Origin: Candidatus Xenobia bacterium
Lineage (GTDB): Bacteria > Vulcanimicrobiota > CADAWZ01
NCBI GenBank assembly: GCA_031551355.1
Contig: JAVBNT010000034.1
Coordinates: 11,987-75,986, forward strand
Direction: 5' to 3'
DNA length: 64,000 nt
Part shown: one piece after another, positions 1-64,000 of the stretch
How positions within the stretch are numbered: the first letter of the stretch is position 1
Layout: the number at the start of each line of letters is the position of its first letter
Position numbers and translations under genes: made by a program
The notes under the pieces: model-generated
The model's input: only the letters and a program-made list of their open reading frames with translations
Told to the model about the DNA's origin: nothing
The model's database searches: none

Positions 1-1719
1 AGCCAGTTCCTTGCTGGCAAACACAACCAGCAGACCTCTGACTTGACCTCTGTATAAAAGAGGCACGATTGTTTTCCAAATAGATGTTGATGCGATGTTG
101 ACTGAAAATACCGTTTTATTTCTTATCGTATTCTTGTATTCATAATCTTCCGAAGAGACAGTTGAATTACTGTTTACAAAATCTTGAGGAACACCTTCAT
201 GGGCTACGAGGTTCAGGGTTTTCGAGTTTTCATCGAAATAGTAAACAAGAAACTGCTCGTTTACTATCGGCACCAGTTTGGAGACCTCGGCAAGTGCTTT
301 TTTGCAGTAACTGTATATATCGTATTCTTCATTAAGATAGGATAGCATTGCAAATAAAGCTGAGAACTCGTTGTTTCTTTTTTCAATTTCTTTTTGAAAC
401 TTGGCGTCGGCTTCCAGATCTTCTATTTGCAGCAGGCTTGCCATATGCTGACCGCCCTGGCCGCTCATTGGATGTATCGTGACCTGTACAGGAACTTCAC
501 GCTCATTACAGAACAGCATTGTTTCCGACACATAGTTCATATCGTCTATTTTTCCGTAAAAATTGTCGGAAGCGAACAGTGATATAAAGTCATTTTTGAA
601 TTGCGGGGCAAAAATCGTGGTAATCGTTTTTTGTGTAAGTTTGTCGGCGGGAATGTCCATCATAACCGACAGCGAATTGGAGGCATGCTCTATCTGACCT
701 TCAGAAGAGATGATTGCGAACGGTTCTTTTGTTTTGCTCAGTATTGTGGCGTTGCTTATCACTTCCTTATAAAGCACTTCTTTGAGATCTGCTGTCTCAA
801 ATGCAGTGCTGATAACGCGGCCGATAATCTCAAGCATCGTAATTTCTTTTTCTTCAAGAGCTTTTACCTTGTAAGAGCTTATCTGGACAATACCCCTCGT
901 TATTTCTCCGCATACGATCGGTATTGCCAGCACGAATTTGAATCCTTCTTCTTTGCAGTGGCTGCACCGGTTTTGCTTATCTTTCGTAATATCCGGTGAA
1001 TAGCACAACTTTTTCTGTGCAACTGCTTTTGCGCAAACACAGTCGCCAAGCAATGTGTTGGATATTTTCTTAATAAAGTGATCGGAAACTCCATGAAATA
1101 CAATCGGAGCATGGTAGAAGGTTTGCTGATCGTCTATAAGCTTGATAAGTCCGCTTTCCACCTGAAGCATCTCTACTATAAGGTCCAAAAATTGCTCCAA
1201 CAGTATTTTTACGGCATAATTGGCTTTTGATATTTCGATTATCCTTGACAGGTAGTAAAAATTATTTTCCTGTTTTTTCAGCGCATCCTGAAGCTCCTGA
1301 TCTTTTTTTGCCTGAGCGATCTCTTTTTCGATCTGTTTTTTTTCTACGAGTTCCTCTGCGCTGGACGACGCTCCCATTTCCTTGCTTTTTACAACTATTC
1401 CTATTTTATTTCCGCGTTTATCCTTGAAACTTGAAAAAATGTCAAAACACTCATGCCCTTTGCGTGAGGTGTATGATATACTCTTGTTATCTACTTTCGG
1501 ATCTTTGCGGAGCTGTACAAGTATTTCGATTATTTGTTCCGTTAATGACTCCGGGTAGACCTCGAATATAGTGTGTTTTTGCCCCTCAATGGCTAATATC
1601 GGATTTAATTTTATAAATCCTCTGTTTGCATAAGAGATGTTATTGTTATCATCTACAATTGCTATTGCTAAATCCAGTGATTCAAATATAAGTAAGGCTT
1701 CTTCCAGATTCTGTGGCAT
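1..1719 (-). CDS. PAS/GAF-domain sensor protein, partial (3' end runs off window start; open frame has no stop so absent from ORF track)
   Basis: Continuous stop-free reading frame on minus strand from ATG at 1719-1717 (MPQNLEEALLIFESLDLAIAIVDDNNNISYANRGF...) to position 1. N-terminal PAS-like segment, then GAF-like region with Cys-rich stretch (LGDCVCAKAVAQKK...CSHCKEEGFKF). Read manually, so frame continuity should be re-verified. Confidence 0.5.
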   Translation of the reverse strand, partial: MPQNLEEALLIFESLDLAIAIVDDNNNISYANRGFIKLNPILAIEGQKHTIFEVYPESLTEQIIEILVQLRKDPKVDNKSISYTSRKGHECFDIFSSFKDKRGNKIGIVVKSKEMGASSSAEELVEKKQIEKEIAQAKKDQELQDALKKQENNFYYLSRIIEISKANYAVKILLEQFLDLIVEMLQVESGLIKLIDDQQTFYHAPIVFHGVSDHFIKKISNTLLGDCVCAKAVAQKKLCYSPDITKDKQNRCSHCKEEGFKFVLAIPIVCGEITRGIVQISSYKVKALEEKEITMLEIIGRVISTAFETADLKEVLYKEVISNATILSKTKEPFAIISSEGQIEHASNSLSVMMDIPADKLTQKTITTIFAPQFKNDFISLFASDNFYGKIDDMNYVSETMLFCNEREVPVQVTIHPMSGQGGQHMASLLQIEDLEADAKFQKEIEKRNNEFSALFAMLSYLNEEYDIYSYCKKALAEVSKLVPIVNEQFLVYYFDENSKTLNLVAHEGVPQDFVNSNSTVSSEDYEYKNTIRNKTVFSVNIASTSIWKTIVPLLYRGQVRGLLVVFASKELA

Positions 1720-1982
1720 ATTAATCACCATCACTCTTTTTTTATGCTTTCATCACAACAACGGTATGCGACTACTTTTTCAATCTGTATTATTCTCTTT
1801 TTTCAGCTTTCTAACCTTTATTTTTTTGTTGATTTTCTTAAATTTAACTTGTGAAAAATTTTAATATCTCTGCCTTCGATTGACTTTAGCCGATCGGGGT
1901 GATAATATAAAAATCTGTAGGTTAATAAGGCAAGCCGCCTTAAATATTTTTTGCTTTACAGAAACTAATTCTGGGAGGGTTT

Positions 1983-3218
1983 ATGAAGAGTTGCCTTCAA
2001 AGAGAGATGGACGCCAGAAACCTTGACTGGATAATCCTCTCCGGCGATACTGTTTCGACTCCTGATATAAGGTATATACTCGGCAAATCCAATCTCATAC
2101 GTCCTACAATTCTTATAAGAAAAAAATCAGAGCCGGTCGTTGTTTATGAGCCGATGGAAAGAGAAGAAGCCGTTAAGTCCGGAATGGATGTCTTTTCACG
2201 CGAAGATATTTTACCCCGTTCTAAAATTTTAGCTCTGCCTGGTGAAAAAGATCGGCAGATTTCTTTTTTTTCCGCCCTTTTGGATCGTTTTTCCGTTTCC
2301 GGAAACGTTCTGTTTTCCGGAAATGATGAAATATTGAATTCATTTGCAATTCATGAATTTCTGATTTCACATAGAAAAGACATAACGATTGCCGCTTATG
2401 AAAATAAAAGCTTGTTCCAGACGGTAAGGCAGACTAAGGAAGATTATGAACTTGACCTTTTAAGAGATGTCTCGGTCAGAACGATGAAGATTTTTGGGGA
2501 AATATTTTCATTTCTGAGAAAGTCCAGACTTGTTAACGGAGTTTTGAAGAATGACAGCGGCGCCAGTGTTTTACTGGGAGATATAAGAAAACTTGTGCTG
2601 AGGGTAATGGCTGCGGAAAGTCTAACCCCGGAGCAAATCCCTATTATTGCTATGGGTAAGGATGGGTCAAGCCCTCATTGCCGGGGAACCGATTCAATGG
2701 AAATTAAGCAGGGTATGCCCATAGTTATGGATATTTCTCCCAAATGTTCAGTTAGCGGATATTTTTCCGATGTGACAAGAACTGTTTGCGTGGGTAAAGC
2801 ACCGGATCAACTTTGCGACATCTACAGCCAGGTAAAACAAGCCTATGAAATTGCCGTCAAAAGTGTTGCATGCGGTAAAAAACTGTCGCATCCGGACAAG
2901 ATGGTTAGTGAGTATTTCCGTTCAAAGAAACATCCGGTTGTAATGGATACCCCGGGAATAACCAAGGGATATACGCATTCACTGGGACATGGTGTCGGCC
3001 TTGAAATTCATGAGCTTCCGCGCGTAAGCGCTTATAATGATGATGATGCCAAAATATTTCAGCCGTCAATGGCCTTTACCATCGAACCGGGATTGTATTA
3101 CGGCAATATGGATCTGGGAGTCCGGCTGGAAAATACTTTTTGTTTGGATGCCGATGGGAAGCTGGAAAATTTGACGGAGATGCCCATGGAACTTGAAATA
3201 TGGCCTCAAATCAATTGA
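1983..3218 (+). CDS. M24 family metallopeptidase (Xaa-Pro aminopeptidase/prolidase-like)
   Basis: C-terminal pita-bread fold motifs: DISPKCSVSGYFSDVTRT, HSLGHGVGLEIHE, TIEPGLY; N-terminal creatinase-like domain. Stop codon TGA lies inside the first repeat-element module (caaatcaattga). Confidence 0.8.
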   Translation: MKSCLQREMDARNLDWIILSGDTVSTPDIRYILGKSNLIRPTILIRKKSEPVVVYEPMEREEAVKSGMDVFSREDILPRSKILALPGEKDRQISFFSALLDRFSVSGNVLFSGNDEILNSFAIHEFLISHRKDITIAAYENKSLFQTVRQTKEDYELDLLRDVSVRTMKIFGEIFSFLRKSRLVNGVLKNDSGASVLLGDIRKLVLRVMAAESLTPEQIPIIAMGKDGSSPHCRGTDSMEIKQGMPIVMDISPKCSVSGYFSDVTRTVCVGKAPDQLCDIYSQVKQAYEIAVKSVACGKKLSHPDKMVSEYFRSKKHPVVMDTPGITKGYTHSLGHGVGLEIHELPRVSAYNDDDAKIFQPSMAFTIEPGLYYGNMDLGVRLENTFCLDADGKLENLTEMPMELEIWPQIN

Positions 3219-3726
3219 AACCGGCGAATCTGCGTCGTCGCAGGCTATTTCGCTCGTTCGACGTAGTAAAGACTACGCCTCACTCGTCGAAATAACCTTT
3301 GACTTAGCATCTCCGCCGGTTTGAATTGATTTGTATTTTATTGAATTCCCCTCCTTCGGAGGGGTGTCGCAAAGCGACGGGGTGGTTTTCTGCAAGTCAA
3401 ACCGGATATTCGCTCGCTCGACGTAGTTCAGGCTATGGCTCGCTCGTCGAAATCCTGCTTGACTTAGCATCTCCGCCGGTTTGAATTGATTTGTATTTTA
3501 TTGAATTCCCCTCCTCCGGAGGGGTGTCGCAAAGCGACGGGGTGGTTTTCTGCAAGTCAAACCGGATATTCGCTCGCGCGACGTAGTTCAGACTACGGCT
3601 CGCTCGTCGAAATCCTGCTTGACTTAGCATCTCCGCCGGTTTGAATTGATTTGTATTTTATTGAATTCCCCTCCTCCGGAGGGGTGTCGCAAAGCGACGG
3701 GGTGGTTTTCTGCTAAGTCAACTTGA
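3205..3726. repeat. Tandem array of three complete 160-bp units (family A miniature repeat) plus left-end module; hairpin-rich (palindrome cccctcctccggagggg nested in ccggtttga...tcaaaccgg)
   Basis: Motif ttgacttagcatctccgccggtttgaattgatttgtattttattgaattcccctcc recurs at 3299, 3459, 3619 (period exactly 160); units >95% identical; no unique spacers. Confidence 0.9.
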
Positions 3727-3760
3727 ATGCTCGATCGAACGCTCGACGTAGACTAAGACT

Positions 3761-3955
3761 CAATGTCATTATGTTAAGAGAAGCTATTCTTGGATTTTGA
3801 CAAAAATCACGAAATTAATTCGCTCCACGCGTCATTGCGAGCCTGTAAGGCGCGGCAATCCAGGCATTTGTTTTTCTGGATTGCTTCGTCGGTGCCTCCT
3901 CGCAGTGACGAAAATGGCAAAAACGGAGATTTAAAACCTTAACTTATGACATTGA
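3761..3955. mobile_element. MITE-like element (family B' variant) bounded by the same terminal inverted repeats caatgtcatta...taatgacattg but with a different 160-bp core
   Basis: TIR caatgtcattatgttaag at 3761 and cttaacttatgacattg ending 3955; internal 7-bp IR aatccag/ctggatt. Confidence 0.6.
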
Positions 3956-4120
3956 GATAAGACTACGCCTTGCTCGTCGAAATCGCCTTTGCCTTAGCAT
4001 CTCCACCGGTTTAAATTGATTTGTATTTTGATAAATTCCCTTCCTTTGGAGGGGTGTTGCGAGGCGACGGGGTGGTTCGTCGCCAAACAGGATACTCGCT
4101 CGCTCTACATAGATAAGACT
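3956..4120. repeat. Solo family A unit (diverged, ~85% to tandem units)
   Basis: agactacgccttgctcgtcgaaatcgcctttgccttagcatctccaccggtttaaattgatttgtattttgataaattcccttcctttggaggggtg... aligns to 160-bp unit. Confidence 0.8.
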
Positions 4121-4268
4121 CAATTTAAGAGAAAATGATTTCTCACAGAGAAGAAGAGAACACAGAGAGGGTTTTAACCGGCATTTATCCTCCGTGGCCT
4201 CTGTGCCCTCTGTGAGAGAGCCAAAGATGTCAAAATCGGCGATGAAAAACTTTAACTTAATGACATTG
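4121..4268. mobile_element. Family B MITE-like element (left TIR truncated), internal palindrome ctcacagag...ctctgtgag
   Basis: Near-identical to copies at 9907-10063 (inverted) and 63505-63656; ends with ttaacttaatgacattg. Confidence 0.8.
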
Positions 4269-4335
4269 AGATCAGACTGCGTCTCGCTCGTCGAAATAAT
4301 GTTTGTCTTAGCATTTATACCGATTAACTTTTGAA
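4269..4335. repeat. Family A fragment (agatcagactgcgtctcgctcgtcgaaat...cttagcat...)
   Basis: Matches 5' module of A unit; ends ~45 bp before gltX start. Confidence 0.6.
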
Positions 4336-4381
4336 ATTTTTACGGCTGACATTATAAAATCAGCCGCTTAGGGAGGATTTT

Positions 4382-5890
4382 ATGTCTAAAGAATTCAGAG
4401 TCCGTATAGCTCCTTCGCCTACAGGCGAGCCGCATGTCGGCACAGCTTATATAGCTCTTTTTAACCGTTGCTTTGCGAAGTCGCGCGGGGGCAAATTCAT
4501 ACTAAGGATTGAAGATACGGATCAGGGGCGTTCGACAGCCCAATCTGAACAGTCTATTTTTGATTCTCTGAACTGGCTCGGCCTTTCGTGGGATGAGGGG
4601 CCTGATGTTGGCGGTCCTTACGGTCCTTACCGGCAGTCTGAGCGCCTTGAATTGTATAAAAAACATGTTCAGCAGTTGCTTGACACCGGAAAAGCATATA
4701 AGTGTTTTTGTACAAAAGACGATCTTGACTCTTTAAGAAAACGTCAGGAATTCGAAAAAAGACCGGCCGTGGGATATTTTGCTTCCGACTCTCCCTGCAG
4801 AAACCTGTCGGAATCTGAAGTTGAGGAGAGAGAGAAGAGGGGGCTGCCTTTTGTCGTAAGATTAAAAGTCCCCAATGAAGATCCTGACGGTGAGATTACT
4901 TTTTTTGATCATATAAGAAAGAAAGATATTTCGAGAAAATATTCCGAAATAGATGAGCAGATTTTGCTTAAGTCGGATTCTTTCCCTACTTACCATCTGG
5001 CAAATGTTGTCGACGATCATCTTATGGATATCAGCACTGTTGTCAGGGGAGAAGAGTGGATTGTTTCGACTCCTAAGCATGTGCTTCTTTATAAGGCGTT
5101 TGGCTGGGATTGTCCCGACTTCTATCATTTATCGCTTTTACGCAATCCCGATAAAAACAAAAGCAAGATTTCAAAAAGAAAAAATCCTGTATCCCTGCGC
5201 TGGTTCAGAGCGGCGGGTTATACGCCTCAGGCTCTGCTGAATTTTCTTGCCCTGATGGGATATTCAAGAATTTCCGAAGGTAAAACGAAGGAAGAGCTGG
5301 CCTCGCTCGAGATGTTTTCTATCGAAGAACTTATAAAAGAGTTTGACCCCGATAGAATTTCAAGTTCCGGTCCGGCATTTGATTATGAAAAGCTTGGGGT
5401 GATAAATGATTCTTACATGCAAAGCATGTCGGTTGAAGAATTTTGCCGTTACCAAAACGACAGGCTTGTCTATCTGATGGAATATCTGGGAGAGCTTGCT
5501 CCGGAAGTGAAGAATCGTTTCCGTCGTTTTGACAGGGAAGTATGCCATGTCACGGATTTTCTGTTCCGTATGAAAATGAATTACTCCCCGCAGGAGTTTT
5601 CCAAGGTTAAAATTGCGCCGAAAGAAACGGCCGCAATGTTAAAAACCATCCAGAAAAATTTTAAAGACAATGCGGTTTCAATTAATTCTGTCGCTGAATT
5701 CAAAAATGTTATTGCCGAAATAATCGGTAATAACGGTTTTGACAACCGTGCTGCACATATGGCGCTTAGAGTGGCAATGGTCGGTTCGGCGGAGTCGCTT
5801 CCTCTTTACGAATCGATGAGTGCTCTTGGCGTATACCGGTGCATTTCAAGAATAGATGAAGCGGTAACTTTTTTAAATAGTCTATCTTAA
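4382..5890 (+). CDS. gltX: Glutamyl-tRNA synthetase
   Basis: Class I aaRS HIGH motif ([12 protein letters not shown]), KMSKS-type KISKRK, typical GluRS N-terminus [10 protein letters not shown]; 502 aa. Confidence 0.95.
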
Positions 5891-5901
5891 GGAGAAATAA
5901 T

Positions 5902-7590
5902 ATGTCCGAAACATTGGAAATAAAAGAAACAAAATCATCTGATTTTATCAGAGAAATAATAGACAACGATAACGAAACCGGAAAGCATGCAGGGCGGGTG
6001 GCTACGCGTTTTCCTCCGGAGCCCAACGGCTATCTGCATATTGGACATGCAAAGTCCATTTGCCTGAATTTTGGCATAGCAAAGCAATACGGAGGCACAT
6101 GCAACCTGCGCTTTGATGACACAAACCCTTGTAAGGAGGATACGGAGTATGTCGATTCCATCATGTCGGATGTCAGATGGCTGGGGTTTGACTGGCAGGA
6201 CAGAATGTATTATGCTTCCGATTATTTTGAGAAACTGTATAATTATGCCGTTGAACTGATAAAACTCGGCAAAGCATACGTTTGCGACCTCAATGCGGAA
6301 CAGATACGCGAATACAGGGGAACTTTGACTGAACCCGGTAAAAACAGTCCCTATCGTGACAGGAGTGTGGAGGAAAATCTCGATCTGTTTCAGAGAATGA
6401 GAAACGGGGAGTTTCCTGATGGAACAAGAGTTTTGCGGGCTAAGATTGATATGGCTTCTTCCAATATGAATATGCGTGATCCGGCTGTTTACCGGATACG
6501 GCATGCACATCATCACCGGACCGGTGATAAATGGTGTATATATCCGATGTACGACTTTGCCCATTGCCTTTCGGACAGTATTGAAGCGATAACGCATTCC
6601 ATATGTACGCTTGAATTTGAGATTCACAGGCCCCTTTATGACTGGTATCTTGATGTTCTTAAGGTGAAAGATCATCCGCAGCAGATAGAGTTTGCCAGGC
6701 TAAACCTTACTTATACGGTTATGAGTAAACGCAAGCTTTTGCAGTTGGTTACGGAAAAGCATGTAACCGGTTGGGACGATCCCAGAATGCCTACCATTTC
6801 CGGTATGAGAAGAAGAGGCTATACTTCCGAGGCAATCAGAAAATTTTGTGAGCTTATCGGCGTAGCCAAAGCCGACAGCACCGTTGATGTCTCTTTGCTG
6901 GAGCATTGTATAAGGGAAGACCTCAACAGGCGTTCGCAAAGGGTTATGGGTGTATTGAGGCCGATCAAGCTTGTTATTGACAATTATCCGGAAGGAAAGA
7001 CGGAAGAGCTGGATGCGATAAATAATCCGGAAGACTCTGATGCCGGGTATCGAAAAGTCACCTTCTCCAGAGAACTTTATATTGATTCCGAAGATTTTAT
7101 GGAAGAGCCTCCTAAAGGCTTTTACCGTATGAGTCCCGGTAAGGAAGTCCGGCTGAAAGCCGCTTATTACGTTACATGCACGGATGTTGTTAAGGATGGC
7201 CAGGATAATATAACCGAAATCCACTGTACTTATGACCCGGAGACGAAAGGCGGTACGTCCAATGACGGACGTAAAGTGAAAGGAACTTTGCATTGGGTTA
7301 ATGCTTCCGACTGTATTGATGCCGAGGTCAGGCTTTACGGTCCGCTTTTTAAGTCTGTTAATCCGTCTGCGGTTGAAGATTTTTTGACCGATATAAATCC
7401 CTGTTCCCTGCAGGTTCTGAAAAATTGCAAGCTGGAAAAATCTATGGCGGGCGGGCAGGCAGGCTATACGGTACAGTTTGAGAGACTGGGGTATTTTTGC
7501 GTAGATCAGGATTCTTCTGATGATAAGCTTGTTATGAATAGGACGCTGCCGTTGAAGGATACGTGGGCTAAGGTTTCCCAAAAAAGTTAA
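5902..7590 (+). CDS. glnS: Glutaminyl-tRNA synthetase
   Basis: [18 protein letters not shown] (HIGH), VMSKRKL (KMSKS), 562 aa with C-terminal anticodon-binding beta-barrels typical of GlnRS; immediately downstream of gltX. Stop TAA embedded in repeat module aaatcaattgaaaccggcg. Confidence 0.85.
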
Positions 7591-7812
7591 ATCAATTGAA
7601 ACCGGCGAATCTGCGTCGTCAAGCCGGATATTCGCTCGCTCAACGTAGTCCTGCTACCTCGCTCGTCGAAATCCGGCTTGCCTTAGCATCTCCGCCGGTT
7701 TGAATTGATTTTGATTTTAATAAATTCCCCTCCTTTGGAGGGGTGTCGCGGAGCGACGGGGTGGTTTCTGTGTCGTCAAACCGTACGCTGCGCCTCGCTC
7801 GTCAAAATTCAA
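7588..7812. repeat. Family A miniature repeat copy (left-end module + one unit) in glnS-rtcB spacer
   Basis: tcaattgaaaccggcgaatctgcgtcgtc...cttagcatctccgccggtttgaattgattttgattttaataaattcccctcctttggaggggtgtcgcggagcgacggggtgg. Confidence 0.85.
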
Positions 7813-7942
7813 TTTGCATAGCCTCCAGACACAATTGACTGTCTTTTTTGTCATTCCCGTGCAGACGGGAATCCATCCCCCGACAACCGGCAAGATCGCC
7901 GATAACTGTCAACTAATAACTAAAAACCCGGAAGGTTCCCCA

Positions 7943-9133
7943 ATGATTGTTTTAAACGGAAAATACAATTCGGCAAAGGTTTTTACCGACAATCTTGAAA
8001 GCACTGCCGCTTCCCAGATTGTCAATTTGCTGAACCAGGAATTTATCGCCGGCAGTACAATCCGCATTATGCCCGATACGCATGCGGGCGCCGGGTGTAC
8101 GATAGGGACAACGATGACGATTGAGGACAAGATTGTCCCCAATCTTGTCGGCGTTGACATCGGCTGCGGTATGGAGACGCTGATTCTTAAGGATAAAACC
8201 GTCGATCTTGCAAAGTTGGACGGAGTCATACATGATTTTATTCCGGCAGGATTTGCGACCCATAAGACGCCGCATGCTTATGCTGCGAAAATAAATATTG
8301 AGGAATTGTTTTGTCTGCACAAGCTTAACCGCAACAGGGCTGTTCTTAGTATCGGAACGCTCGGCGGCGGCAATCACTTTATTGAGCTGGGTAAAGACCA
8401 CTCCGGTGTTTATTACCTTACGATCCACTCCGGCAGCCGTAACCTCGGCAAACAAATCGCCGAACTCTACCAACAGGCCGCTTATGACCGCCTTAAGGAA
8501 AAGAGCGGCGAGGTGCATGCAATTATTGAACAGCTTAGAAGAGAGGGCCGGGAAAAGGAAATCCAAAAGAAAGTTGACAGGATAAAACCCTCAGGGATAA
8601 ACAAAAATCTTGCCTATGTTGAAGGCGAGCTGTTTAAACGTTATCTGCATGATATGGAAATAGCCCAGCGGTATGCCGATTTAAACCGTAAGGCAATGGC
8701 GGACATTATCGCTGCCAAAATGAAGTTCAGCATTGATGACACCTTTACCACGGTACATAACTACATTGATCTGAAAAATAAGATTTTGCGTAAAGGTGCC
8801 GTTTCGGCACAAAAAGGCGAAAGGCTGCTTATACCGATCAATATGCGTGACGGCAGTTTGGTTTGCACCGGCAAGGGCAATCGGGACTGGAACTTTTCCG
8901 CACCGCATGGGGCAGGCAGGCTGATGAGCCGCTCCGAGGCGAAAGCAAAAATATCCCTGAGTGATTTTAAAGAATCAATGGAAGGTATTTATTCCAGTAC
9001 AATAAATAAAACGACGCTGGATGAAGCTCCTTTTGCCTACAAACCTATGGATGAGATTGTTAATAATATTACCGGAACCGTCGAAATAGAATTAACGGTC
9101 AAGCCGGTATATAATTTTAAATCTGCGGAGTGA
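7943..9133 (+). CDS. rtcB: RNA-splicing ligase RtcB (3'-phosphate/5'-OH RNA ligase)
   Basis: RtcB family motifs: PDTHAGAGCTIG, GVDIGCGM, GGGNHFIEL, NFSAPHGAGR. ORF-track start 7814 extends into the repeat; ATG at 7943 (MIVLNGKYNSAKVF) with GGAAGG 8 nt upstream is more plausible. Confidence 0.9.
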   Translation: MIVLNGKYNSAKVFTDNLESTAASQIVNLLNQEFIAGSTIRIMPDTHAGAGCTIGTTMTIEDKIVPNLVGVDIGCGMETLILKDKTVDLAKLDGVIHDFIPAGFATHKTPHAYAAKINIEELFCLHKLNRNRAVLSIGTLGGGNHFIELGKDHSGVYYLTIHSGSRNLGKQIAELYQQAAYDRLKEKSGEVHAIIEQLRREGREKEIQKKVDRIKPSGINKNLAYVEGELFKRYLHDMEIAQRYADLNRKAMADIIAAKMKFSIDDTFTTVHNYIDLKNKILRKGAVSAQKGERLLIPINMRDGSLVCTGKGNRDWNFSAPHGAGRLMSRSEAKAKISLSDFKESMEGIYSSTINKTTLDEAPFAYKPMDEIVNNITGTVEIELTVKPVYNFKSAE

Positions 9134-9159
9134 ATCAGCATATTGAAAGGTTGAATTCT

Positions 9160-9831
9160 ATGTCGGATATGGATACTTTATTCAAAAACCGCAGGATAAA
9201 GCCTCAGCAGCTTCTGACTTTTGGTTTTTCAGAACTCGACGGTGTTTATACCTATTCCACCGGTCTGGTTGACGGTCAGTTTGAGATGACGGTTACCATT
9301 GGCCGGAACGGGGAAGTCTTAGCGGAAGTAATCGACAGCTTTTCAAAGGAGCCTTATACGCTCCATCTTGTCTCTGATGCCAAGGGAGCGTTTGTGGGAA
9401 TGGTCCGCCAGGGATATTGGGATGTACTTAATGCTGTTGCTGTCTCCTGTTTTGAGTCTGATGTGTTCCGAAGTGATGAGGCAGGGCAGCTCCTTCAATA
9501 TGTTAAAAATAAATACCATAGCGAACCGGAATTTTTATGGAAGCGCTTTTCCGACAATGCCATTTTAAGACGCCGGGACACCGCCAAATGGTATGCTGCA
9601 TTACTGACCGTGCAAAAAAATAAACTGGGACTTGCCGGGGACGGTAAGATTGAGATTATTGATCTGCGGGTTAGGCCGGCAGAGGTGGACGCTCTGGTGG
9701 ATGGGAGGAAATATTTTCCCGGTTACCATATGAATAAAAAACATTGGTTCACGATTTGTCTTGACGGCTCGGTTCCCGTGGAAGAGATTTTTGAGCGGAT
9801 AGATCAAAGCTTTGTTCTTGCGGTGAAGTGA
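9160..9831 (+). CDS. MmcQ/YjbR-family DNA-binding domain protein with ~110-aa N-terminal extension
   Basis: C-terminal FPGYHMNKKHWFTICLDGSVPVEEIFERIDQSFVLAV is the MmcQ/YjbR signature. Start ambiguous (GTG 9130 overlapping rtcB stop, or ATG 9160). Confidence 0.65.
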   Translation: MSDMDTLFKNRRIKPQQLLTFGFSELDGVYTYSTGLVDGQFEMTVTIGRNGEVLAEVIDSFSKEPYTLHLVSDAKGAFVGMVRQGYWDVLNAVAVSCFESDVFRSDEAGQLLQYVKNKYHSEPEFLWKRFSDNAILRRRDTAKWYAALLTVQKNKLGLAGDGKIEIIDLRVRPAEVDALVDGRKYFPGYHMNKKHWFTICLDGSVPVEEIFERIDQSFVLAVK

Positions 9832-9906
9832 TTTGCTAGTCAGCCGCTGCATACTTTGCCCTGTGTCCGTCAGCCGTAAATCTTTTTGACCGGCGAACCC
9901 CCCCCC

Positions 9907-10063
9907 GCAATGTCATTAATTAGTATTTTTCATAACCGACTTTGACATCTTCGGAACTCTCACAGAGGGCACAGAGGCCACGGAGGATAAATGCCAGTTA
10001 AAACCTCTCTGTGTTCTCCTCTTCTCTGTGAGAAACCCTTTTCTCTTAACTTAATGACATTGC
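9907..10063. mobile_element. Family B MITE (157 bp) with perfect 13-17-bp TIRs gcaatgtcattaa / ttaatgacattgc, flanked by C9 and C8 homopolymer tracts
   Basis: Reverse complement is ~90% identical to 4121-4268 and 63505-63656; poly-C 9898-9906 and 10063-10070 directly abut the TIRs. Confidence 0.85.
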
Positions 10064-10197
10064 CCCCCCCGATGCCTTGCGAAAAGCTTCCCGGCTGCCG
10101 GATCGGACGGATAGCAGGCTTTGTGGAATAAAATTTCTGTGACAGATCAATTGCAAATTATTCTGGAGGATTATTATGCATTGGATGGTGAGTTTTT

Positions 10198-18958: not shown

Positions 18959-20344
18959 ATGCAAAGAAAATTCTTTATTTTTTGTATTGCTTTTTTGTTT
19001 GCCTGCTGCAGTTCTTCTTTTGCCGAAAATAAAAAACAGGATTCAAAGAGCAATAAATCACAGCGTGTTGTTACGATTACCGAATCGCAGTTTGATGACA
19101 TAATGAGGAAAATGGATTCCATGCAGCGCGAGATAGATTCTCTGAAACTCCAGTTGGAGAATTCACAGTCTGCGGAAAAAGCATCTTCAGTTGTAGCGGA
19201 AACATCTAGGCCGTCAAATGTTGCCGGAGAAAAGGCCGAAAAAAATCAGGATGGAATATCTGAGGAAACGTCCCCTGCCGATGATGAGTCGGTTTTGAAA
19301 GAGCTTCAGAGCCAACAGCAGTTGTCGGATACCGATGTTACTTCCGGCAATTCAGCTAAACTGCCGGAATCCGTATCTAATCCTAAGATAAGCATTAACG
19401 GAGACTTTCTCTGGAATATTAATAATAACCCTAATGTTGAAGGCGACAGCCCTTTTCAGGTCAGGGAAATTGAGTTTGCTTTTCAGGATAACATAGATCC
19501 GTGGAGCAAGGCCGATATTTTTGCCGGTTTAAAAAAAGAAGACGGCGAGTATGTCTTTGAGCTTGAAGAGGCTTATTTGACGCTTAATAAACTGCCGCTT
19601 ACACTGCAGGCAAGGGTGGGGCAGATGAGACTTCCTTTCGGAAAAGATAATGAGATTCACCAGCATGCCCTGCCTTATGTCGACAGGCCTGATGTAATCC
19701 ATAATTTCTTTGGTGAAGAAGGACAAAAGGGGATCGGCCTTGAGATGTCGGGGATTCTTCCTATGGGCAAAGTTTATGCCGAGTTTACCGGTGCCGTGGT
19801 TAAAAATCTTGCGAGCAGCTCATTCGATGAAAATGCGAACGGAAAACCGATGTATTTGGAAAGAGGACGCCTGTTCTCCGATTTAAGTGACAGTTCGAAC
19901 ATAGAATTGGGGTATTCCAATTTATCCGGTTATAACGATGTTGATACTTTGTACAATACTACCGTTCAGGGCGTTGATTTTACTTACCGCTGGAAGCCGC
20001 TCGATGCCGGGAACTACAGGTCTATAATGCTCAGAGGTGAGTATCTTTGGAGCAAGCGTTTTGCCGAAGACGGAGTATTGAAATCAAAAGGTTACTATGC
20101 TTTCGGTCAGTATCAGCTTAACAAAAACTGGTTTTTGGGAGGCCGTTATGACTATTCCGAGCAGCCTCAGGCTCCTGAATTATCCTCACATTCCTACAGC
20201 GCTATACTGACTTATTATCCTACCGAATATTGTTATTACAGGCTGCAGTATAAAAATGTAATGTCAAATTTTGAACCGAAGCAGAACCAGTGGCTCTTCC
20301 AGATTAATTTTCTTATGGGACCGCATGGTGCACATAAATTTTAA
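18959..20344 (+). CDS. Putative outer-membrane porin (signal peptide, coiled-coil, C-terminal beta-barrel ending in Phe)
   Basis: MQRKFFIFCIAFLFACCSSSFA signal; Q/E-rich coiled coil; alternating amphipathic beta-strand pattern (YxFxY...), terminal ...GAHKF; co-directional and immediately upstream of znuA-like gene. Confidence 0.5.
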   Translation: MQRKFFIFCIAFLFACCSSSFAENKKQDSKSNKSQRVVTITESQFDDIMRKMDSMQREIDSLKLQLENSQSAEKASSVVAETSRPSNVAGEKAEKNQDGISEETSPADDESVLKELQSQQQLSDTDVTSGNSAKLPESVSNPKISINGDFLWNINNNPNVEGDSPFQVREIEFAFQDNIDPWSKADIFAGLKKEDGEYVFELEEAYLTLNKLPLTLQARVGQMRLPFGKDNEIHQHALPYVDRPDVIHNFFGEEGQKGIGLEMSGILPMGKVYAEFTGAVVKNLASSSFDENANGKPMYLERGRLFSDLSDSSNIELGYSNLSGYNDVDTLYNTTVQGVDFTYRWKPLDAGNYRSIMLRGEYLWSKRFAEDGVLKSKGYYAFGQYQLNKNWFLGGRYDYSEQPQAPELSSHSYSAILTYYPTEYCYYRLQYKNVMSNFEPKQNQWLFQINFLMGPHGAHKF

Positions 20345-20355
20345 GGAGTATTTAC

Positions 20356-21276
20356 ATGAGAAAAATAATATTTGTTTTTTGTTTGTCTGTTATTGTTTGT
20401 TTCCTGTGCTTTCTTCCCGCGCAGGCCAGGATAAATATTGTTACGAGCACGCCTGACCTTAAGGATATTGCCCAACGTATCGGCGGCAGCAATGTTACGG
20501 TAACCTCTATCGCCAAAGGTTATCAGGACCCGCATTTTGTTGAACCGAAACCGTCTTATATGCTCCTTCTTAAAAAAGCCGATCTGTATTTGGTTATGGG
20601 TATGTCGCTTGAGTCCGGATGGTCACCTTCTCTTGAACAGGGTTCAAGAAATGCTTCTGTGATGAGGGGATCTGCCGGGTATGTTGACTGTTCTGCCGGG
20701 ATCACGCCGATAGAAGTCCCTCAGGGCGGAGCTGATAGGAGTATGGGTGATGTGCATCCTAACGGCAATCCTCATTATCAGTTGGACCCTGATAATGCAA
20801 GGATAATTGCCAAAAATATAGCGGCGGCGCTGATAAGGAAAGACCCGTCTTCAAAAGCTTTGTATGAGTCAAATCTAAGTTCTTTTGACAAGGCGGTTGT
20901 TAAGGCTGAGATAAGATGGCTTACGAAGATGAAGCCCTACAAGGGGATGAAGGTCGTGACCGATCATAAAATGTGGTCATATTTTGCCAAACGTTTTGGG
21001 CTTGATGTTGTGGCGACCATTGAGCCCAAGCCGGGGATATCTCCATCCCCCTCGCATATTGCCAAGGTCATATCGCTAATAAAGGAACAGGATGTAAAGC
21101 TGATCATCAGAACGCCGTATTTTGATGCGAAGGTTCCTGATATGATTGCCAGAAATACAGGCGTAAAAAATGTTGTTTTGCCTTCGTCTGTCGGAGGAGT
21201 TGACGGTATCGATGATTATTTTTCGTTATTCGACTATATAACGGACAGTATTGTAAAATCTGCGGCGGCAAAGTAG
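20356..21276 (+). CDS. znuA: Metal (Zn/Mn) ABC transporter substrate-binding protein, cluster-9 ZnuA/TroA family
   Basis: Signal peptide; YQDPHFVEPKPS, DVHPNGNPHYQLDP, TDHKMWSYF metal-coordinating His motifs of ZnuA/TroA family. Confidence 0.8.
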   Translation: MRKIIFVFCLSVIVCFLCFLPAQARINIVTSTPDLKDIAQRIGGSNVTVTSIAKGYQDPHFVEPKPSYMLLLKKADLYLVMGMSLESGWSPSLEQGSRNASVMRGSAGYVDCSAGITPIEVPQGGADRSMGDVHPNGNPHYQLDPDNARIIAKNIAAALIRKDPSSKALYESNLSSFDKAVVKAEIRWLTKMKPYKGMKVVTDHKMWSYFAKRFGLDVVATIEPKPGISPSPSHIAKVISLIKEQDVKLIIRTPYFDAKVPDMIARNTGVKNVVLPSSVGGVDGIDDYFSLFDYITDSIVKSAAAK

Positions 21277-21284
21277 GTGTTCTT

Positions 21285-22007
21285 ATGTTTATTAATTTTG
21301 ACAATGTTTCTATCGGATATAACGCAAGGCCTATTTTGCCGCCTCTGTCGATTGAGATCGAAAAGGGCGATTTTTGGGGTATTGTCGGGCCTAACGGCTC
21401 GGGTAAAACTACTTTTGTAAGGACATTGCTGGGCATCGCTAAACCTGTAGCCGGCAAAATAGCCGGTCCGGTAAACTTAAAATTCGGTTATGTGCCCCAG
21501 CGTGATTCCCTTGATTTGCTGTTTCCGTTTTCAGTAAGGGATATCGTTGAAATGGCGCAGTATCGCCGCTGCTCTTTTTTCAGAAAAATTGATTATGCGA
21601 TGGTGAATGAGACACTTGAGCGCCTTGGTATTGCGGATGTTGCGGGAAAAATGTTCAAAGAGCTTTCCGGCGGTCAAAAACAAAGGACGCTTATTGCCAG
21701 AGCGCTTGCCGGCAACCCTGATGTCCTTGTTCTTGATGAGCCGACAAACGGTATGGATATCAGGGCGGAAAAATCAATAATGGATTCGCTGAGCCGTTTG
21801 AACTCGGATGGACTTACTGTTATTATGGTCGCTCACCAGCTTAACCTTGTGGCGTCCTATTCGAAAAATGTTGTTATTCTGGGGGACAGGGTTTTTTCCG
21901 GCAGTGTAAGCGAGCTTGTCACCAGAGAACTGCTGTCCGAGGTTTACGGTTGCAGTATAGAGGTTTTTTCTGATGCCGGCGGACGGCGGACAATCGCTGC
22001 CGTCTAA
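21285..22007 (+). CDS. znuC: Metal ABC transporter ATP-binding protein
   Basis: Walker A GPNGSGKTT, signature LSGGQKQR, Walker B VLVLDEPT. Confidence 0.85.
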   Translation: MFINFDNVSIGYNARPILPPLSIEIEKGDFWGIVGPNGSGKTTFVRTLLGIAKPVAGKIAGPVNLKFGYVPQRDSLDLLFPFSVRDIVEMAQYRRCSFFRKIDYAMVNETLERLGIADVAGKMFKELSGGQKQRTLIARALAGNPDVLVLDEPTNGMDIRAEKSIMDSLSRLNSDGLTVIMVAHQLNLVASYSKNVVILGDRVFSGSVSELVTRELLSEVYGCSIEVFSDAGGRRTIAAV

Positions 22008-22058
22008 GATTTTTGTGAAATATATTCACCGCTTTATAAGGCGGCAAGAATTGGTAAG

Positions 22059-22907
22059 GTGATATTTATGCAAGAAATTTTTTCTCTGCCGTTTATGCAG
22101 ATTGCAATGATTGCCAGTGCTCTGTCCGGCATCGCCTGTTCTTATCTCGGCGTATTTGTAGTTCTCAGGAGAATAGTCTTTGTTGGGATTGCGTTGGCGC
22201 AGATCTCGGCTATGGGCGTTGCCGTTGCCGTTTTCTTTGAGCAGAATCCGTCGTTGTTTGCTTTTATTTTCACTGTTGCCGGAGGGCTGTTGCTGTCCCT
22301 CAACCGTTGTAACAGCAATATTCCCAAAGAAGTTCTAATAGGTGTTTCATTTGCCGCCGCCTGGGCCTTTGCCATTTTGGTCTTATCAAAGGCTTCGCAC
22401 GGAGAGGCTGACATGCTTAATCTTGTCCAGGGAAATATTTTGGGTGCTGACTGGAAGGATGTTCTTAACCTTGTTTACGTGATAATACCTGTCGGTATTA
22501 TTCATTTGGTGTTTTACCGTAAACTTGTGTTTACTTCCTTTGATGCTGAAACGGCGTCGACTTTGGGGATAAACCCGTTTTTATTTGACTTTTTATTTTA
22601 TGTCTGCCTAAGTCTCGTTGTCTCGGCATCGATCAGTCTGTGCGGAGTCTTGCTGACGTTTTCATTCCTGATGATTCCGGGAGCAGTGGCTCTTTTGCTT
22701 GGCCGGTCAATGAAAGCTGATTTTTTAATTTCATTTGTAGTATCAATTTTTTCGTCTTTTGCCGGAATTGTTATTTCTTTTAAATTTGATTTGCCTGCGG
22801 GTCCCTCGATCGTCGCTGTTTTATCAATGTTTTTCGCTTTTGCATATGTTATTAGATTTTTTTTGGTAAAGCCGTCTTTTCTGTTGACTAAAAATCTGTA
22901 TAAATGA
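22059..22907 (+). CDS. znuB: Metal ABC transporter permease (ABC-3 family)
   Basis: ~8 TM helices, ABC-3 family pattern; completes SBP-ATPase-permease operon. Confidence 0.8.
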   Translation: MIFMQEIFSLPFMQIAMIASALSGIACSYLGVFVVLRRIVFVGIALAQISAMGVAVAVFFEQNPSLFAFIFTVAGGLLLSLNRCNSNIPKEVLIGVSFAAAWAFAILVLSKASHGEADMLNLVQGNILGADWKDVLNLVYVIIPVGIIHLVFYRKLVFTSFDAETASTLGINPFLFDFLFYVCLSLVVSASISLCGVLLTFSFLMIPGAVALLLGRSMKADFLISFVVSIFSSFAGIVISFKFDLPAGPSIVAVLSMFFAFAYVIRFFLVKPSFLLTKNLYK

Positions 22908-23034
22908 AGGATTAACTTTCCTTTTCTGAGAATATCTGTCTTAAAGAGGGTGGGGTAACCGTTATTATGTTTTAGGCCGGTTTGCTTCGATATTGTTTCG
23001 GAGCTTATAAGGCTAATTTGGAAGGGAGTTTTGT

Positions 23035-24267
23035 ATGCCGGTTACGAGATATGATATCTTTTTCGCTGTCGCCGCACAGGGGGATTCCGACGAAAAAGAT
23101 ATAAAAAATTTTCTGTCTGTTCATGATGATATGCTTTTTGCCCAGGATGTTCAACTGCTTGTTTCCGATAAGCTTCTCGAACGCCACGGGAGCATCTTGA
23201 AATATCCGGCCAACAATCAGAACGCGTCGCTGTTGTTTAATGTCCTCTCATTCACTGTTACTCATAATATAAATTATAACAGTTACATTTCAAGCCCGAT
23301 GCTGGTCTTTTTGGAACAGACTTATGCACAGAATTATTTTTCAATTGCCGACGTCCAGCAGTTTGACGATATGAAAAGGATAAACATATCGATATTGCGT
23401 AAGGACGGGTTTTTGCTGATGATGGAAGAGTCTCCTTTCAGAGCAAAGATAATACAGAACAGCTTTTTTGATATAATACTGAAATTAAACAGAAGATCTG
23501 TTGCCAATACGGACAAGAAAAGAAAAACTATGTCTGTAGAGGCCATGCTTATGGAAGAAATGATTAAAAAGCAGATGGCTGCCAAGTTCGGCTCTGCAAT
23601 TGCTTCTCCTAAGCCGGAAATTCCTTATTATGAAGAGGACGATCCGGTGAAAGGTGTCTTTTTACATCTGTCCAGGGAACAAAAAGCCATAAAAGCCATA
23701 CTTTCATTGAAAAATCAGGAAGCTCTTAATGTTACTTTTACTCAGAACCTGCAAAAAGCACAGGAGCTGATGAGAAGAAATGTTTCCCTTAGAAAAGGGC
23801 TGTCGGCAGAACTTATTGTCGAATACCATAAGGTATTGATGGACGATCCCGAAATCGGTGGTATTTTCCGCACGGAGCAGGTTGTGGTAGCCGGAAATCC
23901 GCATTTTAAAATTTGCCCTCATAACAAAATAAAAGACAGTCTTAACAAACTGCTCGACAGGTATGCGAAAGCTAAATTTAAAGGTTTGCCTGATGTGGTA
24001 AAATTTGGAGCTTATCTGCACAATGAACTTCAGCATATACACCCGTTTGTTGACGGCAACAGCCGTTTGACGAGACTTGTTATGCAGCACTTTTTCAGTC
24101 TGTATAACCTTCCGGATTACGAGATTCCCGTACCGTATATAAGCAGATATACGGCCCTTACCAAAGGTGCCAGAAACAGGGATGATAATAAACTGTTTGA
24201 GCTTCTAAAAGAGATCTTTTTGTATATGATGAAGGTTGCCACTTCATCATCCGTTGTCGTAAAATAA
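23035..24267 (+). CDS. Fic/Doc family protein with long N-terminal extension
   Basis: Fic motif HPFVDGNSRLTR (HxFx(D/E)GN(G/S)RxxR) near C-terminus; 410 aa. Confidence 0.75.
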   Translation: MPVTRYDIFFAVAAQGDSDEKDIKNFLSVHDDMLFAQDVQLLVSDKLLERHGSILKYPANNQNASLLFNVLSFTVTHNINYNSYISSPMLVFLEQTYAQNYFSIADVQQFDDMKRINISILRKDGFLLMMEESPFRAKIIQNSFFDIILKLNRRSVANTDKKRKTMSVEAMLMEEMIKKQMAAKFGSAIASPKPEIPYYEEDDPVKGVFLHLSREQKAIKAILSLKNQEALNVTFTQNLQKAQELMRRNVSLRKGLSAELIVEYHKVLMDDPEIGGIFRTEQVVVAGNPHFKICPHNKIKDSLNKLLDRYAKAKFKGLPDVVKFGAYLHNELQHIHPFVDGNSRLTRLVMQHFFSLYNLPDYEIPVPYISRYTALTKGARNRDDNKLFELLKEIFLYMMKVATSSSVVVK

Positions 24268-24269
24268 AA

Positions 24270-24338
24270 CAAAAACAGGCGAATTTGTGCCGCTAAATTT
24301 GATTTGGCTTAACATCTCCGCCTGTTTTTTATTTTTTG
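24270..24338 (+). terminator. Terminator-like hairpin derived from a family A repeat fragment, followed by T-run
   Basis: aaacaggcg...ggcttaacatctccgcctgttttttattttttg: 9-bp stem arms with internal A-family motif ttaacatctccgcc. Confidence 0.45.
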
Positions 24339-24371
24339 AATAATAAATCTGGCACCCTTGTTTGTTTTTTT

Positions 24372-24410
24372 ATGTAAACAGAAAAAGGGGCGAATAAAAA
24401 TAAAAACGCC
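24372..24410 (-). terminator. Probable rho-independent terminator for metallophosphoesterase gene (minus strand)
   Basis: aaggggcg...cgccctctt stem with U-run on minus strand. Confidence 0.4.
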
Positions 24411-24450
24411 CTCTTACAGGCGTTTTGTATGTTTTCAAAAAATCGGAATT

Positions 24451-25338
24451 CTATATTTCTATGTTCACCGGATTGCTGGAATCTACGTCATAACTTATAT
24501 TTATGCACTTGATCTGCCCTTTGGAGAAACTTTGCCGGTGGTGGACGTGACCCCATAGTGCAAGTGATACTTTCTGATGCCGGTAAAGTACATCTCCCAG
24601 ATGTTTGCTGCCGGCAAAAGCATTGGTGAAACAAATATTCGGTTTGGCGTTGTTTCTGGCCAGAGCTTCCTTGAAAGGCACACAATGAAAAACTGCGACT
24701 ATTTTTTCCACATTATTTTCAACGGCTCTTAAGTGATCTTCCAGTTTGTCCTGCATCATCAGGCAGAACTCTCTGTCATCCCAGAAATTTTTTATAAAAT
24801 CCTTGTCATTACATCCGGTTCCCTGAATCATTCCCAGAAACCCCCTGTAATACATTTCTTTTTTCTGCCAATCCTCAAGAGTTATTTCATTCCATTTTAC
24901 AACTTCCGGCAGTGACATTTTCTTGCTGTCTTTATACCTAAGGAATTGGGTGCCGGGAGGCGGAGCAAAGACACGGGCAAATGAATAGTCATACCAGCCG
25001 ACATTGCCTACAAAGCCGATGTTTTTGTGGACAAACGGCCCTTGATCCAATAGGTGAATACCGTATTTGTTACATATGTCCGGCATTGTCGTGGTGTAAC
25101 GCTCTTTTGAATCTCCGTCGGAAACCCAAAGATCATGATTTCCTATTACATAAAGCTTCGGTCCGGGAAACATTGAGATTTCTCCAAAAAAATCTTCCAA
25201 AGCTGAATCATTGGCCGGTGCTATATCTCCGGCAAGAATCATTACATCCGCATTGCTTCCGACAAGCTGCCTTACTAATGCAGGCATTTTTGCCTGATAT
25301 TTAGGTATATGAATATCTGATGTTGCTACTATTTTCAT
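24451..25338 (-). CDS. Calcineurin-like metallophosphoesterase
   Basis: MKIVATSDIHIP, ILAGDI, GNHDLW, GHVHH motifs (D-x-H / GD / GNH(D/E) / GH). Confidence 0.8.
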   Translation of the reverse strand: MKIVATSDIHIPKYQAKMPALVRQLVGSNADVMILAGDIAPANDSALEDFFGEISMFPGPKLYVIGNHDLWVSDGDSKERYTTTMPDICNKYGIHLLDQGPFVHKNIGFVGNVGWYDYSFARVFAPPPGTQFLRYKDSKKMSLPEVVKWNEITLEDWQKKEMYYRGFLGMIQGTGCNDKDFIKNFWDDREFCLMMQDKLEDHLRAVENNVEKIVAVFHCVPFKEALARNNAKPNICFTNAFAGSKHLGDVLYRHQKVSLALWGHVHHRQSFSKGQIKCINISYDVDSSNPVNIEI

Positions 25339-25368
25339 TTGAACGAGTCCATATCCATATTTTTTATT

Positions 25369-27372
25369 TTAGTGAACCCTGTCTCCATTTTTGGCTCCCT
25401 TATCCGGTCTCAGAACAAAAATATCTTTTCCTCCGTCGCCGGCGGCAATAACCATACCCTCGCTTATTCCGAACTTCATTTTTCTCGGTTTCAAATTGGC
25501 AACCATCACGACTTTCGTTCCTATAAGCTGCTGCGGATCGTATGCTGATTTTATTCCGGCAAAAACATTTCTTTTTCTGCCGTCACCGATATCCAATGTT
25601 AAACGCAACAGAGAATCTGCATTTTCAACGTATTGCGCATCGTCAACATTTGCTACTCTTAAGTCTATTTTTGCAAAGTCTTCTATCGTGCATTCCGGAG
25701 CGATATCCTCTATTTCAGGCTGCTTGGTTTCGTTGTTTTCGGCTTGCGTCTGTTCAAGCATTTTTTCGATCTGCTCTCTCTCCACCCGCTGTGCTAAATG
25801 AGGGAATTTGTCAATGACATTCTTCTCTATGGATTCGTCAAGGTCCTGCCATTTGAGTGATTTTATTTTCATGTATTTTTCGATAATTCCAACAAGTGAA
25901 GGCATAACCGGTTTTATGTAAATTGCCAGTATTCTAAAGGCTTCCAAAGCCGCCGTCAGTTTTGATCTGGTAAGTTCAAGATCTGTTTTGACGGTACTCC
26001 ATGGAGCACTGTCCTCGACGAATTTGTTGGCAATATCGGCCAGACGGCAAATTTCCCTTATTGCTTTTGCAAAGTCAAGAGATTCGTAGCTTTCACGGAG
26101 CATCTCTGACTGGGCTTTAATTGAGTCTATAAACGGCTTGTCTTCCGGCAGTATTGTTCCCGTTCTGCTTTCAAGTGATTTTGAAAGAATTGAAGACGCC
26201 CTGACGCCGAGGTTGGCAAATTTTCCAAGTATGTCGGAGTTGACTCTCGCCTGAAAATCGCTAAGGTTTAAATCAAGATCACCGATTCCTCCGGATATTT
26301 TACACGCATAGTAGTATCTTAGAAACTCCGGATTAATGTTGTCCGCAAATGTAGAGGCTTTTATAAAAGTGCCTCTCGACTTTGACATTTTTTCGCCGTC
26401 AACAGTCAGAAAGCCATGTATAAAAACTTTTTTTGGTGTGTTAAAACCCGAACACATCAGCATTGCCGGCCAGAAAAGGCAGTGAAAATACATTATATCC
26501 TTACCGATAAAATGGTAGATGTCCGTATCTGCGGATTTCCACCAGGATTCAAAATCTTCTCCGTTTTTATCACACCAGTTTTTAGTCGCCGCCATATAGC
26601 CGACGGGTGCGTCAAGCCAAACATAAAAATATTTATCCTGTGTTCCCGGGATTTTGAAACCAAAGTATGGTTCATCTCTGGAGATGTCCCAGTCCTTCAA
26701 TCCTTCTTTAAACCATTCCTGAAGTTTTCGTTTTACTTCTGTCTGCAGGTGGTCCTCTTCAAACCAATTCTGCAGGCGCTCTGAGAAGTCCCCTAGTTTG
26801 AAAAAGTAATGGGTTGTCGATCTCCATACCGGTTCAGTTTTACACACGGAACAATGCGGTTTCTGCAGTTCCGACGTGTTATAGGTGGCGCTGCATATTT
26901 CACAGGAATCCCCGTATTGGTCTTCGGCTCCGCATTTTGGACATTGTCCTCTTATAAATCTGTCGGGCAGGAACATTTTGTCCTCTTCACAGTAGAATTG
27001 TGATATCTCCCGCTGGGTGATGTGACCGCCTTCCGACATTTTTGCATAGATATATTCACAAAGCTCTCTATTCTCATCCGAGTGAGTCGTGTAATAATTG
27101 TCAAATTCTATATTAAAACGGCTGAAATCTTCAAAGTGTTCTTTTTGAGTTTTGGCAATCAGCTCTTCCGGCAATATTCCGGCTTTTTTTGCCGTGATCA
27201 TAATCGGTGTGCCGTGGGTGTCGTCGGCACACATATATACGCACCTGTTTCCCAGCATTTTTTGAAACCGTACCCATATATCCGTCTGCAGATATTCTAC
27301 GAGATGCCCAAGGTGTATCGGGCCGTTTGCATATGGGAGTGCGGATGTTACAAGCATTCTCTTTTTATTCAT
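25369..27372 (-). CDS. metG: Methionyl-tRNA synthetase with C-terminal tRNA-binding (EMAP/Trbp111-like) domain
   Basis: SALPYANGPIHLGHL (HIGH), KMSKSRG, Zn knuckle CPKCGAEDQYGDSCEIC...CSVC; C-terminal ...RVANVDDAQYVENADSLLRLTLDIG. Track start is TTG at 27405; ATG at 27372 preferred. Confidence 0.9.
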   Translation of the reverse strand: MNKKRMLVTSALPYANGPIHLGHLVEYLQTDIWVRFQKMLGNRCVYMCADDTHGTPIMITAKKAGILPEELIAKTQKEHFEDFSRFNIEFDNYYTTHSDENRELCEYIYAKMSEGGHITQREISQFYCEEDKMFLPDRFIRGQCPKCGAEDQYGDSCEICSATYNTSELQKPHCSVCKTEPVWRSTTHYFFKLGDFSERLQNWFEEDHLQTEVKRKLQEWFKEGLKDWDISRDEPYFGFKIPGTQDKYFYVWLDAPVGYMAATKNWCDKNGEDFESWWKSADTDIYHFIGKDIMYFHCLFWPAMLMCSGFNTPKKVFIHGFLTVDGEKMSKSRGTFIKASTFADNINPEFLRYYYACKISGGIGDLDLNLSDFQARVNSDILGKFANLGVRASSILSKSLESRTGTILPEDKPFIDSIKAQSEMLRESYESLDFAKAIREICRLADIANKFVEDSAPWSTVKTDLELTRSKLTAALEAFRILAIYIKPVMPSLVGIIEKYMKIKSLKWQDLDESIEKNVIDKFPHLAQRVEREQIEKMLEQTQAENNETKQPEIEDIAPECTIEDFAKIDLRVANVDDAQYVENADSLLRLTLDIGDGRKRNVFAGIKSAYDPQQLIGTKVVMVANLKPRKMKFGISEGMVIAAGDGGKDIFVLRPDKGAKNGDRVH

Positions 27373-27543
27373 AATTATTTCATATAGTCTCCTGTGTTTA
27401 AGCAATTAGTGAATATTCACCAAAAAAACTTTTTCTTCCTGCGGTTTTCCTTTTCCGGGCAGTATTATTGCTTTTTTTATCTTCCGCCGGATTTGCAGGC
27501 TGTTAATTGAGTCCGGCAGGTTTTTTTTACTTAAAAAAATAAT

Positions 27544-28446
27544 TTGTTGAATATTATGACAGCAATGCCTTCCGCCGCATATTTTATTGTTCCCCTTTGC
27601 ATTATCGCTTCGTCTGTTGAGCCGATAGTTGCCAAGATGTGCTATACATCAATGTTTATCGCGCCTCTTGCTCTTATGGCGGTAAAATTTGTGTCCGGCG
27701 GAATTCTTTCGATTCCTTCTTTCATTATCAGGAAGAAATGCCTGAACGCCGGAAATTTTCTTAAGGTCATACCGCTGGGAATTTTGCTTTTTGTTACCGG
27801 AGCCTGTGTGCTGTTTGCGCTGAATGATCTGTCTGCAAGTATGGTTATCACGATTATAACTACCACTCCGGCATTTGTGGCTTTTGTCAACAGCTCCAGA
27901 GGGAGGGCAAAGCTCGGGCACACTTTTTGGGTAGGATTTTTCCTTTGTTTTCTGGGTATTGTGCTTACTCTTAATCTGCCCCTTTTTTCGGCAACTTCGG
28001 AGATTGCCGCTCCACCTGATGTTAAGTCGCTCAGAGGAGCTGCGCTTGCTTTCCTTTCGGTCTTTCTTTCCACCGCATACAGGACAAGACTTGAAGTAGT
28101 TACGGAAACGCTGCCGTCGTCGGCTGTGTCGGCCTGGATGTTTGTTATCTCAGGGTTATTGGGTCTGCTTTTGTTTCCCTTTGTGGGAGAGTTGGATCTC
28201 AGGGGGGTACTGTTTGGCGTTTTTCTCGGTTTTGCCGGTGTCTGTGCAAATATAACTTTTGTTAAAAGTGTACAGCTTATTGGCTCGACAAGAATGTCGG
28301 TGATTACCCTGATTCAGAGGCCGCTTGTCATTTTTTTGGCTGCACTGTTGCTAAAAGAGCCTTTGTCGGCTGTGCAGGTTGCGGGAATTGTTATGGTTAT
28401 AGCCGGTATATCGCTTGCCAGAGTGGAGCAGGTCTCATCTAAATAG
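27544..28446 (+). CDS. DMT superfamily (EamA-like) transporter
   Basis: 300 aa, ~10 TM helices in two EamA-like halves. Confidence 0.6.
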   Translation: MLNIMTAMPSAAYFIVPLCIIASSVEPIVAKMCYTSMFIAPLALMAVKFVSGGILSIPSFIIRKKCLNAGNFLKVIPLGILLFVTGACVLFALNDLSASMVITIITTTPAFVAFVNSSRGRAKLGHTFWVGFFLCFLGIVLTLNLPLFSATSEIAAPPDVKSLRGAALAFLSVFLSTAYRTRLEVVTETLPSSAVSAWMFVISGLLGLLLFPFVGELDLRGVLFGVFLGFAGVCANITFVKSVQLIGSTRMSVITLIQRPLVIFLAALLLKEPLSAVQVAGIVMVIAGISLARVEQVSSK

Positions 28447-28482
28447 GATTTTATCTATTTATTTTTTTGAGTTCCGGTGTCT

Positions 28483-28818
28483 TTAAAGCAGCGCAATATC
28501 GATATTATTCTTTTTTATTTTTTTAGCTATTTTTTCGTCTGTGCCTGATGCGCTCGCCAATTCCGAGAAAAGTAACCGTAGACTTGCTATTGTTTCCTGG
28601 TTGAGTGAGTAATAAGTCCATAGTCCGTCATTTCTTGTTTTTACAAGTTCGGCTTCGGTCAGGATTTTCATATGGTGGGAAAGTGTCGGCTGGGAAATAT
28701 TGAAATGTCTGAGAATTTGCAGGGCATTCATTTCGGCGTTTTTCGATATAAGTTTAACTATACTTAATCTGTTTGTCTGTGAAACGGCTTTTAAAGCGTC
28801 AAGGCCGGAGTTTTTCAT
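28483..28818 (-). CDS. ArsR/SmtB family transcriptional regulator
   Basis: wHTH: ALQILRHFNISQPTLSHHMKILTEAELV...YYSL. Confidence 0.75.
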   Translation of the reverse strand: MKNSGLDALKAVSQTNRLSIVKLISKNAEMNALQILRHFNISQPTLSHHMKILTEAELVKTRNDGLWTYYSLNQETIASLRLLFSELASASGTDEKIAKKIKKNNIDIALL

Positions 28819-28922
28819 TGTTGCGGCTCCTTTTTTGCAGTTTTGCCTGTTTATGTAGTATAGACTAATATCTATGTGATGTCAAACCGCTTTCTATGGA
28901 ATTAGCGTGTTTCTTGTGGCAT

Positions 28923-30272
28923 TCACTGTAGTAATCTTTCCAAAAGAGGCCTTGCTTTTCTTAGCATTTTATTTTTTATGATGAAATTCCATACCGGCTC
29001 AAATTTTTTCCAACTGCCGGAATAGAAAAAATGTTTTAACTTCATAGATAGATGTTGATGTTGAAGTGATGAGTTGAAAATGTTTTTCCATTCATAAAAA
29101 GCTTTATATGCCCAGTTGTATCCATGTTCGATTTCATTTTTTGTCATTGAGTGGTGTTTGAATACTAGGTGTCTGGTGTCGTATTGCCGCCAATCGGAAG
29201 ATGTTATTCTGTTTTCTTTTTTCAGGCGTTCATAAAGTATGGTGTCGGGGTAGGGGGTCATTATGTGGAATGTCGCTGTTGAAATGCCTTGTTCAAGTGC
29301 CCATTCTACAGTGTTTTGGAAAACGTCTTTAGTGTCGTGCTCCATCCCGAAAATGAAACTGCCGTTTATGAGTATTCCCAGACTGTCAAGTTTCGAGATG
29401 GCTTTTTTGTAAGAATTTTTTAGATTGGCTGATTTTGTATGGCTTATCAGGTTGTTATTGTCCAGTGATTCAAAGCCGATAAATGCGCTTCTTAATCCGG
29501 CTTCCCTTGCAAGTTCGATGAGATTGTCTTCGATAACCGAGTCTACCGTCATTGCTCCCTGGATTAATCGGCCAGCTCCTTTTATATGGGTGAAAAGATC
29601 TTTTGCCAACCGTTTGTCGGCAAATAAGTGGTCATCGAGAAAGTAGAGGTGTTTCCCTTTGAGAGAATCTATTTCTTCGAGGATTCTGTCCAGTTGTTGT
29701 GTGTAAAACGTTTTGCCGTTTTTAAAAAAAGAGCTGCTGTAGCAAAAATCACACCTGTTTACGCATCCCCTTGAAATGACAATCGAATTCGGCACGAGAT
29801 AGCGTTCTTTTTTGAATAAGTCACGCCTTGGAAGGGGCATATTTGTAAGTGAACGCTGCTTTGATATATATGTAGCCCTGTGATTTCCGCTTTTTAGCTC
29901 TCTTAGAAATTCGGGAAAACTTTCTTCGGCAGGACCGAGAAACAAAACGTCGGCATGTTTCCTGCTTTCCTGCGGTACCGAGGTTGCGTGTAGGCCGCCG
30001 ATAGCGGTTTTTACGCCTTTTTTTCTGTAGATATCGGCGATTTCATACGCTCTGTAAGCATTCGTGATATACGTTTGTATGACAACAAGATCAGGAGTAT
30101 CGTCAGTGTTTAGTTCCTCTACATGCTCGTCTGTGATTTCCGCTTCGTCGCCGTTACTGCATAAGGATGCCAGAGTGGCAAGTCCCAGCGGTGGAAATAA
30201 GGAGTATTTTATTGGCCGCCAATAGCAGCTTTTTGCTTCTTCCAGGGCCGGAAGTATAAATTTAATCTTCAT
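28923..30272 (-). CDS. B12-binding domain radical SAM protein
   Basis: CxxxCxxC cluster SRGCVNRCDFCYSS; N-terminal cobalamin-binding-like domain (VVIQTYITNAY...); 449 aa. Confidence 0.75.
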   Translation of the reverse strand: MKIKFILPALEEAKSCYWRPIKYSLFPPLGLATLASLCSNGDEAEITDEHVEELNTDDTPDLVVIQTYITNAYRAYEIADIYRKKGVKTAIGGLHATSVPQESRKHADVLFLGPAEESFPEFLRELKSGNHRATYISKQRSLTNMPLPRRDLFKKERYLVPNSIVISRGCVNRCDFCYSSSFFKNGKTFYTQQLDRILEEIDSLKGKHLYFLDDHLFADKRLAKDLFTHIKGAGRLIQGAMTVDSVIEDNLIELAREAGLRSAFIGFESLDNNNLISHTKSANLKNSYKKAISKLDSLGILINGSFIFGMEHDTKDVFQNTVEWALEQGISTATFHIMTPYPDTILYERLKKENRITSSDWRQYDTRHLVFKHHSMTKNEIEHGYNWAYKAFYEWKNIFNSSLQHQHLSMKLKHFFYSGSWKKFEPVWNFIIKNKMLRKARPLLERLLQ

Positions 30273-30624
30273 ATAGCTCCGCTTCCATTAGCCAGGCGTC
30301 TTCCCATACCGATAATTCCATATTTATGCTGCCGTTTTTGCGGAAAACGACGCCCTCTTTTTTAAGGAGCTGCCTTTGCCGGCCGGAGAATATTTCCGGC
30401 GGAGCCAGTTCGCCGCTTTTTTTGACAACCCTGTGGCAGGGGAGCTTTCGTTCCGAAGGAGCACAAAACATGGCTTGCCCGACTCTTCTCGACAGGCGGG
30501 GATTACCCAGAATGGCGGCAATTTGTCCGTATGACATGACTTTTCCTTCGGGTATCATCGCTACTATTTGATATACTTTATTGAAAAGACCTTTGTTTGG
30601 CGGTTGTTTGCTGTTTTTTCTCAC
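30262..30624 (-). CDS. MGMT-family protein (methylated-DNA-protein-cysteine methyltransferase DNA-binding/active-site domain only, 120 aa)
   Basis: Active-site PCHRVV motif, YGQIAAILG helix-turn-helix; overlaps radical SAM gene start by 11 nt. Confidence 0.7.
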   Translation of the reverse strand: MRKNSKQPPNKGLFNKVYQIVAMIPEGKVMSYGQIAAILGNPRLSRRVGQAMFCAPSERKLPCHRVVKKSGELAPPEIFSGRQRQLLKKEGVVFRKNGSINMELSVWEDAWLMEAELYED

Positions 30625-30836
30625 TGTTTTTTTATCGGCTTTGTTGTTGATGTTTGATGTGTTTTTGCTTTTCTGCGTTGTTTTTCCTGCCGTTTTTCGG
30701 CATATAATCTACCCTTTCGTCTGTCTTATAGCGATTCTGCAAAATATGCACGTGTTAATATTTATGGTAAAACATTTTTGTCCGGCATTAAGGCAGCCAT
30801 ATTTTAGAAGAAAATCTATATATGCTTTGGAAAATT

Positions 30837-30894
30837 GCTAGTCCGCAAAAACGGGGATAAGACATTTGTCTTATCCCCGTTTTTGCGGACTAGC
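30837..30894. terminator. Perfect 28-bp inverted repeat with 2-nt loop; bidirectional intrinsic-terminator-like
   Basis: gctagtccgcaaaaacggggataagaca tt tgtcttatccccgtttttgcggactagc; both strands give GC stem followed by U-run. Confidence 0.7.
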
Positions 30895-30930
30895 CGCTCT
30901 TACTGGTGTGTTAGGTAAGTTTTATTGCTG

Positions 30931-31941
30931 TTATTTTATGCTTGGCCACCATGCCCACATGATGTGTTTTTTACCGTCTGTTGTTTCATAGGAGCCTTTA
31001 AAATTCTTTTCGGAAGTGGATATTCTTGCGATTCCGAATGATTCAAGTGATTTTATTTCTGCAGGCTGACATATGCCGTCACGGTTGGCGTCGATCCATA
31101 ATGCGAGACCGCTGAGCTCTTCGCCTTCCACCCAGCCGTTTTGATCGGCGTCACAAAGTGTTGCCAGTTTGTCAAAACCGTTGGCATAGCCGCCGAGATT
31201 GCCGAAAAGCTGGAGAACCGACGTTACTCTGCCGTTTTCCGGCATCACCAGGAAGGCGTCGGGATTATTGCTTACCCATTCGCAATTGTCGGCGATACCG
31301 TCACCGGTTAAATCAAATTTTGAGGCAAATTCATGGTAGAATCCGGGGGCATGAGGGAGCCATTCATTCTTTGCCGTTGAGATTTTGTTGCTGCCGCTGA
31401 TGTTGAGGATTAGAGGGTCATACATGATGGTCGCCGATTCATTAAGGAATACGCTTGTGGTTGTCGTTTCATCGTGTCCAACCGTTGTTTCAACTTCTTC
31501 CCTGACACGAACAAGTTCGCCGTCAATATATTCATACGATATTATGGTTTCATATGAAACGTCGTCAACTACAAAAACCGTGTTGCTGTAGGATTCTTGA
31601 AGCGTCCTTCTGTGAACATCGGCGATAACCCAGCTTGTAGTATAAGTTTTGTCAATTGTCCATCCTGCATTAATAACATCCTGTTGGTGGTAATAGATAT
31701 TTCCGTAAGGGCTGTTGTAGTTGCCGAACTGAGTGGTATAGCCGTGTCCCCCGTAACTGCGGTCGTTGTCGTATTTGCGTGTTTCTTCTATCGTTTCCGT
31801 TTTGTATACCGTATCTGTTTTTATTGTGACACTGGTTTTTTTTGTCTGTGTAGTATTCTTTACGGCCGTAGCCGCAAAAGATGGTGCGGCTATGGACATG
31901 ACCAATGAGGCGCCGATTATAATTGCCCAAAACTTTTTCAT
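30931..31941 (-). CDS. Secreted protein with three canonical EF-hand Ca2+-binding loops in C-terminal region
   Basis: Signal peptide MKKFWAIIIGASLVMSIAAPSFAATA; 12-residue loops DLTGDGIADNCE, DADQNGWVEGEE, DANRDGICQPAE (D1-x-D/N3-x-D/N5-G6-...-E12). Confidence 0.55.
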   Translation of the reverse strand: MKKFWAIIIGASLVMSIAAPSFAATAVKNTTQTKKTSVTIKTDTVYKTETIEETRKYDNDRSYGGHGYTTQFGNYNSPYGNIYYHQQDVINAGWTIDKTYTTSWVIADVHRRTLQESYSNTVFVVDDVSYETIISYEYIDGELVRVREEVETTVGHDETTTTSVFLNESATIMYDPLILNISGSNKISTAKNEWLPHAPGFYHEFASKFDLTGDGIADNCEWVSNNPDAFLVMPENGRVTSVLQLFGNLGGYANGFDKLATLCDADQNGWVEGEELSGLALWIDANRDGICQPAEIKSLESFGIARISTSEKNFKGSYETTDGKKHIMWAWWPSIK

Positions 31942-32145
31942 AATTTATAAACCCCTCCTTGTTTGTAAATTAGAATATCCTATACTTGTATTGTAAAATA
32001 AACATGTTAACAAGATATTAAAATAGTATTACATTTGCTTAATATAATAATCGATATAATTATCTTATATTTTATCTTATATTTGCTTGTCTTGTTCCAT
32101 TCTAAGGAATTTTTTGAGCAGGTTGGTTTGTCGGCGTTTTGTTGA

Positions 32146-33954
32146 TCATAATTTGTATTGTCCGTTGTCGTTTATTTTTAACAGCCAGATGTCTTCATCA
32201 TCGTTTGTTCTGCCTTTTCTGTCTGGAATATCGCCCCCTGAATTGGAAAGGGTGTATCCGGTAACGAGCAGGCAGCCGTCTGCGGTCTTTGTGATGGATG
32301 AGGATGTATCATTACCGTCTCCGCCATAGCATTGATTGAATACAATTGATTTGTCGTGCTCTGTTTGTGATGTGTCAATTTTTAAAATCCAAATGTCGTT
32401 TTTTATTGTTTCCGTGTCTTTTCGCTGAGGTATATCTCCCCCGGGCAGAGAATTTGTTACTCCTGCAATGGCGATAAAGCCTTCGTGAGTCTTTGTTATG
32501 TCATAAGGCACGTCCCATCCGTCTCCGCCGTAGCATTGATTGAATACAATTGATTTGTCGTGCTCTGTCTTTGATGTGTCAATTTTTAGAAGCCAGATGT
32601 CGATGCTATCTGTTACTCTGCCTTTTCTGTCCGGGATATCGCCTCCGGAATTGGAACTTGTCGTTCCTGCAATGGCGACAAAGCCTTCGTTCGTTTCGGT
32701 TATACTATAAGACATTTCGCCACTGTCTCCGCCGTAACATTGGTTGAATACGATAGATTTGTCATGGTCTTTCTGTGAGGTATTAATTTTTAGAAGCCAG
32801 ATGTCGCTGTTATCTGTTCCTCTGCCTTTTCTGTCCGGGATATCGCCTCCGGAATTGGAACTTGTCGTTCCGACAATAGTCAGACGGCCGTCGTTTGTTT
32901 CAGTGACTCCGTGTACTATTTCTGAAGTACCGCCACCATAGCATTGATTGAATACGATTGATTTGTCATGGTCTGTTTGTGATGTGTCAATTTTAAGCAG
33001 CCAGATATCACTGTTATCTGTTCCTCTGCCTTCTCTATCAGGAATGTCGCTGCCGGCAGGAGAGCTTGTTTCCCCGGCAATGGCAATACAGCTATCTTTT
33101 GTTGTGATTATTGCGTTTGGAATGTCGTATGCGTTGCCGCCGTAGCATTGGTTGAATACGATAGATTTGTCATACTCTGTCTGTGATGTGTCAATTTTAA
33201 GCAGCCAAAGATCTTTGTCATTTTTTCCAATACCCCTTCTGGCAGGGATATCTTCTCCTGTAGGGGAGTTCGTTTCTCCGGCAATGGCTAGGCAGCCGTC
33301 ACTTGTTTCCACTATTGCATATGCGTAGTCGTCTTTATTTCCGCCATAGCAGCGGTTAAACAGTATTGATTTATTATGATCTGTTTGCTTTGGGTCAATC
33401 TTTATTACCCAAATGTCGAGATTACTGGTTATGCCTTTTCTTTCTGGGATATCGCCTCCGGAATCGGAACTAGTATTTCCGGCAATGGCAATGCAGCCGT
33501 CCTTAGTTTCAATTGCTTTCCAGGTCATCTCATTTTTGTTGCCGCCGTAGCATCTGTTGAGCAGTGATGAAGCCATTTTTATATCTTCAAGCTGCATGGA
33601 TGATGATGAAATTGTTATGTCTCTATACTGAGCTGCGTATCCACTGCCTGGTCTGAAATATTCTATTTTATATTCACCGGGTGTGAGAGTGTCTATTTTG
33701 TAATATCCTTGCGCATTGGTAAAGACTTTTGGTGAGTGCTGTTTGGCGGATGTTGTTGCAATGCTCACTTCAATATTTGCCAGCGGCTGTAACAGCTCGC
33801 TTGAAATAACCCTTCCCGATATTGAATAAACCTGTTCGGATGGTGGTAAACTTGCGTTGCCTCCAAAGAACCTGTTTTCGTTTGCTCCACTACAGCCGCA
33901 GATAGTTGATAAGGTAATACAGATTAATAATATGATGGCTTTTGTTTTTAACAT
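32146..33954 (-). CDS. Lipoprotein with carboxypeptidase-regulatory-like domain followed by eight ~48-aa SBBP-type beta-propeller repeats
   Basis: Lipobox LSTICGCSG; N-domain GRVIS...TNAQGYYKIDTLTPGEYKIEY; repeats F(N)(Q/R)CYGG...DG(C/F)(I/L)AIAG.TSS..GGDIP.RKG...D..DIWLLKID.SQT.HDKSIVF x8. Confidence 0.65.
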   Translation of the reverse strand: MLKTKAIILLICITLSTICGCSGANENRFFGGNASLPPSEQVYSISGRVISSELLQPLANIEVSIATTSAKQHSPKVFTNAQGYYKIDTLTPGEYKIEYFRPGSGYAAQYRDITISSSSMQLEDIKMASSLLNRCYGGNKNEMTWKAIETKDGCIAIAGNTSSDSGGDIPERKGITSNLDIWVIKIDPKQTDHNKSILFNRCYGGNKDDYAYAIVETSDGCLAIAGETNSPTGEDIPARRGIGKNDKDLWLLKIDTSQTEYDKSIVFNQCYGGNAYDIPNAIITTKDSCIAIAGETSSPAGSDIPDREGRGTDNSDIWLLKIDTSQTDHDKSIVFNQCYGGGTSEIVHGVTETNDGRLTIVGTTSSNSGGDIPDRKGRGTDNSDIWLLKINTSQKDHDKSIVFNQCYGGDSGEMSYSITETNEGFVAIAGTTSSNSGGDIPDRKGRVTDSIDIWLLKIDTSKTEHDKSIVFNQCYGGDGWDVPYDITKTHEGFIAIAGVTNSLPGGDIPQRKDTETIKNDIWILKIDTSQTEHDKSIVFNQCYGGDGNDTSSSITKTADGCLLVTGYTLSNSGGDIPDRKGRTNDDEDIWLLKINDNGQYKL

Positions 33955-34031
33955 TTGTCATACTCCTTTTGCTGATTTTTAAAGGCAATAAAAAATACCG
34001 CCCTGCATGTAGAGTAGGGCGGTGGAAGTTT

Positions 34032-36899
34032 TTAGTGTTCCGAAGAGGTGTGCGGAATCTTGCTGAAAATGCCGCGGAACATGTACTTGGTGATAACGCT
34101 TTTACCGTAGAAAAACTGCATATAATCGGGATCGTAGCACAGTTGAAATAGTTCGGCATTGTTGATGCTGATATTGCCTTTGTCGGTTAGATTGCCCTGA
34201 TCGTCTTTACCATAGGCGACAATGCCGCCTATTACCGTCAGTGAGCCTTTGTTCACATTTGCCTTAAAATCACCCTCCCTGACAAAAACCATGCCTCGCA
34301 GGATAGTGTCGTTTTTTTCCGGCAGGTAATCCTTTTTAAGTTTATTCTTAAGTTTTAAATGCTGATCTGGACCAAAATCTCCGCGGATAGTATCAGGATC
34401 TGTGTCGGTGCGATAGCCAACCGTTTCGTCTTCTAAGTTTATTATCATGTTTTTGCCGCTGGATTCCCCATTTTTATCCCAACTTTTTCCGGTATACTCC
34501 ATTTTTTTCATGTTGTTTGTTACTGCCGCAAGCTGTGTTAATCCACCCTCTATTGCTTCAATGGTTCCCATGTCATAGCTGCTATCAACTGCATCTTCAT
34601 ATTCCTTTTTAAATTCATCTTTTATTTTCTCCATTATTCTAGGAATATTCACCTGTATTTCTGACCCGCTTTTAAAATATTGTTCTTCAGCTTCAATTTT
34701 AAAAGTATATCTTACAGGTTTGCTTGCTCCATGGTTTCTTAGTTTTGCATATGCTGATTTGTTTGATTCTTCAGGGATATGTATTAAGATGTCAAACGGA
34801 TGGGTGTTGTCACTTCCTTTCATATTGTGTAACCAAATTTCCGTGTATTGTCCGGAAATATCTGGAAATGTTCCCATAATTGCCGTTGTAGCAGTGGAAT
34901 CAACCTTTTCTATTGAAACATTGGTTGTGTGTGGTGATGAATGGAAGATATCTGTGACTGTTTCGTAATATCGGTTTATATATTTGTCATACAAATATTT
35001 ATCGTCGCTTCGTAAAATTCCAATTGTATAAGTGTTTTGGGTTGTGCTTGTTCCTTTTTTTTCAAGTGTTACGTTTACATCCTCAAACCCTGAACCCGAA
35101 TCCGAGGGTGTCGATGTATCAATATCGCCGCCGACAACGCCGCTGTTTTTAGCAATTACCGTCTGGGCGAATAACAGTTGCTCCTTGCTGTCGGTGCAGC
35201 CGTTTTTTGCGAGGATATCCTTGAGGGTTCCCTTGGCGCCTTTATGGTCCAGCAGCTCCGCTGCCGCTTCTTTTTCGGTGGTGAATCTTTCCTGTTCTTC
35301 TTCCGAACCGATAAACTCTCGCCAGATATCGTCTATATGGTCGCTGACTTCTTTGAATGCTGCTTCATATTCCTTGGCACTGGTTTCGATAATATGGACG
35401 TTTTTTTGCGCATAAACCGAGACGCCGCTGTTTTTCCGGGTGTCGAAAAAAGAGCCTCCCTGCATGCAAATATTGCCTTTGGAAAGTATTTTGCCCGAGC
35501 CGCTGACTTTTGCCTGCAGTATGATGTCGGGTGATAGTCTGTCGGTGCCGCTGTCGGCTTCCAGTGACGAACCTTCGCCGAAAATGATGTTTGGTCTTTC
35601 CTCTTTCGATATCGAGAGTGTTTTTGCTTTGCCGGAGTTTGTATAGGGATTGATGTTATCTACAGCGCCGAAAAAAATGCTGCCGCTGCATCTGTTGGCG
35701 TTGCTGAATCTTACTTCTTTGCCGTTGAAGCTCATATTGTCGGTTTTCAATTGATTGCCGATGGCGGTAGGATTTGCCTGTAGAGCGATTGTTTCGCCGT
35801 CACTTTGTATTGCGGCGCAGTGGTACCACTGGCCCTCCTTTGTATTGTAGATATAAGCTCCGGAGTCGATATTTGCCCTGCGGCTGCCTGCCGTATTATC
35901 CCAGTTGATCTTGTTGCCGGCTTCAAGCATTTTGTCCGTATGCTGAAGGGCGTTATCAGTAGTATCAATATTGACGCCGTATTTTTCAATGTTTTCTTTA
36001 AGCTGTTTTCCATCGCTGTCAAAATCGCATATTTTGATGTTTTGGGCGCTGGTGTAGCCGTTGTTGAAGTTTACAAAACAGTTTTTATTTTTGGCGGTGG
36101 AGTGAATGTCGAGATAGCCGTAAGCTCTCAGTGATGTAGATTCCTGACTTTTGGCGCTTATAAGCGCCGAGGGATTTGCTCCTATGAGATTTATATCGAT
36201 GTTTCCTCTGGCTACTGACGAGGTTTTGAATTCTTTTATATCCTCTACACTGATCAGGGCCTCCGCATATCTCACCGTTTTGTTGCATATCCCCTGTGAA
36301 ATTATATGTATTGTATTTTTAGGGATGTTTGATTTGTAGATTTTAAATTCTTTTGTTTGCGGATCCCGTTTAAACGTCGTTCCTTCCGATGTGCTTGACA
36401 GGTTGTTGCAAGAAAGAAAATTTATATCTTTAAACTCTTCTTTACTGTTCATCTCCGCAATTAATTGTTCATTGATGCTGCCTGAAGGACTTGGCGGAAT
36501 GAGGGCTATACGGAAACGTGAGCGTGCCTGAGAGCCTTCTTCACTGCCGAACAATACTTCGACGGCGCCCTCTTTTTCTATTACTTTCAGCGGTCCGCAT
36601 GATTCGTCGTAGATCGTTACGGGCTCTTTGGAGATTGGGGTCCATTCCGGGTTTTGATAGACCTGGGCTCTTACGTATTCCAGTCCTGACAGAGCGGCGT
36701 ATTGTGCCTGTTCGCTCTCGCTGTATTTTTGCCCGCCTTTCAGATTTGCTACGGCGCTCATTGATATTAATGTTACAATCATGATTATGACTGTAAGCAG
36801 TATCATAATAGTAATTAATATTATGCCCTTATTCTTTTTATCCGTTGTTATTATCATTGCTCCTCTTTTCTGATTGTTTCGCTGCTCTATATTTATCAT
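34032..36899 (-). CDS. Large PilX_N-domain (type IV pilus minor pilin/pseudopilin-like N-terminus) surface protein, paralog A (955 aa)
   Basis: N-terminus KNKGIILITIMILLTVIIMIVTLISMSAVANLKGGQKYSESEQAQYAALSGLEYVRAQVYQN matches PilX_N pattern (basic-G-hydrophobic helix...AxxxAEAGL-like); ~60% identity in blocks to 37190-40105. Confidence 0.6.
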   Translation of the reverse strand: MINIEQRNNQKRGAMIITTDKKNKGIILITIMILLTVIIMIVTLISMSAVANLKGGQKYSESEQAQYAALSGLEYVRAQVYQNPEWTPISKEPVTIYDESCGPLKVIEKEGAVEVLFGSEEGSQARSRFRIALIPPSPSGSINEQLIAEMNSKEEFKDINFLSCNNLSSTSEGTTFKRDPQTKEFKIYKSNIPKNTIHIISQGICNKTVRYAEALISVEDIKEFKTSSVARGNIDINLIGANPSALISAKSQESTSLRAYGYLDIHSTAKNKNCFVNFNNGYTSAQNIKICDFDSDGKQLKENIEKYGVNIDTTDNALQHTDKMLEAGNKINWDNTAGSRRANIDSGAYIYNTKEGQWYHCAAIQSDGETIALQANPTAIGNQLKTDNMSFNGKEVRFSNANRCSGSIFFGAVDNINPYTNSGKAKTLSISKEERPNIIFGEGSSLEADSGTDRLSPDIILQAKVSGSGKILSKGNICMQGGSFFDTRKNSGVSVYAQKNVHIIETSAKEYEAAFKEVSDHIDDIWREFIGSEEEQERFTTEKEAAAELLDHKGAKGTLKDILAKNGCTDSKEQLLFAQTVIAKNSGVVGGDIDTSTPSDSGSGFEDVNVTLEKKGTSTTQNTYTIGILRSDDKYLYDKYINRYYETVTDIFHSSPHTTNVSIEKVDSTATTAIMGTFPDISGQYTEIWLHNMKGSDNTHPFDILIHIPEESNKSAYAKLRNHGASKPVRYTFKIEAEEQYFKSGSEIQVNIPRIMEKIKDEFKKEYEDAVDSSYDMGTIEAIEGGLTQLAAVTNNMKKMEYTGKSWDKNGESSGKNMIINLEDETVGYRTDTDPDTIRGDFGPDQHLKLKNKLKKDYLPEKNDTILRGMVFVREGDFKANVNKGSLTVIGGIVAYGKDDQGNLTDKGNISINNAELFQLCYDPDYMQFFYGKSVITKYMFRGIFSKIPHTSSEH

Positions 36900-37189
36900 T
36901 CTTATTATTGAATAATGAGTATAGTCGATTTATGAATGTTGTATATGTTATTATACAATCAAACAATGATTTATTTCAACAAAGATATATTTATGTTTTA
37001 TGTTGTGTGTTTAACTTTTGCTTTTATCTGTTTTTTTCTGTATATAAGCAAACTTTTAATCATGGATACTTTGAACCGGTTTTATTTTGAGGGGATTAAA
37101 GATTGGTGATTCATGGCCGGGAATAAATAAAAAACTTCCTGTCAACTGTTGACAGGAAGTTTTTTATGTTGAATCAGATGCCGTTTTGC

Positions 37190-46351: not shown

Positions 46352-46594
46352 TACACTGATACCTGCCTTCTCAATAAGTTTTTCTTAACCTTTCATCGCC
46401 GGGGAGCCATAGCCGGCATTAAAAAAGCTGTCTAAAACTTCTTTGTAAAAAATCTTTTCCCTTCTTTAAATTGCTTCTATAAAAAATATCAGACGCTGCT
46501 TAGGTTTTGAATCCAAGGAAGATTTTCCTTAGTGTTGAATGTTTTTAACAATATTAAAAATAGAACTTTGAATTCTTTGTAAACTATTAATGCA

Positions 46595-46903
46595 TTGGGA
46601 GGTATTATTTTGGATAAATCAGATTTTGACGATACTTTAAGAAATGTTGTAAATGACGGTCTTGTAGTATGCCTGCACGCTTATGAGAATATACATACAA
46701 ATCTTTATCTTTTGTTGCAGCACTTAAGATGTCTTGTTGAAGATACGAGGGACAGCGGCGAGTATGAGCAGTTGAATAATGCCCTTTATTCGTTTTATTC
46801 GTCTATCAGCGCATCGCATAAATGCCTGCTTGAGGTGGACGGACCGGTAAAAGAGATCGCCGAATGGCTTGAATCTGAAGATGATGAAGAAGAAGAGGAT
46901 TAA
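46595..46903 (+). CDS. Small hypothetical acidic protein (102 aa)
   Basis: ORF ends 4 nt before selA; poly-acidic C-terminus EDDEEEED. Confidence 0.3.
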   Translation: MGGIILDKSDFDDTLRNVVNDGLVVCLHAYENIHTNLYLLLQHLRCLVEDTRDSGEYEQLNNALYSFYSSISASHKCLLEVDGPVKEIAEWLESEDDEEEED

Positions 46904-46906
46904 TAG

Positions 46907-48277
46907 ATGAATACGATTCCTTCCGTGGACTCAATATTAATGAATCCGATTCTGAGGAACTTATTGAATAGCTTTCCAAGGCCTTTTGTGCTTAAGGCTG
47001 TACGCCGTTTTACGGAAAAGTGCCGCAGTGATATCCTCGGCGGCAAAACGGCTGAATATAATTTTAGTGATTGCGAGCTTTTAAGCGAAATATCCTCGGA
47101 ACTGTCGTCTTTTTTTGAAAAAAGGATGAAACGGGTTGTCAATGCCACCGGAATTATACTTCATACCGGCATGGGGCGTGCTCCTTTTGCCGATTCCGTT
47201 ATCAGGGCTCTTGAAGATATGTCGGGATTTGTTAATATCCAGGCGGATTTGGAGCATGGCAAGCGTTCCAGAAGGGATGGATTTGCCCAGGAACTTTTAT
47301 GTGAGCTCACGGGTGCCGAGGCTGCTCTTGTTGTTAATAACAATGCGGCAGCAACGATGCTTGTTCTGAACACGTTTGCCTATGGAAAAGAGGCAATTGT
47401 CTCCAGAGGCCAGCTTGTGGAAATAGGCGGCTCTTTCAGACTTCCGGACGTTATGGATAAAAGCGGCGTCATGATGAAAGAAGTTGGAACAACCAACAGG
47501 ACGCACCTTGCCGACTATGAAAATGCCGTATCGGATAATACATCATTAATTTTTAGGGTTCATCCTTCAAACTACAGGATCAGCGGGTTTGTTCATCAGC
47601 CTTCATTGCCGCAGATTTGCGGTTTGGCGCGTAAGAAGGGACTCATTGTTGCCGATGATATTGGCGCCGGTTCTCTTTTGAGCTTTTCGGAATTCGGCAT
47701 TTCCGATGAACCGCTGGTCGGGGATAGTATCGCTGCCGGTGCCGACTTGGTTCTGTTCAGCGGTGATAAGCTGTTGGGCGGGCCTCAGGCAGGGATTATT
47801 TTGGGCAGGAAATCACTGATTGAAAAAATCAGAAAAAATCCTTTGTCACGTATATTGAGGGTCTGTAAACTTACAATTTCCGTTTTAGACGCGACACTGA
47901 TGCTTTATTTTGACAAAAAGCGCTTGCTGAGTGAGAGTCCTTTTTACAGGGCGTTGTCCTTTTCATCGGAAGAACTCAGGATGCGCGCCGAAAGCATTGC
48001 CGGTGCTTTGTCGGCGGTGCACCCGGATTTTAAATTTACTGTTGAAAAGGACTTTTCTTATATGGGCAGCGGTTCCATGCCTATGGATGCTATTGAATCG
48101 TATGTTGTTTCGGTAAAGTCCTTTCACACTCCGGATAAACTTGCGGCTCTGCTGCGCAAATATCAGGTGCCGATTTTTTCAAGAATCAGCAATGATCGTG
48201 TTATCTTTGACATGAGGACGCTTTTGACCGGTGAGGAACGTTTTATCATTGAGGCATTTGAGAGTATAAAAAAATAA
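46907..48277 (+). CDS. selA: L-seryl-tRNA(Sec) selenium transferase
   Basis: SelA signature FSGDKLLGGPQAGII (PLP-lysine region), 456 aa, N-terminal SelA-specific domain. Confidence 0.85.
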   Translation: MNTIPSVDSILMNPILRNLLNSFPRPFVLKAVRRFTEKCRSDILGGKTAEYNFSDCELLSEISSELSSFFEKRMKRVVNATGIILHTGMGRAPFADSVIRALEDMSGFVNIQADLEHGKRSRRDGFAQELLCELTGAEAALVVNNNAAATMLVLNTFAYGKEAIVSRGQLVEIGGSFRLPDVMDKSGVMMKEVGTTNRTHLADYENAVSDNTSLIFRVHPSNYRISGFVHQPSLPQICGLARKKGLIVADDIGAGSLLSFSEFGISDEPLVGDSIAAGADLVLFSGDKLLGGPQAGIILGRKSLIEKIRKNPLSRILRVCKLTISVLDATLMLYFDKKRLLSESPFYRALSFSSEELRMRAESIAGALSAVHPDFKFTVEKDFSYMGSGSMPMDAIESYVVSVKSFHTPDKLAALLRKYQVPIFSRISNDRVIFDMRTLLTGEERFIIEAFESIKK

Positions 48278-48452
48278 TTTTGCTGACTGACATTGTATGT
48301 CGGCGGTATTTTATGTTTTTTGGGTAACTATTATTTGTTTATCTAAATTAAAATAAGCGGACCCGGTGTTTTTGTGAAGGATTATTGTTGGTTTCGACAA
48401 AGTTAGACTTATACGTTAATTAGTTTTTGGATGCACCAGAAAGAGGTATTAT

Positions 48453-50246
48453 ATGGCTAAAAAAAGTTTATCCCCGCCTGATTCCAAAATAGTTTGTAAG
48501 TCGTGTAAAACCGAGCTTGATTCCAAAGAGTTAAAAGGAAATTTGATGGTATGTCCCAAGTGCAACCGTCATTTTCATATGAACGCCAGGGAAAGAATTG
48601 ATTCCATTGCCGATGACGGAACGTTCCGGGAATGGTTTAAAGATATGATCAGTGTTGATCCGCTGAATTTTGTAGATCGCCTTCCCTATAAAGAGCGTCT
48701 TGATGAAGCAACAAAGAAGACGGGACTGAAAGAAGCGGTTATTGTCGGTAAGTGCCTTATCGGTGGAAAACCTGCGGTTTTGTGTGTGCTTGATTTTGAA
48801 TTTATGGGCGGAACGATGGGCTCTGCCGTCGGCGAAAAAATTTCCAGGGCTTTTTTGAAAGCTGTTGAACAGAAACTGCCTGTAGTCAGTGTTGTCAGCA
48901 GTGGCGGTGCACGTATGCAGGAGGGCATGCTCTCCCTTATGCAGATGGCTAAAACAGCTTCTGCTGTAGCTCTTCACCATAAAGCCAGACTTCTTTATAT
49001 ATCCATCCAAACGAATCCGACCACTGGAGGCATCTCAGCCAGCTTTTCTTCATTGGGAGATGTTATTCTTGCAGAACCCAAAGCCCTTATAGGTTTTGTC
49101 GGTCCGAGGGTTATTGAACAGACACTAAATATAAAACTGCCGCCTGAGTCGCATACGGCCGAATTCCTTAAATCAAGGGGAATGATTGACCGTATAGTCG
49201 ACAGGCGGCATTTGAAAATAACAATTTCAAGGTTGATAAATCATTTTGCTCATGCTCCGTCGATGCATTTTAAGACGAAATTAAAGAGCCAGAGAAAAAA
49301 ATATGATAAAAAGGATGCCTGGGAGCTTGTTCAGCTCGCAAGACACCCGCTCCGTCCCACTTCTGCATTTTATATAGATAAAATTGTTGATAATTTTGTA
49401 GAGTTACACGGAGACAGGTATTATGGTGATGACGGAGCCATTATAACCGGAGTAGGCGAAATAGAGGGTAATGCCGTCGTTTTAATCGCTCAGGAAAAGG
49501 GTTCTACCCCTGAAGGTAAAGAGAAGCGCAGAGAGGGAATGGCCGGTCCGGAGGGCTACAGAAAATCGGTAAGACTTATGAAAATGGCCGCGAAGTTTAA
49601 TCTTCCGGTGATTACTTTTATTGATACTCCCGGGGCATTCCCGGGATTTGATTCGGAAATGCGCGGGATTGCGCGTTCTCTGGCAGAATGTCTTTTTTCA
49701 ATGTCTACTTTACCGGTTCCGGTTATCAGTGTTGTTGTTGGTGAGGGGGGTAGCGGCGGAGCTCTTGCTCTTGCGCTTGCCAATAGAGTGTTAATGCAGC
49801 AGAAGGCGATTTATTCAGTCATTTCTCCTGAGGGAGCATCGGCCATTTTGTGGGGAGATGCAACGAAAGCACGGGAATTGGCTCCTTATTTAAAATTGAC
49901 GGCAATGGAACTTAAGGAACTTGGTGTTATTGATGAGATAATACCTGAACCTGCAGAGGGAGCCCATACCGGTCCTGAAGAGGCTGCCGAGATCGTTAAA
50001 AACAGGATTCTTTTAAATCTGGAATCTTTAAGAAAATATAGCCCGGCCAAGCTGATAACACTGAGGATTGATAAATTTCAGGATATGGGAGAGACCGGTG
50101 TTTTCTGGCAGGAGATTATAAAAAAAGAACTGCATCTCGGTATGGAAAAACTGGTCAAGGGTATCAGCCATATTTGGAATAAGGACGAACATCCCGATAT
50201 TTCGGATGATGATAGTTTAAAAAATGTGGACGGAAAGAGAGGATAA
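48453..50246 (+). CDS. accD: Acetyl-CoA carboxylase carboxyltransferase, fused beta (AccD) and alpha (AccA) subunits
   Basis: N-terminal Zn ribbon CKSCKTELDSK...CPKCNRHFHM (AccD); central/C-terminal GGARMQEG, ...PGAFPG... GGSGGALAL (AccA) in one 597-aa ORF. Confidence 0.85.
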   Translation: MAKKSLSPPDSKIVCKSCKTELDSKELKGNLMVCPKCNRHFHMNARERIDSIADDGTFREWFKDMISVDPLNFVDRLPYKERLDEATKKTGLKEAVIVGKCLIGGKPAVLCVLDFEFMGGTMGSAVGEKISRAFLKAVEQKLPVVSVVSSGGARMQEGMLSLMQMAKTASAVALHHKARLLYISIQTNPTTGGISASFSSLGDVILAEPKALIGFVGPRVIEQTLNIKLPPESHTAEFLKSRGMIDRIVDRRHLKITISRLINHFAHAPSMHFKTKLKSQRKKYDKKDAWELVQLARHPLRPTSAFYIDKIVDNFVELHGDRYYGDDGAIITGVGEIEGNAVVLIAQEKGSTPEGKEKRREGMAGPEGYRKSVRLMKMAAKFNLPVITFIDTPGAFPGFDSEMRGIARSLAECLFSMSTLPVPVISVVVGEGGSGGALALALANRVLMQQKAIYSVISPEGASAILWGDATKARELAPYLKLTAMELKELGVIDEIIPEPAEGAHTGPEEAAEIVKNRILLNLESLRKYSPAKLITLRIDKFQDMGETGVFWQEIIKKELHLGMEKLVKGISHIWNKDEHPDISDDDSLKNVDGKRG

Positions 50247-50250
50247 ATTA

Positions 50251-51489
50251 ATGATTGATCTGGTTAAAAATTATTCTACTTTTGGCAGGCGTATGAAGAA
50301 AAGTGTTATACGTGATTTGCTGTCTCTTACGAATAAGCCCGGCCTGATATCTTTTGCCGGAGGCTTGCCGATGGCATCGTGCTTCCCTGTCGAGGATATA
50401 AGAGATATTGTTAATAAAGTTCTTGATACTGAGGCACAGAGTGCGCTTCAGTATGGCCAAACGGAAGGTTATGCACCGCTTCGTGAATTGATTGCCAAAT
50501 GGATGAATGGCCACGGATATTCGCTTACACCCGATAACATTCTGGTAACTGTTGCTTCACAGCAGGGCATTGATTTGACTTCCAAGCTTTTTGTCGATCC
50601 GAGCGATCCTGTTTTTGTTGAGATGCCGAGTTATCCCGGCGGACTTCAGTCCCTGACTTCCTGTGGCGCTCATTTCCACGGAATTCCGGTAGATCTTGAC
50701 GGGCTCAGAGTTGATATTCTTGAGCAGAAACTTCGCGAAATGGTAAAAGAGGGTGATCATTATAAGCTTATATATGTCGTTCCTGACTTCCAGAATCCAT
50801 CAGGAGTGACACTTTGCCTTGAGAGAAGGAAGCGTTTGATTGAGCTTTCGCAGATATACAATCTTTTGATTGTTGAAGATACGCCTTACAGAGATTTGCG
50901 TTTTGAAGGCGATGCTCCGCCGGCTCTTTTCCAGTTGACGGAACCCGGCAATGTCATATCCCTTCATACTTTCTCCAAGATTTTTGTTCCCGGTTTCCGC
51001 GTGGGATGGGTTGTCGCACATCCTGATATCATTAAGAAACTGGCCGTTGCCAAACAGTCTGTAGATCTTTGCACTCCCAACTTCACTCAAGCGATTGTGG
51101 CGGAATTTTTACGCCGCGACCTTTTGAATCCATATATCCGCAAAGTTACCGATCTTTATCATAAAAAGAGAGATGTAATGCTGGCCGCTCTTGAGGAGTA
51201 TATGCCGGAGGGAGTTACCTGGACAAGACCGCAGGGAGGTCTTTTCCTTTGGGTTACATTGCCCGAAAGCATTGATACAGAGGTTATGTTCTATGAAGCC
51301 ATTGAGAACAATGTCGCTTATGTTATCGGTTCGGCTTTCCATCATGACGGCAGCGGTAAAAATAATATGCGTCTGAACTTCTCTTTCCCGACGGAAGAAG
51401 AGATTAACCAGGGCATAAGAAGCCTTGCCGAAGTTATTAAAAACAGGCTTTCGGGAAGAGTAACCGCCTGCTCCGTAGGCTGTAAATAG
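50251..51489 (+). CDS. PLP-dependent aminotransferase, class I/II
   Basis: PLP-lysine region TFSKIFVPGFRVGWVV, SFAGGLP, fold-type I pattern; ATG 50251 with GAGAGG RBS preferred over track start 50224. Confidence 0.75.
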   Translation: MIDLVKNYSTFGRRMKKSVIRDLLSLTNKPGLISFAGGLPMASCFPVEDIRDIVNKVLDTEAQSALQYGQTEGYAPLRELIAKWMNGHGYSLTPDNILVTVASQQGIDLTSKLFVDPSDPVFVEMPSYPGGLQSLTSCGAHFHGIPVDLDGLRVDILEQKLREMVKEGDHYKLIYVVPDFQNPSGVTLCLERRKRLIELSQIYNLLIVEDTPYRDLRFEGDAPPALFQLTEPGNVISLHTFSKIFVPGFRVGWVVAHPDIIKKLAVAKQSVDLCTPNFTQAIVAEFLRRDLLNPYIRKVTDLYHKKRDVMLAALEEYMPEGVTWTRPQGGLFLWVTLPESIDTEVMFYEAIENNVAYVIGSAFHHDGSGKNNMRLNFSFPTEEEINQGIRSLAEVIKNRLSGRVTACSVGCK

Positions 51490-51510
51490 TATTTATTGTT
51501 TATGCACGCA

Positions 51511-51550
51511 AACAGGGTTGAGGCAAAATTCGCTTCAACCCTGTTTTTTA
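51511..51550 (+). terminator. Rho-independent terminator after aminotransferase gene
   Basis: acagggttgaggcaaaattcgcttcaaccctgtttttt: 12-bp stem, T6. Confidence 0.7.
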
Positions 51551-51815
51551 TGTTACTATAATTTTCAAAAATATAAAAAGGCTGTCAATTGTATCCATAG
51601 GCTAAGGCAAGCCGGATTTTGACGAGCTGGAAGCTGATTATTAATAAAAATTCAATTAACTGTACTTAGATCGGCCGTTCCTTACAAAATCAAAAATAGT
51701 TCAAAACAAGGGTAGGCAAAGAAGGCAGAGGCAGACGAGCGAGGCGTAATATATTACGTCGGAGTGAGCGAGACCGATAGCCTGACGCTGCATAACCGAA
51801 GTTTTCAACTATTTT

Positions 51816-53084
51816 TCAGAGCCAGTTGTCTCGTGGCCTGTTAAAATTGCCAATAAGGATCTTGTCCCCGTATCTTTCCTTAATCATTTTTAATATCTTT
51901 ACGATTCCAAGAGGTTTACCCTTGAGTGTCGGCATTTTGTCGTAAAACATTTCCGGATCCATATTGAGATTTCTCATTTGTATCATACTTGGTCCGAAAG
52001 CGTCGAGGAACTCGATAAACTTGCCAAATTCGTATTCATTATCGTTGAATCCCGGCATGGTTAGGAAATTAATGCTTACAAAAAGCCCTTCATCCACAGC
52101 CAGTCTTACGGTTTCCTTTACTTCTTTGAACATATAATCGGCCGGCTGAAAGAACTTGTCATAATTTTCTTTGACGGCTGAATTCATACTCACTCTTATG
52201 GTATTAAGTCCTGCTGCAATGAGCTTTTTTACCAGTAACGGTTTGGAGCCGTTTGTATTTATGTGGATTGTCCCCTGATCTGTTTTTGCCCTGATTTGCC
52301 TGATCGCTTTTTCTATAAGTTCCGCCTGAAGCAAGGGTTCCCCTTCGCATCCCTGTCCAAAACTGATTATCGCTCCCGGCCTTTCAAGGTGGGGGACGGC
52401 AATTTCTTCTATTTCATCCGCTGTCGGCACAAATTTAATGCGATCCTGCGGAGACGGCGGTCCTTTTTTTCTCTTTTTGGAAATGCAGCCCTCGCAGTTT
52501 GCATTGCATGCCGGTGAGGTTGGAATTCCACCTTCCCAGCGGTCATAAAAAATATTCTGGGCGTTGTAGCACGAATATTCCACTGCACAAACGGACAGAT
52601 GTTTTAAAAGCCTGTTGGCAGGAAAAAGCTTTAATTTCTTTTTTATTTTGTTTTTTAGATCGGGACTGTCATATTGTGTCGGATCCCAGCGCAGGGAAGA
52701 GTCGGTTTTAATTGCCGCAATATAGAACTCTTCTTTGTAAAGCGCTCCCATTGTATATGCGAAGAACGGCAACGGCTCTTTTCTGTTTACATGGTAGGCC
52801 GGTAGCAGCGTTCTTGTGTATCCCGGAGGCGGAATGAATCCGACGGCTGTTACTTTCTCCTTGTCGGCTTGAAAGTAATGTTCTCTCTTGCCTTTCTTTA
52901 CTCCCATAGGATCCCTGCCGGGAAGCAAAAATACATCAGTGCCGTATGGTATTTCGCACATTTCGTTTATATCGGGTTCTTTCAGAGAATCCCGGCCATT
53001 TCTGGCAAGCGCAAAATATGATTTGTTTTCAGTTACTTCACCGTCGGCAGATGCCTGTAGTGTGTAAAATTTATTTTCGGCCAC
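51816..53084 (-). CDS. Radical SAM domain protein with N-terminal ~200-aa extension
   Basis: CxxxCxxC: PACNANCEGCISK; downstream GQGCEGEPLL (SAM-binding GGEP-like). Confidence 0.65.
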   Translation of the reverse strand: MAENKFYTLQASADGEVTENKSYFALARNGRDSLKEPDINEMCEIPYGTDVFLLPGRDPMGVKKGKREHYFQADKEKVTAVGFIPPPGYTRTLLPAYHVNRKEPLPFFAYTMGALYKEEFYIAAIKTDSSLRWDPTQYDSPDLKNKIKKKLKLFPANRLLKHLSVCAVEYSCYNAQNIFYDRWEGGIPTSPACNANCEGCISKKRKKGPPSPQDRIKFVPTADEIEEIAVPHLERPGAIISFGQGCEGEPLLQAELIEKAIRQIRAKTDQGTIHINTNGSKPLLVKKLIAAGLNTIRVSMNSAVKENYDKFFQPADYMFKEVKETVRLAVDEGLFVSINFLTMPGFNDNEYEFGKFIEFLDAFGPSMIQMRNLNMDPEMFYDKMPTLKGKPLGIVKILKMIKERYGDKILIGNFNRPRDNWL

Positions 53085-53112
53085 TTGTATAATTACCTTT
53101 CGGGCATCTAAT

Positions 53113-54396
53113 CTAAATATCTTTAGTAAATGACATTGCTTCTTTGGTTACCGAACCGAGAAAATCTTTGTTATTCTTGGTCTTTTTCATTCTTTCGACG
53201 ATCATTTCGGTCATCTCTTCTGTGCCGAACATGTCGAGGGCTCTTCTGAGCACCCAGGCTTTTTTCAGATCTTCTTCCGAAAGCAACAGTTCCTCATGCC
53301 TTGTCCCTGAGCGTTTGATATCAATCGCCGGAAAAATTCTACGTTCCGATAACCGTCTTGATAAATCCATTTCCATATTGCCTGTTGCCTTGAATTCCTC
53401 AAATATCACATCATCCATTTTTGAACCGGTTTCAACAAGCGCCGTGGCAATTATTGTCAGGCTTCCGCCCGTTTCAATGTTTCTGGCCGCGCCGAGGAAA
53501 CGTTTGGGCATTTTCAGTGCGGAGGTGTCAAGTCCTCCGGAGAGCGTTCTTCCGGAAGGAGGGGTGATCATGTTGTATGCCCTTGCCAGTCTGGTGATAC
53601 TGTCCAAAAGGATTACCACATCTTTTCCCGTTTCGACAATGCGCTTGGCTTTTTCAATTACGAGTTCGGTTACATGGACATGCTGTTCCGGCGGCTCATC
53701 AAAAGTGGAACTGACAACTTCTCCTTCGATTGAACGTTCCATATCGGTAACTTCTTCGGGACGTTCATCAATTAAAAGGGCTATAAGAACCGATTCGGGA
53801 TAATTTTCGGTGATTCCGTTGGCAATCTGTTTGAGAAGTGTCGTCTTACCTGCTTTGGGAGGGGCGACAATAAGGCCTCTCTGGCCTTTGCCGATGGGGC
53901 AAAGTATGTCAATTATGCGGGTGGCAATTTCCAACTGTTTCGTCTCAAGGCTGTATCTCTCATTGGGAAAGATAGGGGTCAAATCATTAAAATGGGGTCT
54001 TCTTTTGGCCAGTTCGGGATTAAGGTTATTTATCCCTTGAACTTTTAGGAGTCCATAATATTTTTCTCCGCTTTTGGGCGGTCTTACCTGCCCGGACACG
54101 GTATCTCCGACTCTGAGATCAAATCTTTTTATCTGCGATTGTGATACGTAGATGTCACTGTTGCCGGGCAAATAGCTTCTGCCTCTTAAAAATCCGTATC
54201 CATCAGGCAGTATCTCTAAAATTCCTGTGGCAAAAAGTAATCCCTGTTTTTCTGCTTTTTGCTCAAGAATCCGGTATACAAGCTCTTGTTTTTTCATTTT
54301 TTGCAAGCCTGTCAGTCCGAGATTTTTTGCCATTTCGGCAAGCTCTGTTCTTGTCAGGCTTTCCAAATCGGCAATGTTTTCTACCACATTTTCCAT
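53113..54396 (-). CDS. rho: Transcription termination factor Rho
   Basis: N-terminal RNA-binding domain ([29 protein letters not shown]), Walker [21 protein letters not shown], 427 aa. Confidence 0.95.
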
Positions 54397-54422
54397 TACT
54401 TGCTCCTTTCAGCTGCGTGTGG

Positions 54423-54998
54423 CTATTGCGGGTTGGGGACCCATTTTATTTTATAATCAGGCATTTGTTTTGCGAGCTTATTGGCTCTGTTCATTGATAT
54501 GTTTTTTATCAGAAAATAATTTACATTGTTTTTGCTTGTTGTATTTTTTTGTTGAGCATACGTGTTCAAATGGGTCTGACTGTTGATTTTATCTGCTTCC
54601 GCTTTTGCTTCTGCGAAAGAGGGGAATTTTTTTCCGATCCTGAGGACGCATTTTATGCCGTTGTCGGAAATGACGGTCACCGGCTGCGAAACCTTTGCCA
54701 GCCTTTTATTTACATCATAAAGATTTTCACTTTGAATTGTTCTCGTGACATAATAATAGTCTATCCTGTTAACGATCTCAGTCTCGGACTTGAGAGTAAT
54801 ATCTTTTTCATAGTTTTTCAGGAATTTGTCTTTGATTTTTTCAGGGTTATCTTTTGTGTCGAGATAAATTTTCGCGCTTCCTTTTTCGACGAGTAAGTCG
54901 CCTTTAATGAAATCAAAAGCACGGTGACCGATATTCACCATTAACAAAATAATAATAACTAAGATAAAAATTCGTCTGATAAAAACACGGAGAATCAT
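54423..54998 (-). CDS. Membrane-anchored hypothetical protein (possible SPOR-like C-terminal domain)
   Basis: N-terminal TM helix; C-terminal IKCVLRIGKKFPSFAEAKAEADKI resembles SPOR pattern; weak. Confidence 0.35.
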   Translation of the reverse strand: MILRVFIRRIFILVIIILLMVNIGHRAFDFIKGDLLVEKGSAKIYLDTKDNPEKIKDKFLKNYEKDITLKSETEIVNRIDYYYVTRTIQSENLYDVNKRLAKVSQPVTVISDNGIKCVLRIGKKFPSFAEAKAEADKINSQTHLNTYAQQKNTTSKNNVNYFLIKNISMNRANKLAKQMPDYKIKWVPNPQ

Positions 54999-55124
54999 TT
55001 CAGGTATCCTTTTAAACGGGGCTCCTAAATAGCGGACTTTCGTTGGATATGGTTTCGGATAAGAAGTTCTGGATAAGAAATTCTTAATTTTGGAACGTCC
55101 ATAGAGTTCTTTGCGGCCCCTTTC

Positions 55125-56588
55125 TTATCCTCCTTTTAAATTTAAAATAATAATCATTATGCTTAAAGAAATTATTATCAGATCTGCCGTGATATGCGTC
55201 AGCAGCGGGTTCGAAGTGTATATTGTTTTTTCTCCCTGCCTGATTGCCGCCGCTTCAAATGAGATTTCCTCACCTTTTTTAAGCCAGCCGGCCACTTGTA
55301 TTTCCGTACCGTCTTCCGGCAGCGGGATTTGTGGTTTAGACAGTGAGAAAAAGTATAGCGGAAGAGTATATTTTCCGGACTTGACGGCAATTGATTTCTC
55401 TTCCATTTCCTGGGTCTTATAATTGACTATGCCGCCCTTAAACTGAAGCGGATAACCCTTTATGCAGGAAACCGGTGACTCCTCTATCAATTGCTCCAAA
55501 GCCACTTCGCCCATTTTTTTCCATGGTCTTTGCGTTATGTGTATTTTTAAGAGTGTAAGTCCCAACAGAAGCATCGGCAGTGCCGGACTGAGGTTCAGCA
55601 TTATTGTCGCAAGAAAGGCAATTGAGAGCAATATTGCCGACATGAACCAGATGTAGTTTTGATCTTTTTGTTTTTTTTCAGGAGATTTTTTACCGGTTTC
55701 GCTAAGTGTTTGCCGGGGATAATGTGAATGAAAGAAATCAACATATTCTTTCCAGTCGGATTGCCAGTAGTTTGTCAGCGTATAATTTCTGTGTTTTCTG
55801 AAAGGTATAAGCGGATCGGATATGTCAAGAAAGTTCAGTGAGAAGATCAGCTCTGTTAGTTTCTGTGAGATTTCCATTTCCCGTTTTTTTTCTATTTTTT
55901 CGATTATGGCTGAGATGATTTTTATTTCTGCAGTGTCTTCTGTCCGGGGGCTGCTGCCATCCGGCCTTGCCGCATAAAGATTAAGCGACCTTGACGTCAG
56001 ATACAGGCACATATAGGAAATGTAGCATATTTTTGCAAGCGCTCCTGAAAAAGAAACGATGCTGCCTGCCCCGCCTACGGCTTTATGCCTTAAGCCGAGA
56101 TTGTATAAAAATCTGGAAATATGGAACAGGCAAAACGGCAAAAAGCCGTTCATCATAAACAGGTGCCGGCATTGGGCTGCTATTTTGTTTTTTTCAAATG
56201 CCGACAGGGCTATAATTTCATCGTCTGTTAACGCCTCCAGCAGGCCTTTGCTGATTACGCATTTTGTCTTTGTGCCGATTATTCCGTAGTGAAACAAAAT
56301 AGGGTAGGAAATATCCCATAACCAGATGTCGATATTGTTGTTTTTTCGGTTTATACTCTTTTTAAACAGGTTCAACTTTTCATTTTCATCATCACTTTTT
56401 ATCCCGGAAAAAATTTTATCCAGTAGCCGGGGAAAAAAAAGATATTGTATAAGCACCGTCAAAAAAGGGAAAACGAAAGCGACAGGTGCGGATACGTTGA
56501 ATATATCACAGATTATTATGCCAAAATACAGTGAGGCTGCAAAAAACAATATGAAGGTTGAAGCTGCTCCCTGAAGGTATCCAATCAT
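55125..56588 (-). CDS. Polytopic membrane protein of unknown function, third gene of ABC (FtsX-type) operon
   Basis: 487 aa, multiple TM segments at both ends; start overlaps ATPase stop (56585-56588). Confidence 0.4.
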   Translation of the reverse strand: MIGYLQGAASTFILFFAASLYFGIIICDIFNVSAPVAFVFPFLTVLIQYLFFPRLLDKIFSGIKSDDENEKLNLFKKSINRKNNNIDIWLWDISYPILFHYGIIGTKTKCVISKGLLEALTDDEIIALSAFEKNKIAAQCRHLFMMNGFLPFCLFHISRFLYNLGLRHKAVGGAGSIVSFSGALAKICYISYMCLYLTSRSLNLYAARPDGSSPRTEDTAEIKIISAIIEKIEKKREMEISQKLTELIFSLNFLDISDPLIPFRKHRNYTLTNYWQSDWKEYVDFFHSHYPRQTLSETGKKSPEKKQKDQNYIWFMSAILLSIAFLATIMLNLSPALPMLLLGLTLLKIHITQRPWKKMGEVALEQLIEESPVSCIKGYPLQFKGGIVNYKTQEMEEKSIAVKSGKYTLPLYFFSLSKPQIPLPEDGTEIQVAGWLKKGEEISFEAAAIRQGEKTIYTSNPLLTHITADLIIISLSIMIIILNLKGG

Positions 56589-57262
56589 AGATTAGTTGAG
56601 GTAATCCTTCCTTCATCCAGATAATAAACTCTGTCTGCATACGCTGCCACTTTAGGATCGTGCGTAACTATCACTGTCGTTAATTTCTGCTCTTTATTGA
56701 CGATCCTCAGCATATCCATTACTTCGCGGGTGCTTTTTGTGTCAAGATTGCCTGTCGGTTCGTCGGCCAGCAGAAGGCCGGGGTTGTTAGCCAAAGCTCT
56801 GGCTGTCGAGACTCTCTGCATTTGTCCGCCGGAAAGGCGGTTTGTGAGTTCATGTGTTTTTTTATCCATTCCCACAAGCTTTAGCAGGTTAAACGCTCTT
56901 TGCTGCTGTTCATTTTTATATGAATTTGCCAGTTGCATAGGCAGCATTACATTTTCAATAACCGACAGAGTCGGCAGCAGATAATAATTTTGAAAAACAA
57001 ATCCGATATGCTCCAGCCTGATCTCTTCCCTTATATACTCAGGCTGCTCGCATATGTTTGTGTCTTCGAGAAATATCTGGCCGAAATTGGGCTTGTCTAT
57101 GCATCCCAGCAGATGAAGCAGTGATGATTTTCCTGTTCCTGACGGCCCCATTATTGCCGTGAATTCTCCTGTGCGGAATTCGATACTTACATTTTCCAGA
57201 ACGCGTATTTTTCCTGAGACACCGTCCCAATGCTTATACACGCCGACCATTTTTACTTTCAT
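56585..57262 (-). CDS. ABC transporter ATP-binding protein (LolD/MacB-type)
   Basis: Walker A GPSGTGKSSLL, signature LSGGQMQRV, Walker B LLLADEPT. Confidence 0.85.
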   Translation of the reverse strand: MKVKMVGVYKHWDGVSGKIRVLENVSIEFRTGEFTAIMGPSGTGKSSLLHLLGCIDKPNFGQIFLEDTNICEQPEYIREEIRLEHIGFVFQNYYLLPTLSVIENVMLPMQLANSYKNEQQQRAFNLLKLVGMDKKTHELTNRLSGGQMQRVSTARALANNPGLLLADEPTGNLDTKSTREVMDMLRIVNKEQKLTTVIVTHDPKVAAYADRVYYLDEGRITSTNL

Positions 57263-57352
57263 TCTTGCTCCATAAACGGTTTTTTTGAGATATCTTTCCT
57301 GATTATTCCCGGGAGATGAATACCGTAATTTATCCGGTGTAAGAGGCTCGGC

Positions 57353-64000: not shown

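Follow-up and report, generated by a model that had tools for sequence, protein, structure and literature searches.

A stop-codon-proximal long-hairpin repeat, probably of REP/BIME kind, and an associated MITE family in a Candidatus Xenobia bacterium

The repeats of a 64-kb window, that is, the whole stretch of 64,000 nucleotides of DNA, were analysed. Elements of one repeat family, A, were found at four loci, each with its left end in register with the stop codon of the upstream gene. The best explanation, with a probability of roughly 0.6, is that A, an intergenic repeat with a long hairpin, is specific to its lineage, is or once was mobile, and belongs to the REP/BIME kind. The word family rests here on four loci, since the readable source genome comprised the 64 kb of the window and about 8 kb of Logan contig.

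Results

Repeat block between the M24 and gltX genes

The gap between the M24 peptidase gene and gltX (3208-4343) was found to be made of five 160-nt A units arranged head-to-tail, of which U1 to U3 are intact.

3208-3239, plus strand: A left arm (left module), AAATCAATTGAAACCGGCGAATCTGCGTCGTC, pairing with the right arm at 3315-3333
3208-3389, plus strand: U1, with left arm, inner hairpin S1, right arm with T-rich tail, and S2
3390-3549, plus strand: U2, 160 nt, intact (Tandem Repeats Finder period 160; nhmmer E = 1e-54; fold)
3550-3709, plus strand: U3, 160 nt, 97% identity to U2
3710-4078, plus strand: U4, about 83% identity to U2, split by B' into halves 3710-3759 and 3956-4078
3760-3955, plus strand: B' MITE, TIRs tcaatgtcattatgttaag and cttaacttatgacattga
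4079-4343, plus strand: U5, about 80% identity, split by B into halves 4079-4119 and 4270-4343
4120-4269, plus strand: B MITE, left TIR partly deleted
4331-4360, plus strand: promoter-like site, TTGAAA-18 nt-TAAAAT, 22 nt upstream of the gltX ATG

Tandem Repeats Finder reported one array (3249-3721, period 160, 3.0 copies, 94% matches). BLAST and nhmmer placed A copies at 3230-3388, 3390-3548, 3550-3708, 3955-4077, 4269-4325 and 7611-7767, with lower-scoring copies at 51568-51772 (minus strand) and 24293-24327. The 1.1-kb repeat block described in an earlier note was thus confirmed by the three programs. The identity of more than 95% claimed there for all three tandem units held for U2 and U3 but not for U1 and U2 (92.6%), and the supposed solo A unit and A fragment turned out to be U4 and U5 of one continuous array, interrupted at the same position by B' and B. 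The alignment of U4 was made after removing B', and its portion 3960-4077 was also matched by BLAST. The right arm of U5 is degenerate and its S2 is missing. The -35 hexamer of the putative gltX promoter sits inside the last A right arm; the site is a consensus match only, with 10 of 12 positions agreeing. Short-read Logan contigs end exactly inside the repeats, so the count of tandem units depends on the assembly of the window itself, and it is because of the repeats at these genes that short-read assemblies of the host organism break there.

The M24-gltX-glnS gene order is kept in relatives, where the M24-gltX spacer measures 29 nt (GltX identity 74%) or 8 nt (70%), and neither A nor B turned up in the loci fetched from them. 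These short spacers indicate that the block was inserted at an operon junction, in line with the insertion suggested earlier. The nearest named relatives by GltX were Eremiobacterota/Vulcanimicrobiota MAGs with 66% and 61% identity. A pattern-based GltX scan of genomes gave, among the matches listed, identities of 42-49% over most of the query and one partial match of 59%, and was uninformative for taxonomy.

The exact pattern of the A right arm had 0 matches in 185,579 GTDB representative genomes and 0 in JGI metagenomes. The A left arm and B core had no matches in viral contigs, and the whole block had none in plasmids by BLAST. A 65-aa spurious ORF from the A unit gave no match in a word-indexed protein search and, against 1.84 billion representatives, only two low-complexity chance matches. 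A MIRU-type intercistronic repeat, in which small repeat-borne ORFs run into the neighbouring stop and start codons, was considered and rejected, as the array ORFs do not reach gltX and, the unit of 160 nt not being a multiple of 3, shift frame in every unit.

Register of the A elements with stop codons

The repeats are not restricted to the M24-gltX gap, and A copies were located at three further loci.

7589-7849, plus strand: second A array, U6 complete (7589-7770) and U7 truncated (7771-7849)
24265-24335, plus strand: shortened A relative, A-rich arm and CAGGCG/CGCCTG stem, then a U-run
51568-51818, minus strand: diverged A array, one unit and a partial second unit

The 32-nt left module AAATCAATTGAAACCGGCGAATCTGCGTCGTC is 100% identical between 3208 and 7589-7620, and the second array folds with z = -6.4 on the plus strand and -8.2 on the minus strand. 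The short copy has the internal-loop architecture of A (nhmmer E = 0.002). The inverted copy reported at 51735-51790 is a real A copy, but nhmmer and the fold extend its span to about 51568-51818. A loose motif scan revealed no further short A-like terminators beyond the four loci.

At all four loci A shares the orientation of the upstream gene (+, +, +, -), and its left end is placed between -8 and +1 nt relative to the stop codon of that gene. The left module at 3208 includes the M24 stop TGA (3216-3218), and that at 7589 takes in the final two bases of the glnS TAA (7588-7590); glnS reads TAA ATC AAT TGA against CAA ATC AAT TGA in M24, in the same frame. The contact claimed for these two genes was therefore borne out, with the identical 32-mer at both, and it recurs at the other two copies in the window. 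The short copy begins at the TAA of a Fic-domain gene, with the A-rich arm directly after it, and the left arm of the minus-strand array begins at the TGA (51816-51818) of a radical-SAM gene. Six ordinary canonical terminators of the window begin, in comparison, 10-53 nt past the stop. Given 44 genes and 11.5 kb of non-coding sequence, the chance of one placement within 14 nt of a stop in the right orientation was estimated as about 0.027, which comes to about 2e-5 when three loci are combined and 5e-7 when all four are.

Anatomy and folding of the A unit

The 160-nt unit is composed of an imperfect inner hairpin S1 of about 80 nt, a right arm (CGCCGGTTTGAATTGATTT followed by the T-rich tail) and S2, which consists of two short GC hairpins. 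Arrays begin with a left arm that is rich in A and complementary to the right arm, so that the first unit folds to a hairpin of about 125 nt whose base takes in the stop codon of the upstream gene. The outer stem was present in the fold of 3200-3400 (z = -5.9), S1 of U3 folded as DNA gave -21.5 kcal/mol (z = -5.0), and the z-scores of the A hairpins ranged from -4.9 to -8.2.

The arms and the inner stem of A keep their pairing through compensatory changes. Double compensatory changes were seen in 5 of 24 S1 pairs. Between the M24 and radical-SAM copies three outer-stem pairs are swapped (A-U to G-C, C-G to U-A and U-A to A-U, read from the sequences and the stems of the folds), and the outer-stem G.G mismatch is retained in both. 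In the short copy, CCGGCG/CGCCGG is changed to CAGGCG/CGCCTG.

The short copy terminates in UUUUUUAUUUUUU, and the proposal that an A-family member forms the stem of a terminator at 24300 was upheld by a predicted canonical hairpin with U-run (z = -4.9). The GC core of full-length A is followed by an interrupted U-tract (UUUGAAUU), with U at 5 of the first 8 positions, and the hairpin is very long. A consensus terminator scan missed the long A hairpins because their loops exceed what it allows; the terminator-like sites it reported were no more numerous than in shuffles.

The B-type elements

Two B copies were located besides the two elements in U4 and U5.

9907-10063, minus strand: complete B copy, TIRs GCAATGTCATTAA and TTAATGACATTGC
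63513-63657, plus strand: B copy, left end truncated

The MITE nature of family B, proposed earlier, was well supported by its TIRs, small size (150-200 nt), lack of coding capacity, four copies, 8-bp target duplications at three of the B-type copies and empty insertion sites in U1-U3 (gtag-ttcagac-tacg). B' is flanked by the duplication ACTAAGAC (3752-3759) and GATAAGAC (3956-3963), the B element of U5 by GATAAGAC (4112-4119) and GATCAGAC (4270-4277), and the complete copy by CCCCCCCC and CCCCCCCG. The TIR of B is (G/T)CAATGTCATTAAGTTAAG. The TIR pair described for B' exists, except that its right TIR is ttatgacattga, one base shorter than in B. BLAST indicated that B' and B have only their ends in common; their inner palindromes are cgtcattgcgag...ctcgcagtgacg and tctcacagag...ctctgtgaga, respectively. 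The B inner palindrome matched five JGI contigs, which have only the CACAGAG hairpin in common with it and not the TIRs.

The insertions in U4 and U5 share one position within the loop of inner hairpin S1, and a single event with later duplication of the unit could account for both. The other two B copies, at 9907 and 63513, are outside recognisable A sequence; their placement in degenerate A units was rejected, the alignment scores being equal to those of shuffled controls. A transposase gene mobilising B would be bounded by GCAATGTCATTAAGTTAAG. No transposase (RAYT/Y1 or DDE) and no integrase was found among the ORFs of the 64 kb.

Discussion

The resemblance to REP/BIME put forward in the earlier note held for the overall likeness and the position at ORF 3' ends, while the strict definitions of REP and BIME fail. 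Like the GTAG- or CGTC-tagged REP/BIME of Proteobacteria, A is made of intergenic palindromic repeats downstream of ORFs, with units able to cluster in mosaic blocks; both are thought to act as RNA hairpins and both are targeted by mobile elements (Di Nocera et al. 2013, PMC3733652; PMC12306157; PMC12288879). The A hairpin, however, is 80-125 nt long against 20-40 bp for REP and is without an unpaired GTAG or CGTC end tag. The A units keep one orientation and a fixed 160-nt period, whereas BIME alternates orientation with conserved linker motifs, and the sequences are unrelated. At four of four loci A is extragenic, near an ORF 3' end, and placed such that it may supply a stop codon. REP termini also supply stop codons, and most REPs lie less than 20 bp from ORF 3' ends (PMC3733652). 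Ribosomes have been found to stall at REPs located 15 nt or less from the stop codon (PMC12306157).

Precedents exist for stop-codon contact, for tandem blocks and for mobile elements targeting repeat hairpins. The BOX elements of Streptococcus pneumoniae have the arrangement boxA-boxB(n)-boxC and form highly structured RNA. A is like BOX in its modular build, in which the left module and the distal end differ from internal modules that occur in tandem and in variable number. The sequences are unrelated; to our knowledge, BOX elements have not been reported in register with stop codons. IS1397 is an IS which inserts into REP hairpins. The IS110-family element ISPpu9 inserts into REPs (PMC12288879), and the B-type elements found twice at one point of the A hairpin loop recall this behaviour. 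Unlike ISPpu9, B is non-autonomous, 150-200 nt long and has 8-bp duplications, and two of its copies lie away from A.

REPINs of Pseudomonas are long hairpins of about 100 nt, a possible replicating unit, with GTAG/CTAC motifs. An element of this type, a REP doublet moved as single-stranded DNA by a single-copy RAYT (an IS200/IS605-like Y1 transposase) encoded elsewhere in the genome, is an unlikely candidate for A. The hairpin is long and symmetric, the conserved G.G mismatch of the outer stem makes its strands differ, GTAG and its complement CTAC stand at the S1 tip, and the elements lie by ORF 3' ends as REPs do. Against this, GTAG and CTAC pair with each other, so that GTAG is not an unpaired end tag, and the S1 halves alone do not fold (z = +0.7 and +0.3) and are not REP hairpins. 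The orientation of A tracks the upstream gene on both strands rather than one replication strand, and neither a RAYT nor another Y1 transposase is present within the window. The strict REP-dimer reading of A was rejected on the paired GTAG and the non-palindromic S1 halves.

Correia/NEMIS and ERIC-type MITEs, which have defined target duplications (TA for Correia), are co-transcribed with their neighbours and affect termination and mRNA stability. A is like them in size (about 100-160 nt) and in its long inverted arms, and it has only a small chance of being an ordinary cut-and-paste MITE with the arms as TIRs and a DDE transposase acting in trans. The stop contact would then reflect purifying selection on tolerated insertions. 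The 19-nt inverted arms that bound the first unit, the active-looking MITE family B in the same genome and the in-frame TAA and TGA stops provided by the left arm are consistent with this. However, no target-site duplication flanks either of the two well-preserved arrays (3208/4343 and 7589/7849), so that A is not shown to be a MITE, and the internal units have no left arm. Selection alone would also leave unexplained the absence of copies deeper in the non-coding space past the stop, where the ordinary terminators of the window begin (10-53 nt).

A bolder view, for which the chance is slim, is that A is a mobile terminator cassette of a new type, inserted specifically at stop codons and moved by neither a RAYT nor a classical DDE transposase. 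The cue might be the stop codon with its A-rich surroundings, or some feature of the way in which transcription or translation terminates. If true, such a stop-codon-specific cassette could split operons and re-wire their expression.

A role of the A units as RNA genes with a function, or as cis-regulatory RNAs such as 3'-UTR-derived small RNAs, kept by selection and not by selfish spread, is quite improbable. The compensatory changes in the stems and the strict orientation relative to transcription would fit such RNAs. On the other hand, the search of Rfam at permissive E-values gave noise (best match 17 bits against a gathering score of 58.7), relatives lack A at the corresponding sites, the two strands fold equally well, as a DNA palindrome should, and the distal units decay and tolerate transposon insertions. 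Integron-type attC sites, or other recombinase attachment sites after gene cassettes, are close to excluded: imperfect palindromes of about 125 nt which start at or overlap the stop codon and have a conserved mismatch do recall attC, but the arms TTGAAAC and GTTTGAA do not fit the RYYYAAC/GTTRRRY core sites, the neighbours are housekeeping genes in conserved synteny, the window is without an integrase, and gene-free head-to-tail arrays are unlike cassettes.

For the preferred reading, a long-hairpin intergenic repeat of the REP/BIME kind, a mechanism can be proposed. The array would grow by tandem duplication on the gene-proximal side, as suggested by the proximal units being 92-97% identical and the distal ones 80-83% identical and B-carrying. 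Once transcribed, A would form the 3' end of the mRNA of the upstream gene, where its hairpin may terminate transcription and/or block 3' exonucleases. Targeted insertion at gene 3' ends and a terminator function, offered earlier as alternatives, may both hold. The hairpin base lies within the footprint of the terminating ribosome and may therefore damp translation of the upstream gene, as reported for stop-proximal REPs of E. coli. Expression of gltX would resume from the promoter-like site at the gltX end of the array. The B elements, in turn, are probably non-autonomous DDE-type transposons preferring the A hairpin tip.

The finding would bring a poorly known lineage of uncultured bacteria into the biology of REP/BIME-like repeats. 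The M24-gltX array is a clean natural example of a repeat array splitting a conserved aminoacyl-tRNA-synthetase operon junction, and its B insertions are an example of a MITE family targeting the loop of another repeat. The strict stop-codon register of A may offer a way to examine whether hairpins of this kind link translation termination to the formation of transcript 3' ends.

Organisation of the repeat array

The spacer between the M24 peptidase gene and gltX is 1163 nt long and repetitive almost throughout. Tandem Repeats Finder reported a single array at 3249-3721 (period 160, 3.0 copies, 94% matches), and this family of 160-nt units (A) was extended past the tandem array by repeat finding, BLAST and profile search. 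The features are listed below.

Genes (Pfam), A copies and B-type elements in the window
1983-3218: M24 peptidase gene
3208-3389: A unit U1, bearing the special left arm
3390-3549: A unit U2, intact
3550-3709: A unit U3, intact
3710-4078: A unit U4, interrupted by B'
3760-3955: B' in U4
3955-4077 and 4269-4325: A copies inside the spacer
4079-4343: A unit U5, interrupted by B; right end decayed
4120-4269: B in U5
4382-5890: gltX
5902-7590: glnS
7589-7849: second A locus, after glnS
9907-10063, minus strand: B
24265-24335: short A relative, after a Fic-domain gene
~51568-51818, minus strand: diverged A locus, at a radical-SAM gene
63513-63657: B

The earlier note had described a mosaic of miniature repeats. 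The 160-nt period and the further A loci confirmed that the repeats are real and not confined to this spacer; the organisation proved different, as the units aligned into one continuous head-to-tail array of five once the two B-type inserts were taken out. Identity to U2 by BLAST drops away from M24 (U3 97%, U1 92.6%, U4 83%, U5 about 80%).

Three parts make up each A unit. The inner hairpin, S1, is imperfect and about 80 nt long (DNA fold -21.5 kcal/mol, z = -5.0); the right arm, CGCCGGTTTGAATTGATTT, runs on into a T-rich stretch; and S2 consists of two short GC hairpins. The array is opened by AAATCAATTGAAACCGGCG, which pairs with the right arm except for one G.G mismatch. Because this left arm is complementary to the right arm, about 125 nt of the first unit form one hairpin (z = -5.9 for M24; -6.4 / -8.2 for glnS, whose array comprises one full and one truncated unit). 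The mechanical start of the RtcB ORF (TTG 7814) would run through the end of the latter array (7814-7942); as the Pfam match does not set in before residue 68, translation probably starts at ATG 7943 (MIVLNGKY...).

Contact with stop codons

The 32-nt left module has the same sequence at the M24 and glnS loci. The glnS gene ends in AGT TAA ATC AAT TGA and the M24 gene in CCT CAA ATC AAT TGA in the same register, so that the repeat's own TGA supplies the M24 stop. Translated homologues end in ...ELEIDIK* and ...LIINPK*, compared with ...ELEIWPQIN* here. The simplest reading is that an original TAA mutated to CAA, giving read-through to the in-frame TGA. The TGA of the radical-SAM gene (51816-51818, minus strand) is followed directly by AAAATAGTTGAAAAC..., a diverged left arm, and the TAA of the Fic-domain gene (24265-24267) by AACAAAAACAGGCG..., an arm of the short copy.

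The stop-codon contact noticed earlier at two genes thus recurred at all four A loci in the window, each co-oriented with its upstream gene (+, +, +, -). A copy placed at random in non-coding DNA would lie within 14 nt of a stop in the right orientation with a probability of about 0.027 at each locus. The A hairpins start -8 to +1 nt from the stop codon, whereas six clear canonical terminators of the same window begin 10-53 nt past it; this makes the contact a peculiarity of A and not a general terminator habit in this genome. A further sequence, gtaaatctttttgaccggcgaac (9868-9892), just left of the 9907 B copy, resembles the A left arm at about 20/23 bases; its wider flank was not more A-like than shuffled sequence.

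Conservation of structure and predicted termination

The sequence comparison indicated that the structure of the A hairpins is maintained. RNAalifold of seven S1 sequences gave 24 pairs, five with double compensatory changes. In the outer stem, where sequence and predicted pairing were compared by eye between the M24 copy and the radical-SAM copy, three pairs were swapped (A-U to G-C, C-G to U-A and U-A to A-U), and the G.G mismatch was present in both. In the short copy, CCGGCG/CGCCGG is replaced by CAGGCG/CGCCTG with the 4/4 internal loop unchanged, and its 3-bp inner stem UGC/GCA by UGU/ACA. No Rfam family matched A.

The A-family terminator proposed near 24300 was borne out, as the short copy is a predicted hairpin with UUUUUUAUUUUUU at its 3' end; by its predicted fold it is a textbook bidirectional terminator. 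Full A units carry UUUGAAUUGAUUU after the GC core, and their hairpins were not called by a simple terminator scan allowing loops of 3-8 nt only.

Evidence for insertion

The M24-gltX-glnS order is kept in two relatives (GltX 74% and 70% identical), where 29 nt and 8 nt, respectively, separate M24 from gltX. By this comparison the block is an insertion. The closest relative (79% GltX identity) has a different gene upstream, and no A-like sequence was found after its glnS. Of the GltX relatives that carry a name, the nearest come from MAGs labelled Candidatus Eremiobacteraeota (66%) and Vulcanimicrobiota (61%).

A third relative (70% GltX) has a 642-nt M24-gltX spacer (9359-10000 of its fetched locus) that holds an unrelated AT-rich repeat of its own, present as copies at 9397 and 9706 and as inverted pieces; several short-read contigs break there. 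The junction is, judging from these repeats, a repeat hot spot in a second lineage too.

A and B were absent from 1.46 Mb of fetched loci save the organism's own Logan contigs, and A was not found in representative genomes, JGI metagenomes, viral contigs or plasmids; protein searches with the translated unit gave no relatives. The Logan contigs terminate exactly within the 32-nt left module or within B, as expected where repeats exceed the assembler's k-mer, and pass uninterrupted through the diverged radical-SAM and short Fic copies, so both variants are unique.

Other repeats were observed in the window. Next to a tRNA-Met gene (42947-43023, minus strand) lie two 146-nt tandem units (42656-42947), each containing a copy of its 3' ~45 nt, with a third, partial copy 0.8 kb away (41824-41860). 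They look like serial integration scars at the tRNA gene; no integrase was found near them. On the minus strand, 10769-14684 holds three tandem paralogous genes (~435 aa) with C-terminal ADP-ribosyltransferase toxin-like domains, and 32146-33954 a 602-aa ORF whose N-terminal domain is CarboxypepD_reg-like and which contains 5-7 tandem coding repeats of 204 nt (68 aa).

The B elements

B and B' have common ends of about 20 nt, (G/T)CAATGTCATTAAGTTAAG, and unlike interiors, with palindromes CACAGAG...CTCTGTG in B and CGTCATTGCGAG... in B'. In U4 and U5 the two inserts lie at the identical point of the S1 loop in identical orientation. The junctions read gtag-ACTAAGAC-[B']-GATAAGAC-tacg in U4 and atag-GATAAGAC-[B]-GATCAGAC-tgcg in U5; intact units read gtag-ttcagac-tacg, and as empty sites within the window they point to a duplication of 8 bp. 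At the 9907 copy the flanks read CCCCCCCC and CCCCCCCG. The common ends, empty sites and duplication make B a true MITE, as the earlier note had suggested; a DDE transposase whose gene lies elsewhere probably mobilises it. The ORFs of the 64-kb window include none for a transposase, RAYT or integrase.

The tip of the A hairpin seems to be a preferred site for B. One insertion followed by duplication of the unit is a possible alternative for the shared site of B and B'. Around the remaining two B copies (9907 and 63513), the flanking sequence was not significantly A-like.

A further short hairpin, the module GTCATT...GGAATCC (e.g. gtcattcccgtgcagacgggaatccat), was observed after the glnS array (7850-7876), inside B' (3838-3912) and in the 79%-GltX relative (10198-10225 of its fetched locus), and appears to be a small palindrome that different lineages have in common. 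In JGI contig Ga0182011_10005652 (515-965), the B inner-palindrome halves TCTCACAGAGGGCACAGAGG ... CCTCTGTGCCCTCTGTGAGA flank about 400 nt of coding sequence, which may encode a GxxExxY/PD-(D/E)XK-like protein. Collapse of a cassette of this kind onto its ends may have given rise to the B interior.

Interpretation and comparison with known elements

On the best-supported reading, the A repeats are a lineage-specific family of long hairpins, derived by insertion and anchored at stop codons. We infer that the arrays would expand through tandem duplication and that A would form the 3' end of the upstream gene's transcript, most likely acting there as a terminator and/or shielding the mRNA 3' end. 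It may also reduce translation of that gene, because the hairpin base lies inside the terminating-ribosome footprint; lowered translation was reported for E. coli REPs within 15 nt of the stop codon (PMC12306157). A promoter-like TTGAAA-18-TAAAAT, a consensus match only, lies at 4331-4360, 22 nt upstream of gltX, with its -35 hexamer in the degenerate right arm of the last unit; it could restore gltX-glnS expression.

Each main feature of A is already documented in the REP literature. Most REPs lie <20 bp from ORF 3' ends, their termini can supply stop codons, and their dimers fold into larger hairpins, with occasional large clustered blocks (PMC3733652); insertion sequences target them (PMC12288879). 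The REP/BIME resemblance drawn earlier thus holds for behaviour but not for strict membership, from which A departs in size, the unpaired GTAG/CGTC tag and palindromic halves. A works like a REP/BIME-type element, yet cannot be filed in those sequence-defined families; nor is it a MITE, since target duplication is absent. A is a real feature and a new sequence family within a known kind of element; its register with stop codons and the apparent targeting of its hairpin loop by B are worth following up.
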